A DNA stretch of 64,000 bases, from positions 65,495 to 129,494 of the forward strand of contig JAXGQR010000009.1 in the NCBI GenBank assembly GCA_040766325.1, read 5' to 3'. Every line of letters begins with the position of its first letter. Position 1 is the stretch's first letter. Positions 1-64,000 of the stretch are shown here, piece after piece. A program made the position numbers and the translations under genes. Source of the stretch: Dehalobacterium sp. Lineage in GTDB: Bacteria; Bacillota; Dehalobacteriia; Dehalobacteriales; Dehalobacteriaceae. The notes beneath the pieces were generated by a model. The model had not been told where the DNA came from, ran no database searches, and worked only from the letters and a program-made list of their open reading frames with translations.

Positions 1-362
1 AAGCCATTCCTTAAGGATGACGGCATTGTTATGGGTGGATCTTTGGCAGCATAGAGCAATGTCACTGGAGCATCCTCGAGCTTAGTTTCTAATACGGGTA
101 AACGAAATCATGGGCAAATTCATTATTGTCCAGCTCTTGAAGATATTTTCCCTTAAACTCCTCCATGAGATCCGCATCATGGTGAAAGGCTTTTTCTGAT
201 TTCTGCACTTAGGTGAGATAGATTTTGCCCATTCGTCAAGATGAGCCTTTTCTTTACTTGATTCCTCTGGGCCAGATCCTGTCAACTAAAACTCCGATAC
301 CCGTCATCACTGGTGGGAGGTTCGTAGATTCTTTTAATTTTCACGTTATTAATGAGATTCAT
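1..362 (-). pseudogene. DUF488-family protein, decayed; 3' end runs off the window
   Basis: SD ggagg plus ATG at 362. The N-terminus reads MNLINNVKIKRIYEPPTSDDGYR. The recognisable family blocks LVDRIWPRGIK, KEKAHLDEWAK, AFHHDADLMEEFKGKYLQEL, DAPVTLLYAAKDPP and HNNAVILKEWL then each lie in a different frame, implying at least five indels in about 360 nt. Confidence 0.6.
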
Positions 363-414
363 GTCCGGCCTCCTTCGCCATAAAACAAAAAACCTTCTGT
401 GCATGCCTTTCTAA

Positions 415-2871
415 CTAATCAACTTCATAAGCAGGTATCATTTCATTATTCTCTCCCCTATTAAAGGGAACCCACGCCAAACCCACTAGATGGATGGTAA
501 TATTTTTACTTGTTGCCTTGATTTCGACTTCTTCAAGCTTCTCTTTCAACATGTCGTACTTGTCGGATATCTTGATCAATTGTTCTTCAAGCTCGGCCTG
601 TAATGCTTCAAGCTGCACCTCCACAGACCGTAGGGTTTCCTGAGCCTGGTCGATATTCTGACTACTGTTTAAAGCCCGAAGTGCTTTTTACCGCAGATCC
701 AACCCGGGATATGGACGTCGCAGTGATTTTTTTCCGGCCGAAGAGAGCTCCCAATAAGGCATTTCCTGCAGAAACAACTGCTTCCATTTTCTTTTGGGAT
801 GATAAGGCATCTAGTTTTTCAATCGTTTGCCTTGCTCGTTTTTGTTTATTTTCCAGGGTATCAATTTTCACAGCATATTTTTTTCTCATATTTTCCAAAG
901 CTTCATCCCGAGACTCATGGGCCAAATGTTGTAACCGTATCCGAAAATCACGCTCATCTTCTCCATCTTCGGAAACTAATTTTAATGTGGGACTGAAAAA
1001 AAGCCGTAAACTTAAATTGGTCCGGATAAATTGATTTAAGAGTTTCTCCCAGGTATTATAATTTCGGGCATGAGATGCCGCATCGGGATAATTGAGAAAA
1101 GATGCCCCTTTGATCGGTTCCGTACTCAGGTCGCGCAGGTCATGTTGAATAAACCGGGCTTCACGCCAATCCAGCGCCACCGGCCCTTCATGAAGGGGAG
1201 CAAGCATCGTATAACTTTTACCTACTGAAACCCCATACTTTGCGCTGCTGTAGAGCACATCGGTGTTCCCGATAACAAAAGGCACGTACACCGGGGTTTC
1301 ATTTGCGCCGTGCTTTACAGGAAGAAATACTTGTTTTATTTGCGGCGCTAATAGAGGTTGGTTCGTATGCATTTCATTGGTCGCTTTGGGTTGTTTCTTG
1401 GAAAAATCCTCCTCGATAGTAATGCGGTCATCAGCATGCTGATCTTTTTCATGAAAAACCTGATTAAGCTGATGGGCAGAAAGTGCAGCAATTTGATCCC
1501 TGGTCAGAGGGCCGGCCAAATAAGACAAGACCCACCTGGTACTAAAAATTACCGGTTCATCATCATGAACACTGTGCAAATAAAAAACCCGCTGACCAAG
1601 CTCTGCCAAAATCTGCTCGGTGCGAGCTTTGTCAAATTTACTTCCTAAAGCCGCACCTTGTAACCCTGCCAGTACCCTTTCCTTATCACGTTCCGTTTGC
1701 AGTCGACCGATAAACCAGATTCCCGCATTAGAAAGAGCTTTATAGTCAAGATCAACAGGATTTTGTGTTGACAACACCAATCCTAAGCCAAATGCCCGGG
1801 CCTGCTTGAGAAGGGTCAATAGGGGGGTCTTGGAGGGAGGATTGGCCGTAGGCGGTAGATAACCAAATAATTCATCCATATAAAGGAGTGCCCTCAGGCT
1901 TCCGGTACCCGGCTGGCTGCGCATCCAGGACAATACTTCATTCAAAAGCATGGTCACAAAAAACATGCGCTCACGGTCGGAAAGATGATTAATAGAAAAT
2001 ACCGAAACGCAGGGTTTCCCTGTTTCGTTATAGAGAAAACGATTAACGTCCAGAGGTACACCATCCAGCCACGCACTGAAACCAGGCGCGGCTAAAAGAT
2101 TATTCAGCATCATGGCCAGGGAAAACCTGTCTTTCGCGGGATAAAAACTTTCCAAATCCATAATGCCCACTTTATCCATGGGTGGTTTTTGAATTGCCCC
2201 AATAAGTTGCGCTAGATCAAGATTTTGCCCGGAGCTCCACGCCTTTTCTAAAATATTTGAGATCAAAATATATTCCCGACTGGTAAAAGGATCACCCTCA
2301 TAACCGATTAAGGAAAGCAATCCGGTGGTGGTAACGTTGATCCGATCCCTGTATGCGTCTTGATCATCGATAATTTCCTGGGGCGGAGCGTTAAAAGAAC
2401 GCAGTACCGAAACCCCGATACCCGCTGAACTGCCCGGCGTATAAATTTTTACATCAGCAGCGTTGCGCAGTTTTTCGATTCTTTGTCCATCCTGACCCCA
2501 ATCGGCCAGTCCTTGGCGCCACATTTCTGCCTGAGACTGAGCATATTCATCTGCCTTTAATCCTTTGTTTTCAGCTTCATGAAGATTGACCCAAGGTCGA
2601 AAATCCTCGCCACGCAATTGGGGAAAAGTTAAGGCAATATTTCCTAAATCGCCTTTGGGGTCAATGGCCAGGACCGGAATGTTATCGATGGCAGCTTCTT
2701 CGATGATTCCAATACCCAATCCCGTTTTGCCGCTGCCTGTCATGCCAATGATTACAGCGTGTGTTGTTAAATCCTTTGACTTTAAAAGAACATAATCTTC
2801 TTGGAGCTTTTTTCTGCCAGATCATACTCCTTGCCTAAATAAAACACCCCGAGTTTCTCAAAATCCTGCAT
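415..2871 (-). pseudogene. HerA/DUF87-like P-loop ATPase (about 815 aa if repaired), broken by two homopolymer frameshifts
   Basis: The main ORF is 662-2743 and carries the Walker A motif GMTGSGKT. SD ggagga plus ATG at 2871 opens a 29-codon ORF (MQDFEKLGVFYLGKEYDLAEK...) that joins the main frame if the T6 run at 2808-2813 were T7. The open frame that contains the 415-624 GTG ORF extends upstream past the stop at 662 (KALRALNSSQNIDQAQETLRSVEVQLEAL...). It joins the main frame if the T5 run at 685-689 were T4. Confidence 0.7.
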
Positions 2872-2953
2872 TTTTATCATCCTCCTGTGAAAATCATCTT
2901 CTGATTCTTGTCATCAGGCTTTCAAGCTTTGCTCAATGAGATATTAATTATTT

Positions 2954-3223
2954 TCAGCTATCGCAAAAAGTAATCTTTTCATTTACTTGTACTACATCAT
3001 ATATGACTCCCAAAAATGATCTTCCGTAATCGCCCAGGTAATCAATGATTTTTTCTTCATTAATCAGCTTGATTTGGGTCGGTTCACTGATCGTGCTGAG
3101 AAGATCCCATAAGGCATCTAAATTTCTGCCATAATAATCGGGAAAGTTCAGCATTGCCGCTATGTAACCATGAGCTGCATCGATAGAAATCATTTCTGCA
3201 CCGTCTAATATGACATCCCTCAT
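2954..3223 (-). CDS. barstar-family ribonuclease inhibitor
   Basis: An 89-aa acidic protein with the barstar-like block YYGRNLDALWDLL. It lies 5 nt downstream of the ribonuclease gene on the same strand. Confidence 0.8.
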   Translation of the reverse strand: MRDVILDGAEMISIDAAHGYIAAMLNFPDYYGRNLDALWDLLSTISEPTQIKLINEEKIIDYLGDYGRSFLGVIYDVVQVNEKITFCDS

Positions 3224-3228
3224 ATCAT

Positions 3229-3702
3229 TTACCTCTCTTCGAGTGAAATTTCTGTAAATGTTTGATAATGATCTTTGGTATAATAAATCAGGCCATCATT
3301 GGAATATACAAGACGTTCTGCTCCTCGGAATCCACCTTGGTAATTGACATCACATTCATACCATTTTCTTCCTTGGGCTTGGGGCAACCGCCCTTCACGG
3401 TTGCCAAAAACATCTCCTCCAATACTCATCCCATCAGCCACCTCCCAAAGATTACCTTGCTGACTTTCCCATCCCAGGGCCGTGGCCTCCTTCTTGGTGA
3501 GATAATTAGAAGGCAACTGCTTGTAGCGATGAAGGTATGCTGCTACTTCCTCCGGGGTAGAATAGCTCCCCTCTGGCTCCATCTCCATAATATTCGTTTG
3601 ATCTGATGATTTAATATCCTCGATTGCACTTAAGCTTCCGCAAGCGATGATGTTAAATGAAAGTAGCAAGATTAATAATAATAGTGCCGTCCTTCTATTC
3701 AT
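3229..3702 (-). CDS. secreted barnase/N1-T1-family guanyl-specific ribonuclease, lipoprotein
   Basis: Signal peptide with lipobox IIAC. The mature part carries the barnase-like blocks YLHRYKQLPSNYLTKKEA, GGDVFGNREGRLP and YECDV...RGAERLVYS. Confidence 0.8.
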   Translation of the reverse strand: MNRRTALLLLILLLSFNIIACGSLSAIEDIKSSDQTNIMEMEPEGSYSTPEEVAAYLHRYKQLPSNYLTKKEATALGWESQQGNLWEVADGMSIGGDVFGNREGRLPQAQGRKWYECDVNYQGGFRGAERLVYSNDGLIYYTKDHYQTFTEISLEER

Positions 3703-3825
3703 AAAGCCTCTCCTGTCACTTAAAATTTGCCGTCCATTTTCGAAATTATTTTCAAAATTTTATACTGCTCCTGCACTCCATGATTAAAACTATTATTTCA
3801 TGAAATATTTAAAACCTACACAGTG

Positions 3826-4452
3826 CTAAATCGCACAAAGATACAGAGATGAACGCTTCCCGATATTGATCTCTTGCATATTTTCAAACTGCTCCTGCAA
3901 TTCATCTTTGACTGTTTTAATAAAGTTAAAATAAGCGCCCCCTTCCAACCATTCCACAAGATTCGTAATGAGAGAGCGGCCTTCGTTATAGTCCACAAGA
4001 ACCACCAAATTTTTAGCAACTCTCTTCATCTCCCCGTACATAATGCGTCTTTCCTCTGGTTCGAATCCATGCGCGACATAAGACGCAAAGGCCAGGTCAA
4101 AACTTTTATCCTCAAAGGGCAAACCACGGAGCACATCTCCTTGCATAAATTGCAGCAATGGACCCTTCATCCTTTGCTCCGTCTTTTGTTGGGCAATGCG
4201 AATCATTTTTTCCGCCGGATCAATCCCGGTAACGGCTAAGCCATACTGATGCAGTGCATAGCACAAAGCACCGGTGCCACATCCAATGTCGATTACATTG
4301 TTATACAGAGATAGATCCAAATCATGACGCACCTTTTTAAGAATTCCTTGATAGTTCCTCACCTGCCAGGCAAAAAAGAGACCATAAACGCCGGATATCC
4401 GATTAAACAAAGCATGTTTTTCCTTTGTCCTCAAATCAATAACCCCACTCAA
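3826..4452 (-). CDS. class I SAM-dependent methyltransferase
   Basis: Motif I VIDIGCGTGAL, a 208-aa Methyltransf_11-like layout, and a TTG start. Confidence 0.7.
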   Translation of the reverse strand: MSGVIDLRTKEKHALFNRISGVYGLFFAWQVRNYQGILKKVRHDLDLSLYNNVIDIGCGTGALCYALHQYGLAVTGIDPAEKMIRIAQQKTEQRMKGPLLQFMQGDVLRGLPFEDKSFDLAFASYVAHGFEPEERRIMYGEMKRVAKNLVVLVDYNEGRSLITNLVEWLEGGAYFNFIKTVKDELQEQFENMQEINIGKRSSLYLCAI

Positions 4453-4527
4453 CTTATGCTTTAAGTATTACGGTTTCGCACCATTATGGGTTGGCTTCGA
4501 TAAGCTTAATTTGTTTTCCTAAGGTGT

Positions 4528-4560
4528 AAAAAAAGTATACCACATATTGGTATACTTTTA
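4528..4560. terminator. orphan bidirectional hairpin (AAAAAGTATACCA-N4-TGGTATACTTTTT)
   Basis: A perfect 13-bp palindromic stem flanked by A and T runs. It lies upstream of the methyltransferase start, so it does not terminate any annotated gene. Confidence 0.4.
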
Positions 4561-4762
4561 TAATTATTTAACTTTTTAATTTATTTTAGCTGATCGACGT
4601 GCATCTTCTCTCATTAGTTCCAAAAAAACCATGAAATTATTGAATCATTGAGTTATCTCCTGTAAAAGACAGCATCTCTGAGAAATTGGTCCGGTATTTT
4701 TTCTTGATCATCAAGGAATCTATCATACTCTTAATAATCCCTTCTGAGGCTCTTTCCCTTCC

Positions 4763-4792
4763 GTTGACACGAGGATAGATATTAGGATATGA
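4763..4792 (+). promoter_or_regulatory. sigmaA-type promoter for the riboswitch-ehu transcript
   Basis: TTGACA, an 18-nt spacer, then TATGAT, about 30 nt upstream of the aptamer. Confidence 0.4.
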
Positions 4793-4821
4793 TTATACAT
4801 ATTGTAGACGAAGACATTTTC

Positions 4822-4944
4822 AAAAGCTGAATTTCCCAAAAGGAAAACGGGGGAACCATTTCTGGGGTGAATCGCATGAAAAGAAAATTTTAATGCGTAG
4901 GGCGTGTTTCAGGTCCGAATCCGTCAGCTAACCTCGTAAGCGTG
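4822..4944 (+). promoter_or_regulatory. c-di-AMP riboswitch (ydaO-yuaA class), copy 1
   Basis: Carries the class-defining blocks ACGGGGGAACC, CUGGGGUGAAUC, GUAGGGCG and CCGAAUCCGUCAGCUAACCUCGUAAGCG in the canonical order. Confidence 0.85.
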
Positions 4945-5010
4945 TGAAACATTTGCTTTCTGTTTTGTTTAATTTTTCTTAATTTTTGAAAGTATTTGCG
5001 CGTTCTTTTG

Positions 5011-5036
5011 GGGGCCACACAATGGCCCTTTTTGTG
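5011..5036 (+). terminator. intrinsic terminator (expression platform of riboswitch copy 1)
   Basis: GGGCCA-CACAA-TGGCCC followed by TTTTT, located between the aptamer and the ehuB start. Confidence 0.7.
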
Positions 5037-5110
5037 TTGCTTTTTTAGGGGAAATTTACGTCTGCTCTACGTCTGCTGGATGAAAATTTCAATTTTGAGA
5101 GGAGAAAAAA

Positions 5111-5980
5111 ATGAGAAAGTTGGTTGCAGGATTATTGTTTGTCAGTTTATTGGTCTTTACAGGATGCGGGTCATCAAATTCAGATGGGGAATCAGACGAT
5201 CAAACCACATTTGAAAAAGTTAAAGAACAAGGGTACGTAACCGTTGGCTTTGCCAACGAAAAGCCTTATGCTTACCAAACACCTGAAGGAGAACTAACCG
5301 GTGAGGCCGTTGAGGTAGCCCGGGTTATTTTAAAAAATTTGGGCATTGAAGAAATGCGTGGTGAACTTACTGAATTCGGTTCTCTAATTCCGGGACTGCA
5401 AGCGAAACGCTTTGACATGATCACAGCCGGTATGTTTATTACCACGGAACGAGCCCAAGAAGTAGCCTTTGCTAATCCTGAATACAGTATCGGGGGAGGC
5501 ATGGGGGTTAAAAAAGGTAATCCTCTAAATCTGCATAGTTATGAAGATATTGCAAACCATAAAACTGCCATCGTCGCATTACCCAGTGGTGTCCAGGAGT
5601 ACGACTATCTAATCGCATCCGGGGTGCCCGAGGATCGTATTATGACTGTTCCGGATATCGCATCAGCCCTTGCCGCAGTGCAAGCAGGCCGTGCCGATGC
5701 CTTCACTGCAACAGGACCGGCAGTTCAGGCCACATTAGATTCCGCCAACGATCCCAATATGGAGCGTGTTATGAATTTTGAACTCATTCTTGAAGGGGAA
5801 ACGGTTCAAGATTATGGTGCCACGGCTTTTCGCAAGGACGATAACGATTTTCGGGAAGCATTTAATGCCGAACTAAAAAAACTGCAAGATTCGGGAGAAC
5901 TCTTAACCATTATCGAACCCTTTGGCTTTACGGAACAAGAACTCCCCGGTGATGTTACCATCGATGATTTAATAAAATAA
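5111..5980 (+). CDS. ehuB: ABC transporter substrate-binding lipoprotein, ectoine/hydroxyectoine EhuB-like
   Basis: Lipobox FTGC. The blocks IPGLQAKRFDMITAGMF, KKGNPLNLHSYEDIA, ANDPNMERV, TAFRKDDNDFREAFNAELKKLQDSGEL and IIEPFGF resemble EhuB as I recall it. Confidence 0.65.
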   Translation: MRKLVAGLLFVSLLVFTGCGSSNSDGESDDQTTFEKVKEQGYVTVGFANEKPYAYQTPEGELTGEAVEVARVILKNLGIEEMRGELTEFGSLIPGLQAKRFDMITAGMFITTERAQEVAFANPEYSIGGGMGVKKGNPLNLHSYEDIANHKTAIVALPSGVQEYDYLIASGVPEDRIMTVPDIASALAAVQAGRADAFTATGPAVQATLDSANDPNMERVMNFELILEGETVQDYGATAFRKDDNDFREAFNAELKKLQDSGELLTIIEPFGFTEQELPGDVTIDDLIK

Positions 5981-6026
5981 TCCATCGTAAAATCATCTCA
6001 GAATTTATTTTCATGTTACATGATAA

Positions 6027-6692
6027 GTGAAAGGAATTTACAATGTGAGTACTTTACTAACTCTGCTGCCCCCTCTTTTAGAGGGGGCCAAGGTTACAAT
6101 TCAAATCACCTTTTGGGGCATTATCCTGGGATTTATTCTTGCTTTTGTCGCGGGATTCGCCAGATTATCGAAGTATCGTTTGCTAAGAATTGTCGCAACA
6201 GTTTATGTGGAAGTCTTTAGAGGAACGTCGCTTCTGGTACAGCTTTTCTGGATCTACTTTGTTTTACCCCATTTTGGTCTTTTTCTGCCTACAATGCTTT
6301 CCGCCGTTTTAGCCTTAGGCCTAAACGCCGGAGCTTATGGCTCCGAAGTGGTACGCAGCTCAATCCTGAACGTTTCCAAAGGGCAAATAGAAGCAAGTAT
6401 TGCTCTCAATATGACCCCCTTCCAGCGCATGCGTCTGGTTATTTTACCCCAGGCTTTTGTCATGATGCTGCCTGGTTTTGGCAACCTGCAGATTGAACTC
6501 TTGAAAGGAACCTCCCTGGTATCTCTCATCACCTTAGCGGATATGACCTATCAGGGAACGATTCTCAGAGCTGCCACATTCCAAACAACAGAAATCTATA
6601 GCCTGCTTTTGATCATGTACTTCCTGCTTGCCTGGCCTCTAACACGAGGTATTCGTTGGTTGGAAAACAGGTTATCTATAGGGAGGTATTAA
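6027..6692 (+). CDS. ehuC: amino-acid ABC transporter permease (EhuC-like)
   Basis: His/Glu/Gln/Arg/opine-type permease with multiple TM segments. An alternative GTG start at 6045 has better SD spacing. Confidence 0.7.
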   Translation: MKGIYNVSTLLTLLPPLLEGAKVTIQITFWGIILGFILAFVAGFARLSKYRLLRIVATVYVEVFRGTSLLVQLFWIYFVLPHFGLFLPTMLSAVLALGLNAGAYGSEVVRSSILNVSKGQIEASIALNMTPFQRMRLVILPQAFVMMLPGFGNLQIELLKGTSLVSLITLADMTYQGTILRAATFQTTEIYSLLLIMYFLLAWPLTRGIRWLENRLSIGRY

Positions 6693-6695
6693 TAT

Positions 6696-7349
6696 ATGTG
6701 GGATTGGGATTTTGCATTTTCGATTCTACCGCAAATTTTATCAACTTTGAAAATTACCATTATCGCAACCTTTGGCGGATTCACCTTGGCTTTAGTCTTA
6801 GGGATGTTGCTCACCATTGCTGTTAGATCTCAGTTTAAACCTCTTTCTGTCATCACCGGGGGCTTCATTCAGTTTATCAGAAGTACCCCCCTCTTGGTAC
6901 AGCTATATTTTATCTTTTTTGTCCTGCCTCAGTATGGTATTAGCCTGTCGCCTTTAACTGCGGGAGTGATTGGCTTAGGTGTCCACTACAGTACCTATCT
7001 TTCTGAGGTTTACCGTTCCGGAATTGAAGCCATACCCCAAGGGCAGTGGGAGGTTGCCACAGCTTTAAACTTTAAACCTTGGCAGGTTTGGTCTCGGATT
7101 ATTATTCCTCAGGCGATTCCTCCCATTATTCCAGTGTTGGGCAACTATCTGATTACGATGTTTAAAGAAACGCCTCTGCTTTCGGCAATTGCTCTGGTGG
7201 AAATACTGCAAACTGCCAAAATCATCGGATCACAATCTTTTCGGTACCTTGAGGGTTTCACAATTGTAGGAATTGTGTTCTTGCTCTTAAGCTACCCGGC
7301 ATCGCTGCTCATCCAAAAATTAGAAGGAAGCTTAAGGAAGGAAGCTTAA
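6696..7349 (+). CDS. ehuD: amino-acid ABC transporter permease (EhuD-like)
   Basis: The second permease of the same family, 3 nt after the previous stop. Confidence 0.7.
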   Translation: MWDWDFAFSILPQILSTLKITIIATFGGFTLALVLGMLLTIAVRSQFKPLSVITGGFIQFIRSTPLLVQLYFIFFVLPQYGISLSPLTAGVIGLGVHYSTYLSEVYRSGIEAIPQGQWEVATALNFKPWQVWSRIIIPQAIPPIIPVLGNYLITMFKETPLLSAIALVEILQTAKIIGSQSFRYLEGFTIVGIVFLLLSYPASLLIQKLEGSLRKEA

Positions 7350-7380
7350 GCAAGAAAATGAATGTTAGGAGGAGGATTTT

Positions 7381-8217
7381 ATGAGTGTACAAATGGAACA
7401 ACTGCCGAAGATGTCCCATTCAAAAATAGCAAAGCAAAAAATTTTTAGTCAACCTATTGTGCGTTACCAAAAGATCAGTAAATCCTATGGAGATTTACAG
7501 GTATTACGAGAAATTGATTTGAACATTGCACCGGGCGAAAAGGTGGCGCTTATCGGCCCCAGCGGCTCAGGAAAAACCACCTTGGCCCGGCTCTTAATGA
7601 CCTTAGAGGAGCCTACATCCGGGGAAATCGAAGTAGAAGGAGAGCTTCTATGGCATCAAAAGGTTAATGATAAATTAGTTAAGGCCAAGGAAAGCCACAT
7701 CCGCAAGCTGCGCGGCAATATCGGCATGGTCTTTCAACACTTTAACCTTTTTCCCCATATGAATGTCTTAAAAAATGTCACTGCCGCTCCGATTAATGTA
7801 TTGGGGATTAAACCGGATATCGCCAAAGCAGAAGCCATGTCTATGCTGGAAAAGGTTGGATTGATCGATAAAATAAATACCTATCCTGCTCAGCTTTCCG
7901 GCGGACAAAAGCAAAGGGTTGCCATCGCTCGAGCACTGGTCATGCGTCCCAAAATCATGTTATTTGATGAACCGACTTCTGCCTTGGATCCTGAATTAGT
8001 GGAAGAGGTTTTAGAAGTGATCCGAGAAATTGCGGATGAAGGAGAAATGGCAATGCTCCTTATCACTCATGAAATGAATTTTGCCCGGGATGTAGCCGAT
8101 CGGGTTTGTTTCTTTGATGAGGGAAAAATCGTGGAGCAGGGAACACCGAAAAAGATTTTTAACAATCCTCAAAGCCCTCGGTTACAATCATTTTTACGAC
8201 GTTTTAACAGCCATTAA
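7381..8217 (+). CDS. ehuA: ABC transporter ATP-binding protein (EhuA-like)
   Basis: Walker A GPSGSGKTT, signature LSGGQKQRV, Walker B MLFDEPTSALD, and the LMTLEEPTSG block typical of EhuA-type proteins. Confidence 0.75.
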   Translation: MSVQMEQLPKMSHSKIAKQKIFSQPIVRYQKISKSYGDLQVLREIDLNIAPGEKVALIGPSGSGKTTLARLLMTLEEPTSGEIEVEGELLWHQKVNDKLVKAKESHIRKLRGNIGMVFQHFNLFPHMNVLKNVTAAPINVLGIKPDIAKAEAMSMLEKVGLIDKINTYPAQLSGGQKQRVAIARALVMRPKIMLFDEPTSALDPELVEEVLEVIREIADEGEMAMLLITHEMNFARDVADRVCFFDEGKIVEQGTPKKIFNNPQSPRLQSFLRRFNSH

Positions 8218-8257
8218 ATCACAAAAACAAGTGCACACTCACACTTTTTAATACTTT

Positions 8258-8290
8258 AAAAGGGTACTCTTATGAACAGAGTACCCTTTC
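8258..8290. terminator. bidirectional terminator between ehuA and recQ
   Basis: AAGGGTACTCT-N7-AGAGTACCCTT with flanking A/T runs, between convergent genes. Confidence 0.7.
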
Positions 8291-8345
8291 TTGTATCTTG
8301 ATGATATATTAAACCTTACCCTTATCCCATGATCCGTTTATCCCT

Positions 8346-10535
8346 TTATTCCTTTATTCCATTGGATAAAGGGTGATGCAGCCTTTGTTTTAGTAAAACA
8401 GCTCTAATCGTAAAATAATCAATCTCTTCCGGCAAGGCATCCTTAAGGTGTTTTAGCTTACTAGCACCGATTTCTTGGGCTTTCTTTAACACCAATGATT
8501 CTTCTTCTTTAGTCATTAAAGCATCCCAATCTATGGGGTATCCCTCTTCTCCTGAACGGATAATATGACTCTGAATGGTTGCTAGACTTAGCTTTCTTTT
8601 ATTTGCGATTTCTTCTATCGTCTTACCTGCCATAAATTCATGATAGCTTAAAATATGGCTGGGTACTTTTTCTTCATTTTTTACATCTTTTTTAGTTTCA
8701 TCTTCTTCATGATGTGGGTCTTGATGTTGTTCTTGCACATCCTGCACACTTTTATTCTCTGCCACATACCCGCTGATCACTTCAATGAAGCGTGCCCCAT
8801 ACTTTTTAAGTTTTATCTCTCCTACCCCGCTAATGGTTCCGAATGATGATCGGTTAAGTGGAAGTTTCTCACACATGTCTTGAAGGGTGTGATCAGTGAA
8901 AACCACATGGGGCGGAACATTTTCTGCCTGAGCTATTTCTTGACGTAAATTTCGCAACATTTCAAAGAGGGCACGACCCGACAAATCCTTTTCCCGTTTA
9001 AGGGGAGTTTTCCGGAATACTTGTTTTTCCCCCCGGAGCACAGTCACTGCCTCAGGACAAAGTTTGGCCACCGGGTATTTGCCTTCTGTCAAATGAATGT
9101 AACCTTCAGCAACTAAAAGGTTCAATAGATCAATGATATCTTTTTCTGGTTTTTCTGCCATCAGACCGTAAGTTGATAGACGATCAAAGCCCAACTGCCT
9201 AATTTTGGCGTTTTTTGAACCTTTTAAGACAGACGCCACCATCCTCAGCCCAAAACGTTCTTTCATGCGTCGCATACAAGAAAATATTTTTTGCGCCTCA
9301 ATGGTAATATCCACCCTTTCCAGGTCTTGACTGCAGTTGCCACAATTATCACAGTTCTCATAGGGCACCTTTTCCCCAAAATACTCCAAAATATATTTGC
9401 GCAGACAGCGATCCGTATGACAATAATCTGCCATGAGCTGCAGTTTTTGATATTCATGGGATTTTCGCGCCGTCGCATAAATGGTCTCTTCAATTAAGAA
9501 CTTTTGAATGATAATATCCTGTGGACTGAAAAGAAGAACGCATTCCCCAGGTGCCCCGTCCCGTCCGGCTCTTCCCGCTTCCTGGTAATAGGACTCCATG
9601 TTTTTCGGCATGTTGTAATGGATCACAAAGCGCACATTGGATTTGTCAATGCCCATACCGAAGGCATTGGTGGCAATCATGACTTTTACTTCATCAAACA
9701 AAAAAGCATCCTGAGCGGCTGCTCTTTCCCGATCCTTCATCCCTGCATGATATTTACCCACCGGGAAGCCTTTTTTATCTAAAAATGTAAAAAGGTTATC
9801 CACTTCTTTCCTGGTGGCAGCATAAACAATTCCAGATTCCTCTTGGTTTTCCCGGAGATAATCCAGCAAAAAATCCTTTTTATTCTCACCCCGTCTTACT
9901 TCAAAGGACAGGTTATCCCGATCAAACCCTGTGACGAAAACTTCTTCGTTTTGGAGTCCCAAGAGTTTGATAATGTCCTCTTTCACCTCTTTGGTGGCTG
10001 TGGCGGTAAAAGCTGCAATAACCGGCCGCTCCGGGACTTCCTGAATAAACTTTCCAATATGCCGGTAACTGGGGCGAAAATCATGTCCCCATTGAGAAAC
10101 ACAGTGGGCTTCATCAATGGCGATCAAATTAATGGTAAGGGATTGTAAAAGGGTGCGAAAACTTTCCGATTCCAGACGTTCCGGAGCAATATAAAGTAAT
10201 TTAAACTGTCCCTGCCCGGCTTGATCAATTCGCTCCTGGACCTGGCGCGGCGTTAAACTGCTGTTGATAAAGGAGGCAGAAATCCCCAAACCTAATAAGG
10301 AATCGATCTGATCTTTCATTAAGGAGATCAGAGGGGAAATGACCAAAGTTGTCCCCTCCAGGACAAGAGCGGGTATTTGATAGCATAGTGACTTGCCACC
10401 CCCGGTAGGCATGATGCCAAGGGTATCATGACCTGCTAAAATGCATTCAATAATTCGTTCCTGACCCTCTTTAAAAGATTGATAACCGAATTTAGTTTTT
10501 AATAGTCTTAAAGCATCTTCCATCATGTCTACCAT
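8346..10535 (-). CDS. recQ: ATP-dependent DNA helicase RecQ
   Basis: 729 aa with the DEAH box (IDEAHCVSQWGHDFRP), a Zn-binding Cys cluster, RQC and HRDC regions, and a C-terminal HTH extension. Confidence 0.9.
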   Translation of the reverse strand: MVDMMEDALRLLKTKFGYQSFKEGQERIIECILAGHDTLGIMPTGGGKSLCYQIPALVLEGTTLVISPLISLMKDQIDSLLGLGISASFINSSLTPRQVQERIDQAGQGQFKLLYIAPERLESESFRTLLQSLTINLIAIDEAHCVSQWGHDFRPSYRHIGKFIQEVPERPVIAAFTATATKEVKEDIIKLLGLQNEEVFVTGFDRDNLSFEVRRGENKKDFLLDYLRENQEESGIVYAATRKEVDNLFTFLDKKGFPVGKYHAGMKDRERAAAQDAFLFDEVKVMIATNAFGMGIDKSNVRFVIHYNMPKNMESYYQEAGRAGRDGAPGECVLLFSPQDIIIQKFLIEETIYATARKSHEYQKLQLMADYCHTDRCLRKYILEYFGEKVPYENCDNCGNCSQDLERVDITIEAQKIFSCMRRMKERFGLRMVASVLKGSKNAKIRQLGFDRLSTYGLMAEKPEKDIIDLLNLLVAEGYIHLTEGKYPVAKLCPEAVTVLRGEKQVFRKTPLKREKDLSGRALFEMLRNLRQEIAQAENVPPHVVFTDHTLQDMCEKLPLNRSSFGTISGVGEIKLKKYGARFIEVISGYVAENKSVQDVQEQHQDPHHEEDETKKDVKNEEKVPSHILSYHEFMAGKTIEEIANKRKLSLATIQSHIIRSGEEGYPIDWDALMTKEEESLVLKKAQEIGASKLKHLKDALPEEIDYFTIRAVLLKQRLHHPLSNGIKE

Positions 10536-10589
10536 GTTTCATACCCACCTTAGGTTTACACAAGTAGTGATAATTCTTCGCAAAGCATC

Positions 10590-11366
10590 TTACCAACAGC
10601 AATGGTTCAAGGGACCGCTGCCTTTTCCTAAATTAAGGTTGGCATTCAGAGCGCAGATGATATAATCCTTGGCCCGGTGCACGCTTTCCTCTACACTGTA
10701 TCCTTGGGCCAAATTACAGGCAATGGCTGAGGATAAGGTACAACCTGTGCCGTGGGTGTTTTCATTATCGATCTTTGCTGCCGGAAACCAGGTGACCGCT
10801 CCGCCCGCATACAGCAAATCATCGGCAGAATCCTCTAAATGGCCTCCCTTGATTAAAATGTATCCCGAATAGTTTTCTCCGATTTTTTGGGCAGCCTTAA
10901 CCATATCCTCCCGAGCATGAATCTTCATCCCCGATAGACATTCCGCTTCAGGAATATTAGGGGTAATAATCAGAGCTAGAGGAATTAACTTCGTGATCAA
11001 GGCCTCCATGGCATCATCACTGAGCAGTTTACTCCCACTGGTCGCAACCATCACCGGATCCACCACAATATTTTGCACCTGGTACTCTTGTAACTTTTCC
11101 GTAATTTTTAAGATGATAGCCGGAGCGGAGACCATGCCGATTTTTACCGCATCAGGAAAAATATCCGTCATCACACAATTTATTTGCTGCCCGACAAAAT
11201 CCGGGTCAATATCCATAACCCCATAAACACCGGTGGTATTTTGGGCCGTTAAGGCGGTCAGCACACTCATGGCATACACTCTATGAGCGGTTATGGTCTT
11301 AATATCTGCTTGAATCCCCGCGCCACCGCTGCAATCGGATCCGGCAATAGTTAATACTTTTTTCAT
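10590..11366 (-). CDS. thiD: hydroxymethylpyrimidine/phosphomethylpyrimidine kinase
   Basis: TIAGSDCSGGAGIQADIKT at the N-terminus and the GTGCTLSSAIA motif. It is in an operon behind a TPP riboswitch. Confidence 0.85.
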   Translation of the reverse strand: MKKVLTIAGSDCSGGAGIQADIKTITAHRVYAMSVLTALTAQNTTGVYGVMDIDPDFVGQQINCVMTDIFPDAVKIGMVSAPAIILKITEKLQEYQVQNIVVDPVMVATSGSKLLSDDAMEALITKLIPLALIITPNIPEAECLSGMKIHAREDMVKAAQKIGENYSGYILIKGGHLEDSADDLLYAGGAVTWFPAAKIDNENTHGTGCTLSSAIACNLAQGYSVEESVHRAKDYIICALNANLNLGKGSGPLNHCCW

Positions 11367-12010
11367 TGAATTGCCTCCATCTCATCAAAGGAATTGATAT
11401 AACAATCACACATGCTTTCAATTGCTGCTTTTTCTTGCTCTGCCGAATTGTATCCTACCCCTACCACATAAAAACCGGCCTCTTTAGCCGTCTTGATACA
11501 GTGGAGGGCATCTTCAAATATCACGACCTCCCTGGGGTCACAGCCAAGGCGTTGCGCTGCCATTTGATAAATCTTGGGGCTCTCTTTACCACAGCCCACT
11601 TCCGGGCTGGTAATAATAAATTCAAAATAAGGGAGAATTCCTAACCGGTCCAAAACCTCTTTGGTGGTATCATGATCTGAGGCTGTGGCCACACACATTT
11701 TTGCCCCCTGGTCGCGGAGCTTTTTTAAATAATCTGCCACCCGGGGTTTAAGAGGGATGTTTTCCCGATACTCTTTTTCTGCCAGATAAAAAATTTGCTC
11801 GGCAATTTGTTTTTCATCCAGATCTAATCCATAGTTTTTCTTTAAATAGGCAGCAGCGTCAGCGACACTTAAGGGTCTTAAAACTTCCTGCAAATTAGGT
11901 TCCGGTGTAATATTATGGGATTTAAGAAAGGTTTTGCCCATATTTTCCCAGATATGCATCGAGTCCAACAAGGTTCCGTCTAAATCAAAAATGGCATATT
12001 TAATCTTCAA
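11363..12010 (-). CDS. HAD-superfamily hydrolase (subfamily IA)
   Basis: DLDGTLLDS motif I, a TTG start, and a 4-nt overlap with thiD. Confidence 0.7.
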   Translation of the reverse strand: MKIKYAIFDLDGTLLDSMHIWENMGKTFLKSHNITPEPNLQEVLRPLSVADAAAYLKKNYGLDLDEKQIAEQIFYLAEKEYRENIPLKPRVADYLKKLRDQGAKMCVATASDHDTTKEVLDRLGILPYFEFIITSPEVGCGKESPKIYQMAAQRLGCDPREVVIFEDALHCIKTAKEAGFYVVGVGYNSAEQEKAAIESMCDCYINSFDEMEAIQ

Positions 12011-12079
12011 TTTGTCAGCACTTCCTTTGTTTTGATTAACATTGTTCTAAAAATCAGCTGCAGAAATTCTTGAGGATAA

Positions 12080-12117
12080 AAGGAAAAGGGGGTACACCAA
12101 AAAAGTGCATCCCCTTT
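12080..12117 (-). terminator. attenuator/terminator of the TPP riboswitch
   Basis: On the minus strand: GGGGAUGCAC-UUUUUUG-GUGUACCCCC followed by UUUUCCUUUU. Confidence 0.6.
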
Positions 12118-12124
12118 AATCTCA

Positions 12125-12216
12125 ATGTGGTTCCCTTCGTTGGCATTATCCAAATCAGGTTCAAGGGTCGAAACCAAAATGTCTCCTCTCAGCCTGTATC
12201 AACAAGCTCCCCTGTA
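12125..12216 (-). promoter_or_regulatory. TPP (THI-box) riboswitch
   Basis: On the minus strand: CAGGGGAGC...GGCUGAGAGGAGAC...ACCCUUGAACCUGAUUUGGAUAAUGCCAACGAAGGGAA. This matches the THI-box consensus blocks. Confidence 0.9.
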
Positions 12217-12262
12217 TGAATTTAAAAACATCATATAATAAAATCTACCTCTTGTCAAATCC

Positions 12263-14920
12263 CTATTGCTTTCTACCGGCACGCATAAAGATTTTGATAA
12301 TCTCATTAACAGTTAGTGGGATTAACGCAAACCCAAAGACAATACCCCAATCCAGCAGGCTTAAATTCTGAACTTTAAATGCATCCGCCATAAAGGGTAT
12401 TGTAATCACTGCCAGTTGGAGAAAGATGCCGGCAAAGATGGCACCAATAAGATACTTATTGGTAAAGAAACCAATTTGGAAAATTGACTTGGTTTCATTT
12501 CTCATGGACAAGGAGTAAAACAATTGTGAGACCGCCAAGACGACAAAGGCCATGGTGCGCGCATAAGTTAATGCAGCTTCAGGGATATCCCGAGAGCCTA
12601 AGGTAAAACCATGTTCAGTTAATCCGAAGTAGAAGGCGGTTAAGGTCAGAATCCCGATTAAAGTACCCCCCAAAATAGCACGGAATCCGGCACCATGGGC
12701 AAAGAAACTTTCTTTCGGATTTCTCGGCTTTTGCTTCATTACGTCCTTGTCTCCCGGGTCTATTCCCAATGCGATGGCCGGTAAGGAATCTGTAATCAAA
12801 TTGATCCATAAAATTTGGGTCGCAATCAATGGTACCGGCCAACCGAAAAGGATGGAAGCAAAAATGGCAACCACTTCACCTAAATTGCAGGAAAGCAGGA
12901 AAACCACAGACTTTTTAATATTGTTATAAATATTTCTTCCTTCTTCAATGGCATTAACAATGGTGGAGAAATTATCATCGGTCAAAATCATATCACTGGC
13001 ACCTTTGGAGACGTCGGTGCCGGTGATGCCCATAGCCACGCCAATGTCTGCATATTTCAGGGAAGGGGCATCATTTACCCCGTCACCGGTCATGGAGACA
13101 ATATTCCCATGAGACTTAAATGCTTTGACGATTTTCACCTTATGCTCCGGTGAAACCCTGGCAAAGACACGAAAATCATTAATTCTGCGGCTAAACTCCT
13201 CATCGGATAATTGATCGATTTCCGATCCGGTGATGCTTTGTTCAATAGATTCGGCAATTCCCAATTCCTTGGCAATAGCTACAGCCGTATTTTTATGGTC
13301 CCCTGTAATCATAATGGAGGTAATACCGGCGAGCTTGGCCTGGTGAATGGAATCCTTCACTTCCAATCGCGGCGGATCAATCATTCCGACAAAACCTATG
13401 ACAACCAGATTTTCTTCCATTTCTTCCGAGGGGATAACCGTATCCGTATCTTTAAACGCTACACCCAAAACACGCAAAGCATCGTTGGACATTTCTTCCG
13501 CCACATTCAGATACGTTTTTTTCATTTCCTCTGTCAGGGGTACGATCTGTCCCTCGACTAAAGCGTGAGTCGCGATTTTTAAAATATTGTCTAAAGCCCC
13601 TTTTGTATGGACTCGAAAGCCCGCACCTTCCCGATTCAAGGTTGACATTAGTTTACGATCAGAATCAAAAGGTTTCTCACCTACTCTGGGATGCTTATCA
13701 TTTAAGGCTTTTTTCGTTAGTTGATATTTATCACCCAGAACAATTAGGGCAACCTCCGTAGGATCTCCCGTGCTCACCCCGTCATCATAAGTGGCATCAG
13801 AGCAAAGGACAAAAGATTTAACTAATTCCTGGGCATCTTGGGTTCCCTGAAAATCGGTTTTCTCGGCAGGTATTTCTTGTAGATGGTTCAAGGTATAATG
13901 CTTAACCACTGTCATCTTATTTTGAGTCATCGTCCCAGTTTTATCGGAACAAATAATGTTTACCGAGCCTAGGGTTTCTACTGCGGGAAGCTTCTTGACA
14001 ATGGCATTGATCTTAGACATGCGGGTGACACCCAAAGCTAAAACAATGGCCACGATTGCTGCTAAGCCTTCAGGAATAGCTGCCACAGCCAGGCTAATGG
14101 CGATTAAGAACATATCGAATAGATCTCTGTCTTGCAAAAGAGCAATGATAAATATCAGTACACAAATTCCAATAGCGAGAAAGCCTAAGATTCGTCCCAG
14201 CTCATCCAAGCGTCTTTGTAAAGGAGTCATTTCCTCATGATCCTCATCAAGAATTTTCGCTATTTTCCCGATTTCCGTTTCCATTGCTGTGCCTACAACT
14301 ACTCCCTCACCTCGACCATATGTGGCCAGGGTTGACATAAAAGCCATATTTGATTGGTCACCAAGGGGGGTTTTGGGGTCTTCGTGAAGATCCTGAGCAT
14401 TTTTATCCGCAGGGACAGATTCTCCGGTCAAGGCAGATTCCTCAATTTGCAGGTTGACGCTTTCAATTAAGCGCAGATCGGAGGGAATATACCTCCCGGC
14501 ATCAATAATTATAATATCTCCCGGTACAATTTTCGTAGAATCGATTTCTTTGATTTCGCCATCTCTTCTTACCAAAGATTTAGGCGTCGTCAGTTTTTGC
14601 AGCGCTTCAATAGCTTTCTCCGCCTTATATTCCTGGACGACACCGATAACGGCATTTAGGACAACCACAGCAAGAATAATGATCGAATCAACATATTCAC
14701 CGATGGCCAAAGTAATGGCAGCAGCTCCCAACAGGACGTAAATCAGCATATTATTTAACTGGGCTAAGAAGAGGGCGACGATACTTTTCTTCGGTTTCTC
14801 TTTTAACTTATTTTCTCCGTACTTCTCTAATCTTTCCTGGGCTTCTTCACCGGTAAGACCAGTGTTGACATTTACATCCAGTTCCCTTAAAACTTCTTCC
14901 TGGGATTTTGAAAACCACAT
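12263..14920 (-). CDS. P-type (PII, Ca2+/Mn2+-type) cation-transporting ATPase
   Basis: Contains DKTGTMT, TGES, MITGDH and GDGVNDAPSL. The second ATG (14920) has proper SD spacing (AAAGGAG then 8 nt); the first ATG at 14926 does not. Confidence 0.85.
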   Translation of the reverse strand: MWFSKSQEEVLRELDVNVNTGLTGEEAQERLEKYGENKLKEKPKKSIVALFLAQLNNMLIYVLLGAAAITLAIGEYVDSIIILAVVVLNAVIGVVQEYKAEKAIEALQKLTTPKSLVRRDGEIKEIDSTKIVPGDIIIIDAGRYIPSDLRLIESVNLQIEESALTGESVPADKNAQDLHEDPKTPLGDQSNMAFMSTLATYGRGEGVVVGTAMETEIGKIAKILDEDHEEMTPLQRRLDELGRILGFLAIGICVLIFIIALLQDRDLFDMFLIAISLAVAAIPEGLAAIVAIVLALGVTRMSKINAIVKKLPAVETLGSVNIICSDKTGTMTQNKMTVVKHYTLNHLQEIPAEKTDFQGTQDAQELVKSFVLCSDATYDDGVSTGDPTEVALIVLGDKYQLTKKALNDKHPRVGEKPFDSDRKLMSTLNREGAGFRVHTKGALDNILKIATHALVEGQIVPLTEEMKKTYLNVAEEMSNDALRVLGVAFKDTDTVIPSEEMEENLVVIGFVGMIDPPRLEVKDSIHQAKLAGITSIMITGDHKNTAVAIAKELGIAESIEQSITGSEIDQLSDEEFSRRINDFRVFARVSPEHKVKIVKAFKSHGNIVSMTGDGVNDAPSLKYADIGVAMGITGTDVSKGASDMILTDDNFSTIVNAIEEGRNIYNNIKKSVVFLLSCNLGEVVAIFASILFGWPVPLIATQILWINLITDSLPAIALGIDPGDKDVMKQKPRNPKESFFAHGAGFRAILGGTLIGILTLTAFYFGLTEHGFTLGSRDIPEAALTYARTMAFVVLAVSQLFYSLSMRNETKSIFQIGFFTNKYLIGAIFAGIFLQLAVITIPFMADAFKVQNLSLLDWGIVFGFALIPLTVNEIIKIFMRAGRKQ

Positions 14921-15066
14921 AGACATCGCTCCTTTTATAATTATTACCTAATAATCCCATGCCGACCTGCCTCATAATCACATGGATAAAATCCTCCTTT
15001 TGATGTCTTCTATAAGCTAACTTTTTTCATTTAGCATGCCCCAAATAAACAAAATCTTGAGGTAAA

Positions 15067-15109
15067 TAATAAAAGACTCATAGGTAGTTTAGAACCACCC
15101 ATGAGTCTC
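15067..15109 (-). terminator. terminator overlapping the 3' P1 strand of the Mn-type riboswitch
   Basis: On the minus strand: GAGACUCAUGGGUGG-N8-CUACCUAUGAGUC followed by UUUUAUUAUUU. Confidence 0.65.
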
Positions 15110-15192
15110 GTTCATCAAGGTAAACCAGGCCGAAATCGACCACAATGTTGATTCACCACATCGCCGCAGCAATGCAAACTACTCCCCCACGG
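15099..15192 (-). promoter_or_regulatory. yybP-ykoY (Mn2+) class riboswitch candidate
   Basis: On the minus strand, the 5' CCGUGGG-GGAGUAG motif and the 3' GAGA-CUCAUGG motif form a 7-bp P1. There is an internal UCAACAUU block. It lies upstream of a P-type ATPase, a known context for this class. The internal helices were not fully folded by eye. Confidence 0.55.
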
Positions 15193-15265
15193 AACACTAT
15201 GAATTTTTAATTTATAATTGATCCTACCACAAAACTTAAAAAAGTGCAAGCACATTTTTCCATTA

Positions 15266-16558
15266 CTATTCCCCTCTTAAGCGATCTAAAACGATGGAGG
15301 CCGCACTCCGGACAGATAAATGATTGTAAACACTCGGCCCATAGATAGGATTGAGGACATAATCTGAGCTTTCGATTAAGGATTCCTCCAGTCCCCAACC
15401 GGTACCAAAAAGGATCAGATAGTTACCTTCCTTTCGCTCCATCACATCCCTTAATTCCTCATAACCGATATTTTGAGGATAGGCTTTAGCTGCGGTAGAA
15501 ATTACCTTAGGAGCACTGCCATATTCCTTGGTGATTTGCGCCTTAACCTCTTCCACGGAATCAACTACAGAAAGTTTTGTCAAAGCGGTTTTACGATCCG
15601 GGTTATAACGAGCACCAAAACCTTTGATCCAATGGTTTATCAAGGTCTGAATCAACTCATGCTGCACTCTTATCGGCTGCACCACAAAATATTTTTCCAC
15701 GCCATAGGTGGCAGAAGCCCGAGCGATATCATGTAAATCCAGATTGGTAAAAGATGTATTAATGACAGCCCCCTTCTTATTATAAACGGGGTAATGTACC
15801 AAAGCGGTAAAAAGGTGGGTCTTCTCTTTTAGGGGTGCCTTAATTTTCTCCATATATTGCAGGTCTTCCACGCGCAAAGGGGCTTTTTTATATAAATCCG
15901 GGCGGTTTTTCCATGTTTTCGCCAGGGATTGCTGCCTACGCCAGACCCGAATCTTCTCATGGTGCCCGCCCAGGAGAACCTCAGGCACTTTATGACCTAA
16001 AAACTCCTGGGGTCTGGTATATTGGGGATACTCTAGCAGTCCATCCTCAAAAGACTCCTCGGATGCGGAAAGATCATCTCCTAAAACACCTGGTAATAGC
16101 CGAACCAGAGAATCTACCATTACCATGGCAGGTAGTTCTCCTCCGGTTAGCACAAAATCCCCGATGGAAAGTTCCTCCGCATGAAAAATTTCCTTGACCC
16201 GTTCATCAATACCCTCATAATGACCACAGATAAAAACCAGGTGCTCTTCCCGGGATAATTCTGCCGATTTCTTCTGAGTGAAAATCTCTCCTTGGGGACT
16301 GGTAATGATAATACGTGGAGAGGTGCTTCCTGACTCCTTAATATGTTGAATGGCTTCAAAAATAGGCTCCGGTTTCATAACCATACCGGCACCTCCGCCA
16401 TAAACAACATCATCAACCATGCGATGTTTGTTAAAAGCAAAGTCGCGAATATTCGTCACATGGATTTCTACCAGCCCTTTTTCTTGTGCCTTTTTCAGAA
16501 TACTGTCCCGAAGGGGAGCAAACATGCCCGGAAAAAGGGTCAAAATATCAATTCTCAT
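15266..16558 (-). CDS. trmD: tRNA (guanine37-N1)-methyltransferase TrmD fused to a second SPOUT-like RNA methyltransferase domain
   Basis: Residues 1 to about 245 are canonical TrmD (MRIDILTLFPGMF, YGGGAGMVM, ICGHYEGIDERV). Residues from about 250 to 430 (THLFTALVHYPVYNKKG...LILFGTGWGL...LSVRSAASIVLDRL) resemble the uncharacterised SAM-dependent RNA methyltransferase family often encoded next to trmD. Confidence 0.85.
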   Translation of the reverse strand: MRIDILTLFPGMFAPLRDSILKKAQEKGLVEIHVTNIRDFAFNKHRMVDDVVYGGGAGMVMKPEPIFEAIQHIKESGSTSPRIIITSPQGEIFTQKKSAELSREEHLVFICGHYEGIDERVKEIFHAEELSIGDFVLTGGELPAMVMVDSLVRLLPGVLGDDLSASEESFEDGLLEYPQYTRPQEFLGHKVPEVLLGGHHEKIRVWRRQQSLAKTWKNRPDLYKKAPLRVEDLQYMEKIKAPLKEKTHLFTALVHYPVYNKKGAVINTSFTNLDLHDIARASATYGVEKYFVVQPIRVQHELIQTLINHWIKGFGARYNPDRKTALTKLSVVDSVEEVKAQITKEYGSAPKVISTAAKAYPQNIGYEELRDVMERKEGNYLILFGTGWGLEESLIESSDYVLNPIYGPSVYNHLSVRSAASIVLDRLRGE

Positions 16559-16570
16559 AATTTCCCACCT

Positions 16571-17074
16571 CTAATCATCCAATCCCGGCGGTAGTTCTAC
16601 GACCATGCGTTTTTGGTCATGAACATCGATTACCTGCACAATACTTTTCAGGGCCGGGATCAACAAATCTTTTTTGCCCTCTCTTTGCACCACATACACA
16701 TCGTTTGCTCCCGTTTCAATAATATCGGTCAATTTACCCAGCAATGCACCCCTGGTATCAAAGACCTGAAGCCCAATGATTTGAAAATGATAATAATAGC
16801 CGGGAGGCGGTGTAATTGCTTGTTCCCGGTCAACAGTCAGATAACGGTTGCTTAATTTTGCCGCTTCATCGCGATCATTGACCCCACGAAACTTAATCAG
16901 AAACTTGTCTGTTTGTTCCCGTACCGTTTCCAATTCTACTAAATGATCAATGCCGTCAATCCAAACGAAGTCGGTACGAAAAAATCGATCCGGATAATCC
17001 GTTAACGGCATAACCTTAAGCTCCCCTTTCACCCCATGGGGTGAGAGGATTTTCCCGATGATAATTCTTTCCAA
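16571..17074 (-). CDS. rimM: 16S rRNA processing protein RimM
   Basis: GKILSPHGVKGELKV at the N-terminus, a PRC-barrel C-terminus, and a TTG start. Confidence 0.9.
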   Translation of the reverse strand: MERIIIGKILSPHGVKGELKVMPLTDYPDRFFRTDFVWIDGIDHLVELETVREQTDKFLIKFRGVNDRDEAAKLSNRYLTVDREQAITPPPGYYYHFQIIGLQVFDTRGALLGKLTDIIETGANDVYVVQREGKKDLLIPALKSIVQVIDVHDQKRMVVELPPGLDD

Positions 17075-17311
17075 GGATGAGACTCCTTTCTCTTTAAGTA
17101 AATCCAGGGGTGGTGCTTGATTTACCTTTTGAACTTAGTTCAAGCACCATCCCTCAATATACTTATTGTAAGGATATTAAAAAAAGAGGACAAGCTGCCC
17201 CTTTTTTATACGTTCAAAAATTCAAATTCTCTTTAAATGCTCCATGTTTAAAGTAAAGAGCAACTATAGCTTCCGTCCGCATCAGAAGGCTTGACGGAAG
17301 CCTAGTTATCT

Positions 17312-17539
17312 TTAGATAATTTCTACGTTTACTTTTTTCCCTTCTTTAGTGGCAACTGCTTTGATCACGGTGCGGATTGCTTTGGCAATACGTCCTTGTT
17401 TACCAATGACTTTGCCCATGTCCTCCGGCGCCACCCGTAACTCCAATACAGTAAGATTGTCTTTTTCCTTAACCTCTACGGAAACTGCATCGGGATTTTC
17501 TACCAGGGATTTGGTTATATATTCTACTAATTCCCTCAT
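17312..17539 (-). CDS. KH-domain RNA-binding protein (YlqC family)
   Basis: 75 aa with VIGKQGRIAKAIRTV, in the conserved position after rpsP. Confidence 0.85.
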   Translation of the reverse strand: MRELVEYITKSLVENPDAVSVEVKEKDNLTVLELRVAPEDMGKVIGKQGRIAKAIRTVIKAVATKEGKKVNVEII

Positions 17540-17576
17540 TGTACTTATTACCCCCCGGTTTCATGGTCAAGTTCGC

Positions 17577-17837
17577 TTATTGTTCAGAAAATTTCTTCAA
17601 TACACCGGCCTTTCTGAATAAAGCTTTCACCGTATCAGAAGGCGTTGCTCCATCGGAAAGCCATTTTAGAGCTTTTTCCTCATTGATTTGGTATTCTGCC
17701 GGCTGTTTCGTCGGATTGTAAAAGCCAATCTCTTCGATAAAGCGACCATCTCTGGAAGAACGGGAATCTGCTACCACTACTCTATAAAACGGAGCTTTCT
17801 TTGCACCCATTCTTTTTAATCTGATTTTTGTTGCCAA
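17577..17837 (-). CDS. rpsP: 30S ribosomal protein S16
   Basis: [25 protein letters not shown]. The TTG at 17837 sits 8 nt after AAGGAGG; the longer ORF-track start is unlikely. Confidence 0.9.
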
Positions 17838-17920
17838 TCCTCTCACCTCCTTAAAATATTCCGTTGTTACGGAAAAATCTATCTGAACCTTTCCTTCTAC
17901 CCCGGATTTTTCAACGATAT

Positions 17921-19276
17921 TTACATAAAGGGCAGATTAAAGGGCAGTTTTCCTTTTTTACTTTTTTTCATCATCCCACTACTGCCGAATTGTTTGATCA
18001 TTTTCTTGGTTTCCGCAAATTGCTTCAGCAGCTTATTCAAATCCTGGACCTTGGTACCGCTGCCACGAGCGATGCGTTGTTTCCTGCTGCCGTTGATGAT
18101 TTCCGGATGTCTTCGTTCGTGAGCTGTCATGGATTGAATCATCGCTTCAATCTTCATAAAATCCTTTTCATCAACCTGCAAATCCTTTAATTTTTTATTG
18201 CCGCCCAAGCCGGGAATCATTCCTAAAAGATCCTGAACCGAACCCATTTTTTTAAACTGCTGCATCTGCTCTAAAAAGTCTTCTAAGGTGAAGTCTGCTT
18301 TACGCATCTTTTCTTCCATTTCCTTAGCCTTTTTAGCATCAAAATTATCCTGGGCCTTTTCGATTAAGGTCAGCACATCACCCATGCCTAAAATGCGGGA
18401 AGCCATCCTGTCGGGATGAAAGGGTTCCAATGCATCTAATTTTTCCCCCATACCCACAAACTTAATGGGTTTTCCCGTAACCGCTTTAACGGAAAGAGCG
18501 GCGCCCCCTCTGGTATCACCGTCTAATTTAGTTAAAATTAAGCCGTCAATGCCCAGTTCCTGATTAAAGGACTCGGCGACATTAACCGCATCCTGCCCCG
18601 TCATAGCATCCACCACGAGGAGAATTTCATGGGGATGCACCGTATCTTTGATATTTTTTAGCTCATCCATCAATTCTTCATTAATATGCAAACGCCCTGC
18701 CGTATCGATAATAACAATATCGTTCCCTTGGGTGGAGGCTCTTTCGATCCCTTGACGGGCAATTTCCACCGGACTTACCTTATTACCCAGACTAAAGACA
18801 GGCACCTGTAACTGCTCCCCTAAGACCTGTAATTGCTTAATGGCTGCCGGCCGATAGATATCTCCCGCCACCATTAAAGGCTGTCTCCCCTGTTTTTTTA
18901 AGTAAGTAGCCAGTTTCCCAGCGCTGGTGGTTTTACCGGCACCTTGTAAACCCACTAACATAATCACCGTCGGTGGCTTAGAGGAAATCACAATTTTTGA
19001 CTGACTGCTACCCATTAGAGCAGTTAATTCTTCGTGGACAATTTTTACAACATGCTGCCCCGGTGTTAGACTCTCCAGGACTTCTTGCCCTACCGCCCGA
19101 TCCCGTACTTTGGCAACAAAATCTTTAACCACTTTAAAGTTCACATCTGCTTCCAGAAGGGCTACACGCACTTCCCGCATGGCTTCCTTCACATCTGCTT
19201 CCGTTAACTTTCCTTTATTCTTTAACTTTTTAAAAGTTTCCTGCAGTTTATCTGCTAAAGAGCTAAAAACAGCCAT
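17921..19276 (-). CDS. ffh: signal recognition particle protein Ffh
   Basis: [14 protein letters not shown], and a Met-rich M-domain C-terminus. Confidence 0.95.
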
Positions 19277-19284
19277 TATAAAAC

Positions 19285-19635
19285 CTACTTTCTTTCCAGA
19301 TCAATGATCTCTTGAATGATAGCCTCAATCTGTTCCAACAATTCCAAATTTCCCGTGGTACGTAGTTGAGAAACTAATCCTCCAATATCAGCAATTTTAC
19401 CCTGCTGTTTGTTAAATTTATCCATTAAGGAAAGTTTTTCTTCATAACCTTCCAAATTCTTTTCCGTTCTTTTCAAGAGATCATATACCGCTTGACGACT
19501 AATGCCGTATTCTTCTCCTATTTCCGATAAGGACAGATCATCCTCATAAAACATTTCCATGATCTCCTGCTGTTTAGGGGTCAATAATTTGCCATAAAAA
19601 TCATAGAGCATCGTCATGCGGGCTAATTTTTCCAC
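19285..19635 (-). CDS. ylxM: UPF0122/YlxM putative DNA-binding protein
   Basis: 116 aa with a sigma70-r4-like HTH (LSLSEIGEEYGISRQAVYD), in the conserved position upstream of ffh. Confidence 0.85.
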   Translation of the reverse strand: MEKLARMTMLYDFYGKLLTPKQQEIMEMFYEDDLSLSEIGEEYGISRQAVYDLLKRTEKNLEGYEEKLSLMDKFNKQQGKIADIGGLVSQLRTTGNLELLEQIEAIIQEIIDLERK

Positions 19636-19705
19636 TGCTTTTCACCCGCCCGTTAAGTATTTTTACTTTACACATTTTATTACAACAAACATGCTTTGTC
19701 AAGCA

Positions 19706-21337
19706 TTATTCCAGCACGGCACTGATATTGGGAATCACTTGTTTTTTGCGAGAAACGACGCCGGGCAAATATACACTGTCTACTCCCGTTTTGACGTCGA
19801 AAGCCTTGCTAACCACATCTTTTAATTCACCGACAAAGAGAATTTCAGAGCCCTGATTAATAATATCGGTGATTAAAAGAAGAATCAAACCATAGTGGCC
19901 GTCCTGACAATAGCTTGCCATAAAGGACAGCAAGTCTTCTCTCATCTCTTCCACGCTCTCCATATCAATGGTATAAACCTGACCAATGCCAATTCTTCCT
20001 TTATTAAAAGCCACTTCCTTAAAATCCTTCAGGAGCATTTCTCGAGGGCTTATTCCTTTGATATTAGAGCCGGCCTTAAACATTTGTAGAGCATAGGAGT
20101 CAATATCAATATTGGCAATCTCTCCCGTTTTCTCCGCCGTAACCTGATCCAGATAAGTGCAGGTGGGAGACTGAAATCGTAAGGTGTCGGACAAAATTGC
20201 GGAACACATTAAACCGGCAATTTTTTTTGAGGGCTTGATCCCGGCATCAAAATACATATTAGCAATAATCGTCGCCGTGCAGCCTACCGGTTCATTTTTA
20301 AATAAAATCGGTTTTCCCGTTTGAATGTCTCCTAAACGATGATGATCAATAATTTCCAAAATATCCGCTTCTTCAATCCCCGGTACTGTTTGGCTCATCT
20401 CGTTATGATCCACCAAAATAACCTGTTTGCGATTCTGAGAGATCACATGATAACGGGAAATAAACCCTAAGACCTTATTGTTCTTGTCCACCACCGGATA
20501 GCTGCGATAGCGCGTATTCATCATGGTTTCCCTGACCTCATCTAAAAAATCATCAAAGGAAAATTTAACAATCTCCTTCGTCGTCATCACATATGAGTTG
20601 GGAATACTGAGATTGATTAAACGGGCGGCAGTAAAAGTATCCATTTGGGTAACCATTAAAATACAGCCAAATTTTTGCGCTGTGTCAATCAAAAAGGATT
20701 CTGCCTCATTAAAACAAGTTAAGATCACACAATTAGCTCCTAGCTCCAGGGCTTTTACGATGCTGTCCTGTCGGTTACCGGCAATAACAATGTCTCCCTC
20801 TTCCACAAAGGACTCTATTTGCTGAGGATCAGTAGCTAAAACCAACACCTTGCCTGTGGTATTATAATCCTTTTCTGCGCCTGTAACAATTTGGGCATTT
20901 AAGGTATCGGCGATATTTTCCAGAGGGGTTTTACTGGCTGCAATCAGATTATTATCAACTGTATCCATATACTTTTCCGTAATATCCGATAAGGTCACAA
21001 TCCCTAGAAGCCGTTCCTCCTCATCCACCACAGGCAGAGATTTTAGATTAGATTTTCGCATAATATTCCAAGTTCTTTTGATGGGAATCCCCGGTGATAA
21101 ACTGGGTACCACATCCATGCTTAAGTCCGATACTTGTTTTTTGACCGTTTCTACCAATGCCGGTACTTCAACATCAAAATAATTCAAGACAAACTCCGTT
21201 TCATGATTCAGCTCTCCCAGTCTACCGGGTATAGCCTCCCAGCCCTGCTTTCTTTTTAACTCCGCATAAGCGATGGCAGAACAAATGGAATCTGTGTCCG
21301 GGTTTTTATGACCCAGCACATATACTTTTTTTTGCAT
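19706..21337 (-). CDS. CBS-domain-containing family II (DHH/DHHA2) inorganic pyrophosphatase
   Basis: N-terminal GHKNPDTDSICSAIAYA, an internal CBS pair, DHNE and DHHRLG motifs, and a DHHA2 C-terminus. Confidence 0.8.
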   Translation of the reverse strand: MQKKVYVLGHKNPDTDSICSAIAYAELKRKQGWEAIPGRLGELNHETEFVLNYFDVEVPALVETVKKQVSDLSMDVVPSLSPGIPIKRTWNIMRKSNLKSLPVVDEEERLLGIVTLSDITEKYMDTVDNNLIAASKTPLENIADTLNAQIVTGAEKDYNTTGKVLVLATDPQQIESFVEEGDIVIAGNRQDSIVKALELGANCVILTCFNEAESFLIDTAQKFGCILMVTQMDTFTAARLINLSIPNSYVMTTKEIVKFSFDDFLDEVRETMMNTRYRSYPVVDKNNKVLGFISRYHVISQNRKQVILVDHNEMSQTVPGIEEADILEIIDHHRLGDIQTGKPILFKNEPVGCTATIIANMYFDAGIKPSKKIAGLMCSAILSDTLRFQSPTCTYLDQVTAEKTGEIANIDIDSYALQMFKAGSNIKGISPREMLLKDFKEVAFNKGRIGIGQVYTIDMESVEEMREDLLSFMASYCQDGHYGLILLLITDIINQGSEILFVGELKDVVSKAFDVKTGVDSVYLPGVVSRKKQVIPNISAVLE

Positions 21338-21483
21338 TCTCCGGCCCCTTTTTATCGTTTTTGATAGCTAAGATCATCCTACATGATTTATGATACATTT
21401 CTCACCAAAATAAGTAAACATAATTTTATCCTTATTTGTCGGTTAATCTAATATCAAAAATTCGTCATCAAATATTTCTATGA

Positions 21484-21870
21484 TCAGCGATGCTCTTCCC
21501 ATCCATGTTCGCCACGGTTGTCGTCACGATGTTCACCTCGATGTTCACAGGTCGCGTCTGAATCAAATTTTAATTTTCTTGCCAGTAATTGCTCTACGGC
21601 CTTATCTGCATCGCCAGATACACCTCCATAGAGTTTGATGCCCGCTTCAGCTAAGGCTCTCTTTGCACCTCCGCCGATACCGCCGCAGATTAGTGTGTCC
21701 ACACTTATCTTTTTAAGAATGTCAGCAAGGGCACCATGGCTACTGCCGTTTGTGTTGACAGTCGTGGCTACCGTCACCTTACCATTTTCTATGTCATAGA
21801 TCTTAAACCGTTCGGTGTGTCCGAAGTGTTGAAACACCTGTCCATTTTCATATGTTACCGCAATTCTCAT
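21484..21870 (-). CDS. NifB/NifX-type (dinitrogenase FeMo-cofactor-binding fold) small protein with a His/Glu/Arg-rich tail
   Basis: MRIAVTYENGQVFQHFGHTERFKIYD...LICGGIGGGA. The tail reads EHRGEHRDDNRGEHGWEEHR. The ATG at 21870 has GAGGA 8 nt upstream. Confidence 0.65.
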   Translation of the reverse strand: MRIAVTYENGQVFQHFGHTERFKIYDIENGKVTVATTVNTNGSSHGALADILKKISVDTLICGGIGGGAKRALAEAGIKLYGGVSGDADKAVEQLLARKLKFDSDATCEHRGEHRDDNRGEHGWEEHR

Positions 21871-22176
21871 GTTACATTTCCTCACTTTCTATTAATTTCA
21901 TTAAATCGTTAAACCAGTTCCCATCAAACAACTCAATGTCCTCCAAATTATAATTGTCATATGCTATTAACTATAATTAGGATACTGAAATATATGTCAT
22001 ATGTCAATAACTTTTATTCTATATGTTTGTACCGTTCTTTTTGGATCTCCTTTGATTTTTGCCATAAAAAAATACCTCCGGATCGATTTTAGTTTATCTC
22101 AATCCAAAGGTATCTCATCATTAGGTAAATTCGCTTCACTCTTAAGTGAACGCCGCCAGTAACTTAGTTTATTGTT

Positions 22177-23454
22177 TTAGTTTAAATCCGGCATCTCGTC
22201 TAATACCGGTATTTCCAGTACAGGGGCATCTAATGCTTCTTGAGGAACCTCAATTACCACTTCTTCCCCATAACTATATTCATCAAACTTCATCGTCATC
22301 TCTATTGCGCTGATCGGTACAGGCTCTCCCATAAATTCATCATTAAAGGTCATGATAGTACTCATTTCTGCATCTCGGGGTAAATAATCGTTCACACCGA
22401 TATGTTCAATGCCCCAGTAGCTAATGGTGTCCATGATCTCTACAGACTGAGTCAAGGCTTGTTGTAAATCCGCGCTATCTCCGAATTGACCCATGGCCGC
22501 ATTTAAGAATTTACCCAGATCATCAATTCGACCATAAAAAGCCATGCGGTAAACCTCTTCTCCGTCAACCTGAGTTGTTCCGATCAAATTGTAGTGCAAG
22601 AACTCCTCTAATTCCTCCGGTACGGCATTTCCCTGCTTTTCCGCCATTTCCATAATTGCATTTAGATCAGGCATCATTTCTTCAGGATAACGGATCCATT
22701 CCATTTCTCCGCTTTCTCCAACAGGGATTTGTTGATACATTTCACCGTTGGCAAAATATGTTTCCATGGTAATAATTTCTTCTCCGCTGCCCGGGATTAC
22801 CAAATTCATAGAAATTTTCTGATGAATCTTATCCGGTAGGATTACCTTCTGCTCAATTCTCATCTTCTGTTCCCCGGTAGGAATTTCTTCAGCACCCTCT
22901 ACCCCGGATCTGGGGATCATCCTAATGGTGCCGTCTATAACCATGCTTAAGGTTTGATTCTGAGATTGGGCAGCCGCTTGAGATTTCTCTACTATTTCCA
23001 TTACTTCCGCTTGGGTCCTAAAGACCTGATCCAATAAATTAAGTCCTTCTTCCCGCTCCAAGACATCTTGGGGCTCTCCAGAAATTAAACCATGATAATT
23101 CAGCCAGGCATAGATATTATAACCCCAGTGATTTGGATCTAAAGGAGCGGTGGCCTGTTTTGGTGGGTTGATGTCGTCCTTTAAGCCCATAGCTCTACCC
23201 ACAAAAATAGCCGCTTCCAAACGCGAAATTTCTTTTTCCAAACCTAGGTCTCCACCCGGAAAGCCCTGAATAATTCCTTTTTCCATCAACAAAGCGGCCG
23301 GGCTTACGCCTTCCTCTCCTTCCAGTTGAGCTGCCTCTACCAACATGGTAGCAAAATCCCCGCGAGTGAAATTGCCGTCAGTCTCCGCAGCCCATGCTGC
23401 ACCTGAGACAGCCAACAACAACACCAAGATTGACCAAAAAATCCTTTTTTTCAC
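22177..23454 (-). CDS. secreted SLH-domain protein
   Basis: Signal peptide ending AWA. The N-terminal SLH-like block is FTRGDFATMLVEAAQL...GFPGGDLGLEKEISRLEAAIFVGRA. The C-terminal domain is of unknown function. Confidence 0.55.
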   Translation of the reverse strand: MKKRIFWSILVLLLAVSGAAWAAETDGNFTRGDFATMLVEAAQLEGEEGVSPAALLMEKGIIQGFPGGDLGLEKEISRLEAAIFVGRAMGLKDDINPPKQATAPLDPNHWGYNIYAWLNYHGLISGEPQDVLEREEGLNLLDQVFRTQAEVMEIVEKSQAAAQSQNQTLSMVIDGTIRMIPRSGVEGAEEIPTGEQKMRIEQKVILPDKIHQKISMNLVIPGSGEEIITMETYFANGEMYQQIPVGESGEMEWIRYPEEMMPDLNAIMEMAEKQGNAVPEELEEFLHYNLIGTTQVDGEEVYRMAFYGRIDDLGKFLNAAMGQFGDSADLQQALTQSVEIMDTISYWGIEHIGVNDYLPRDAEMSTIMTFNDEFMGEPVPISAIEMTMKFDEYSYGEEVVIEVPQEALDAPVLEIPVLDEMPDLN

Positions 23455-23633
23455 ACGATCTCCTCCTTTATTTTTCTCCTAAGTTTATAATTCCCTATGC
23501 AGCATTCCCCCTCCTGCAAATTTTCTAATTTATTTGATGCTGATTCACAACTTACCCATAACCGACAAAAGGATACAAATAAAAAATCACTCAATTAATG
23601 GACGAAACTCAAGAATTTTTGTTCCGCCCAAGC

Positions 23634-23680
23634 GTAAAAAAATTGAGGTTCAAAACAGCAGCTGCCATTTTGAACCTCAA
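23634..23680 (-). terminator. catalase terminator
   Basis: A 14-bp perfect stem, ATTGAGGTTCAAAA / TTTTGAACCTCAAT, followed by a T-run on the minus strand. Confidence 0.8.
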
Positions 23681-23794
23681 TAAAATATTTTTATTACGGA
23701 CGCTAAGTTCCTTATTGGTTCAACTAACTTTCAGTAAGGGATGAGGAAAACCCCTACTGATAGAAGTTTCACTTTATTTCTTCTTAGCTACATA

Positions 23795-25504
23795 TTATAG
23801 CAGGTGGGGATCGTTTTCCCAACTGTACAAACTAGTCGGATCTTTAACATTGGTATCGCGGCCGTTGGGGGGCAAATCCCGAGCACTCACAGGATCTGCA
23901 GGCGCGGTAGGCACATTCAGGTCGGCAAAACCACGAGCATTATCCTGCACCCAGGCATCATGGCTATTAGATTTCATCGGAGTCGGATCCACATCGTCAA
24001 GGGAAATACCCAGAGCCGCGGCGACACCTTTACCATACTCAGGATCAGCCATATAACAATGCGTGATATGGCGATGCTTAATCTGTAGCGTTGAATCGCC
24101 CATATTTCTCGCTGTATTTTCAAAAAGCACCAATTTCTGTTCCGGGCTCATCCCGCGGAAGAGCATTCCGGGCTGGGTGTAATAATCATGATCATCTTCA
24201 CGGAAATCATACTGATAAACATCGCCGCCCTCTTGCATCGGCTCAGCGGTCTCCGGATGGTCAGACCAATTACCATAGCTGTTGGGTTCATAATGGAGTT
24301 CACTGCCCATATTGCCATCCACCCTCATCTGGCCATCACGATGAAAACTGTGGGGATACTTGACGCCTTGAGGACTGTTAACAGGAATCTGATGATGGTT
24401 TACCCCGAGACGGTAGCGCTGGGCATCGCCGTAAGCAAAAAGCCGGGTCTGGAGCATGCGGTCGGGAGAATAGCCGATGCCCGGCACATTGTTGGCAGGG
24501 TTGAAGGCCGCTTGCTCAACTTCGGCAAAATAATTCTCGGGATTTTGATTGAGGACAATTTCACCCACCTCAATCAGGGGGAAATCTTTCTTTAACCACA
24601 TCTTGGTAAGATCAAAGGGGTTATAAGGCAGGTTTTTCGCCTGTTCTTCTGTCATCACCTGAATAAACATAGTCCATTTCGGGTACATGCCCTTTTCAAT
24701 AGCCGTATAAAGGTCTCGCTGATGACTTTCTCGATCCTTTGCAACGACCATTTCAGCTTCCTGGTCCGTCAAATTCTGAATGCCCTGCTGACTGCGAAAA
24801 TGGAATTTTACCCATACTCTCTCATTGGCAGCATTGATCAAACTATATGTATGGCTGGAGAATCCATGCATATAACGGTAGGAAGAAGGAATGCCTCGAT
24901 CACTCATCGTAATTGTTACTTGAAGCAGCGCTTCAGGAAGGGATGTCCAAAAATCCCAGTTATTATTAGGGCTCCGCATGTTGGTGCGGGGATCACGCTT
25001 GACCGCATGATTTAGATCAATAAACTTTTTGGGATCCCGGAAAAAGAATACCGGTGTATTGTTGCCTACAAGATCCCAGTTGCCTTCTTCAGTGTAGTAT
25101 TTCATCGCAAAACCGCGGATATCCCGTTCTGCATCGGCGGCACCTCGTTCACCGGCCACTGTAGAAAAACGCATGAACATCTTGGTTTTCTTACCCACCT
25201 GAGAAAAGATCTTCGCCTTAGTATATTTGGTAATATCATGTGTGACAGTAAATTCACCATAGGCTCCGGATCCCTTGGCATGCATGCGCCGCTCAGGGAT
25301 AACCTCACGATTAAAGTGAGCGTGTTTCTCCATGAGCCAGGCGTCCTGAATAACTACAGGTCCTCTGGGTCCTGCGGTCATCGTATCTTGGTTATTAACT
25401 ACCGGGGCACCATTTTCACGTGTAATACCGGGATGAACCCCTTTTACATCGTTACGACTGGGCAAAGGTGCGCCTAAACCATTCTTTTTCATCGGATCGT
25501 TCAT
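23795..25504 (-). CDS. kat: monofunctional heme catalase with an extended C-terminus
   Basis: Contains [42 protein letters not shown] and [14 protein letters not shown]. At 569 aa it is roughly 70-80 residues longer than small-subunit catalases. Confidence 0.9.
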
Positions 25505-25656
25505 CTAATCTCCCCTCCCATTATTTTTATTTTTCTTGAGTGCTATTTGTTTCTATTAGCTCTATTGCTAATTATTCTCATTATACCATAAAAAAGCAAG
25601 AATCATAAGAATTAGACCCAACAAGATTTAATATTGCTTTTCTTATCAGTTATTTC

Positions 25657-26262
25657 TTAAGATCTTCTTTTCATCACACGGGATAACAAAAATGCCAAAA
25701 TACCCACGCCCAGCACGGTGTAAGTAATGTTAGAATATGTATCCATGACCTTAATAATATCCTCCCAGGAAGCACCTAAAAAAGCGCCCGTCTGAACAAG
25801 GAGGGTGTTCCAGATAATGGTCCCCGCCGTGGTGAAAATTAGAAAAATAGGGAATCTCATCTGAGACAATCCCGCAGGAATCGAGATCAGACTGCGAATC
25901 ACAGGAATCATGCGGCAAAAAAACACCGTCCAATAACCGTAACGTTGGAACCAGGAATCAGCCCGATAGACATCCGCTACCTTTAACCCTAAGTAACGGC
26001 CGTAGCGAACCACAATTCTTTCCAGCCTATTTATATCAATAAGATAACCGATGCCATACAGGATCATGGCACCAAAAACAGATCCCAGGGTGGCCGAGAT
26101 AATGACACCCAAAATAGACAGATTCGTATAAGTTGTCATAAAGCCACCTAAAGCAAGAATGACTTCTGAAGGAATTGGAGGGAAAACGTTTTCCAGGGTA
26201 ATTAACAAAAATACACCTAAGTAGCCATATTGCCCCATCAGGTCGATAATCCAGTTTTGCAT
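25657..26262 (-). CDS. DedA-family membrane protein
   Basis: 201 aa, multi-TM, with the ENVFPPIPSEVIL motif. Confidence 0.8.
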   Translation of the reverse strand: MQNWIIDLMGQYGYLGVFLLITLENVFPPIPSEVILALGGFMTTYTNLSILGVIISATLGSVFGAMILYGIGYLIDINRLERIVVRYGRYLGLKVADVYRADSWFQRYGYWTVFFCRMIPVIRSLISIPAGLSQMRFPIFLIFTTAGTIIWNTLLVQTGAFLGASWEDIIKVMDTYSNITYTVLGVGILAFLLSRVMKRRS

Positions 26263-26272
26263 ACCCGCTCCT

Positions 26273-27580
26273 TTATTTTACTTGGTCTACCAATCTCCGC
26301 GTACATTTCTCAACCTCATATAGAATTCGTTCTTCGTCCAAGGTTAATAGTTGACGGTTTTCCATAACCACCTTACCATCTATCAATACCGTCTTGACGT
26401 CGCTGCCCCGGGCAGCATACACTAGATGGGCCGATGCATCATGATGCGGATAAAGATGAGGCTGATGAAAATCTACTAAAATGATATCTGCTTTTTTGCC
26501 CACAGCAATTTGACCGATTTCCCCTGCTAAACCCAAAGCCTCGGCACCATTTTGGGTCGCCATTTCCAAGACTTGATAAGCAGGAAGCACCGTGGGATCC
26601 ATGGTAGCCACCTTCTGCAAAAAGCTGGCCGTTCTCATCTCTTCAATCATATCCAGGTTATTATTACTGGAAGCACCATCCGTTCCTAGGGCGACGGTAA
26701 TCCCTTTTTCAAGCATCCGCGCCACCGGGGCAATGCCGCTGCCAAGCTTCATATTGCTCTGAGGATTATGGGCCACCTTAACCTTCTTGGCAGCCAATAG
26801 ATCCATTTCTTCCTCATTAACATGCACTACATGAGCAGCTAAGACATGGTGCTGAAATAATCCGATCTCATCCATCAATGCTACCGGTCTTTTACCGTAA
26901 TCTTTTTCGATATCGGCCACCTCGGTAAGGGTTTCCGCTAAATGTATATGAATACCTACACCTAAGGATTCCACATAAGAGAGGACTTTTTTCAAAAAAT
27001 CCGGCGGACAGGTATAAGGGGCATGAGGACCCATCATCGTGGTGATTCGTCCTTCGGCCTTGCCCTGCCAATTCTTAATAAAATTAACTGATTCTCCTAA
27101 AGCCTTATCTCCATTGGATCCCAGACCGGTCATGCCTCGAGCTAATACGCCCCGCATGCCGCTTTCATCCACAGCACGGGCGACTTCATCCATGAGAATA
27201 TACATATCGGCAAAGGTCGTCGTACCGGACTTAATCATCTCCACGATGCTCAGCAAGGTTCCCCAATAAATATCCGAAGAGATCATTTCATTTTCAATGG
27301 GCCAAATCTTTTTTTGCAGCCACTCCATTAAAGGCAGATCATCGGCGTAACTACGCAAGAGAGTCATGGCCCCGTGGGTATGGGTATTGATCAGACCGGG
27401 GAGGGCAACACAATCGGTACCATCAATTACTTTGTCAAAATCCCCGTCTTCCGGGATTGGTCCCACACCACTGATTTTTCCGTTATAAATTGCGATATTT
27501 CCCTGCACCCACGGTTCTTCCCTTAAGGCCATTTCTTCAGTCATGGGGTAAATCAGGGCATTTTTGATTAATATCTTCAT
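26273..27580 (-). CDS. mtaD: 5'-methylthioadenosine/S-adenosylhomocysteine (5'-deoxyadenosine) deaminase
   Basis: Amidohydrolase with INTHTHGAMT, HLAET and GTDGASSNN motifs. Confidence 0.8.
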   Translation of the reverse strand: MKILIKNALIYPMTEEMALREEPWVQGNIAIYNGKISGVGPIPEDGDFDKVIDGTDCVALPGLINTHTHGAMTLLRSYADDLPLMEWLQKKIWPIENEMISSDIYWGTLLSIVEMIKSGTTTFADMYILMDEVARAVDESGMRGVLARGMTGLGSNGDKALGESVNFIKNWQGKAEGRITTMMGPHAPYTCPPDFLKKVLSYVESLGVGIHIHLAETLTEVADIEKDYGKRPVALMDEIGLFQHHVLAAHVVHVNEEEMDLLAAKKVKVAHNPQSNMKLGSGIAPVARMLEKGITVALGTDGASSNNNLDMIEEMRTASFLQKVATMDPTVLPAYQVLEMATQNGAEALGLAGEIGQIAVGKKADIILVDFHQPHLYPHHDASAHLVYAARGSDVKTVLIDGKVVMENRQLLTLDEERILYEVEKCTRRLVDQVK

Positions 27581-27594
27581 TACTTACACCTCAT

Positions 27595-28257
27595 TTACTT
27601 CTTACTTTGTCCGTAATGTTTTAAGAAATTTTCCCGCAAATTTTTTATTTCCAGGTCATCCAAAACATGAGCTGTCCCCAAGGATTTGGCATTTAAAAAA
27701 ACGAGAGCGAGTTTTTCTACTAAAACAGCAACAGTAAAGGCTTCCTCCAGAGTTCTCCCGAGGGCCACAACACCATGGTTCGCTAGTAAAACAGCGTTTC
27801 TGTTTTCTAAACCACGTACCCCATGCTGCGCCAATTCCAGAGACCCGGGCGGCGCGTAACGAGCCACTTCCACCGCTCCACCGATTAATTGAGCTGCTTC
27901 CTCTAACACAGGAGGAATCCGTTCCTGGGCTACAGCAAAGGAACAGGCATAATTACTGTGGGTATGCACAATTGCTCCTGCATCGGAGCGGGCTTTATAG
28001 ATTTCTTGATGCAATAGATATTCCGAAGAAGGTTTTCTCTTCCCATCCACAACCTCTCCGGCGAAATTCATGGTCACAATATCCTCGGTCTTTAATTGAT
28101 GATAGGCCATACCGCTGGGGGTAATATGATAATTCTTATGGTTGGGAACGCGGCAGCTGATATTCCCCCATGTGCCTACCACCAACTGAGTATCCACGAG
28201 TTTTTTACCCACTTGGATTATTTCTTCTTTTAATTGTAAGGCAGAATAAATAATCAC
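27595..28257 (-). CDS. class II aldolase (MTRu-1-P/5-deoxyribulose-1-P aldolase or MtnB-like dehydratase)
   Basis: Class II aldolase/adducin fold (GNISCR, HTHS, ANHGVVALG). It is sandwiched between mtnA and mtaD. Confidence 0.7.
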   Translation of the reverse strand: MIIYSALQLKEEIIQVGKKLVDTQLVVGTWGNISCRVPNHKNYHITPSGMAYHQLKTEDIVTMNFAGEVVDGKRKPSSEYLLHQEIYKARSDAGAIVHTHSNYACSFAVAQERIPPVLEEAAQLIGGAVEVARYAPPGSLELAQHGVRGLENRNAVLLANHGVVALGRTLEEAFTVAVLVEKLALVFLNAKSLGTAHVLDDLEIKNLRENFLKHYGQSKK

Positions 28258-28285
28258 AGGAATCCTCCTCGATCCGCATCTTGAT

Positions 28286-29314
28286 TTAAGAGATTATTTT
28301 GTAAACGTTTTCCTCATTAGGTTGATTAATAATTCCTCTTTCCGTAATAATGGCTGTAATCAAATGGTGGGGAGTAACATCAAATGCCGGATTAAATACA
28401 GGCACATCCAAAGGTGCGGTCTGAACCCCCAAGACTCGTCTTACCTCTTCCGGACTTCTTTCTTCAATGGGAATATCCGCTCCCGAGTTAAGGGTTAAAT
28501 CAAAGGTACTGGCCGGCGCCGCCACATAAAAAGGAATCCCATGGGCACGAGCCAATACCGCCAAGCTATAAGTACCAATTTTATTGGCCACATCTCCCCG
28601 GGCCGTAATCCGATCCGCTCCTACCAGGACCAGATCAACCCAACCCTTTTGCATTACGTATCCGGCCATGTTGTCTGTAATTAAGGTTACAGGAATGTTT
28701 TCCTCCATTAGTTCAAAAGCGGTCAAGCGCGCACCCTGAAGGAGAGGCCTGGTTTCATCGGCAAAAACCCGCACCTTTTTACCACTATCATGGGCGGCAC
28801 GAATCACGCCTAGAGCAGTGCCATAACCTCCTGTAGCTAAGGCTCCGGCATTGCAATGCGTGAGAATTGAAGCCTCATCGGGGATAAGTTCCCGGCCCAG
28901 CCGCCCCATTGTTTGATTCAGGGTTAAATCTTCCTGGAGAATTCCATGGGCTTCCCTAAGGAGGGTTTGATAGATCATAGCCGGTGATTGCTCCGGGTTA
29001 ATGCATTTTTTCATGCGATCCAAAGCCCAGAAAAGATTGACTGCCGTAGGTCGGGAAGCGGCTAATGCTCCAGCGGCCAGACGCAGCTCTTCTAAACAGG
29101 CAACCCGGTCCTGGGCACTGCCTGACCGGGCTGCCAAAACCAGACCATATGCCGCGGCACAACCAATAGCTGGTGCTCCCCGCACCACCAATCTTTTAAT
29201 GGCGCTGACAACATCTTGATATTTTGTACAAGTATAATAACTTACTTCGCCGGGCAGCTTGGTCTGATCTAATAAAATCAGTTTATGGTCAACCCAGCGC
29301 ATGGTTTCAAGCAC
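28286..29314 (-). CDS. mtnA: S-methyl-5-thioribose-1-phosphate isomerase
   Basis: eIF-2B-related family with VRGAPAIG, THCNAGALAT, GADRI..NGDVANKIGTY and FDVTP. Confidence 0.9.
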   Translation of the reverse strand: MLETMRWVDHKLILLDQTKLPGEVSYYTCTKYQDVVSAIKRLVVRGAPAIGCAAAYGLVLAARSGSAQDRVACLEELRLAAGALAASRPTAVNLFWALDRMKKCINPEQSPAMIYQTLLREAHGILQEDLTLNQTMGRLGRELIPDEASILTHCNAGALATGGYGTALGVIRAAHDSGKKVRVFADETRPLLQGARLTAFELMEENIPVTLITDNMAGYVMQKGWVDLVLVGADRITARGDVANKIGTYSLAVLARAHGIPFYVAAPASTFDLTLNSGADIPIEERSPEEVRRVLGVQTAPLDVPVFNPAFDVTPHHLITAIITERGIINQPNEENVYKIIS

Positions 29315-29335
29315 TTCGCTCCACCTATCCTTTAT

Positions 29336-30112
29336 TTATTTTGAAGTATGGTCGCATTTGCACGTACGTTCTTCCGGGATTTTTTCTACTGTTTTCATCA
29401 GTAGCTTGGACAAATTAGCACTGTTCTCCTCCATCACATCCAGCACTTCCTGATGGCTTAACTCTGTAGTGGAAATGCCGGCAGCAAAATTCGTCACCAT
29501 CCCGATAGTAGCATAGCAAAGGCCTGCTTCCCGGGCTAAAACTACTTCTGGAACACTGGTCATACCCACCAGGTCCCCTCCCAGCATTTTAAACATGCGA
29601 ATTTCTGCCGGTGTTTCAAAGCGCGGCCCTTCCGTGGTAACATAGGTGCCTCCCTGATGGACCTTCACAATCAAGCTCTTTGCCTCTTGGGCCAGAATCT
29701 CTCTTAATTGGGGACAATAAGGATGGGTCATATCGGTTTGAGTGACCCCCTGATCTCCCCCATCAAAAAAAGTACTTACGCGGTTTTTCGTAAAATCCAA
29801 AAATTGGTCCACGAGAACAAAGCTTCCCGGAGCCATGGTTTCATTTAAGGAACCTACCGCTGCCGTGGCCAGCACTCTCTTGACGCCCAGTTCTTTTAAA
29901 GCCCAGATATTGGCCCGATAATTAATTAAATGGGGCGGGAGGGACTGGGTTGCCCCGTGGCGGGCCAGAAAGATAATTTCATGACCCTGATAGGTACCTT
30001 GGGCCACCTTCGCTTTTCCATAAGCATTTTCCACAATCATTTCCTGCACATTAGATAAAATACCCGGATTATAAACACCGGTGCCACCGATAATTGCGAT
30101 TCTTGGTGCCAT
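29336..30112 (-). CDS. mtnP: S-methyl-5'-thioadenosine (or -thioinosine) phosphorylase
   Basis: Contains IAIIGGTGVY, FLARHG, GPRFETPAE and DLVGMT. Its start codon abuts the ftsY stop. Confidence 0.85.
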   Translation of the reverse strand: MAPRIAIIGGTGVYNPGILSNVQEMIVENAYGKAKVAQGTYQGHEIIFLARHGATQSLPPHLINYRANIWALKELGVKRVLATAAVGSLNETMAPGSFVLVDQFLDFTKNRVSTFFDGGDQGVTQTDMTHPYCPQLREILAQEAKSLIVKVHQGGTYVTTEGPRFETPAEIRMFKMLGGDLVGMTSVPEVVLAREAGLCYATIGMVTNFAAGISTTELSHQEVLDVMEENSANLSKLLMKTVEKIPEERTCKCDHTSK

Positions 30113-31042
30113 TTACTCTTCCTCCCCTGCAAATAAGGCTTCAGAAAACTCCTTAGCTCGAAAATCTTTCAGATCATCGATCCCTTCCCCAATACCAATC
30201 AGTTTCACAGGAATCTTTAGTTCATCCCGAATGCCAATAATAACACCGCCTTTTGCGGTACCATCCAACTTTGTAAGGCAGATCCCTGTTACCTGAACCA
30301 CTTCACTAAAAAGCCGGGCCTGAGAAATGGCATTTTGACCTGTGGTGGCATCTACAACCAACAGCACTTCAACATTGGCTTCCGGTAATTCGCGGGAAAC
30401 AATTTTACCAACCTTACGCAGTTCTTCCATTAAGTTAGTTTTGTTCTGAAGACGACCGGCAGTATCAATGATCAGTACATTATCCCGACGGGAGGCTAAA
30501 GATCTACAGGCATCAAAGACCACCGCACCGGGATCGGATCCTTCTTGATTGTGAATGACTTCTATCCCCACCCGCTGGCCCCAGATAAGCAACTGATCAA
30601 TAGCCGCCGCACGGAAAGTATCTCCTGCTGCCAGCAATACCCGGTGGTTTTCTTGCTTCAAACGGTGGGCCAGTTTGCCGATGGTGGTGGTTTTACCGGC
30701 CCCATTGACCCCCACTACCAAAATGACATTCTTTTTGTCTTTGTCCACATTTAAACCCAGCTCTTCATTATCTCCTACTAGGATATGAGCAATTTCTTCT
30801 TTCATAACCTCCCAAAGCTGGGAGGCATCCTTGAGTTTCCGTTCTTTCACACGCTTGCGCATGGTTTCAACTAAGTCCATGGAAGTATTCACGCCTACAT
30901 CGGCTTGAATCAACATCTCTTCCAGCTCTTCAAATAAATCTTCATCAATGGTTTTATTAAAAGTTAAAACAGCAGAAACCTTGTCGACAAAACCTTGTCG
31001 GGTTTTTGTTAAACCCTCTTTTAGCTTATTAAATAAACCCAA
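30113..31042 (-). CDS. ftsY: signal recognition particle receptor FtsY
   Basis: GVNGAGKTTT, DTAGR and TKLDGTAKGG. TTG start with GGAGGA 7 nt upstream. Confidence 0.95.
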   Translation of the reverse strand: MGLFNKLKEGLTKTRQGFVDKVSAVLTFNKTIDEDLFEELEEMLIQADVGVNTSMDLVETMRKRVKERKLKDASQLWEVMKEEIAHILVGDNEELGLNVDKDKKNVILVVGVNGAGKTTTIGKLAHRLKQENHRVLLAAGDTFRAAAIDQLLIWGQRVGIEVIHNQEGSDPGAVVFDACRSLASRRDNVLIIDTAGRLQNKTNLMEELRKVGKIVSRELPEANVEVLLVVDATTGQNAISQARLFSEVVQVTGICLTKLDGTAKGGVIIGIRDELKIPVKLIGIGEGIDDLKDFRAKEFSEALFAGEEE

Positions 31043-31160
31043 CCTCTAGTCCTCCTTATCTACACTTTATTCACTAGGCCGCGTGACCTCGTCCATATTT
31101 TATCACACCAAGTTTATGATTACTACCGACTGTCCTGAAGAAAACCCCCCCCAAAAGATC

Positions 31161-31919
31161 CTAGATGTTAATACTCTCACCTACTTTTTGGAGAAAAATA
31201 GTGGGGATAAAATCCTCTTGCACCCGCCGATAATTGTTTAGGGTCAGTTTCGCCCATCCCTCATCAGATATCTTCCGCCGGGGCAGATGGAGAGCTACAA
31301 TGTGCCGCGGTTGAATATGATCTTCAATCACCTTTCTTGCCAAAGAACGAGCAACATAGGGAAATGGGGCAATTAATAAATCCACTTGAGCCTCCGGCAG
31401 ATGATAAGCACAAAAGTTTTCCGCTTCAGGCTCAGCATCCCCCACATGGAGAATTTTTTTACCCCCACCCTCAATCAGATAAGCAATATGGTTTATCTCC
31501 TTGAAGTCTCGTCCCATATGGTGCATCGGCAGAAAATGAATAGAAAGATCGCCCATCTGTAAAGATTTCTCGCTATTTGGGGACAAATCTTCCGGACTTA
31601 TACACCGGGAAGTCAGCTCAGCATCTAGGTGCAAAATCTCCCGGATCAGGTCTTGACTCCCGGCGACAAGGGCCTTCGGGTGATTTTTTAAAAATTGGAC
31701 CGTGCTGGGGGCATCAAAATGATCTCGATGCTCATGGGTAAAAAGTAAAAGACTAAGATCATGAAAGGGAGGAACGCTCTCCATGATTTGCCTCTTGATG
31801 GTGTCAGGTAAGCCCTGATAGGGAGGAATGTGGGAAGCACATAATCCATCTACCAGGACTCTTTGCTTTTGAAAATCCAGGAGCACCCCTGCATTGGAAA
31901 CATAAATAATTTTAAGCAC
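31161..31919 (-). CDS. MBL-fold metallo-hydrolase
   Basis: THEHRDHFD motif. The GTG at 31919 is preceded by GGAGA and overlaps the smc stop. The ORF-track extension to 32102 lies inside smc and is rejected. Confidence 0.7.
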   Translation of the reverse strand: MLKIIYVSNAGVLLDFQKQRVLVDGLCASHIPPYQGLPDTIKRQIMESVPPFHDLSLLLFTHEHRDHFDAPSTVQFLKNHPKALVAGSQDLIREILHLDAELTSRCISPEDLSPNSEKSLQMGDLSIHFLPMHHMGRDFKEINHIAYLIEGGGKKILHVGDAEPEAENFCAYHLPEAQVDLLIAPFPYVARSLARKVIEDHIQPRHIVALHLPRRKISDEGWAKLTLNNYRRVQEDFIPTIFLQKVGESINI

Positions 31920-34900
31920 TGACAATCTCCATATCTGCCAATTTAACAGACAAGCATTTGGAAACCCCATTTTCCTCCATAGTAATACCATAGAGCAGAT
32001 CCGCCACTTCCATGGTTCCCTGACGGTGCGATACAACGATGAATTGACTCTCTTGAGACAGTTCCTGCATAAAAGCGGCAAAACGATCCACATTCGTTTC
32101 ATCTAAAGATGCCTCAATTTCATCTAGGACGCAAAAGGGACTGGGTTTAACACGGAGGATGGCAAACAGCAGGGCAATCCCTGTTAGGGCCTTTTCTCCT
32201 CCCGAGAACAAATTGAGATGCTGCAATTTTTTTCCCGGCGGTTGCACGACCAAATCAATCCCGGTTTCCAAGATATTTTCCCTATCGGTCATAACTAATT
32301 GAGCGCTGCCACCCCCAAAAAGCCTGGTAAAGGTTTCGTTAAAATGGCGACTTACTTGTTCAAAAGTATTTTGAAAACGTTGGGTGATAATCTGATCCAT
32401 CTCGTTGATCACCTTAAAAAGGGATCCTTTGGCTTCTACCAGATCCTTTTGTTGTTCCGTTAAAAATGAATAGCGCTCCGTAACTCTTTGATGCTCTTCA
32501 ATAGCACTAAGGTTAATGGTGCCCAAAGCGTTGATTTCTCTGGCAATCTCGTTAATTCTCAAGGTTACCCCTTTTCTGGAGGGCAGATCTTCCTTTTTTA
32601 GGCGCGCCTGTTCAAAGGTTAAAGCGAATTTTTCATCCAGTCTTTCCCCTTGTTTTTCCCATTCCATCTCCAAACGATTCTTTTTTAATTCCCATTGGTG
32701 CAGTTCCTGGCCGAGGCGAGTTTGGATTTTAGCCATTTCACGATCTTCTTTTTCCAGCTCCGCAAGCTGCTGATTATCCGCTAAGCGCTTGTGTTTTTCT
32801 TCATTAAGGCACCTTTCCTCAACTTCTTTCTCCCGACTCAAGGCTAAGATCTGCTTTTTTTCCTCCTGAATCCCCATTTCCGTTTCTGCCAATTCAGCTT
32901 CCAGGGCCTTAGCCCCTTCTTTTTCTTGGGTCAGGTTGTGCAGCCTGCTTACCTTTTCTTCCTCTAAACGGTGCAGATTCCGTTTAGTCTCTCCCTCTTT
33001 CTGGATCAGTTCGGCCATTTTCACCTTCAGCTCGGTCAAATCATCATGATCTTCATTTAAACTTGTCTTTTGCTCTTTCAGCTCCTCCTGCAGGGATAAA
33101 AGAGCGGTAGATAAATCCTGATTTTCCTTTTCTAGTCTCAGCTGCAACTCTAAAAGCACCTTTTTTTCTTGTTCCAGGTTTTCTTTTTCCCGTCTGTTGT
33201 CATCTATTTCCCCACGTACCGCCAGGATATTTTTCTCCGTCATGGTATGCGCTTCTCTCAGCTGATTCTCCTCTCGGAGATTTTGCATCAATTGGTGTTC
33301 CCATTCCCGGATCAGATTTTGTTTTTGCTCCAGTAAATTTTTCTCTGCATTGAGTCCTTTACGGCAATCTGCCAGATCTTGTACCGTTTTTTCAAATTCT
33401 CCGGAGAGATTCTTGATCTTCTCTTCCAATTCCCCGATTTCATTAATCCGCGACAAGAGGTTTCGGCCCTTTTTTTGTTGGCTACCGCCGGTCAGAGAAC
33501 CGCCGGCATGAATTTGATCTCCTTCTAAGGTGACGATTCTCACCTGATGTTTTAGAGCACGGGCCGCACTAAGGGCCGCATCCATGTCCCGAACCACGAG
33601 AATCCGTTTTAAAAGGAAATCCACTGCCGGACGTACTTTGGCGTCACAGGTGAGCAAATCGGAGGCAAAGCCTAGTACTCCCTTCATATTTTGCACCTTT
33701 GCCGCAAGGTCTTGATTATCCGGCCGGTGAATAACATTCAGAGGTAAAAAGGTGGCGCGTCCTCCCTTGATACTTTTTAAATATTCGATCCCATTTTTCG
33801 CATCCCCATCCGTTTCTGTAACAATGTCCTGAAGAGCACCGCCCAGAGCCGTTTCCACCGCGAGACGCATGGAATCCTTGACCTTAATTAATTCTGCCAC
33901 CACCCCGACAACACCCCTTACCCCGGGATGCTTTTTCCGGGCCGCCAGTAAAAGCGCTTTGACGCCGGGAAAGTAGCCTTCATAATCATGCTGCATTTCC
34001 TGTAATAAATTGAGTCGAGTTTTCATCCTTTGCAGTTCTTCTCTTTGTTCCACTTCCCGAGCGGTCATTTCTTTTTCTTTCTCTTCCAGCATGCTAATCT
34101 TTTGGGATAAACCAACAATACTTTCTTCCGTCCATGCCTTCTCACGGCGCAAACCCTGTGTATTTAAACTTAAATCCTCTTGCTTTAACTGGTTATCACG
34201 CAAAAATTGCTCAAATTCCCTTTCTTGCTCCAGTAATCGGGACCATAAATGATCCAGGGCTTGAACTTTTTGGCCGCAGGCAGAAATCTTATTTCGTAAC
34301 TCAGCCATATTTTGCACCATCTCAAAAGAATCGTTTTTCAAAGATTCTATTTTTTCTTCCAGGGTGATAATTCCTGTGGTCTTATCCTTTTGAGCCTTTT
34401 CCCTGGCTTTGATAGAAGCATCATATTCCTGCACCGCTCCCCTTAGGGTGCTGTAGCGCTGTTTTTCCTGGAGGATACTTTGCTCCGATTGAGATATCAA
34501 TTGAGTCAATTTCTCAATTTCTTGGCGCGATTTTGTCAGTTCTTCCTTAATCGTATCCTGACGAGCTTTCCTCAGCCTGACCTCAGACTCTCCTTGCTCC
34601 AAACGGCTAAAAATCTGGAACACCTTTTGCTGTAGTTCATTAATTGTTTCATCCCGTTGAGTCAAGCGAAAACGCAATTCTTCAATACAGGCTTCATTTT
34701 TTCCCCGCTGGACTTCCATCTCAAGATGTGCTCTTTGTTTTTCCGCTTCGTTACTTTGAGCCTCCTGGAGCTTTACATGGATATCTTCCAGGATATGAAC
34801 CAACAAATTTATTTCCAAGCGATCACTTTCCTCTTTTAAGGCAAGGTAAACCTTGGCTCTTTCCGCTTGCTCCCGCAGAGGTTCTATCTGCGATGATAGC

Positions 34901-35490
34901 TCGTAAATGATATCCTGGACGCGCTCCAGGCTCTGTTCTGTATCCTGGAGTTTACGAACAGCTTCCTTTTTCCGGTTCCGATATTTGACGATGCCGGCGG
35001 TTTCTTCAATAATGCTCCTTCTTTCCTCCGGCTTAGCAGATAAGATCTCCTCCACCTTGCCCTGGCTGATAATAGAAAAACCGTCCGTCCCTATGCCTGT
35101 ATCCTGAAAAAGTTGATGGATATCCTTCAAACGACAAGGGGCATTGTTAATTAAGTATTCACCTTCGCCCGACCGGTAAGTGCGCCGAGTAATGCTCACT
35201 TCATTAAACTCCAAAGGTAAAAAACCGTCGCTGTTGTCAAGTACCATAGAAACTTCCGCCATACCCAAAGGTTTGCGATTCTTGGTGCCGGAAAAAATCA
35301 CATCTTCCATTTTACTCCCCCGCAAGATCTTGGCACTTTGCTCACCTATCACCCAGCGGATCGCGTCGGTGATATTAGATTTTCCGCTGCCATTGGGCCC
35401 GACAATTACGGAAACCCCCGGGCCAAATTCCAGCTTTGTTTTATGAATAAAGGATTTAAAGCCTTGTAGCTCAATTGATTTAAGATGCAT
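31912..35490 (-). CDS. smc: chromosome segregation protein SMC
   Basis: MHLKSIELQGFKSF...GPNGSGKSN, long coiled coils, a hinge, and C-terminal LSGGEK...LDEIEASLD. The ATG at 35490 follows AGGAGG. Confidence 0.95.
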   Translation of the reverse strand: MHLKSIELQGFKSFIHKTKLEFGPGVSVIVGPNGSGKSNITDAIRWVIGEQSAKILRGSKMEDVIFSGTKNRKPLGMAEVSMVLDNSDGFLPLEFNEVSITRRTYRSGEGEYLINNAPCRLKDIHQLFQDTGIGTDGFSIISQGKVEEILSAKPEERRSIIEETAGIVKYRNRKKEAVRKLQDTEQSLERVQDIIYELSSQIEPLREQAERAKVYLALKEESDRLEINLLVHILEDIHVKLQEAQSNEAEKQRAHLEMEVQRGKNEACIEELRFRLTQRDETINELQQKVFQIFSRLEQGESEVRLRKARQDTIKEELTKSRQEIEKLTQLISQSEQSILQEKQRYSTLRGAVQEYDASIKAREKAQKDKTTGIITLEEKIESLKNDSFEMVQNMAELRNKISACGQKVQALDHLWSRLLEQEREFEQFLRDNQLKQEDLSLNTQGLRREKAWTEESIVGLSQKISMLEEKEKEMTAREVEQREELQRMKTRLNLLQEMQHDYEGYFPGVKALLLAARKKHPGVRGVVGVVAELIKVKDSMRLAVETALGGALQDIVTETDGDAKNGIEYLKSIKGGRATFLPLNVIHRPDNQDLAAKVQNMKGVLGFASDLLTCDAKVRPAVDFLLKRILVVRDMDAALSAARALKHQVRIVTLEGDQIHAGGSLTGGSQQKKGRNLLSRINEIGELEEKIKNLSGEFEKTVQDLADCRKGLNAEKNLLEQKQNLIREWEHQLMQNLREENQLREAHTMTEKNILAVRGEIDDNRREKENLEQEKKVLLELQLRLEKENQDLSTALLSLQEELKEQKTSLNEDHDDLTELKVKMAELIQKEGETKRNLHRLEEEKVSRLHNLTQEKEGAKALEAELAETEMGIQEEKKQILALSREKEVEERCLNEEKHKRLADNQQLAELEKEDREMAKIQTRLGQELHQWELKKNRLEMEWEKQGERLDEKFALTFEQARLKKEDLPSRKGVTLRINEIAREINALGTINLSAIEEHQRVTERYSFLTEQQKDLVEAKGSLFKVINEMDQIITQRFQNTFEQVSRHFNETFTRLFGGGSAQLVMTDRENILETGIDLVVQPPGKKLQHLNLFSGGEKALTGIALLFAILRVKPSPFCVLDEIEASLDETNVDRFAAFMQELSQESQFIVVSHRQGTMEVADLLYGITMEENGVSKCLSVKLADMEIVSA

Positions 35491-35632
35491 CTTGGCCTCC
35501 TGAAAATTATCTAACAAGCATTATTTTACCATATTAAAAGATGTCATGATAGCTATTTAACCCTTAATCCCGGTGTATCCTCCAAAGGAAATGATACGTC
35601 TAGTGATAGAAGGAAGGTTAAAAAAGTGCTAT

Positions 35633-35661
35633 TTGACTCGGAAGATAATAAGTATTATAAT
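35633..35661 (+). promoter_or_regulatory. sigmaA-type promoter
   Basis: TTGACT, a 17-nt spacer, then TATAAT, 45 nt upstream of the NYN gene. Confidence 0.5.
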
Positions 35662-35704
35662 TTTTTAAAGATATATCAATAAAGATCGAATTAGAGGATA
35701 CCAA

Positions 35705-36460
35705 ATGGAAAATGATAAAAAGATTGCCGTTTTAATTGATGCCGATAATGTTTCCGACAAATATATCAAATACATTTTTGATGAAATCTCCAATCATGGG
35801 ATCCCCACCTATAAGAGAATTTATGGAGATTGGACCAAGCCGCAGCTTTCATCCTGGAAAACACTTCTCCTTAATTACTCCATAACCCCTATTCAACAAT
35901 ACGGTTATACCACAGGTAAAAATGCCACAGATGCAGCCTTGATCATCGATGCCATGGATATTCTTTATTCCAATAATGTTGATGGTTTTTGCATTGTGTC
36001 CAGTGACAGCGATTTTACCAGACTGGCATCGCGCTTAAGAGAAGCGGGGATGTATGTAATCGGCATGGGAGAAAGAAAAACCCCTCAGCCTTTTATTGCC
36101 GCCTGCGAAAAATTTAAATATCTGGAGGTCCTGGCAGCCATCCCTACAGAAACATATAACACCAACGGGACAAAAAAATTGGAGAAGCAGGAACCCCCCC
36201 AAGACGGCATGGCCACTATTGATGAACTGATTGAAGCCATCAGAACTATTGTTACCGATTGTTCTGATGAGGATGGTTGGGCATTTTTGGGTGAGGTAGG
36301 AAAAAGGCTGAATAAACGTTACCCCGATTTTGATACCCGAAACTACGGACACGCGAAACTGACCCCGTTAATCTCATCCTTGAAGAAGTTTGACATTCAG
36401 TCGCGCAAAACAAGTAATCCCAATATTACTCATAAATACATTAAAAATAAAGTGAAGTAA
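35705..36460 (+). CDS. NYN (LabA-like) ribonuclease domain protein with a C-terminal OST-HTH/LOTUS domain
   Basis: N-terminal IAVLIDADNV...SSDSDFTRLASRLREAG. C-terminal DEDGWAFLGEVGKRLNKRYPDFDTRNYGHAKL. Confidence 0.8.
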   Translation: MENDKKIAVLIDADNVSDKYIKYIFDEISNHGIPTYKRIYGDWTKPQLSSWKTLLLNYSITPIQQYGYTTGKNATDAALIIDAMDILYSNNVDGFCIVSSDSDFTRLASRLREAGMYVIGMGERKTPQPFIAACEKFKYLEVLAAIPTETYNTNGTKKLEKQEPPQDGMATIDELIEAIRTIVTDCSDEDGWAFLGEVGKRLNKRYPDFDTRNYGHAKLTPLISSLKKFDIQSRKTSNPNITHKYIKNKVK

Positions 36461-36602
36461 ACACAAACACTTTTACCTAAGTAAGATTCAGCCGTCGCTC
36501 TTTTGGGGCGGTGGCTTTTTGCACTTTCAGACTTAATACCCGTCTTGGGCTCGAAAAGTAATTAGGTGCAAGCATATTCTCCAAAAAGCGATGGTGAGAT
36601 AA

Positions 36603-38222
36603 TTGGACAATAAGAAAAAACTCGTGATTTTGTCGGACCAGACAACATCGGCTGATTTTCCTCTAGACCCTTTAACCAAAAAAATAGCCATGAACATCCC
36701 TCCCCGCCGTGCTGGTGATAACCGGGGCGATGTGGATACCCTGCGCCAAATCTTGACCCGGAAATTAGGCGCCTCTGTGGAGATTCCCCTTTCTTTGATG
36801 GCATCTATCCAGGAAATTCTGCATAGCAAAGTTCAACAGATGACTGTTACCTTGGCTGCAGGCAGTTTTTTTGATGATCAGGATCAGGTAACGTCTTGGC
36901 GCTTAATTGAGATTGAAAAAGGAGACCAATCTGCAGTGCATCTTGGGATTGCAGTGGATATCGGCACCACTACGGTGGTGGTTTATCTAGTGGATATGAC
37001 CACGGGGCGGATTTTAGATCAAGCATCTGATTATAATCATCAGATTCAGTTGGGAGAGGATATTTTATCCCGCATTATGGCTGCAGCCAGTCCTGCAGGT
37101 TTATCATCATTACAAAGTTTGATTGTTGATACCTTAAACAGTTTGGTTTATGAGGTGTGCCGGGAGGCTGCGGTCAAAAGTGAGGATATAAGAGCTGTCT
37201 GTCTCGGCGCTAATACAACGATGACCCACCTTCTCTTGGGGCTAAATCCTGCTTCTATTTGTCGAGCACCTTATATTCCCATGGTAAACAATCCGGGGAT
37301 CTTTACCGCTGGAGAAATCGGTCTCAAGATCCATCCTTTAGCTCCAGTTTATTGTTTGCCCAGTGTGGGTAGTTATTTAGGGGGAGATGTCATCGGCGGG
37401 ATCATAGTCAGCGGCATGCATCAGGAAGAAGAACTTTCTTTGTTTGCCGATGTGGGTACCAACGGTGAATTCGTCATCGGCAATCAGGATTGGCTGGTGG
37501 CCTGTGCCGGAGCAGCCGGCCCCGCCCTAGAAGGTGGCGTGACCGAGTGGGGTATGCGAGCTGAAGAAGGTGCTATAGACTCTGTCCATATCCATAATGA
37601 TCAGGTAACCTACACCACGATCCACGGTTCCCCTGCCCGGGGGATTTGTGGTTCCGGTTTAATCGATGCTTTGGCAGAGCTGTTTCTCAGTGGACTTATC
37701 GATCGCGGAGCACACTTTACCGATGGCAGAGAATTCTTTGTTCTCGTTCCCCAGGAAGAAACGGCTCATGGTCAGGATATTATTATCAGTCAAAAGGATA
37801 TTAACAATCTTATGCGCACCAAAGGGGCTGTGAACACTGCCTTAGAGGTTTTGGTAGAAGGGGTAGGCTGCACTTGGCAGGAGATCTGCAAATTTTACGC
37901 TGCCGGAGCCTTCGGCCAATATATTCCCATCGAATCCGCCGTCATGATCGGGCTCTACCCGGATTTGCCCCGGGAAAGAATGATCCGCTTAGGAAACAGC
38001 TCCGGAGAAGGGGCCCGCCAAGTCCTTATCTCGAATCAAAAAAGGCTGGAATGCGAAAAAGTTGCCGGCAAAATCACCTATTTTGAAATGAATGATAATG
38101 CGAGCTTTATGGATAAATATGCCGGGAGCAAGTTTCTGCCCCATACCAATCTTGATCTATACCCCAGTGTTCAAGAAGAATTAAACAAAAGGAGAAGGTT
38201 AAGAGACAAACCCGCAAATTAA
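36603..38222 (+). CDS. ASKHA-fold DUF4445 protein (RACo-like corrinoid reductive activator) lacking the N-terminal [2Fe-2S] domain
   Basis: Contains GIAVDIGTTTVVVYLVD, ADVGTNGE, AGAAGPALEG and ICGSGLIDA. TTG start. No Cys-rich ferredoxin module is present. Confidence 0.7.
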   Translation: MDNKKKLVILSDQTTSADFPLDPLTKKIAMNIPPRRAGDNRGDVDTLRQILTRKLGASVEIPLSLMASIQEILHSKVQQMTVTLAAGSFFDDQDQVTSWRLIEIEKGDQSAVHLGIAVDIGTTTVVVYLVDMTTGRILDQASDYNHQIQLGEDILSRIMAAASPAGLSSLQSLIVDTLNSLVYEVCREAAVKSEDIRAVCLGANTTMTHLLLGLNPASICRAPYIPMVNNPGIFTAGEIGLKIHPLAPVYCLPSVGSYLGGDVIGGIIVSGMHQEEELSLFADVGTNGEFVIGNQDWLVACAGAAGPALEGGVTEWGMRAEEGAIDSVHIHNDQVTYTTIHGSPARGICGSGLIDALAELFLSGLIDRGAHFTDGREFFVLVPQEETAHGQDIIISQKDINNLMRTKGAVNTALEVLVEGVGCTWQEICKFYAAGAFGQYIPIESAVMIGLYPDLPRERMIRLGNSSGEGARQVLISNQKRLECEKVAGKITYFEMNDNASFMDKYAGSKFLPHTNLDLYPSVQEELNKRRRLRDKPAN

Positions 38223-38278
38223 AATCGCTAGCTTCCTAAAATAAATGTGAAGTTTTTATGGGAGAGGGGGAACAGAGG

Positions 38279-38605
38279 ATGCCGATTTTTTCCCTGATTG
38301 CATTTTCAGCCTTGTTTATTTCGATAGTGTCAATAATTTTTGCGATTAAAGGTAAGCATCAATTCTACTGGATCTCATCTTTGGGAATTTATATTTTTAG
38401 TTTTTTAGCGGGTTTTTCCATAGGACTTGTGACCGTTGCTTTAACCTTTATACCTTTAACTTTGGCTATTGGCCATTCTTTCGGCTGGATAAAAACAAAG
38501 ACGCACCGCATCATTTCTCTTGGTTTTGGCATTTTAGTTGGGTCTCTGATGGTGATTTATGTAGGGAACTGGTTATTCTATCCCTTGTTTTTTCTATTCA
38601 ATTAA
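38279..38605 (+). CDS. small membrane protein, unknown function
   Basis: Three to four predicted TM segments. The ATG at 38279 has GAGGGGG 8 nt upstream. Confidence 0.45.
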   Translation: MPIFSLIAFSALFISIVSIIFAIKGKHQFYWISSLGIYIFSFLAGFSIGLVTVALTFIPLTLAIGHSFGWIKTKTHRIISLGFGILVGSLMVIYVGNWLFYPLFFLFN

Positions 38606-38675
38606 CAGATTTATGATTGTAACAAGTAAAATATATTTAAAACTTAAATTTTAATAATTATTGATGTAATAATAA

Positions 38676-38715
38676 AAAATAAGGGACCAAAATCATTGGA
38701 TTTTGGTCCCTTTGC
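38676..38715. terminator. bidirectional terminator
   Basis: AAGGGACCAAAATC-N4-GATTTTGGTCCCTT between convergent genes. Confidence 0.8.
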
Positions 38716-38740
38716 TTATGTTTCTGATGTTTTAGCCCTG

Positions 38741-39001
38741 CTATCTTTTTTGTACGAAAAACTTGATGGCGGTTTTTTTCTCATTATTAATCTCCACTTC
38801 GCTGAAAGCCGGTATGAAAACCAAATCAATCCCATTAGGAGCCACAAAGCCTCTGCTGATGGCAATGGCTTTTACCGCTTGATTCACGGCTCCTGCACCG
38901 ACGGCTTGCACCTCTGCTTTGCCCCGGCTTTTCAATACTGCCACCAAGGCTCCTGCCACAGCTTTTACATCTGAGTCACCTGCTACCCGTAAAACCTCCA
39001 T
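38741..39001 (-). CDS. spoVS: stage V sporulation protein S
   Basis: 86 aa: MEVLRVAGDSDVKAVAGALVAVL...AIAISRGFVAPNG. Confidence 0.9.
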   Translation of the reverse strand: MEVLRVAGDSDVKAVAGALVAVLKSRGKAEVQAVGAGAVNQAVKAIAISRGFVAPNGIDLVFIPAFSEVEINNEKKTAIKFFVQKR

Positions 39002-39021
39002 CTTATAACCCCCTAATTTTC

Positions 39022-40116
39022 TCAGATTAAGTTCAGCCTTTGATTAACATATTGGTGGAGAAAGTGCTTCTCCGAAACAACGAACTCAGGTTGATCGGAA
39101 TCAATCATTGAAATCCCAAAGTTTCCGCGATCCAAACTGCTGCTGCCCATAATTTTAATATGCGACAACTGAAAATGATCCTGTAAAAATTGCATATTGC
39201 TTTTTTTGTGTCCGGCGATGAGGGAACAATCCTGAGGTGAACCCCATAAAATGATGATCTTTTCATCCCTTTCTTTCAGAAAACTATTGATCACAAAAAT
39301 CAAATGTTCCCGCACCAACGCTGCCGCAACTAATTCACCGAAAGCAGGATGAAAGGGACCGGCGACCATTTCACCCCCTGGTGCTAGATCCTTGGTCGGT
39401 TGTAATCCGGTGCGAATCACTTGAACACCAAAAAGGCGAAAGATGGCCAACATGTCTTTGCTTATCTCTACTGCCTCCGGTAAATTTAAGGGTTGATAGC
39501 TATCCTCTAAAAAGAGTTTATGCAGAAGTGTATTTTTTAGCACTACTGTAGGGTAAATTCTTGCCAAATCCGGCTGCAGTCGAGCTAGGATCAAAGCTCC
39601 CTGGAGGCACTTAGCACGGTTGTCCCCCGGTAATCCCGGCATCAATTGCACTCCGGTAGTAAACCCCTCCTTTTTCAGTAAATTCAGGGCATCAAGAACC
39701 TCCTTTGCGCTATGACCCCGCTTTGCGGAAGCCAAAATCTGATCATCCATAGATTGTACGCCCAATTCAACGGTAGCGACGCCAAAAGATCTTAAAAAAG
39801 CAAGAACCTGAGGATTAATATAGTCAGGTCTGGTGGAAATTCTGATCCCACTGATTTTATTCTCCTTTAAGGCTTGATATGCCGGGGTAAGAAAGTAGCG
39901 TTGCCAGGAGAAATCCAATCCGGAAAAACTGCCGCCATAAAAGGCAATTTCCGGTAACTCCGCCCGCTCCCAATCTTGAATGGCCTGTGCAATTTCATTA
40001 TCTTGGGGAAAGCCGGAAGATCCGGAAACATGATACTGATTACAAAAAATGCATTGATGGGGACATCCTAAATGAGGAATAAAAAAGGGTAAAATATGCT
40101 TTTTGGCCTGGCCCAT
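39022..40116 (-). CDS. radical SAM protein (ELP3-like family)
   Basis: N-terminal CPHQCIFC cluster motif and a TIM-like radical SAM core. Confidence 0.7.
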   Translation of the reverse strand: MGQAKKHILPFFIPHLGCPHQCIFCNQYHVSGSSGFPQDNEIAQAIQDWERAELPEIAFYGGSFSGLDFSWQRYFLTPAYQALKENKISGIRISTRPDYINPQVLAFLRSFGVATVELGVQSMDDQILASAKRGHSAKEVLDALNLLKKEGFTTGVQLMPGLPGDNRAKCLQGALILARLQPDLARIYPTVVLKNTLLHKLFLEDSYQPLNLPEAVEISKDMLAIFRLFGVQVIRTGLQPTKDLAPGGEMVAGPFHPAFGELVAAALVREHLIFVINSFLKERDEKIIILWGSPQDCSLIAGHKKSNMQFLQDHFQLSHIKIMGSSSLDRGNFGISMIDSDQPEFVVSEKHFLHQYVNQRLNLI

Positions 40117-40844
40117 TATTTTTTCTCCTTAAGCAGATGCCTCCAGGAATCTAAGGTCTCCAAAGCTACTTGGGCAGCCTTTTGCTCCGCTTCTTTTTTA
40201 TTGTACCCCTGTCCCTGAGCTAACAGCCGGTCCTGATATTTAACACCGGCGACAAATTCCTTTTGATGGTCCGGGCCTGATTCATGTATAATGATATATT
40301 GAATCCCTTGATCATCGTGCTTTTGTACCAGTTCCTGAAGCATGGTTTTATAATCGCCCCATTCTATATGCTCCAAACGTTCCACAATATAGGCCAGGGG
40401 AACAAGGAGAAATTTTCTGACCCCTTCCAGCCCACACTCCAGATAAATAGCTCCCACCACGGCTTCAAAGGCATCGGCTAAAACGGAGTTTCTTTCCCGT
40501 CCTCCGCTGATGTCCTCGCCCCGCCCCAGAAAAAGATAAGTCCCTAAGCGAAGCTTTTTGGCCTGTTCTGCCAGGGAGGCAGCACAAACTACTGCTGCGC
40601 GCATTTTAGTTAGATCACCTTCCTGTTTTTGGGGATATTTTTTATACAAATACTCTCCCATAACCAAACCTAAAACGGCATCTCCCAAAAATTCCAAGCG
40701 CTGATTATGGAACAACCTTTGTTTTTTGTGTTCATATGCATAGGTGGGATGGGTCAGAGCCTGCTTTAAAAGCTCCAAATTTGAAAAATCAATACCCATT
40801 TCCCTTAGCTTTTCTGCTAATTCCCGTACCCGTTTCATATCCAT
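40116..40844 (-). CDS. rnc: ribonuclease III
   Basis: NQRLEFLGDAVLG signature and a dsRBD C-terminus. Confidence 0.95.
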   Translation of the reverse strand: MDMKRVRELAEKLREMGIDFSNLELLKQALTHPTYAYEHKKQRLFHNQRLEFLGDAVLGLVMGEYLYKKYPQKQEGDLTKMRAAVVCAASLAEQAKKLRLGTYLFLGRGEDISGGRERNSVLADAFEAVVGAIYLECGLEGVRKFLLVPLAYIVERLEHIEWGDYKTMLQELVQKHDDQGIQYIIIHESGPDHQKEFVAGVKYQDRLLAQGQGYNKKEAEQKAAQVALETLDSWRHLLKEKK

Positions 40845-40907
40845 ATAATCACCTTCTTTTCATTTATCTTGGTAAGAAAGGGACGGTGTCCCGTCCCTTT
40901 ATAACAA

Positions 40908-42146
40908 TTAAGCAAATTTTTTAATGACAATTGTCGCATTATGACCACCAAAACCGAGAGAATTGGACATAGTAACATTTACTTCTGCCGCTCTCGCCTG
41001 GTTGGGCACATAATCCAGGTCACATTCCGGATCCGGCGTTTCATAATTAATGGTGGGAGGAATCATCTTGTGAGTAATGGCTAGGGTGCAGGCAATTGCT
41101 TCTACTGCTCCCGCTGCTCCTAATAGGTGACCCGTCATGGATTTGGTAGAGCTTATGGCAACCTTGGAGGCATCTTCGCCAAAAACCGTGTGAATCGCCT
41201 GGGTTTCTCCCTTATCATTTAAATCAGTGGAGGTGCCGTGGGCATTAATGTAGTCCACCTCTTCCGGTTTGATACCGGCGTCTTTCAGGGCGTTAGCCAT
41301 CGCCTTGGCTGCCCCTGCCCCTTCCGGTGCCGGTGCCGTAATATGATAACCGTCCGCTGTTGAACCATAGCCTACGATTTCTGCATAGATTCTTGCTCCT
41401 CTTTTTTGCGCATGCTCCAGGGACTCCAGGATCAAAATTCCTGCCCCTTCCCCAATGACAAAGCCATCCCGGTCCTTGTCAAAAGGGCGACTGGCTTTTT
41501 CCGGTTCCTCATTTCGCGTGGACATAGCCTTCATGGCGCAAAAACCCGCTACGGAAAGAGGGGTTATGGGGGCTTCAGTTCCTCCCGTAAAGATCACATC
41601 GGCATCGCCCCGTTGAATTACTTTAAAAGCATCTCCAATGGCATTTGTACCTGAAGCACAGGCAGTGACCACCGTTTCATTGATGCCGTAAGCACCAAAA
41701 GTAATGGAAATTTGACCGGCAGCCATGTTGCTGATCATCATCGGTACAAAGAAAGGACTTATCCGCCCTGGACCTTTCTCCAGCAATACCTGTTTTTGTT
41801 CTTCCATTGTGGCAACGCCGCCAATGCCGCTGCCTAAAATCACTCCGACCCGATGACCATCTACTTTATTCATATCAAGGGCTGCATCCTCAAAAGCCAT
41901 TTTGGCTGCAGATACAGCAAACTGGCAATACCGATCCATACGGCGAGCTTCTTTCTTATCGATAAAAGCGGTAGCATCAAAATCTTTTACTTCAGCAGCA
42001 ATCCTGGTGCTGTATCCCGTGGTATCAAAATGGGTAATGGGTCCAATCCCCGAAATCCCCTTTGTCAAGGAATGCCAAAATGTTTCTTGATCATTTCCGA
42101 TAGGAGAAATAACACCGATCCCGGTAATGACAACGCGATTCTTCAA
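40908..42146 (-). CDS. fabF: 3-oxoacyl-ACP synthase II
   Basis: Active-site region [10 protein letters not shown], then HGTST and GHLLGAAG. Confidence 0.95.
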
Positions 42147-42148
42147 AT

Positions 42149-43123
42149 TTATGTCGCCTCCTTATTTTCCGGCAGATCCGGTAAAGCGGCTAATTCCGCT
42201 TTGATATTTTCAAAAATTTTTTTCACCGGAAGAATTTCTTTGATTCTTTCTACTTGCTCTCCGCAAAACACCAATCCCTGTTCAATGGATCCTTGCTGAG
42301 CATTATATAAAGCATCCATGATGCAAAAATTTTTCGCACATTTTTTTAAACAAGCATTGCATGTGGACGGACTAACGTCTTCCCCACGCAACAATTTCTC
42401 AGTTAAAGTACTTCTCAGCCCTCTACCCGGTAAACCCACAGGGCATTCGATTAAAACTACATCCTCTTTCTTTGCTTTCAGATACATCTGTTTAAAATCA
42501 TCGGTGACATTGGATTCTTCACTGGCTGCGAACCTGGTGCCCATCTGCACTCCATCGGCACCCCAGGTGAAAGCCTCCCAAATATCCGCTCCGTTAATAA
42601 TCCCACCGGCAGCAATCACAGGAATATCTACTGCCTTGCGCACCTCAGGTACAATATCCCGCACCCTTCGATCAGTACCTAAATGTCCTCCGGCTTCCTT
42701 GCCTTCCACCACTACAGCAGCGGCACCCAATTTTTCCACCATGGTGGCAAGTTTTGCCGTAGAGACAATAGGTACAATGGGGGTATCCGCTTCTCGACCC
42801 CATTTATACATATCACGCGCGACACCGGCGCCGGAAATCACTAAATCAATGCCTTCGTTTAAGGCCGTCTTCACTAGAAGAGCAAAATCCCGCACGGCAA
42901 ATAAAACATTTACACCGATAATTCCTGAAGATAGTTTTCGCGCTGTTCGTATTTCTTGAATTAATTCCTCCGGCGACATTGCAGTTGCTGCAATGATGCC
43001 AATACCACCTTCGTTGGCTACTGCCGCCGCTAAACGGGAAGTAGAAACACGAGTGGCCATACCTCCTTGAATAATGGGCATCTTAGCAACAATTTTATCT
43101 ATTATCAGCGCAGGTAATTGCAT
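42149..43123 (-). CDS. nitronate monooxygenase/FabK-like FMN oxidoreductase paralogue with a C-terminal Cys cluster
   Basis: NPD fold ([24 protein letters not shown]) plus C255-x2-C258-x3-C262-x4-C267. It sits between acpP and fabF. Confidence 0.65.
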
Positions 43124-43172
43124 TTTTATCCCCCAATTCCGATCTGATCACCCGATTTTAGAAGTGTCAGGT

Positions 43173-43201
43173 AAAAATCCCCGTAGTGGAGCTACGGGGA
43201 T
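43173..43201 (-). terminator. hairpin/partial terminator after acpP
   Basis: ATCCCCGTAG-N5-CTACGGGGAT followed by a U-run on the minus strand. Confidence 0.6.
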
Positions 43202-43211
43202 CAAAATTACC

Positions 43212-43445
43212 TTAAGCTTGTTTCTCCTTAATGTACTCTACAGCGGCTCCTACAGTGGTCAATTTTTCTGCATCTTCATCAGGTATTTCAGTATCAAATT
43301 CTTCTTCTAACGCCATAATGAGTTCTACTACATCAAGGGAGTCAGCATCCAGGTCCTTGAAGGAAGTTTCCATGGTAACCTGCTCTTCATCTTCTACACC
43401 TAATTGATCAACTACTATTTGTTTGATTTTATCAAATACGGACAA
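43212..43445 (-). CDS. acpP: acyl carrier protein
   Basis: 77 aa with the [12 protein letters not shown] phosphopantetheine site. Confidence 0.95.
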
Positions 43446-43483
43446 CTAAATTCACCCCCTTTCAATAAAACTCCAAACTAATT

Positions 43484-44239
43484 CTAATACATCACCATGC
43501 CGCCATCCACAGGGATGGTTTGGCCGGTAATGTAGTCAGCATTTTCCGACACCAAAAAAGCAACTACTCGAGCAACATCGTCCGCCGTACCTAACCTTTG
43601 CAGAGGAATCTGGTTGATTAAACCCTCTCGAGCCTTTTCAGTTAAACTATCTGTCATCGCAGTAGCAATAAACCCCGGAGCCACCGCATTCACATTAATA
43701 TTTCTGCTCGCCAACTCTCGGGCCAAGGACTTGGTTAACCCCATGACGCCGGCTTTACTAGCAGCATAATTTGCTTGACCGGCATTGCCCATCAAAGCAA
43801 CTACAGATGCCACATTAACAATCTTCCCATATTTTTGCTTGACCATCAACTTAACTACAGACTTACAGCAATTATAGGTGCCTTTGAGATTAACATTGAT
43901 CACATCGTCCCAATCAGATTCTTTCATACGCATGATTAAATTATCCTTGGTGATACCGGCATTATTTACTAATATGTCAATCCGTCCAAAATGTTGAGAC
44001 AATTCTTGTACCATCTTATCCACTTCTGCCGCATCAGCCACGTTGCCCTGAAGGGCCATGGCCTGTCTTCCCGCAGCTTGAAGCTCTTTGACTAAGGCTT
44101 CTGCTTGCTCTCTATTTTGACCAAAGTCCACATAATTTACACCTACATGGCATCCCCGTCGAGCCAATTCCCCAACCACGGCTTTGCCAATCCCTTGTGA
44201 ACCACCTGTGACTAAAGCTACCTTTCCTTCTAAACCCAT
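43484..44239 (-). CDS. fabG: 3-oxoacyl-ACP reductase
   Basis: SDR with TGGSQGIG, NNAG and YAASK. Confidence 0.9.
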   Translation of the reverse strand: MGLEGKVALVTGGSQGIGKAVVGELARRGCHVGVNYVDFGQNREQAEALVKELQAAGRQAMALQGNVADAAEVDKMVQELSQHFGRIDILVNNAGITKDNLIMRMKESDWDDVINVNLKGTYNCCKSVVKLMVKQKYGKIVNVASVVALMGNAGQANYAASKAGVMGLTKSLARELASRNINVNAVAPGFIATAMTDSLTEKAREGLINQIPLQRLGTADDVARVVAFLVSENADYITGQTIPVDGGMVMY

Positions 44240-44240
44240 T

Positions 44241-45182
44241 TTAGCGACACTCCTTTAAAAGCGCAAGTGTATTATCTAAAGAAGCCACGTCCTCGACATT
44301 AAATATTTTTGCTTCCTTGGTAATCTTCTTAATTAAACCGCTGAGAACCCGTCCCGCGCCCACTTCCACAAAGACATTGACACCGGCTTCCACCAATGTG
44401 TTGACACAGTCTTCCCATAAAACGGGATGATCGACCTGCTGAGTGAGAGCCTCTCGAATATCTTCATGAGCCTGGATCAACCGGCCATGGACATTGGCGG
44501 CTACGGGTATCATAGCATCTTTAATATCAGCTTTTTTCAGATGTTCTTCCATGGCTTTTCCGGCGCTCGCGAGCAAACTGGAATGAAAGGGTCCGCTGAC
44601 GGCCAGGAGCAAGGCTCTTTTCGCCCCCATTTCCTTCGCCATGTCTACTGCTTTTTCCACAGCCGTTGTCTCTCCGGCAATAACGATCTGACCGGGACAG
44701 TTAAAGTTTGCCGGTTCCACGACACCATAAGCACCGGCTTTAGCACAGAGTTCCTGAATTTGCTCTTTAGACATTCCTAAGACAGCCGCCATGGTTCCTG
44801 CTCCCGCCGGTACCGCCTGGGTCATTACTTCGCCCCGAAAACGCACCAAGCTCAAAGCTTCCTGATAATCCAAAGCACCCGCCGCGACCAAAGCAGCATA
44901 CTCACCCAAACTATGACCGGCGGTAAAGTCGGCTATGATACCGCGTCCCTCTAATACCCTTAAACAAGCAATACTGGTGGCCAAGAGTGCCGGCTGAGTA
45001 TTGTATGTAATTTTCAAGTCTTCCTCTGGGCCCTGCCAACAAAGTTCTGTTAAGGGGAAACCTAAAACCTGATCTGCTTCGGTAAAAGCGGCTTTGGCTT
45101 CCGTAAAATGCTCGGCTAATTCCTTTCCCATGCCCACATACTGGGATCCTTGACCGGGAAAGACAAAAGCAATTTTATTCAT
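44241..45182 (-). CDS. fabD: malonyl CoA-ACP transacylase
   Basis: FVFPGQGSQ and GHSLGEY. The ATG at 45182 sits 6 nt after AAGGAGG. Confidence 0.9.
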   Translation of the reverse strand: MNKIAFVFPGQGSQYVGMGKELAEHFTEAKAAFTEADQVLGFPLTELCWQGPEEDLKITYNTQPALLATSIACLRVLEGRGIIADFTAGHSLGEYAALVAAGALDYQEALSLVRFRGEVMTQAVPAGAGTMAAVLGMSKEQIQELCAKAGAYGVVEPANFNCPGQIVIAGETTAVEKAVDMAKEMGAKRALLLAVSGPFHSSLLASAGKAMEEHLKKADIKDAMIPVAANVHGRLIQAHEDIREALTQQVDHPVLWEDCVNTLVEAGVNVFVEVGAGRVLSGLIKKITKEAKIFNVEDVASLDNTLALLKECR

Positions 45183-46128
45183 AAGCACCCTCCTTGAGAA
45201 CAGCTAAAAAATCTAAGGTTTTTTCCGCCTGGGTCATGATTTCATCAATGATCTCCCTTGCCGGTTGAATCTTAGTTACCGCAGCGGCAATCTGACCTGC
45301 CATCAGGGAACCCATTTCCACATCTCCGTCCACTACGGCAGCCCGCAAGCGTCCGGTACCCAGTTTTTCCAAATCATCCGGCAAAGCGTTTTCCTGTATC
45401 ATACGTTCAAATTCCTTGGTCAGTTTATTCTTGAGTACCCGAACAAAGTGACCGCCTGTGCCGGTTAATGTGGTATCTCTCTCCTTGGCATTAATGATGG
45501 CCTTCTTAAAATTTTCATGGGCGATACATTCTTCAGCACAAATAAAACGAGTACCAATTTGCACCCCACAAGCTCCTAAGGCGAGGGCAGCAATCAATCC
45601 CCGCCCGTCATAAATGCCCCCGGCCGCAATAACAGGAACTTTTACCGCATCAACGATCTGAGGTACCAGAGGAAAGGTGGTAATCTCCCCTACATGACCG
45701 CCACATTCCATGCCTTCGGCAATAAAAGCATCTGCTCCAGCTCGTTCCAGCCTTTTGGCTAAAATGGGGGATGATACTACCGGAATGATTTTGATACCCT
45801 GCTCTTTGAGCAGAGGTACATGCTTACCGGGATTCCCCGCTCCTGTGGTAACTACCGGGATTCTCTCCTCGATAACGATTTGAATCACATCATCCACAAA
45901 GGGGGAAAGATAATAGACATTGACACCAAAGGGCTTGGGGGTTCTCTCCCGTACTTTGCGAATTTCCTGGCGCACCACATCCGGAGGGGCATTTCCTGCT
46001 GCCACAATGCCTAATCCCCCTGCTTCAGAAACAGCGGCGGCTAATTCTCCCGTGGCCACCCAGGCCATGCCCCCCTGAATAATGGGATACTGAATATTCA
46101 ATAGTTTACAGAGTTCCGTCTGAAACAT
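45175..46128 (-). CDS. fabK: enoyl-ACP reductase II
   Basis: [19 protein letters not shown] and AAGGI. It appears collinear with streptococcal FabK as recalled. Confidence 0.85.
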   Translation of the reverse strand: MFQTELCKLLNIQYPIIQGGMAWVATGELAAAVSEAGGLGIVAAGNAPPDVVRQEIRKVRERTPKPFGVNVYYLSPFVDDVIQIVIEERIPVVTTGAGNPGKHVPLLKEQGIKIIPVVSSPILAKRLERAGADAFIAEGMECGGHVGEITTFPLVPQIVDAVKVPVIAAGGIYDGRGLIAALALGACGVQIGTRFICAEECIAHENFKKAIINAKERDTTLTGTGGHFVRVLKNKLTKEFERMIQENALPDDLEKLGTGRLRAAVVDGDVEMGSLMAGQIAAAVTKIQPAREIIDEIMTQAEKTLDFLAVLKEGAYE

Positions 46129-46144
46129 ATTTCCCCTCCCTAGC

Positions 46145-47137
46145 TTACTTATTCCATTTAATTACTACTGATCCCCAGGTAAGACCGGCCCCAAAGCCAA
46201 CCAAGACCAGAACATCATCCTTTTTTAGTTTTTGGGTCCGATAAAGCTCATCTAAAGCCACCGGAATAGAGGCACTGGACATATTACCATATTTTGTTAA
46301 GTTGATAAAGGCTTTTTCCATGGGTAACCCCAAACGACGCATGGCGGCCTCCACAATACGCATATTGGCCTGATGAGGAACCACATAGGCTACATCATCC
46401 TTGTTGAGACTGGCTTTTTCTAAAGCTGCTAAGGCAGCACTTCCCATTACCCGCACAGCAAATTTATAAACTTCCTGCCCATTCATGGACATACAATGAA
46501 GTTTGTTTTCAACCGTTTCATGGCTAGCCGGCCGGGCCGCTCCTCCGGCAGGAACCTTCAACAGATCTCCCCCGCTGCCATCCGCACCAAGGTAGAAAGA
46601 AAGAAGTCCTTTCCCCCTTTCCTCCGGTCTTAAAACAGCTGCTCCGGCACCATCGCCAAAGAGCACACAGGTATTCCGGTCCTCCCAATCTACAATCCGA
46701 CTCAAGGTTTCAGCGCCCACCACCAATACGTTTTCATAGATTCCTGTCGCTATAAACTGGGCCCCTGTGGCTAAGCCATAAATAAAACCGGAACAGGCTG
46801 CTTCCACATCCATAGACGGCTTACCCTTAATACCTAATTTCTCCTGCAGGATACAGGCCGTAGCCGGAAAAAGCATATCCGGAGTACAGGTTGCCACAAT
46901 AATTAAATCCAACTCTTCCGCTTTTAACCCGGCATCTGCCAAAGCAAGCTTGGCCGCTTCATAAGCCAAATCTGACGTAGTTTCCTTTTGGGCAGCAATA
47001 TGACGAGTGGAAATACCCGTTCTGGAGATAATCCAATCATCATTTGTATCGACCATCTGCTCCAAATCGGCATTAGTTAAAATGCGTTCCGGAACATAAG
47101 AACCTACTCCGGCAATACCCACGGATCGTATTTCCAT
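46145..47137 (-). CDS. fabH: 3-oxoacyl-ACP synthase III
   Basis: AACSGF active site, HQAN, GNMSSASIP. Confidence 0.95.
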   Translation of the reverse strand: MEIRSVGIAGVGSYVPERILTNADLEQMVDTNDDWIISRTGISTRHIAAQKETTSDLAYEAAKLALADAGLKAEELDLIIVATCTPDMLFPATACILQEKLGIKGKPSMDVEAACSGFIYGLATGAQFIATGIYENVLVVGAETLSRIVDWEDRNTCVLFGDGAGAAVLRPEERGKGLLSFYLGADGSGGDLLKVPAGGAARPASHETVENKLHCMSMNGQEVYKFAVRVMGSAALAALEKASLNKDDVAYVVPHQANMRIVEAAMRRLGLPMEKAFINLTKYGNMSSASIPVALDELYRTQKLKKDDVLVLVGFGAGLTWGSVVIKWNK

Positions 47138-47140
47138 ATC

Positions 47141-48130
47141 TTAACTTCCACCTTCCCGAACAATCGATTCTTCCATTTGCTCAACAAAACGCCCCTCGAC
47201 ACATTCTCTCGCGACACGGATCGCGTTTTCAATAGCGCGCGCCTTTGAGCTTCCATGACAAATAATACTGACCCCCTTGACACCTAAAAGAGGTGCGCCT
47301 CCTACCTCCGCATAGTCCATCATCTTTTTGATATTTTTTAAGGCGGGTAAGAGCAGGGCTGCTCCTATTTTTACCCGCAAATCCCTTTCAAATTCCCTCT
47401 TCATTAGAGTAAACAAGGTATTGCCTAAACCTTCGGATACTTTTAGCAGAACGTTACCGGTAAAACCGTCACATACCGCAACATCGTAGGTACCTGCCGG
47501 AATATCCCGGCCTTCAATATTTCCAATAAAATTTAACTGGGTGTTTTTTAATAGCTGGTGCGCAGAAACAACAGTATCGTTCCCTTTGCTCTCTTCCGCA
47601 CCATTAGATAATAAGGCTACCCTGGGATTCTTGATCTTGAGGATTACCTCGGCATAAGTCTTTCCCATAATAGCGAATTGTACCAATTGTTTGGCTTCTG
47701 CATTGGAATTAGCCCCAATATCCAATACCACCTTTCCGCCCTGGAGTGTGGGATAAATGGTAGAAATAGCAGGACGATCAATCCCTTCAATTCTTTTCAA
47801 CAGGAGCAGAGCGGACGCCATCTGAGCCGCTGTACTGCCTGCCGAAACCACGGCCTCTGCCTCTTTATCTTTGACCAGCTTTGTGGCCACCCAAATGGAT
47901 GAATCCCTTTTTTTTCTTAAAGATTCTACCGATTCATCCATACCCATTACTTCGGACGCATGATGAATCCTAATATTGGCAGGGAGCTCTGCACCATTCT
48001 TTTGGATCAGATCCTCGCGACCCACTAAAATAATCTCTGTATCCGGAAACCTTTTCCCCGCCTGGATTGCTCCGGCGATGATTTCTCCGGGAGCATAGTC
48101 TCCTCCCATGACATCTAATGCTATTCTCAC
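47141..48130 (-). CDS. plsX: phosphate acyltransferase PlsX
   Basis: MRIALDVMGGDYAP, DGFTGNV. Confidence 0.95.
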   Translation of the reverse strand: MRIALDVMGGDYAPGEIIAGAIQAGKRFPDTEIILVGREDLIQKNGAELPANIRIHHASEVMGMDESVESLRKKRDSSIWVATKLVKDKEAEAVVSAGSTAAQMASALLLLKRIEGIDRPAISTIYPTLQGGKVVLDIGANSNAEAKQLVQFAIMGKTYAEVILKIKNPRVALLSNGAEESKGNDTVVSAHQLLKNTQLNFIGNIEGRDIPAGTYDVAVCDGFTGNVLLKVSEGLGNTLFTLMKREFERDLRVKIGAALLLPALKNIKKMMDYAEVGGAPLLGVKGVSIICHGSSKARAIENAIRVARECVEGRFVEQMEESIVREGGS

Positions 48131-48142
48131 AAAAAAGCCTCC

Positions 48143-48721
48143 TCAGTCCCTTTTAAACTTTTGGTCCTGAACGGACAATACAATCTGCGCTTTAAAAACA
48201 ACTTCCAAATCAACCTTCGAATGCACGGAAACCAGAACGGTCGTGCCGCGTTCGGCCTTCACCGTGGCTTTGGCCACAATCTTCTCACCCAAATAAACAG
48301 GTCTTTTGTAGCGAATGCGAGCACTGCCGGTCCATACTACCTGTGCATCTACCACAGAAACTGCCAATGAATTGGCTTGGGCAAACAAATAATGGCCGCG
48401 GGCAACCTGAGTTTTCTCTAAAACCATATCTTCTGTAATCGTTAAGACAGAGATGCCGCTTTTATTCAACTCCAAATCCATTAATTCACCCACAACTTCA
48501 TGGGTATCCAGAGCCGTTGGTTTTTGAAAGGCATCCTGTGCCACAAAGCGCAACCTTTTTCGTACCTCCGGAATGCCTAATATTTGGCGATCTAAACGGA
48601 TCGTGGCAACACTGACGCCCAAATGTCGGGCCAGTTCATCGTCCGTGACAAAGGGATGCATCTCAAGATATTCTTCTAAGTATTGATGTCTTTTCGTGCG
48701 CCCCGAAAATTTCGGCTTCAT
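48143..48721 (-). CDS. fapR: fatty acid/phospholipid synthesis repressor FapR
   Basis: N-terminal HTH (DDELARHLGVSVATIRLD) and a hot-dog thioesterase-like C-terminus, in the conserved position before plsX. Confidence 0.9.
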   Translation of the reverse strand: MKPKFSGRTKRHQYLEEYLEMHPFVTDDELARHLGVSVATIRLDRQILGIPEVRKRLRFVAQDAFQKPTALDTHEVVGELMDLELNKSGISVLTITEDMVLEKTQVARGHYLFAQANSLAVSVVDAQVVWTGSARIRYKRPVYLGEKIVAKATVKAERGTTVLVSVHSKVDLEVVFKAQIVLSVQDQKFKRD

Positions 48722-48748
48722 TTTATCACCTTATAATATTACATTGTA

Positions 48749-48765
48749 TTATGACCAGGTTATAA
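48749..48765. promoter_or_regulatory. FapR operator (17-bp palindrome TTATGACCAGGTTATAA)
   Basis: Near-perfect inverted repeat with the ACCAGGT core. It lies between a TTGCAT-17-TATAAT promoter (minus strand, 48797-48769) and the fapR start. Confidence 0.7.
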
Positions 48766-48796
48766 TGTATTATATTCTGAAGCAGCAAAGAATGCA

Positions 48797-48824
48797 AGAA
48801 AAAAACGCGTACAAAATACGCGTT
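48797..48824 (-). terminator. pncB terminator
   Basis: AACGCGTA-N5-TACGCGTT followed by a U-run on the minus strand. Confidence 0.7.
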
Positions 48825-48920
48825 AATCCGGTAAAAATCGATCAATTCATTTGCCGTCCCTTAATTTCTTGAATCATTCTCATGCTAAAGAAGCCTAATC
48901 TTCAAAAGTGGGGTCTTCCC

Positions 48921-50402
48921 TTAAACTTGAGAATGTTCATAAATCAAATCGTTTTTCAGCTTCCACAGATCTCTTGAGAGATTCACGTAATATTCATGGG
49001 GGTTTTCAAAGCGGAGAATCTCCGGCCAAAGGGTGTCCACCATCCGTGCGCAGTAAGCCTGAATCTCCTTAACTGTCGGCAGGTGATAGATGAGTTTTCC
49101 TCGGTCAAAGATCTGTACCATCATTTCTTGCCCATGAAAATTTTCCACTTTTCTTTTCTTCCAGGGAAATAAGGGATTAAATATTTCAAAAGGCTCCGAA
49201 TTATCAATGGTTTCATCTTCTAAGGTAATGATATCGGCAATTCCTTTACCCGTTTCATTATCATACAAGCGGAAAAGTTTTTTCGCACCGGGATCGGTAA
49301 TCTTGCCTACATTATTGCTGATCTTCATTTTAGGAATGATGTGCCCGTTTTGCTCCACCGCACTCAATTTATATACTCCGCCAAAGACCGGGTCCGATTT
49401 TGCAGTAATCAGGCGTTCTCCCACGCCAAAGATATCAATAGGTGCATCCAAAAGAAGAAGTTCCCGAATAATGTCTTCATCCAAAGAACTGGAAACCATA
49501 ATTTTACAATCGGTAAGGCCGGCCTGATCTAGTTCCCGACGCACCATTTTGGCCAAATAGGAAAAGTCGCCGCTGTCAATGCGCACGGCCTTCAAACGAT
49601 AACCATGAGGGTTTAGCTCCTCCTGGGCCACTTTAATGGCATTAGGCAAGCCTGATTTTAAAACATTGTACGTATCAATTAAAAAAACACAGTTTTTGGG
49701 GTAGGTTCTGGCATAAGCCTGAAAAGCTTCCAGTTCCGAGGGAAATAGCTGCACCCAGCTATGAGCCATGGTCCCCGATGCAGGGATGTCAAACTTGTGA
49801 GCAGCTAAGGTACAAGAGGTCCCCACCGCACCGCCGATAAATGCTGCTCGGGCTCCGTAAATAGCTGCGTCCCCTCCTTGGGCTCTGCGTGCACCAAATT
49901 CTACAATGTTGTGCCCGGAAGCAGCACGTACGATACGATTAGTTTTGGTGGCAATTAAGCTTTGATGGTTGATAATTAAAAGAAGCATGGTTTCGATAAA
50001 TTGAGCTTGAATCACGGGACCACGCACTTTAACAATAGGCTCATTGGGGAAAACTGGGGTACCTTCCGGTACTGCCCAAACATCACAAACGAACTGGAAA
50101 TTTTTTAAATAATCCAGAAATCTTTCCGAGAAGATACCTTGAGCACGCAAATAAGCAAGATCTTCTTCTGTAAATTTTAGATTGTCCAAGTAATCTATCA
50201 ACTGCTCTAAGCCTGCAGCGATGGCAAATCCTCCGTTATCCGGCACCTTGCGGAAAAACATATCAAAATAGGCAATCTGATCAGCCAAGCCGTTTTCTAA
50301 ATAACCATTGGCCATGGTAATCTCATAGAAATCCGTGAGCAGTGTTCGCTTCCGGCATGAGCTGTCTTTTTGCCTGAAATCATGTAAATCTGAATTGGTC
50401 AT
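48921..50402 (-). CDS. pncB: nicotinate phosphoribosyltransferase
   Basis: 493 aa with LLTDFYEITMANGY and SGTMAHSWV. Confidence 0.9.
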   Translation of the reverse strand: MTNSDLHDFRQKDSSCRKRTLLTDFYEITMANGYLENGLADQIAYFDMFFRKVPDNGGFAIAAGLEQLIDYLDNLKFTEEDLAYLRAQGIFSERFLDYLKNFQFVCDVWAVPEGTPVFPNEPIVKVRGPVIQAQFIETMLLLIINHQSLIATKTNRIVRAASGHNIVEFGARRAQGGDAAIYGARAAFIGGAVGTSCTLAAHKFDIPASGTMAHSWVQLFPSELEAFQAYARTYPKNCVFLIDTYNVLKSGLPNAIKVAQEELNPHGYRLKAVRIDSGDFSYLAKMVRRELDQAGLTDCKIMVSSSLDEDIIRELLLLDAPIDIFGVGERLITAKSDPVFGGVYKLSAVEQNGHIIPKMKISNNVGKITDPGAKKLFRLYDNETGKGIADIITLEDETIDNSEPFEIFNPLFPWKKRKVENFHGQEMMVQIFDRGKLIYHLPTVKEIQAYCARMVDTLWPEILRFENPHEYYVNLSRDLWKLKNDLIYEHSQV

Positions 50403-50598
50403 AACCTACCTCCAACAACACTTTTTCTGATTTTACCACATATCCGGTTAGATAAGCAAAATTTTCTAGTTATTTCTTCAGAATTCTCAAAACATAATTC
50501 TTGGAAAAACCCCTTTAAGGAAACTCACAAAAATGAACCCTATTAGCATTCGGCAAAGGAAAACAATGTCCTGCATCAAGCACCCAGCACTAATAAGC

Positions 50599-50646
50599 AA
50601 AAAAGATCCTCATCAACCCATACCCTGAGGCATGTTGACAAGGATC
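50599..50646 (-). terminator. terminator after the alkD-like gene
   Basis: GATCCTTGTCAAC-N16-GTTGATGAGGATC followed by UUUUUU on the minus strand. Confidence 0.65.
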
Positions 50647-50654
50647 ATGGCTTT

Positions 50655-51368
50655 TTAGATTAGCCCTTTTAAAAACCTTTGACGCAGTTCAGGTTCAAAT
50701 TTTTCAATGGCATAACGGAGCATGGTCCGAGGCATATCCTGATAATGATCAGTTAAGAAATCAACGGCCGTCACAAAATCTCGTTTGCCCACTTCCCTTA
50801 ACATCCATCCTACTGCTTTGTGGATGAGATCATGAGGATGATCTAAGAAGATTTTTGCTAGGGCTAAAGTATCCTGAAAGGAGTTATTCTTAATGAAATA
50901 AAAGGTGGCAATGATTGCCGTTCTTTGTTTCCAAAGTTCCTGGGACCGAGCAAGATCATATAATATTTTCTTATCTTTGTGCAAGAGATAAGAACCGAGA
51001 ATTTTATCCGCAGAGGCGTCCACCAGATCCCAATTATTAACAAAGGGTAAGTGCTTCAGATAAAAATCCACCAACTCTTTGTGCTTTTCTTCCTCCCGGG
51101 CTTGGGCATATTTTTCAACCAAAATCAAAAGGGCCGTCATACGGTATTCGTGAATCGGGTCCTTTAACAAGGTTCCCAGCTCTTTTAAGCTAATCTCTTG
51201 ATAATATTTTCGGGCTACTTTCCTTTGATGGGGCACGGTAACGCCAATAAATACATCCCCTTCCCCATATTCACCGGCTCCGGTTTTGAAAAATCGGGGA
51301 TAAAATGAGGCCTTTTCAGGATTGATATATTGATTTAACTCAGCTTTAATCTTTTGGCAAATACTCAT
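50655..51368 (-). CDS. DNA alkylation repair protein (AlkD-like HEAT-repeat)
   Basis: 237 aa with YMKTG-type blocks (FFKTGAGEYGEGDVFIGV, NNWDLVD, AVGWMLRE). Confidence 0.75.
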   Translation of the reverse strand: MSICQKIKAELNQYINPEKASFYPRFFKTGAGEYGEGDVFIGVTVPHQRKVARKYYQEISLKELGTLLKDPIHEYRMTALLILVEKYAQAREEEKHKELVDFYLKHLPFVNNWDLVDASADKILGSYLLHKDKKILYDLARSQELWKQRTAIIATFYFIKNNSFQDTLALAKIFLDHPHDLIHKAVGWMLREVGKRDFVTAVDFLTDHYQDMPRTMLRYAIEKFEPELRQRFLKGLI

Positions 51369-51460
51369 AATCTCACCTCACAAGATCTCTTGATGGTGTC
51401 AAGGTGCGTATGTGTTTAAGTACCTTTAAAAGAAGTCCCATTCACTCAAGTCTTCATGGT

Positions 51461-53992
51461 TCAAACGGAAACACACTCATTGTTGGAACGCAATTTAAGT
51501 TTCTCCACTGCTTGCTCCCGCATTTTATATTTCATAATTTTCCCTGCCGCATTCATGGGAAATTCTGTAACAAATTCTACATAGCGAGGCGTTTTATGTT
51601 TGGCCAGATGAGATCGGATATATTCTTTAAGTTCATCGGCGGTAAGGTTTTCCCCTTCCTTGAGAATCACACAGGCCATAATCTCTTCACCATAATCTTT
51701 GTCCGGCACCCCGATTACTTGCACATCCCTCACCTGGGGATGAGTATAAATAAAATCCTCAATCTCTTTGGGATAGATATTCTCCCCACCCCGAATGATC
51801 ATATCCTTGATCCGTCCGGTAATTTTATAGTAACCATTCTCATCCCGGCGGGCAAGATCACCGGTATGCAGCCATCCGTCTTCATCGATGGCGGCTTTCG
51901 TAGCTTCAGGCATTTTGTAATAACCTTTCATGATATTGTAGCCGCGGGCGACAAATTCCCCATCCACATTATCCGGCAAATCCTCTCCCGTCTCAGGATC
52001 AACAATCTTGCACTCTACCCCGGGCAAAGCTCGCCCCACAGTGTTAACACGCAGTTCAATGGAATCATCCACCCGGCTTTGGGTACATCCCGGGGAAGAC
52101 TCCGTTTGACCAAAAACAATGGTGATCTCCTTCATATTCATCTTATCTACCACATCCTGCATCACCTTAACAGGACAAGGACTTCCGGCCATGATGCCTG
52201 TTCTCATATGGGAGAAATCGGTCTTGGCAAAATCCTCATGTCCCATCATCGCAATAAACATCGTGGGCACCCCATGACAGCTGGTAATTTTCTCTTTATT
52301 GATGCATTCCAGAGCTAGCTTGGGCGAAAAAGCCGGGATGGGACAAATGGTCGTCCCATGGGTCATAGCCGCAGTCATGGCCAAAACCATACCAAAGCAA
52401 TGGAACATGGGTACATGAAGCAGCAAACGGTCCGCTGTGGAAAGATCCATGCAATCACCAATCGTTTTACCGTTATTCACCACATTATAGTGGGTAAGCA
52501 TAACCCCTTTGGGAAAACCGGTTGTGCCGGAGGTATACTGCATGTTGCAAACATCATTTCTATGAATGGCCTGGGCATAACGGTGTACAGTATCCTGAGA
52601 TACATTTTCCGCGAGGGCAATGGCTTCATCCCAAGACAGACAGCCCTTTTGCTTGGACTCAATAGTGACAATATTGCGTAGGAAAGGCAGCCTTTTTAAA
52701 TGTAAGGGTTCTCCGGGCCGGGCATTTTCCAGCTCCGGACACAGTTCTTTGATGATTCCCACATAATCCGAATCCTTATGGCCATCGATCATAACCAAAG
52801 TATGGGTATCGGACTGGCGCAATAAATACTCCGCTTCATAAATCTTATAAGCCGTGTTGACGGTAACAAGAACTGCTCCGATTTTAGTGGTGGCCCAAAA
52901 GGTAATAAACCATTGAGGTACATTCGTGGCCCAAATGGCTACATGATCCCCCGGTCGCACCCCCATAGCAATTAAAGATCTGGCAAAGGTATCCACATCA
53001 TCCCTGAATTGAGCATAAGTTCTCGTATAATCCAAGGTGGTATAGCGAAATGCGTATTGATGGGGGAATTCTTCTACCATCCGATCCAAAACCTGCGGGA
53101 AGGTTAGATCAATCAAGGCGTCCTTCTGCCAAACATATTTCCCGGTTTTGGCATTGTTATCGAAGAGATGACTTTTTTTTATATCCTTTTCCCGAAAACG
53201 GTTCATATAGTTGGCAAAATTGGGGAAAACAACTCCGGCATCACTTAGCTCAGGGGCCCAACGTTTAACCCATTCCAAAGATACATAACCTTCATAATTA
53301 ATGGAACGTAGAGCTAAAAGCATGTCTTCGATAGGCATATCCCCCTCTCCCATCATACGATAGGAAATCTTGCCATTCTCCACTACAGAATCTTTGGTGT
53401 GTACGTATTTGATATAAGCACCTAGGTTCTGTACCGTTTTTTCCGGTTCTTCTCCGGCAAAGCGATAGGGATGATGCATATCCCAAAGCGCAGCCACCGC
53501 ATCGCTGGCTGCATCATCAAGTAGTTTGCACAAACGGGAGGTATCTGTATAGACACCGTTGGTTTCAACCAACAAAGTGACGCCTTTTTCTTCCGCAAAG
53601 GGGATCAGGGCCCGTAGAGCATCAAGGACAACCTGATCGTCCACTTCTCCGGTAACGTGAGGTTCCAGATCGGCAAGAATCCGAATATAAGGAGTGCCCA
53701 GCTTAGCCGCCAGTTCAATATATTGTAAAATCTCTTCATGGTTTTGTTGGGCCTTTTCTTTAAATCTTAAACAACATCCCGAAGAAATACAAGGAATCTC
53801 CAGTTGTAAATCGGCAAGTTTTTTTACCGTTTGCGGTATCTGATCATCTGTAAAGGGTTGAGCACGCACGGCAAAAATCTCGTTACCCAAGCCGCGAATT
53901 TCAATGCCGTTAAAACCAACGTCCTTAGCCATAGAATAAATATCTGTCCAACTAAAATCAGGACAACCCAGTGTTGAAAAAGCAATTTTCAT
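51461..53992 (-). CDS. fusion protein: N-terminal xylose-isomerase-like TIM barrel (sugar phosphate isomerase/epimerase family) plus C-terminal AMP-forming acyl-CoA synthetase
   Basis: Residues 1 to about 280 are an AP_endonuc_2-type TIM barrel (MKIAFSTLGCPDFSW...). Residues from about 290 to 843 are an adenylate-forming enzyme (YTSGTTGFPKGV, GYNIMKGYY, TGDLARRDENGYYKITGRIKD, GKIMKY). Confidence 0.8.
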   Translation of the reverse strand: MKIAFSTLGCPDFSWTDIYSMAKDVGFNGIEIRGLGNEIFAVRAQPFTDDQIPQTVKKLADLQLEIPCISSGCCLRFKEKAQQNHEEILQYIELAAKLGTPYIRILADLEPHVTGEVDDQVVLDALRALIPFAEEKGVTLLVETNGVYTDTSRLCKLLDDAASDAVAALWDMHHPYRFAGEEPEKTVQNLGAYIKYVHTKDSVVENGKISYRMMGEGDMPIEDMLLALRSINYEGYVSLEWVKRWAPELSDAGVVFPNFANYMNRFREKDIKKSHLFDNNAKTGKYVWQKDALIDLTFPQVLDRMVEEFPHQYAFRYTTLDYTRTYAQFRDDVDTFARSLIAMGVRPGDHVAIWATNVPQWFITFWATTKIGAVLVTVNTAYKIYEAEYLLRQSDTHTLVMIDGHKDSDYVGIIKELCPELENARPGEPLHLKRLPFLRNIVTIESKQKGCLSWDEAIALAENVSQDTVHRYAQAIHRNDVCNMQYTSGTTGFPKGVMLTHYNVVNNGKTIGDCMDLSTADRLLLHVPMFHCFGMVLAMTAAMTHGTTICPIPAFSPKLALECINKEKITSCHGVPTMFIAMMGHEDFAKTDFSHMRTGIMAGSPCPVKVMQDVVDKMNMKEITIVFGQTESSPGCTQSRVDDSIELRVNTVGRALPGVECKIVDPETGEDLPDNVDGEFVARGYNIMKGYYKMPEATKAAIDEDGWLHTGDLARRDENGYYKITGRIKDMIIRGGENIYPKEIEDFIYTHPQVRDVQVIGVPDKDYGEEIMACVILKEGENLTADELKEYIRSHLAKHKTPRYVEFVTEFPMNAAGKIMKYKMREQAVEKLKLRSNNECVSV

Positions 53993-54050
53993 TTTATATT
54001 TTCCTCCTTCAGTCTCAATGTTAAAAATAGTTCACATGTCCGGTGTAAAT

Positions 54051-54340
54051 AAAAAAAGCCTTCATCTCAAAACAACTTGTTTGAGACGAAAGCTTTAACT
54101 TCCGCGGTACCACTCTTTTTGGTATAAAAATACCCACTCTGAGGCATCAGTCAAAATAACGAATGCCCTCTCATGATAACGGTGAGAATCCCGTTCATAC
54201 CTACTTGCTTTCCGCCGAAAAGCAGAAAACTTTCAGCTGACTGCTCAAGGGCGAGTTCACTGATTGCTCCGGGCACTGTTTTTCAGCAAACAACAGCTCT
54301 CTGAAGCCACGTTCCGCATCGTGTTTTCCCTGTCATAGCA
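54051..54340 (-). promoter_or_regulatory. T-box leader, specifier CUC (Leu), with terminator/antiterminator
   Basis: On the minus strand the elements are: a K-turn UGCUAUGACAGGG paired to CCCUUGAGCA; an AGAGAG bulge; a GCUGAAAA distal loop; specifier loop GUGAA-CUC-G directly abutting the lower stem (CUC at 54253-54255); T-box GAGUGGUACCGCGG (54102-54116); terminator AGCUUUCGUCUCAAA-N7-UUUGAGAUGAAGGCU followed by U7. Confidence 0.85.
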
Positions 54341-54358
54341 TTTAACCGATTGGAACTT

Positions 54359-54387
54359 AATTTATCAAATTTTATTCATCTTGTCAA
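54359..54387 (-). promoter_or_regulatory. sigmaA-type promoter of the T-box transcript
   Basis: TTGACA, a 17-nt spacer, then TAAATT on the minus strand. Confidence 0.45.
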
Positions 54388-54491
54388 TAGATTAACTAAT
54401 TTTTATCAATTTTTTGTTGTTAGCTTCTTGGGAGATTTTCCGTTAACCATGAGGCTTGAAGATAGAATCATGACTCTTTTGAGCATGTTTC

Positions 54492-54520
54492 TTGCATTTA
54501 TTTTCTTTTCATGTTATAAT
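54492..54520 (+). promoter_or_regulatory. sigmaA-type promoter of the riboswitch-eam transcript
   Basis: TTGCAT, a 17-nt spacer, then TATAAT. Confidence 0.55.
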
Positions 54521-54591
54521 TATAAAACAAATTTCACAAATTCTTTTCTGGTAATCATCAATTCACTTCACAAAATCATATCAATCCTCAT

Positions 54592-54699
54592 TCGCTGAGT
54601 TCTTGAAAAAGAAACGGGGGAACCATCACTGGGGTGAATCCTCATTAAGAGGTAGGGCGACACTTTTAGCCCGAATCCGTCAGCTAACTTCGTAAGCGT
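54592..54699 (+). promoter_or_regulatory. c-di-AMP riboswitch (ydaO-yuaA class), copy 2
   Basis: ACGGGGGAACC, CUGGGGUGAAUC, GUAGGGCG and CCGAAUCCGUCAGCUAACUUCGUAAGCG, collinear with copy 1. Confidence 0.85.
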
Positions 54700-54750
54700 A
54701 GAAAGGGAGGAGTTAAAGGATAGTATTGCTATCTTTAGATTACCCTTTTT

Positions 54751-54785
54751 GCTTCGGTCTTGGCTGCCGAAGCATTTATTTTTTC
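54751..54785 (+). terminator. intrinsic terminator (expression platform of riboswitch copy 2)
   Basis: GCTTCGG-N9-CCGAAGC followed by ATTTATTTTTT. Confidence 0.7.
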
Positions 54786-54886
54786 TTTCAATTGGTTTAT
54801 TATGGTGCTTATGTTTGGAAAAGGATTCAATTGATTTATTTTGATAAACTTTTTTATCAATAATTGTTATGAAGGAGGCGTTTCAT

Positions 54887-56221
54887 GTGTTAATCGAAAG
54901 TACAAAGCAACGTGAATTTAGTTTACGGGAAAAAAGGGAAATATCTTTGGAACGTGCAGCTGAACTTAAGCATAAGATTGATGATTATCTAGAAAAAAAA
55001 CCTCTCATTAAGACCGGTTTCGAAATGTCGGAAATCTTAGCTAGCAATAAAGAAAAAATTCTGGCTTACTTCAAGGCTACAGAAGAAGACTGGAATAATT
55101 GGCATTGGCAAATGTCCCATCGCATAACTGATGTGCATGTTTTGTCCCAAATCATGGGCATTGATAAAGAACGTCTATCGGGGATCGAACAAGTCGGCGA
55201 GCAGTATCGTTGGGCGATTTCTCCATATTATGTTTCCCTGATCAGACCATTTTCACTTGAGGATCCTATCATGCGCCAGTCAGTGCCCTCTGTTGAGGAA
55301 TTAGATGAATTAGGCGAAGATGACCCCATGGCTGAAGAGTTTACTTCACCGGCACCTTGTATTACCCGGCGTTATCCGGATCGCTTGATCATTAACGTCA
55401 CCAATCAGTGCGGCATGTATTGTCGTCATTGTCAAAGACGCCGCAATATCGGTGAGGTGGATAAAAACCAGACCAAGGCCAACCTGCAGGCAGCTTTGGA
55501 CTATATCAGAAAAAATCATGAAATTCGCGATGTATTAATCACCGGTGGTGACGCTTTGCTCTTAAGCGATAGCCAATTAGACTGGCTCCTTTCTGAGCTG
55601 GATCAGATGAGTCATGTGGAGATCAAACGCATCGGCACCCGCACCCCGGTAACATTGCCTCAGCGCATTACACCGGAACTATGCGCCGTGCTTAAGAAAT
55701 ATCCTCCAATCTATATCAATACCCAGTTTAACCATCCCCGAGAAATCACTCCGGAAAGTAAGCGTGCCTGTGATCTGCTGGTAGAAGCAGGCGTGATATT
55801 AGGAAACCAGGCAGTTCTTCTGAAAGGCATTAACAATGATCCTCATATTATGAAAAAAATGAATCAAGAATTGTTAAAAATCAGAGTGCGACCCTATTAT
55901 ATCTTTCATGCCAAAGCCGTAAAAGGCACAAAACATTTTATTACTACGGTAGATGAAGGGTTGGAAATTATCAAAAAATTACGGGGATTCACTTCCGGCC
56001 TGGCAGTGCCCACTTATATTATTAATAGCCCTTATGGTTACGGAAAAATACCCCTCTTACCCACCTATGTCCAGAAATACAACGGATATCGGGTTCGTCT
56101 GCGCAATTGGGAAAACCGAGAAAATGAATACCCCTTCTTCCCGAAGCAGAATACAAACACAGAATTAAACCGCCGCAACATGATCATGTTAGCGTTTTTA
56201 AAAATCATGATAAAAATATAA
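54887..56221 (+). CDS. eam: glutamate 2,3-aminomutase (KamA-family radical SAM/PLP enzyme)
   Basis: CxxxCxxC site CRHCQRRR. Collinear blocks ISLERAAELKHKIDDY, EEDWNNWHWQ, CITRRYPDRLIINVTN. Lys and Asn replace the two lysine-binding Asp residues of lysine 2,3-aminomutase (YIFHAKAVKGTKHF and YIINSPYGYGK). The GTG at 54887 sits 8 nt after AAGGAGG; the ORF-track ATG at 54869 contains the SD itself. Confidence 0.8.
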   Translation: MLIESTKQREFSLREKREISLERAAELKHKIDDYLEKKPLIKTGFEMSEILASNKEKILAYFKATEEDWNNWHWQMSHRITDVHVLSQIMGIDKERLSGIEQVGEQYRWAISPYYVSLIRPFSLEDPIMRQSVPSVEELDELGEDDPMAEEFTSPAPCITRRYPDRLIINVTNQCGMYCRHCQRRRNIGEVDKNQTKANLQAALDYIRKNHEIRDVLITGGDALLLSDSQLDWLLSELDQMSHVEIKRIGTRTPVTLPQRITPELCAVLKKYPPIYINTQFNHPREITPESKRACDLLVEAGVILGNQAVLLKGINNDPHIMKKMNQELLKIRVRPYYIFHAKAVKGTKHFITTVDEGLEIIKKLRGFTSGLAVPTYIINSPYGYGKIPLLPTYVQKYNGYRVRLRNWENRENEYPFFPKQNTNTELNRRNMIMLAFLKIMIKI

Positions 56222-56393
56222 CAAGGAGGTTGGGTATTAATGTATGCAGTATTTTAATTTTGTTCTATTTGATGTTTAGGGTTAGGAATATACTCCTTTG
56301 TTTTATTTGTTAAATTAGCTACAAGAGGCATCACGGCTTTGGATATCTATATTGAAAAAAACAGGCATAGTTAATTTTATTATTTAAAACGCA

Positions 56394-57365
56394 CTATTTT
56401 AAGGCAAAGGACCGGGACAAAACATCCGTTCTTACCTCTCCCGAATGGAAGGAATTCCCGCTGTTTAAGTTACATAACCACACCTCAGCGGGATTAAACT
56501 GTTCCGGACTTAAATTAAAGAAATTATTATGGCTTTTTTTAATTTCCTCATAGGTGCGTCCATATTCGGGAGCGACACAGGAGGGAACTTGTTTTACCAC
56601 TTGAGCCAAGGTTTCATCCTCATCATACACATGATAAAGAACCGTTGAACCATAGGAAATGGCGTCATTGGTACGACCCAACCCGCTCAGGGTATTGGAG
56701 GCAACAGGTGAAACGGGACAAGTAGCACCCCCGGATATAACTTTTCCTAGATCATAACCTATTCTGCGCAGTTTAAATAATCCCGTCTCCAAGGCGCGGG
56801 CAGCCACCTGCACCGTACCTACAAGAGAGGTCGTGGGCGCGACCAAAACATAAAGATTCTTCATTTCACAGCGGCAAGCTTCCGCAATCTCTAGGAGGAC
56901 ATCCACCTGAGGAAGCCGATTGCTCTCCAGACATAGGATCGCAATCTCCGAATGATCCCGGTAACCCAGCATTTTAAAAAGACTGCCCCGATGAACGATA
57001 GCACAAGCCGGTCCGGAACCCATGAATAAATATTTGCCACTTTTAATGGGCCACCCGGCATACTGTGAAGCCATACAGGCGCGAACGGGATGATCTGTAA
57101 AAACCTCCACCTGGGGGAATTTTAACCCCCCAAAATCTCCCCAACTCAATTGGACCTGAGCCAGCCCGCCTAAGCAGACTTTAGAAAATATTATTCCTGC
57201 CTCCATACCTCCCGGAACATGAACACCGCAATCGATCACCGTGGCCTCGTTAAGACGATCCACTTTAACATTTAATTGTTCGCTGCGCGCCAAAAATTCC
57301 TGAATCAAGGAGAAAGCTTGGCGATTGGGACTTAGCTCAGGTATCTGGCTTAAGGGTAAAATCAT
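56394..57365 (-). CDS. mch: methenyltetrahydromethanopterin cyclohydrolase (Mch) homologue
   Basis: 323 aa, appears collinear with archaeal/methylotroph Mch as recalled. Blocks: ATVIDCGV..GG.EAG, FTDHP, SQYAGW, GSGPA, LYVLVAPTTSLVGTVQVAAR, GRTNDAISYG, FNPAEV. Confidence 0.75.
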   Translation of the reverse strand: MILPLSQIPELSPNRQAFSLIQEFLARSEQLNVKVDRLNEATVIDCGVHVPGGMEAGIIFSKVCLGGLAQVQLSWGDFGGLKFPQVEVFTDHPVRACMASQYAGWPIKSGKYLFMGSGPACAIVHRGSLFKMLGYRDHSEIAILCLESNRLPQVDVLLEIAEACRCEMKNLYVLVAPTTSLVGTVQVAARALETGLFKLRRIGYDLGKVISGGATCPVSPVASNTLSGLGRTNDAISYGSTVLYHVYDEDETLAQVVKQVPSCVAPEYGRTYEEIKKSHNNFFNLSPEQFNPAEVWLCNLNSGNSFHSGEVRTDVLSRSFALK

Positions 57366-57393
57366 ATTCTCCCTCTTTTCTTACCGAACTTTT

Positions 57394-59034
57394 TTATAAA
57401 CATGTTTCAATTCTTTTCCTTACTTTCTCTTCGCCCATAATCTGCTGCAGTGCCCAGATATCCGGGGAAGAGCTACGTCCGACAAGAGCGATACGAATTA
57501 CGGTACTGACATCCCCCACATGACCCTTGTACTGATCCGGGTTTTTCTTATAGTCCTTAGGTTTTGCCGCATAACCATTTTCGGTAGCAATAACTCTGAT
57601 TTTGTCAAACCATTGACTTTGATCATCACGATGATCATAAGTTGCCAAATACCCTTGTAAAATCTTTTTTACTTCCGTCTCATCGATGTTTTCGGGATAG
57701 GGATCAACAATCTGAAAATATTCATCAAAGTAGTAGCTGATAAAGTCAAATATTTGTGCGCAATAAATCAAATCCTTCCGGGGTTGTCTCGGATCATCCC
57801 GACCTACATCTAACAGTTTTTCCACCGCCGGCTGGTGCTCCAGAAGTAAATCAACAATGTGCCGGCGATAAGACTTGGCCCATTTTATTAAGAAATCAAA
57901 GATTTCCGGGGCAGGAATATTGGCCAGGGTATTTTTGCTAATATCATTCAGCTTATCTAAATCAAATAAAGCGCCGGAATTACTCATCTTCTCAAGAGTG
58001 AATTCAAACTCATCAATATTACTATCCGGGTTTGCGATTCTCCATTCTTCAAAATTAGAATTTAAAATCGTCATCAGATATTCACGCACTGCCACCGGAT
58101 GGTAACCTAATTCCATATAATACTTGCCTAATTCCGGATCTTTTTCTTTTGGACAATTTTCTTCTCGTGCCATTGTCGATTTTCATCAAATGTGCGGTAT
58201 GCGTAATATCGGCAATTCCCAATCCAAAGCCGTAAACAACTCATAATGAATGGGTAAAGTAGAAAGCCATTCTTCGCCTCTTACCACATGGGTCACACGC
58301 ATAAAGTGATCATCTACCACATGGGCGAAGTGGTAGGTGGGGATGCCATTGCCTTTTAAAATCACCACATCCTGATCATTAACCGGCATGGAAAGATATC
58401 CTCTGATACCATCAGCAATTTCAAAGGTTTGTTCCGGATTGCCCAGGGATTTTAAGCGTAAAACAAAGCGTTCCTCTTTCCCTATTCGCTCCATGATCTC
58501 GTCCAGGGATAAATTTCGGTCCCGGGCCCATTTACCATAATATCCGGTGTTAACATTTTCCGCCATCTGTTGTTTGCGAATTTCTTCTAATTCCTCTTCC
58601 GAACAAAAGCAGGGATAAGCTCTGCCTATCTCTACCAAGTATTTTGCTACCGTCTGATAAATTTCTGCTCTGTTACTTTGAAAATAAGGTCCGTAGTTTC
58701 CTTTCTCTCCATCCATCCCCGCTCCCTCATCAAACTTTAAGTCAAAGAATTCCAAAGAAGAAATGATGGTTTCTACGGCACCTTCTACCTTACGTTTTTC
58801 ATCTGTATCTTCGATGCGCAAGAAAAAGATCCCATTACTTTGGTGAGCCAAACGTTCATCAACAAACGCACCGTAAAGATTCCCCAAGTGAATAAAGCCG
58901 GTAGGGCTTGGTGCTAATCGGGTGACTTTGGCACCTACACCTAAGTCTCTCTGGGGATATACGGTTTCTTCATAATAAGCGATTGATTTTGTGATCTTGG
59001 GGAATAGCACATCAGCTAATTTTTTATTGTCCAT
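57394..59034 (-). pseudogene. gltX: glutamate--tRNA ligase (clostridial long form) interrupted by a single-base frameshift
   Basis: N-terminal ORF 58186-59034 (PSPTGFIHLGN HIGH region) ends ...DWELPILRIPHI*. In the frame 1 nt downstream the text continues ITHTAHLMKIDNGTRRKLSKRKDPELGKYYMELGY, carrying the KMSKS-type motif, and runs into ORF 57394-58173. The shift lies at about 58203-58212. Confidence 0.75.
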
Positions 59035-59361
59035 GATAAATTTTCCTCATTTACATTAAAATTATTTCTAAGCCTGGGTCAAGCCGGAAAACGAAAGACG
59101 CTTCTCTTGTCCAATTAACAAAGAACCGTCTTTAGAAGAAGCACCTTTTCCTTTGACCTTTTGGCCAAACATACCAATATAAATTATACACCAAAGCAAT
59201 TAATTTATCCACAAATTTTAAGAAACAATCAGGTTTAATGATTAACAAAACCCTCTAAATCAAGGCATGTTCTCGATTATTAATTGACTAAATATTTTAT
59301 ATCGTGTTAGAATAAATACCGTATATTCTATTACAAAATTTGCAAAATATTGGGGGCTATT

Positions 59362-60786
59362 ATGTTTACTTCCGTGAAACATGTTCAGGATTATTGCCGG
59401 GAAAACGGGATCCGAATGATTGATTTTAAAATGATTGACATTGATGGCCGCTGGCGACATATTACCATCCCTGCTGAGCGCATGAACGAAGACACTATGA
59501 AATACGGCGTTGGCTTTGATGGTTCTAATTACGGCTACACGCCTGTTGAAAAGAGCGACATGGCATTTATTCCTGATCTCTCCAGCGCTCACATCGATCC
59601 CTTTGTAAATGAACCCACCCTCTCCATGAGCGGTGATGTTTGGGTGATTGATGAAGTTGATTATAAACCATTTAACCATTATCCCTGCATGTCATGCCTT
59701 CAGGGCTGAGGAATTTATATGAAAATAATATCGCTGATGAGATGATCATCGGTCCGAATTTACTCGCCACTTTAGATCATGTAAGCTATGAATGCTTCCA
59801 ATCGTTTCCTATGATTGACACCATCCAAGCCGAGTGGAACAGTAGCGTTTAAATAATATTAAAATTTAGGTTACTATAAAGCCACAAGGGCGGTTATCAT
59901 ATTACTGCGCCTATGATATTTCCATGATCTATGTAGCAAGATGTGCCTTTCTTTGAAGATTGGGGTGTTAAGGTTAAGTATCATCATCATGAGGTAGGCG
60001 GCCCCGGTCAGCTGAGATTGAAGTTGAATTAGAACTACATCGAGATGGCCGATGCTGCTATCAAGGATCATCAAATATACGATCAAAAATGCCGCCATCA
60101 CAGCTAATAAAACGGCGTGACTTTTTTGCCGAAGCCCCATCTACGGCGAGGCAGGAACGGCATGTACGCATATGCTCCTGATGAAAGACGGAAAACCGCT
60201 ATTCTATAATGAAAAAACGGTTATTCCGGACTAAGCAGAGAAGCGCACTGGCTCTTGGGCGGCTTTTTAAAGCATGCCAAATCTCTTTGCGGTTTAACTA
60301 ATCCTTCTACTAATTCTTTTAAACGCGTCTTGTCCCTGGTTTTGAAGTACCGGTGACTATTGGTTATGGTGACTTCCAACAGAAGTGCGGTAATCCGTAT
60401 CCCGGCATATGCGAAATCACTTCCAAGTCAAAGCGCTTTGAGCTGAGAAACCCTGATGCAAATTTGCACCTTTATTACGCCTATGCCGCTATTCTGATGG
60501 CAGGGATTGACGGGATTATAACAAAATCAATCCCCAGGAAAACGGCTGGGGTCCCTACACTTTTAATCTATTTAATCTTTCCGAAGAAGAGAAAATAAGT
60601 TGATGCGCGTTCTGAACACTTGATGGTGCTCCTGAACGCATTAGAGGCAGATCAGGAATACCTTACCCGGGGAGGGGTCTTTCCAGTGGAACTTCTTGAT
60701 CGGTGGATTGCCAAACAAACGAAAAGAGGCAGATGCCATTAACAAAATTCCTCATCCGGCAGAGGTTGCCTATTATGATCTTTAAC
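59362..60786 (+). pseudogene. glnA: glutamine synthetase, heavily decayed
   Basis: The N-terminus is intact (MFTSVKHVQDYCRENGIRMIDFKMIDIDGRWRHITIP). Later GS blocks are scattered over all three frames with internal stops: KYHHHEVGGPGQ near 59966-60001, NRSAVIRIPAYA at 60378-60413, RFELRNPDAN..YYAYAAILMAGIDGI, and LLDRWIAK...INKIPHPAEV. Confidence 0.8.
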
Positions 60787-60829
60787 ATCCAAGAAGAATA
60801 ATATTTTAATAATGAAAATCAACAATAAA

Positions 60830-60875
60830 GCTCAACAACCAATACTTAGTGTTGAGTCATTATTTGTTTTATATC
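60830..60875 (+). terminator. relic terminator after glnA
   Basis: CTCAACA-N12-TGTTGAG followed by a T-rich tract. Confidence 0.4.
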
Positions 60876-60936
60876 ACTTTGTTGCACATTAACTACCCCA
60901 AAACCCCAATTTCAGTTCAGTAATTTATTTGCTGTA

Positions 60937-61677
60937 AAGCCACCATCAACGTAAAGTCGTACCAGTTACGTAAGAAGACGCATCTGAGGCCAACCATAAA
61001 ATAGCTCAGCTACTTCAATTGGCTCGGCAAACGCTTCATCATGCTGAGATGATCAGCATATTCAGGACTTTAACAAAATTAAACCTTCCATAGCTGCGCT
61101 CAATTTTTCTGAGCCGATTGCCCTCGGGCAACAGGCATTGACGCGAATGCCATGAGGAGAGTAGTCCATGGCGGTACTTTTGGTCAGACTAACAATAGCA
61201 TGCCGGCCATATGTGGGCCGGGATATTAGTCTACTTCTGAGAGACTACAGCAGAAATATTTACTATATTTCAATTTTCCTTTGAATCTTCTGCCGTAATT
61301 CATATTTAATGAAAGAATAACTCCTTTTTAAATTGATATCAATAATCTTCATCAAATTCTTCAATATCCATTTTGGCAATGGGTAGTTTATCCTTAATGC
61401 GCGCAGCACTATTTACGGCAATATCCAGACGACCAAAAGTATCCACAGCAAATTGCACCATATTTTCAAGAGATTCAGGTTTGGTAATATCCGCCTTTTT
61501 AACAAAGGCAGCAGCTCCTCCGGCTTTGGTTGATCTTTTCGCTTTCATAGCCATACCATTTCTTCATCTATATCAGCAATTATAACTTTAGCACCATTTT
61601 CCGGCAAACAATTCTGTTGCTCCAAGCCCATTGGCACTGCCGGTGATAATACTTACTTTTCCTTCCAAAACACCCAT
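60937..61677 (-). pseudogene. short-chain dehydrogenase/reductase, decayed (copy 2 of a tandem pair)
   Basis: Starts MGVLEGKVSIITGSANGLG after GAGAGGA. Later SDR blocks (RLDIAVNSA, HGIRVNA, SSYVTG..VDGGFTA) lie in different frames with stops. Confidence 0.7.
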
Positions 61678-61699
61678 GATATATCCTCTCAGATTATCG

Positions 61700-62471
61700 G
61701 TTACTATTTGTCTGTTACATTGAAGTGTAAATTCGCCTTCAACAGCCAGTACCGCACCGGTGATATAAGAGGATTCTTCCGATGCGAGCCACATGCTTGC
61801 CTCAGCAATTTTGATGCTTCAGCAAAACGGCCCAGCATACTCAATTGTTTGGCGTATGCCTCAGGGTCAAAACCAAAGTGTTCCAGAGCATCCATGGAGC
61901 ATCGGTGTTTTAACTTGCACTGCGCAACTGAATTGACACGGATCCCTTTATCAGAATAATCCATGTAGCGCTTTTTGTCAAACCGATTACACCGAATTTG
62001 CTGCAATATAAATCGGTGTTCCGGTTGAGGCTCATTCCACTAACAGAAGAAATATTAATAATTGACCCGCCGGTCCCTTGTTTCAGCATCTGCATAATCT
62101 CATATTTAAGACACAAAGCAACGCCCTTCAGATCAACGGCGAGTACTCCATCCATTACTTTCTTGCTCATTTCCGCTAAAGGCTTGTCATCCGGTGTACG
62201 GGCGGCATTGTTTGAGCAGCATCAAATCAAGTTTTCCATAATAACGGTAAACTGTACCATTCCTCTCCACAGCTGCATCGAAACACCACATTTAAAAAGA
62301 TGCCGTCCTGCCTGCTGTCATGATTTTTTCGTTTGTTTTCTTCTGCCAAGTTCCTCATTAAAATCGGCTATTACAACTTAGCACTATTTTGAGCAAATAG
62401 TTCCGCAGTCGCTGCCCCCATACCCAGCCGCACCTGTGACAATCGCAACTTTCCCATCCAACAAATTCATG
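61700..62471 (-). pseudogene. short-chain dehydrogenase/reductase, decayed (copy 1 of a tandem pair)
   Basis: Starts MNLLDGKVAIVTGA after GAGAGGTG. The frame is lost within the Gly-rich loop. Blocks GGSIINISSVSG, KGIRVNSV and ASEESSYITGAVLAVEG appear in other frames. Confidence 0.7.
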
Positions 62472-62863
62472 TGTAAGCACCTCTCTTCTTCTAAACATAA
62501 TGCTTTAAACGATATCATGAACCTCTTACTACACCTTTACTCAGCCTTCTCTTTAGTAGCCTCCTCATCATTTCCTTATAAGATATTAATGTTTTTTCTT
62601 ATCCATATTCATGCTTATTTTAACCATTAAACAATATTTTTCACTATTTTGATTATTTTAATTAACAGTAGAAAATATAAGGATATTCTAATCATAATGG
62701 CTGAATGTCCATATTAAATTTTTCTTTATCGGTTAAAAAAATCATAAACCCATCTAGATCCTAAAAGGAACAAAAACTGATCTCAGATACGTCTATAAGA
62801 TAAATAATATCCAAAATTTGCCCAAATATTTTGCTTTAAGCATTACAGGTCAACTTTTTAAGA

Positions 62864-64000
62864 ATGAAGGAGGTAATTAAGAAAATTGGTTTCCTTGTCA
62901 TCCTATTATTAGTCCTGTCTGTACATTAGGTTCTTTCACCTTGAAACTCGCAAACGGACAAGGGGAAATTGGGGTGGTTCAAGTACACAAGACCTTTAAA
63001 ATTTGATGTCCGCCAACCCCGACTGGCTGATAATCATGTCTTGTTCCTTTCCGTACTGTTTTGGTAGCTCGATGCCCAAGTCGCCTGGGATGAAAAACCG
63101 GCACGATCTGGCTGTATCCGAACAAAGTGTGTTTGGAAATTAATTTCCATGAAAATACCGCTACTATCAACGGAAATAAGGTCACCTTAGCACTGGTTCC
63201 CATCATGGAAAAGGACCAGACGCTGCTCCCTCTGAGATTTGTCAGTGAGGCCCTTTATGCCTGTGTTTCGACGGGGATACAAGAAAACCGTATATCGAAA
63301 AAATGAGCCCCGGTGGTGGGGAGCTACCAAACCTCAAAAGAATCCTGAATCAGAAATAGTAAGAAGAGAAGAATATCAAGCAGTACCATCTTTTGAAATG
63401 TCAAACGATCAACGAAGCAGCAACAGATGGCTTAACAGAGCAGAAGCACCGGCCTCAGCTGCCGGGAATATGAATGATGCCAGGAATCTGCAGACTATTC
63501 TACCACCAACATCCAGGTAGAAGGAGATGAAGGAGATCTGATCAAAACCGACGGCACCTATATCTATCAGGTCAACAACAACCGGGGTGGTAATTACCCG
63601 GCCTCTACCGGCAGAAAAATGGCAGTCACCGATATCATTAATTTTACCCCCGGAGAATTTTCTCCCCGGGAATTATATGTGGATAAAAAGCACCTGGTGG
63701 TTATCGGTTCTTCCCATGATAACCGTCCGTTGGATCAACCTTTGGTTTCCGAAGATGTTAATATCCTCCGGTGCGAAAGCCAAACTGTAAAAGCCCTTAT
63801 TTATGACATTAGCGACAAAAACAAAATCAAGGAAATAAGAGTGGCGGAACTGGAAGGTAGCTATATCTCCTCCCGCAAAGTTGGAAGTCTGATTTATTTA
63901 ACCGCCAACAAATATTTGGACTATTACCGCATCATGGAAGATGAGGGATCAGAGCCTTCCTTTTACCGTGACTCCGCGATAGAAGACACCACGAGAAATG
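62864..64000 (+). pseudogene. secreted protein with a copper-amine-oxidase-N-like stalk domain and a beta-propeller domain, decayed; runs off the window
   Basis: The signal peptide MKEVIKKIGFLVILLLVLSV hits a stop. INGNKVTLALVPIMEKDQTLLPLRFVSEAL and LIKTDGTYIYQVNNN / MAVTDIINFTPGEFSPRELYVDKKHLVVIGSS lie in different frames. Confidence 0.65.

Follow-up and report, generated by a model that had tools for sequence, protein, structure and literature searches.

In a window of 64,000 nucleotides from Dehalobacterium sp. (contig JAXGQR010000009.1), the gene eam lies behind a leader that carries a promoter, a c-di-AMP riboswitch aptamer and an intrinsic terminator. The features are listed in Table 1. 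The genes on either side of eam are on the opposite strand. The reading frame begins with a GTG codon at 54887 and ends with a stop codon at 56219-56221. This start agreed with that of the NCBI orthologue P0001 (both proteins begin MLI..., with 91% identity), and the window protein is 91% identical to a Dehalobacterium formicoaceticum protein named glutamate 2,3-aminomutase.

Table 1. Features of the eam locus. Positions are counted from the first letter of the window.
Feature	Position	Strand	Details
sigma-A-type promoter	54492..54520	+	TTGCAT (-35), 17-nt spacer, TGtTATAAT (extended -10); read directly
c-di-AMP riboswitch aptamer (ydaO class, RF00379)	54583..54714	+	cmscan, full model
predicted antiterminator	54678..54769	+	in leader MFE structure
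intrinsic terminator	54750..54784	+	stem 54750-58/54766-74 (9 bp), 7-nt loop, U-run 54775-84; terminator scan
ribosome-binding site GAAGGAGG	54871..54878	+	read directly; 8 nt 5' of start codon; conserved in the D. formicoaceticum leader (L082)
eam, predicted glutamate 2,3-aminomutase (radical SAM, PLP-dependent, KamA family)	54887..56221	+	444 aa, monocistronic

The window protein was compared with profile models and with lysine 2,3-aminomutase (LAM). Pfam Radical_SAM and LAM_C both matched the protein, which aligned with LAM (PDB 2A5H) at E=5e-117. This agrees with the KamA-family ORF that a preliminary description of this DNA had placed behind the aptamer. The protein passed TIGR04368, the NCBIfam equivalog model for glutamate 2,3-aminomutase, with 694 bits, the cut-off being 650. 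The models for LAM (TIGR03820, 458 bits against 525), arginine aminomutase (362 against 600) and EpmB (212 against 369) were all failed. The preliminary description had also stated that automatic annotation would call the gene lysine 2,3-aminomutase. This is outdated, since TIGR04368 and current NCBI names give glutamate 2,3-aminomutase; the lysine name survives in some older homologue records of NCBI and JGI.

Lys and Asn had previously been read at the two positions where LAM has Asp, and an alignment had been proposed as the check. In the alignment to 2A5H, 'YIYQCD293' of LAM stands against 'YIFHAK343' of the window protein, and 'FVVD330APGGGGK337' against 'YIIN380SPYGYGK387'. Asp293 and Asp330 of the Clostridium subterminale enzyme are replaced by Lys343 and Asn380, as had been claimed. 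The PLP lysine is kept, with K387 aligned to K337 of LAM, and the radical SAM motif CxxxCxxC is present (C175, C179 and C182). K343, N380, CxxxCxxC and the PLP lysine were invariant over 19 homologues (alignment A1). Ruzicka and Frey reportedly described in 2007 a glutamate 2,3-aminomutase from Clostridium difficile whose counterparts of LAM Asp293 and Asp330 are Lys and Asn. The Lys/Asn rule has this one characterised enzyme as its basis, as does TIGR04368, which the window protein passes. The two proteins are alike by sequence, both being KamA-family radical SAM/PLP proteins of the Lys/Asn type. These results indicate that the window enzyme is of the Eam (Lys/Asn) type, with a predicted glutamate 2,3-aminomutase activity.

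It is most improbable that the gene encodes a lysine 2,3-aminomutase. Such an enzyme would fit the KamA family, the close alignment to 2A5H and the name kept in some homologue records, and White et al. list 'ablA' after a tandem riboswitch in Dehalobacter. However, the protein stays below the LAM cut-off while passing the Eam equivalog, and neither of the two Asp residues that hold the epsilon-amino group of lysine is present. In addition, no ablB, kamDE or kdd genes were found near eam in the window.

Next to the enzyme, the leader was analysed from its promoter onwards. A TTGCAT-17-TATAAT promoter had been claimed. This motif, with TTGCAT at 54492-54497, TATAAT at 54515-54520 and TG at -15/-14, occurred once in the window in a regular-expression search, and transcription is predicted to start at about 54527. 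A generic promoter scan of the window gave 8 sites against 6.5 expected, which is the background level. The scanner did not list TTGCAT-17-TATAAT because its -35 hexamer fits at only 3 of 6 positions. In the orthologous leader of D. formicoaceticum (L082, 2586-2614; orthologous locus CP022121.1, 1359749-1367017), an identical TTGCAT-17-TGgTATAAT was found; the entire motif is kept there, and the sequence immediately 3' of it diverges. The promoter claim is upheld by this conservation.

The whole covariance model RF00379 (positions 1-134) was covered by a plus-strand match that scored 110 bits (E=2.5e-25), the gathering score being 38. The span 54592-54699, which had been assigned to a ydaO-class aptamer, is the core of this match, and the score lies far above the threshold in the covariance-model check that had been suggested. 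No Na+ riboswitch (RF03071) or other RNA family was found in the leader (54340-54900) at E<=10. The window leader is therefore read as a single-input switch, not as an 'A and not B' gate. By covariance-model score the leader RNA is a c-di-AMP aptamer, and ligand binding is predicted.

Downstream of the aptamer, the terminator stem contains five G-C pairs among its 9 bp and is followed by TTTATTTTTT. The terminator hairpin alone folded at -13.4 kcal/mol. The scan placed the terminator where a GC hairpin plus T-run had been described at 54751-54785. In the D. formicoaceticum leader, the stem is preserved via compensatory changes, and the promoter and aptamer are also kept. In the MFE structure of the window leader, the aptamer's 3' half, at 54678-54707, forms pairs with a stretch (54743-54769) that takes in both the 5' arm and the loop of the terminator. 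This antiterminator segment folded at -35.9 kcal/mol. The leader has an alternative structure that competes with the aptamer, as expected of the expression platform of a riboswitch. Since the predicted antiterminator is built from aptamer nucleotides and is mutually exclusive with the terminator, folding predicts a classic OFF switch. The transcription-termination OFF switch of the preliminary description is consistent with this prediction.

A comparative survey of how often RF00379 precedes Lys/Asn-type KamA homologues had been called for. At least 579 species gave hits; we took the closest 80 loci of the Lys/Asn type, from species-representative genomes, and 77 of the 80 were assessable. RF00379 lay directly upstream of the Lys/Asn-type gene in 65 of the 77 assessable loci among these closest 80, and the Moorella thermoacetica locus (L051) carries it. 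The common form was a single c-di-AMP aptamer (61/65 riboswitch-bearing loci), and tandem Na+ and c-di-AMP riboswitches were found in four (L008, L012, L017 and L019). The remaining 12 of the 77 had no riboswitch, and a permissive re-scan at E<=0.1 gave no degenerate RF00379 in them. Gene neighbours were compared by clustering the two nearest on each side over the 80 loci. No gene family occurred downstream in more than 6 loci, and no conserved operon partner of eam (such as an acetyltransferase, a glutamine synthetase or catabolic genes) emerged.

A hairpin with a T-run between aptamer and start codon was found in 36 of the 65 riboswitch-bearing loci by strict criteria and in 57 by relaxed criteria. 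In five loci (L034, L036, L038, L041 and L058), the aptamer ends 6-8 nt 5' of the start codon. The ribosome-binding site lies within the aptamer tail in these five, so control would be translational there. By analogy, the window leader might control chiefly translation, or be a switch of the ON type, instead of working via termination. We regard this as very improbable, because the window ribosome-binding site is 157 nt past the aptamer, with a strong terminator and U-run between them. The use of aptamer nucleotides by the predicted antiterminator gives OFF logic as well, and the tested members of this riboswitch class are OFF switches. Control by termination, with OFF logic, is thus the reading that we carry forward for the window.

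BusR-like genes adjoin eam in 9 of the 80 loci, and 4 of these 9 loci have no riboswitch. In these 4 loci the BusR-like regulator gene is divergent to eam. Pfam GntR and TrkA_C both matched the BusR-like neighbours (a GntR wHTH plus RCK_C). A BusR-like neighbour matched 7WJG at 5e-26 and BusR 7B5T at 1e-23 over residues 13-197; the neighbours combine a wHTH, a coiled coil and RCK_C with full-length similarity to BusR. Of the c-di-AMP pocket, they keep the GAT(I/V) motif and P181 but not G154, N157, W159, H160 and G180. A promoter-like conserved block was observed in L062, L066 and L076. No BusR-like gene was found when the window was searched for one. In Lactococcus and Streptococcus, a compatible-solute function is repressed via c-di-AMP by the BusR-busAB system (PMC8517857, PMC5919688). 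This system connects c-di-AMP with compatible solutes, as the eam riboswitch would, but the sensor is a protein in the case of BusR and an RNA in the window. A BusR-like protein sensor may take the place of the RNA where the riboswitch is missing, and is a candidate regulator of eam in such loci.

Other neighbours were also related to solutes. The second RF00379 of the window precedes an ectoine-type ABC transporter (ehuBCDA-like solute-uptake genes). In L021, eam has a betaine/choline ABC permease on one side and a sugar-phosphate synthase/phosphatase (SPS/SPP-like) pair on the other. The tandem Na+ switches, the second RF00379, the BusR-like neighbours and the L021 cluster are independent pointers that hint at an osmotic role.

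A connection of c-di-AMP with eam, and with beta-glutamate as an osmolyte, had been put forward. White et al. (Nat Chem Biol 2022, PMC9337991) had already drawn it: in their discussion and Suppl. Table 2, tandem Na+/c-di-AMP riboswitches before eam are reported, eam is listed and beta-glutamate is named an osmoprotectant. The riboswitch-eam arrangement is real and was correctly interpreted, and the idea itself is not new. In Desulfotomaculum (Desulfofarcimen) acetoxidans and Pelotomaculum thermopropionicum, RF00379 precedes a Lys/Asn-type eam gene as in the window, and the osmoprotectant interpretation given for these genes (White et al. 2022) is the same as that for the window eam. The D. acetoxidans protein (P0034, included in alignment A1) shares 70% identity with that of the window. 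The leaders of these two species contain tandem Na+-I and c-di-AMP aptamers, whereas that of the window contains the c-di-AMP aptamer alone. What the survey adds is that RF00379-eam is the rule in this clade (65/77 related species-level loci) and not an occasional tandem curiosity.

In Dehalobacter sp. CF, a tandem Na+/c-di-AMP riboswitch lies before 'ablA', a gene of the KamA family (White et al. 2022, Fig. 4, PMC9337991) that is found downstream of NC_018867.1:92413. In vitro, c-di-AMP lowered read-through of this leader to <5% (White et al. 2022, PMC9337991). As in the window, a c-di-AMP aptamer and an intrinsic terminator precede a KamA-family gene. The Dehalobacter leader differs in having two aptamers and two terminators, against one aptamer in the window, and the name given to its gene is lysine 2,3-aminomutase.

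c-di-AMP is known chiefly for its control of K+ and compatible-solute transport. Nelson et al. are said to have described in 2013 the c-di-AMP riboswitch of Bacillus subtilis ydaO (kimA), with terminator OFF logic, in an osmotic/K+ regulon. The aptamer class and OFF logic are the same in the window, but the target is a K+ transporter in B. subtilis and a biosynthetic enzyme in the window.

The computations of this study show the class of the aptamer and the subfamily of the enzyme, the competing pairings of the leader, and that the arrangement is conserved. For the ligand response of the window leader, the enzyme activity and the osmolyte role, we infer the following mechanism, which we consider probable: a c-di-AMP terminating, single-input OFF riboswitch would act on monocistronic eam, and beta-glutamate would likely be a compatible solute. 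Transcription would begin from the promoter TTGCAT-17-TGnTATAAT. With c-di-AMP bound, the aptamer (54583-54714) would keep its 3' half, the hairpin (54750-54774) and U-run would form, and transcription would halt 5' of eam. At low c-di-AMP, 54678-54707 would pair with the terminator's 5' arm, RNA polymerase would read through and Eam would be made. Eam would convert L-glutamate to beta-glutamate, which would most likely build up under osmotic stress as an anionic compatible solute and counter-ion to K+. If this is true, the bacterial glutamate 2,3-aminomutase would gain a physiological role through one-enzyme osmolyte synthesis, and the c-di-AMP regulon would gain a biosynthetic output.

In Firmicutes, c-di-AMP signalling is bound up with both K+ and glutamate. 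Eam could be controlled by c-di-AMP without beta-glutamate being a compatible solute, and could serve the tuning of the glutamate pool (K+/glutamate homeostasis), catabolism or the supply of a beta-amino-acid building block. According to reviews, actinomycete glutamate 2,3-aminomutases provide macrolactam starter units. Such roles are unlikely for the window gene, which is monocistronic and has no catabolic or biosynthetic partner conserved over the 80 loci. Moreover, all the associations found were osmotic (Na+ riboswitch, BusR-like genes, betaine/choline ABC and SPS/SPP-like pair).

Published systems bear on the osmolyte role that we favour. A previous report showed that eam was among the most induced genes in Moorella thermoacetica, alongside a betaine transporter (PMC7835215). 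In methanogens, the salt-responsive operon ablA-ablB (Pflueger et al. 2003) resembles the proposed eam system in that a 2,3-aminomutase leads to a beta-amino-acid osmolyte. It differs from the window eam in starting from lysine, in needing an acetyltransferase as a second gene and in having no riboswitch. For beta-glutamate itself, early NMR work in methanogens argued against an aminomutase route (Roberts 2005, PMC1224877), and therefore the archaeal beta-glutamate precedent is not directly transferable.

A broader joint reading of the loci is put forward tentatively, as a possibility that we rate slightly below even. In anaerobic Bacillota (Dehalobacteriia, Desulfotomaculia, Moorellia and Syntrophomonadia), the making of beta-glutamate by Eam would be an ancestral biosynthetic branch at the core of c-di-AMP signalling. 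The sensors would be interchangeable: the c-di-AMP riboswitch would work through a terminator in some loci and through translation in others, a Na+/c-di-AMP tandem gate would stand in further ones, and a divergent BusR-like c-di-AMP repressor would serve after loss of the RNA. The riboswitch-gene cassette would move to other phyla as well (Thermodesulfobacterium and an Actinomycetota MAG).

The published Dehalobacter sp. CF UTR was also compared with our loci. In a BLAST search against all of them, the aptamer core alone was matched, and exact-pattern scans of metagenome contigs with the UTR did not find the Dehalobacter sp. CF gene. On an unrelated contig from this pattern scan (L081), the aptamer precedes a citrate-synthase-like ORF.

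As shown in the table below, scanning the entire window with Rfam recovered the ydaO-class c-di-AMP aptamer claimed in the preliminary description, upstream of the glutamate 2,3-aminomutase gene (eam) of Dehalobacterium sp. The match to RF00379 scored 110 bits, well over the gathering score of 38 (E=2.5e-25), and a permissive Rfam scan of the eam leader found no second RNA family, Na+ riboswitch included. The hairpin and T-run described earlier were also found in the terminator scan, where they formed the single plus-strand site, with TTTATTTTTT directly 3' of the stem. The leader's minimum-free-energy structure paired nucleotides 54678-54707, the conserved 3' half of the aptamer, with the terminator's 5' arm and loop (54743-54769), the predicted antiterminator partner. 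The folding energies were -35.9 kcal/mol for the antiterminator segment versus -13.4 kcal/mol for the isolated terminator, and the predicted terminator appeared once the aptamer nucleotides were withheld. This folding is consistent with the proposed transcription-termination OFF switch. By the usual OFF logic, the aptamer would stay closed when c-di-AMP is bound, the terminator would form, and eam would be left untranscribed.

The orthologous locus of D. formicoaceticum carried a near-identical aptamer, and its terminator stem was preserved by compensatory changes (GCTTCGG/CCGAAGC to GCTCCGG/CCGGGGC). The promoter proposed for eam was present as described. It was absent from the output of a generic promoter scan, which was at background level, because the -35 hexamer fits only 3/6 positions. 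TTGCAT-17-TGgTATAAT was identical at the orthologous place in D. formicoaceticum, and the transcribed spacer just downstream had diverged. The real support for this putative promoter is its conservation there.

Coordinates of the eam locus and of other features in the window
Feature	Position	Strand	Detail
eam promoter	TTGCAT 54492-97, TATAAT 54515-20	+	17-nt spacing; TG at -15/-14; single occurrence in window
c-di-AMP riboswitch aptamer	54583-54714	+	full-length RF00379
Terminator	54750-54774	+	9-bp stem, 5 G-C pairs, 7-nt loop
eam in-frame start	GTG 54887	+	8 nt after GAAGGAGG
Eam C-terminal extension	56150-56221	+	ends ...NRRNMIMLAFLKIMIKI
Promoter-like site of second riboswitch	4764-4793	+	TTGACA-18-TATGAT
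Second RF00379	4815-4957	+	93 bits, Rfam scan
Terminator-like hairpin of second riboswitch	5010-5030	+	
ehuBCDA-type transporter genes	5111-8217	+	four genes
T-box leader	54079-54345	-	101.5 bits
T-box leader with 843-aa ORF	51461-54345	-	whole span
mch-like ORF	56394-57365	-	TIGR03120
Glutamyl-tRNA-synthetase-like gene	57394-59034	-	two ORFs
TPP riboswitch	12114-12223	-	RF00059, 59.8 bits
ORFs downstream of TPP riboswitch	11363-12010, 10590-11366		

The encoded protein scored 694 bits against the NCBIfam equivalog TIGR04368 'glutamate 2,3-aminomutase' (cut-off 650). When it was aligned to the lysine 2,3-aminomutase (LAM) of Clostridium subterminale (PDB 2A5H, E=5e-117), Lys343 stood at LAM Asp293 and Asn380 at Asp330, so the Lys/Asn substitution called earlier at the two specificity sites was exact. 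The PLP lysine (LAM K337, K387 in the window) and the CxxxCxxC motif were kept, and all of these residues were invariant across 19 homologues. The expectation that annotation would name the ORF lysine 2,3-aminomutase is outdated, since glutamate 2,3-aminomutase is already the NCBI name of most homologues; some older NCBI/JGI names differ. The start residue was shared with the 422-aa D. formicoaceticum orthologue (91% identical), and eam was monocistronic, with both flanking genes on the opposite strand. The C terminus is 22 residues longer than that of the 422-aa homologues. The NCBIfam models for lysine 2,3-aminomutase (458 vs 525), arginine aminomutase (362 vs 600) and EpmB (212 vs 369) scored below their cut-offs for this protein.

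A species-level scan (one genome each) that took the Lys/Asn-specific peptides PYYIF[HQ]AK and Y[IV]IN[AST]PxGYG as seeds found a relative in at least 579 species. We fetched the loci of the closest 80 (61-77% identity) and left three out of the upstream count for too little upstream sequence. The pairing of RF00379 with a Lys/Asn-type gene recurred in 65 of the 77 assessable loci, with the aptamer immediately upstream on the same strand and mostly at 85-109 bits. Four of these 65 (L008, L012, L017, L019) had a tandem Na+-I riboswitch besides. A hairpin and T-run lay between aptamer and start codon in 36/65 loci under strict and 57/65 under relaxed energy criteria. In five Desulforamulus/Desulfotomaculum loci (L034, L036, L038, L041, L058) the aptamer ended 6-8 nt before the start codon, and the ribosome-binding site therefore falls within the aptamer 3' tail, which implies a translational platform in place of a terminator. 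The module was also found beyond Bacillota, in Thermodesulfobacterium thermophilum (L045) and an Actinomycetota MAG (L014), suggesting that regulator and gene were transferred jointly as a cassette. Across the 80 loci eam had no conserved partner gene, in keeping with a one-enzyme pathway. One locus without a riboswitch (L074, 2501-5000, plus strand) contained a tandem pair of Lys/Asn-type eam paralogues separated by 4 nt. A separate pattern scan gave a metagenome contig of 787 kb (L081). There, at 4192-5860 on the minus strand, a 476-aa citrate-synthase-like ORF was immediately preceded by an RF00379-like aptamer that shared 76% identity with the Dehalobacter aptamer across 125 nt.

RF00379 was absent from 12/77 loci; 11 were re-scanned with none at E<=0.1, and L076 was scanned at the gathering threshold only. 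In four loci without RF00379 (L062, L064 and L066, re-scanned at E<=0.1, and L076), eam was paired with a divergent gene for a ~210-aa GntR + TrkA_C protein. The match of this protein (GntR wHTH + RCK_C) to BusR, a c-di-AMP-dependent repressor, was full-length (7WJG, 5e-26; 7B5T, 1e-23). The same gene lay on the same strand just upstream of eam in the five Desulforamulus/Desulfotomaculum loci. A promoter-like block was conserved in 3/4 divergent intergenic regions. The lack of RF00379 in the four divergent cases suggests that a protein sensor of c-di-AMP took the place of the riboswitch RNA at eam. The BusR ligand pocket is only partly conserved in the eam-adjoining proteins, so their binding of c-di-AMP is no more than plausible.

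A second RF00379 in the window preceded a four-gene ehuBCDA-type ectoine/hydroxyectoine ABC transporter, and all four genes exceeded their NCBIfam cut-offs. Since RF00379 stands before both this transporter and eam, one c-di-AMP sensor class serves both solute uptake and putative solute synthesis in this genome. In locus L021 (29-5772, plus strand), eam was preceded by a ProW/ChoW-like betaine/choline ABC permease and followed by a GT4 glycosyltransferase and a sucrose-phosphate-phosphatase-type HAD, a cluster that looks like a compatible-solute island. A previous Moorella thermoacetica transcriptome placed eam and a betaine transporter among the most induced genes, read as osmoprotection (PMC7835215); the eam locus of this species has RF00379. 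Beta-glutamate is recorded as a compatible solute, and early methanogen NMR data argued against an aminomutase route to it (Roberts 2005, PMC1224877); the proposed Eam route in bacteria thus has to be considered on its own.

In a search of the open literature on aminomutases and c-di-AMP, the only relevant paper was White et al. 2022 (PMC9337991), which described tandem Na+/c-di-AMP riboswitches and demonstrated transcription termination in vitro by the c-di-AMP unit in the leader from Dehalobacter sp. CF. The paper names beta-glutamate as an osmoprotectant, and its Supplementary Table 2 includes eam of D. acetoxidans and P. thermopropionicum and assigns the tested Dehalobacter sp. CF riboswitch (NC_018867.1:92413-92466) to 'ablA, lysine 2,3-aminomutase'. 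This 'ablA' may be misnamed, because every tandem-riboswitch locus that we inspected was of the Lys/Asn type. The riboswitch-eam concept is already published, and the Dehalobacterium sp. locus is another instance. The preliminary observation was confirmed, and its interpretation as a predicted Eam under c-di-AMP control is supported, with every available computational test in favour. Our survey of the 80 closest loci adds that a single aptamer is the usual arrangement in the clade (65/77 with a riboswitch, four of them tandem), that there are two kinds of expression platform, and that a BusR-like regulator may stand in for the RNA.

Other features were observed in the window. A T-box leader lay upstream of an 843-aa ORF that joins an AP_endonuc_2 (TIM-barrel) N-terminal part to an acyl-CoA-ligase/AMP-binding part, an unusual T-box target; the T-box-led gene is also present in D. 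formicoaceticum. Next to eam, here and in D. formicoaceticum, was an ORF matching methenyl-tetrahydromethanopterin cyclohydrolase (mch; 341 bits vs a cut-off of 229) in a Bacillota genome. The glutamyl-tRNA-synthetase-like gene was split into a 282-aa N-terminal catalytic ORF and a 259-aa remainder, and its D. formicoaceticum counterpart is a single intact 547-aa gene; a frameshift, pseudogene or sequencing error is possible. A TPP riboswitch was found upstream of two further ORFs.

Follow-up and report, generated by a model that had tools for sequence, protein, structure and literature searches.

The 64-kb stretch of Dehalobacterium DNA analysed here (the window, 64,000 nucleotides) carries on its minus strand, at 56394..57365, a stand-alone mch-like gene, which is an ORF with an ATG start encoding 323 amino acids and represents a group of Mch-family cyclohydrolase paralogs referred to below as clade A; the initial annotation had given no strand for it. 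Upstream lies gltX (57394..59034, minus strand), and the gltX stop codon TAA (57394-57396) and the mch ATG (57363-57365) enclose a spacer of 28 nt (57366..57393, minus strand), just as that annotation had described. The spacer contains a Shine-Dalgarno-like AGAGGGAGA at 57368-57376, just upstream of the ATG, and the terminator scan found no terminator-like site between the two genes. About 150 nt upstream of gltX, a sigma-70-like promoter match (TGGATA-17-TATAAT, 10/12; 59183..59211, minus strand) is a candidate start of a gltX-mch transcript, the excess of promoter consensus matches in the region being weak (11 versus 8.5 expected from shuffles). In the genus Dehalobacterium, mch is probably co-transcribed with the housekeeping gene gltX, which would give constitutive expression and not a functional tie to glutamate. 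Two metatranscriptome runs from two studies contain contigs that match mch at 100% identity over 165 and 231 nt of the gene, which is weak evidence of transcription as DNA carry-over is possible.

As a correction to the initial annotation, gltX is not a single open frame in this assembly: two 1-nt frame shifts that compensate each other break it around 58141-58212, leaving ORFs of 282 and 259 aa with two in-frame TGA codons between them and a KLSKRK (KMSKS-type) segment out of frame; the metatranscriptome contigs cover parts of the region outside this break. The intact orthologue from the same genus has 551 aa and shares 81% identity with the interrupted gene, which itself scores 270.6 bits against TIGR00464 with the two TGA inside, versus 85.9 bits for the next best match, and is the sole GluRS-like gene of the genome near the family cut-off. 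A glutamine synthetase gene is a second broken gene in the same stretch of the assembly.

The flanks of mch are typical Firmicute genes, and the gene order gltX-mch-eam-AMP-ligase is identical in a complete genome of the same genus. The neighbourhood survey covered 98 neighbour ORFs of 13 Bacillota loci by Pfam, as well as the neighbours of two loci (G003 and G004) by BLAST. Among the 12 clade-A loci, gltX adjoins mch in two, namely in the window and in the same-genus genome G003, and the earlier suspicion that this linkage may be accidental is probably right, as it is genus-specific. No partner gene is common to the 12 loci, and no folate or C1 gene was found as a conserved neighbour across them. 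In 3/12, all of one GTDB family, mch has a KamA-family gene no more than 5 kb away, and a convergent AlaRS gene lies downstream in 3/12, all Oscillospiraceae-type.

The encoded protein, described as soluble and of 35 kDa, is a true Mch homologue. Residues 14-320 align with positions 3-311 of the 311 positions of the Pfam profile MCH PF02289 with 365.2 bits (E 3.7e-109; cut-off 25 bits), a strongly significant outcome for the profile search that the initial annotation had proposed, and the NCBIfam equivalog TIGR03120 is matched with 340.9 bits (cut-off 228.8), so that the protein is a full-length member above both curated cut-offs. At E <=0.01, MCH is the sole Pfam match, and neither the FolD families (PF00763/PF02882) nor the FchA family (PF04961) is represented. 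Sequence matches in the PDB run end to end (1qlm, E 2.3e-82; 4gvq, E 8.4e-76), and the AF2 model (pLDDT 90.2, pTM 0.90) has the two-domain alpha/beta Mch fold, with Foldseek matching it to 1qlm at TM 0.92 and rmsd 1.6 A and to 4gvq at TM 0.90, while the next non-Mch match has E 0.07. Collinearity with Mch, first proposed from seven sequence blocks, is thereby confirmed, and all seven (ATVIDCGV, TDHP, SQYAGW, GSGPA, LVAPTTSLVGTVQVAAR, GRTNDAISYG and FNPAEV) are found in the translation.

No other H4MPT gene was found in the window by a Pfam scan of 48 ORFs and four more, as had been stated from the sequence, and the orphan status of mch extends beyond the window to the whole genome (99.37% complete), in which the full H4MPT pathway was sought and not found. 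The genome has a single Mch; there was no match to FTR, to Fae, to MTD or to Mer, MptN and MfnB were not found, and RFAP synthase scored 18.9 bits at best (cut-off 113.5), so a co-occurrence of Mch with Ftr/Fhc, Fae, Mtd/Mer, RFAP synthase and MptN was not observed. The search for Mpt_N (MtdA/B) gave no match in the genome and none in the control either, and has no bearing on the H4MPT status. A tblastn comparison of the genome with the 14-protein fhc/mch/H4MPT-MFR cluster of Gracilibacter gave a real counterpart for Mch alone; of the other two matches, one was HisA-like (24% identity) and one an FhcA fragment of 89 aa. The folate C1 enzymes are present, including FolD (120.8 bits), FchA (216.3 bits) and 5-formyl-THF cyclo-ligase (157.1 bits), as are FTHFS and acetyl-CoA synthase; the FolD and FchA genes lie side by side on contig C33, and a second FchA-like frame contains 3 stops. 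With FolD, FchA and the cyclo-ligase all present, Mch as a substitute for a missing folate enzyme is ruled out.

The premise of the initial annotation that Firmicutes run C1 metabolism on tetrahydrofolate without H4MPT is outdated. Complete fhcBADC-mch-mptN-mfnB clusters are found in Gracilibacter sp. BRH_c7a, Desulfosporosinus lacus and Ca. Formimonas warabiya, and Firmicutes are already named among H4MPT-gene carriers in Chistoserdova 2016 (PMC5020050). In the phylogeny, which had been suggested earlier, the Dehalobacterium Mch falls in clade A, a Bacillota-only clade of Mch paralogs with 107 sequences sampled, and its nearest relatives outside the clade are the Firmicute fhc-cluster copies (50-55% identity) and not archaeal or proteobacterial Mch. 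The IQ-TREE analysis unites all Bacillota Mch (SH-aLRT 100), while the all-Bacillota node in FastTree on a larger set has a support of 0.17-0.35 only. Clade A occurs, among other hosts, in Dehalobacterium and Ca. Formimonas, which ferment dichloromethane, in many Desulfosporosinus and in Oscillospiraceae of the Sporobacter/Papillibacter type, and the orthologue in Dehalobacterium formicoaceticum is 85% identical to the protein of the window.

Neither FTR nor RFAP synthase was found in 8/12 clade-A genomes (G000, G003, G009, G010, G011, G014, G015 and G016), and seven of these eight orphan-only hosts have FTHFS and seven have acetyl-CoA synthase. The remaining four genomes (G008, G012, G013 and G019) carry a separate non-A Mch too, which adjoins FTR in G008 and G012. 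Since the separate non-A Mch fills the fhc cluster in the pathway genomes, clade A would be a second, differently constrained copy. The sequences show clade A and the pathway-linked Mch to be paralogs, and the best explanation is that clade A shares a common ancestor with the Firmicute fhc-cluster Mch and has since become independent of the H4MPT pathway.

As judged by its dN/dS of 0.073, 0.076 and 0.103 in three comparisons, next to 0.055-0.090 for three neighbour genes, mch is under purifying selection like the neighbouring housekeeping genes, and its intact frame together with the demonstrated selection suggests a functional gene. A decaying remnant of an H4MPT pathway since lost, or an assembly fragment of contaminating or archaeal origin, might be suspected from the broken gltX and glutamine synthetase genes in the same assembly stretch; this explanation is nevertheless highly implausible given the intact mch frame, the low dN/dS in all three comparisons, the synteny with the complete same-genus genome, the Firmicute-type flanks and the 107 sampled clade members. 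Contamination or an archaeal origin of mch in particular is rejected by the same-genus synteny and the tree position. The initial annotation had offered two options, a horizontally acquired relic or an enzyme recruited to another substrate; the first is not supported by the selection on the gene and the conservation of its clade, while recruitment to another pterin is the better supported of the two, as a proposal.

The catalytic residues, whose conservation the initial annotation had proposed to check, are retained. In the alignment to 4gvq, Arg190 and Glu193 fall on Arg183 and Glu186 of the A. fulgidus enzyme, and Gln101-Tyr102-Ala103 corresponds to its segment 93-95, which we take to be the catalytic pair and an active-site segment, respectively. 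Across clade A, Arg190, Glu193 and Gln101 are each present in 107/107 sequences and Ala103 in 106/107, while residue 102 is Tyr in the Dehalobacterium protein, Lys in A. fulgidus and Tyr in 67/67 non-Bacillota relatives sampled. The strictly conserved motif set of the clade comprises D45, SQYAGW, GSGP, E147, R190, E193 and TND-x3-Y. Around these residues, Ala-Leu stands between the catalytic Arg and Glu (A191 in 102 and L192 in 100 of 107), where pathway-linked Bacillota Mch have Ser/Ala-Val; position 197, which lies a helix turn beyond Glu193, is Ser or Phe in 104/107, whereas the other bacterial-type groups have His there in 36/37 and 67/67; after the active-site segment, Pro106 is present in 101/107; and Gly127 replaces Glu in all 107. 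Residues adjoining the catalytic pair have thus been re-fixed in clade A and the active-site surroundings are remodelled, as read from sequence neighbourhood and helix periodicity.

Clade A keeps, at >=80%, 43 of the 48 positions that are >=95% conserved in 124 other Mch, among which pathway linkage is confirmed for the fhc-linked Bacillota loci alone, the labels of all others coming from their phylum or place in the tree. At the five relaxed positions, R121, G214, S265, F272 and D286, the Dehalobacterium Mch has Cys, Ala, Ala, Tyr and Ser; R121, S265 and D286 are present in 123, 122 and 123 of the 124 others, respectively, and 35-44% of clade A have lost them. One explanation is that clade-A Mch is still a cyclohydrolase of methenyl-H4MPT (or dephospho-H4MPT), with the cofactor coming from methanogenic or methylotrophic neighbours or from an unrecognised route. 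The score above the TIGR03120 equivalog cut-off, the retention of the 43 positions and of all catalytic residues, and the full pathway beside clade A in four hosts agree with it; yet the enzyme would be a lone cyclohydrolase without a source or sink for formyl- or methenyl-H4MPT, the genome lacks matches to FTR/Fhc, Fae, MTD and Mer and has RFAP synthase far below its cut-off, pathway-bearing genomes have the separate non-A Mch in the fhc cluster, and the near-invariant R121, S265 and D286 are all three lost in the Dehalobacterium protein, so that we consider continued action on H4MPT improbable.

The reading we prefer, tentatively and at somewhat less than even confidence, is that clade-A Mch may be a functional stand-alone cyclohydrolase adapted to methenyl-tetrahydrofolate or to a pterin like it, independent of the H4MPT pathway. 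In archaeal Mch, a Glu reportedly acts as the general base and an Arg polarises the water. By analogy, Glu193 would be the general base and Arg190 would polarise the water, which might then attack the methenyl (imidazolinium) carbon that links N5 to N10 in the reduced pterin and reversibly open the methenyl bridge to yield a formyl-pterin. Because the genome cannot make or otherwise use H4MPT, the predicted substrate is not H4MPT but a methenyl derivative of tetrahydrofolate or a close pterin, a high-flux intermediate in Wood-Ljungdahl bacteria. The predominance of FTHFS and acetyl-CoA synthase among the orphan-only hosts, the haloarchaeal Mch precedent discussed below and the remodelled residues near the catalytic pair speak for a folate-type substrate. 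Against it, the folate pathway has no gap to fill, no folate or C1 gene is conserved as a neighbour, the conserved positions kept would fit an unchanged substrate equally, Phe197 is also found in the H4MPT-using A. fulgidus enzyme, and the Mch and FchA of Methylorubrum are said to be cofactor-specific. A narrower version, in which clade-A Mch would interconvert 5,10-methenyl-H4F and N5-formyl-H4F without ATP, with the regiochemistry of Mch moved onto folate, is a rather remote prospect; if true, it would provide Wood-Ljungdahl Firmicutes with a methenyl-H4F cyclohydrolase of a third, non-homologous kind and with a way into or out of 5-formyl-H4F that needs no ATP.

Protein data also count against a folate role. 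In the parts of the supplement of PMC10344839 that were available, the D. formicoaceticum EZ94 proteome during growth on dichloromethane has FolD at rank 12, an FchA-type protein at rank 26 and MecF at rank 89, while Mch is not listed. The term 'methanopterin' had no matches in the parts of the Ca. Formimonas metaproteome supplement that were covered. That Mch was not seen in a proteome where C1-folate enzymes are abundant would also suit a recruitment of the Mch fold to a substrate other than a C1 carrier, such as a different cyclic amidine or formamide from cofactor or secondary metabolism, or to non-catalytic binding, as would the gapless folate metabolism, the want of a conserved genomic partner and the clade-specific fixed changes adjoining the catalytic residues. 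However, the strict retention of the Mch catalytic and pterin-type motif set argues for a substrate much like a methenyl-pterin, and no neighbour gene points to an alternative one; we regard such a recruitment as rather unlikely.

Databases call all of these clade-A proteins 'methenyltetrahydromethanopterin cyclohydrolase', and with this uniform naming metagenome surveys will score these Firmicutes for a methanogenesis/methylotrophy marker. Full-text searches, with bioRxiv supplements outside their scope, found no paper discussing clade-A Mch; the main texts of PMC10327494, PMC9768040 and PMC6778437 are silent on it, and a preprint (10.1101/2025.07.15.664484) has Mch in its figure legends for methanogens only. 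The analysis brings out a distinct clade of Bacillota Mch paralogs under purifying selection; in most of the host genomes checked, the search for the H4MPT markers Ftr and RFAP synthase found neither. If clade-A Mch acts on methenyl-H4F, it would add a third unrelated cyclohydrolase family to the acetyl-CoA pathway and a bacterial parallel to the haloarchaeal Mch question, and if it does not, new chemistry on a well-understood scaffold would be expected.

Compared with canonical Mch (EC 3.5.4.27; M. kandleri 1QLM and A. fulgidus 4GVQ/4GVR), the Dehalobacterium protein is collinear end to end with 39-44% identity and TM 0.90-0.92, and has the same catalytic Arg/Glu and Gln-x-Ala segment; unlike them, it is encoded in a genome without the H4MPT pathway and biosynthesis genes searched and is changed at the five positions named above. 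The pathway-linked Bacillota Mch of Gracilibacter sp. BRH_c7a (L017), Desulfosporosinus lacus (L018) and Ca. Formimonas warabiya (copy 2, L087) stand in fhcBADC-mch-mptN-citG-like-mfnB clusters inside a 14-gene H4MPT/methanofuran module, whereas clade-A genes are monocistronic or in varied contexts, and the clade-A residues G127, P106, A191-L192 and S/F197 are opposed to E, F, S-V and H in the pathway-linked enzymes.

Haloarchaeal Mch resemble clade A in being kept in organisms without Ftr: among 18 high-GC, acidic-proteome archaeal genomes with Mch, FTR was found in 0/18, and HVO_2573 of Haloferax volcanii is argued to 'probably function with tetrahydrofolate' in PMC8305020, a role that is a proposal. 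Unlike clade A, they arose independently, being placed within archaeal Mch (support 0.99) and grouped (support 1.0) with one further archaeal row, G139, labelled as a methanogen-type copy, a label that is unchecked. The haloarchaeal-type Mch keep R121 (18/18) and F276 (16/18), and convergent relaxation between clade A and the FTR-less archaeal Mch was not significant, with S265 and D286 alone in common (2 and 3 versus 9 and 34, Fisher p = 0.32).

A same-genus precedent is offered by the MtrH/MtrA-type proteins of the mec cassette of Dehalobacterium, in which methanogen-type H4MPT enzyme families are annotated as acting on tetrahydrofolate; in the PMC10344839 supplement, MecF is called 'Methylcorrinoid:tetrahydrofolate methyltransferase' by one pipeline, although MecF differs from Mch in family and reaction and, unlike it, is among the ranked EZ94 proteins there. 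FolD and FchA, the known methenyl-H4F cyclohydrolases of EC 3.5.4.9, catalyse the same type of reaction as proposed for clade-A Mch with unrelated folds and families. The product of canonical Mch is the N5-formyl compound, while that of FolD and FchA is the N10-formyl compound. Any H4F activity of the Dehalobacterium Mch would accordingly make it an enzyme that works like FolD and FchA, and not a member of their families.

The mch-like gene is an open reading frame with an ATG start on the minus strand (56394-57365), and its 323-aa product matches the Pfam profile PF02289 (MCH) with 365.2 bits (E 3.7e-109) over profile positions 3-311 of 311. It also scores 340.9 bits against the NCBIfam equivalog TIGR03120 (cut-off 228.8) and aligns in sequence, end to end, with two solved Mch structures, 1qlm from Methanopyrus kandleri (E 2.3e-82) and 4gvq from Archaeoglobus fulgidus (E 8.4e-76). 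Moreover, its AlphaFold2 model (pLDDT 90.2, pTM 0.90) superimposes on 1qlm with a TM of 0.92 and an rmsd of 1.6 Å, the best non-Mch match having an E value of 0.07. The initial annotation had proposed Mch homology from motif blocks, all of which are found in the translated ORF, and the profile score across the whole family model bears it out. By every structural test the product belongs to a known family; it fails the test of pathway context, from which the family takes its name.

The orphan status first proposed from the window holds genome-wide. The genome, 2.91 Mb in 35 contigs and 99.37% complete, has a single Mch gene, zero matches to FTR, Fae, MTD and Mer, and a best score of 18.9 bits for RFAP synthase against a cut-off of 113.5, all five being markers of the pathway or biosynthesis of the methanopterin-type C1 carrier (H4MPT). 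In tblastn searches with 14 Firmicute fhc/H4MPT cluster proteins, Mch was the only real match (51% identity); the remaining hits were HisA-like at 24% identity and a fragment of 89 aa. The Mpt_N search carries no weight, since its control matched nowhere. The folate branch is complete, with adjoining FolD and FchA genes, and 5-formyl-THF cyclo-ligase, FTHFS and acetyl-CoA synthase are also present. A second FchA-like (FTCD_C) frame outside the window (G000:C33:44962-45474, 163 bits) is interrupted by three stop codons, one each of TGA, TAG and TAA, and is probably a pseudogene or an error-rich stretch.

Relatives of this Mch are numerous (7174 of 8000 candidates at E <= 0.001), and the best 120 of the 7174 are almost all unnamed or Firmicute proteins. 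Among the matches listed, Ca. Formimonas warabiya carries one Mch with 79% identity to the window's and a second with 54%, and further named relatives come from Desulfosporosinus spp., Sporobacter termitidis, Papillibacter, Dehalobacter sp. DCM and Moorella, while an 85% orthologue in Dehalobacterium formicoaceticum bears the NCBI name 'methenyltetrahydromethanopterin cyclohydrolase'. Within the GTDB order, three of eight genomes encode Mch: this one, a same-genus genome (G003) and one of 6.44 Mb that carries two copies. In a quick-mode IQ-TREE tree (LG+C20, 95 sequences), a single branch (SH-aLRT 100) separated all 28 Bacillota rows from the rest, and 19 of them, including the window's, formed a Bacillota-only paralog group, here clade A (SH-aLRT 99). 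Clade A was recovered in larger FastTree sets with 101 and then 107 sequences (support 0.992-0.997), in which the all-Bacillota node was weak (0.17-0.35). In databases this stand-alone clade goes solely by the canonical Mch name, and no literature on it was found in full-text searches, the main texts of related papers and part of their supplements.

Pfam annotation of 98 ORFs flanking Bacillota mch loci showed that copies of about 50% identity, namely L016, L017 (Gracilibacter sp. BRH_c7a) and L018 (Desulfosporosinus lacus), lie inside an H4MPT/methanofuran cluster ordered ATP-grasp, FhcB-like, two unknowns, FhcA, FhcD (FTR), FhcC, Mch, MptN-like RimK, CitG-like, MfnB, ATP-grasp, hydantoinase-A-like and HisA-like. 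The locus of the second Ca. Formimonas copy (L087) is collinear with it (14/14 proteins, 49-79% identity). The complete fhc-mch clusters (L017, 3720-16593; L018, 3745-15739; L087, 3238-16932) are a bacterial H4MPT/methanofuran module, the Firmicute version of the one for formaldehyde oxidation; H4MPT-type genes in Firmicutes have already been published (Chistoserdova 2016, PMC5020050). The Desulfosporosinus lacus genome has two loci each for FTR and pathway-type Mch.

No neighbour is common to the clade-A genes among the 12 loci examined. Eight of the 12 genomes (G000, G003, G009, G010, G011, G014, G015 and G016) are without FTR and RFAP synthase, an absence that is provisional because several are MAGs, and the other four (G008, G012, G013 and G019) carry FTR together with an extra non-A Mch; clade A is therefore a paralog that occurs with or without the pathway. 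Because the trees are unrooted, it is from the outgroups that we infer a probable pathway-linked ancestor for clade A. One Desulfosporosinus MAG without FTR or RFAP synthase (G009) holds two distinct clade-A copies (L007 and L010, with 68% and 63% identity to that of the window), so the orphan paralog was duplicated or acquired twice.

The catalytic residues, whose conservation the initial annotation had wished to see checked, are in place. In the 4gvq alignment, Arg190 and Glu193 correspond to A. fulgidus Arg183 and Glu186, and Gln101-Tyr102-Ala103 to segment 93-95, which we take to be the catalytic positions; their roles in the A. fulgidus enzyme were reportedly described by Upadhyay et al. 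in 2012. Arg190, Glu193 and Gln101 are each kept in 107/107 clade-A sequences and Ala103 in 106/107. The comparison set comprised 124 Mch outside clade A, of which 37 come from Bacillota, 67 from further phyla and 20 from archaea; the fhc-linked Bacillota are its verified pathway-linked members, and one archaeal copy, G139, later grouped with FTR-less archaea. Clade A keeps 43 of the 48 positions that are at least 95% conserved in this set at 80% or more; the relaxed five are R121 (56% kept), G214 (79%), S265 (62%), F272 (54%) and D286 (65%), where the window protein has C, A, A, Y and S. Pathway-linked Bacillota Mch have Glu at position 127 (37/37), whereas clade A has Gly (107/107). Like this Gly127, Ala191-Leu192, between Arg190 and Glu193, and Pro106 are states fixed in clade A that adjoin the catalytic residues along the sequence. 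Position 197, one helix turn past Glu193 (model helix 191-201), is Ser or Phe in clade A versus His in other bacterial-type groups, but, as a caveat, A. fulgidus Mch also has Phe there.

The suggestion of a relic of a lost pathway did not survive the selection analysis. Nei-Gojobori dN/dS for mch was 0.073 (window versus G003), 0.076 (window versus Formimonas) and 0.103 (G003 versus Formimonas), with dS near saturation in the Formimonas pairs, a purifying range near that of three neighbouring genes (0.055-0.090). Two metatranscriptome runs from two studies each yielded a contig that matches mch at 100% identity, over 165 and 231 nt, a weak support because DNA carry-over is possible. Mch is not listed in the supplementary proteome tables of dichloromethane-grown D. 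formicoaceticum EZ94 (PMC10344839), where FolD ranks 12, an FchA-type protein 26 and MtrH/MecF 89; under at least one growth condition, then, the tables speak against its expression. A relic or an artefact is, on balance, highly improbable.

The window is ordinary Firmicute DNA, with genes for fatty-acid synthesis, SMC, FtsY/Ffh, RACo and catalase (Pfam, 48 ORFs and 4 more). Upstream of mch on the same strand lies gltX (57394-59034, minus); the 28-nt spacing noted initially is exact, AGAGGGAGA precedes the mch ATG, and the scan found no terminator-like site between the genes. A promoter-like site upstream of gltX is a weak candidate, since 11 sites were found versus 8.5 expected. Alignment to the intact G003 orthologue (551 aa, 81% identity) shows that gltX is not a single frame in this assembly: about 70 nt (break 58141-58212), bounded by two 1-nt shifts that compensate each other, are read in the wrong frame, with two TGA codons and loss of the KLSKRK (KMSKS-type) motif. 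Because this locus is by far the genome's best GluRS match (270.6 bits read through versus 85.9 for the next) and the only strong one, an assembly error is likelier than a dead gene; no metatranscriptome contig covers the break. Also broken, nearby, is a glutamine synthetase gene (59350-60598, plus), with Gln-synt_N in a 119-aa ORF and partial Gln-synt_C in an 81-aa ORF. Downstream of mch, in convergent orientation, lies a gene for glutamate 2,3-aminomutase (54869-56221, plus; TIGR04368, 693.9 bits), directly preceded by a c-di-AMP (ydaO-type) riboswitch (54583-54714, plus; 110 bits), which suggests c-di-AMP control of beta-glutamate synthesis and would fit osmolyte regulation. A T-box leader (54079-54345, minus; 101.5 bits) lies upstream of an unusual 843-aa fusion gene (51461-53992, minus) joining a xylose-isomerase-like TIM barrel (AP_endonuc_2) to an AMP-binding (acyl/aminoacyl-adenylate-forming) enzyme, and the fusion is kept in a same-genus genome at 89% identity.

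The mch product is probably a functional Mch-family hydrolase that is no longer part of the H4MPT pathway, and its conserved chemistry points to a reduced pterin whose methenyl bridge is opened and closed. The one metabolite of this kind known to be produced in quantity by these genomes is methenyl-tetrahydrofolate, FTHFS and acetyl-CoA synthase each occurring in 7/8 orphan-only hosts, and we tentatively prefer it as candidate substrate, at somewhat short of even confidence. This reading has to reckon with a genome that already encodes FolD, FchA and the cyclo-ligase, with the lack of any folate gene linked to clade-A loci, and with the reported cofactor specificity of characterised Mch and FchA. 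Most family-conserved residues are also unchanged, and the enzyme might still act on an H4MPT-type cofactor from an external or unknown source; with FTR, Fae, MTD and Mer absent from the genome, this is rather improbable. Another substrate or role, which the lack of a common neighbour and the states fixed beside the catalytic residues would fit, is unlikely but a more serious contender. If methenyl-tetrahydrofolate is the substrate, enzyme redundancy in the Wood-Ljungdahl pathway is possible; the mch product is a clear target and cheap to put to the test. The finding also bears on the annotation of 'methanogenesis markers' in Firmicute MAGs.

A parallel is offered by haloarchaea, in which a Haloferax Mch homologue is argued by Pfeiffer and Dyall-Smith (PMC8305020) to 'probably' use tetrahydrofolate. 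Of 151 genomes sampled from the phylum to which a Methanolobus genome belongs, 150 encode Mch, and 18 low-scoring copies are high-GC (63-73%) and acidic (D+E 17-20%), with FTR in 0/18 of their genomes. In these 18 (L102-L119; genomes G028...G169), none of the otherwise near-invariant C64, C97, A176, Q186, T194, K198 and P261 survives (0% kept), while both R190 and E193 are retained. The two orphan lineages have no more than S265 and D286 in common as relaxed positions (Fisher p = 0.32), and because this sharing is not significant the parallel is an analogy, not evidence. In the tree the 18 copies group with G139, labelled a methanogen-type copy, among methanogen sequences, which argues for a separate origin.
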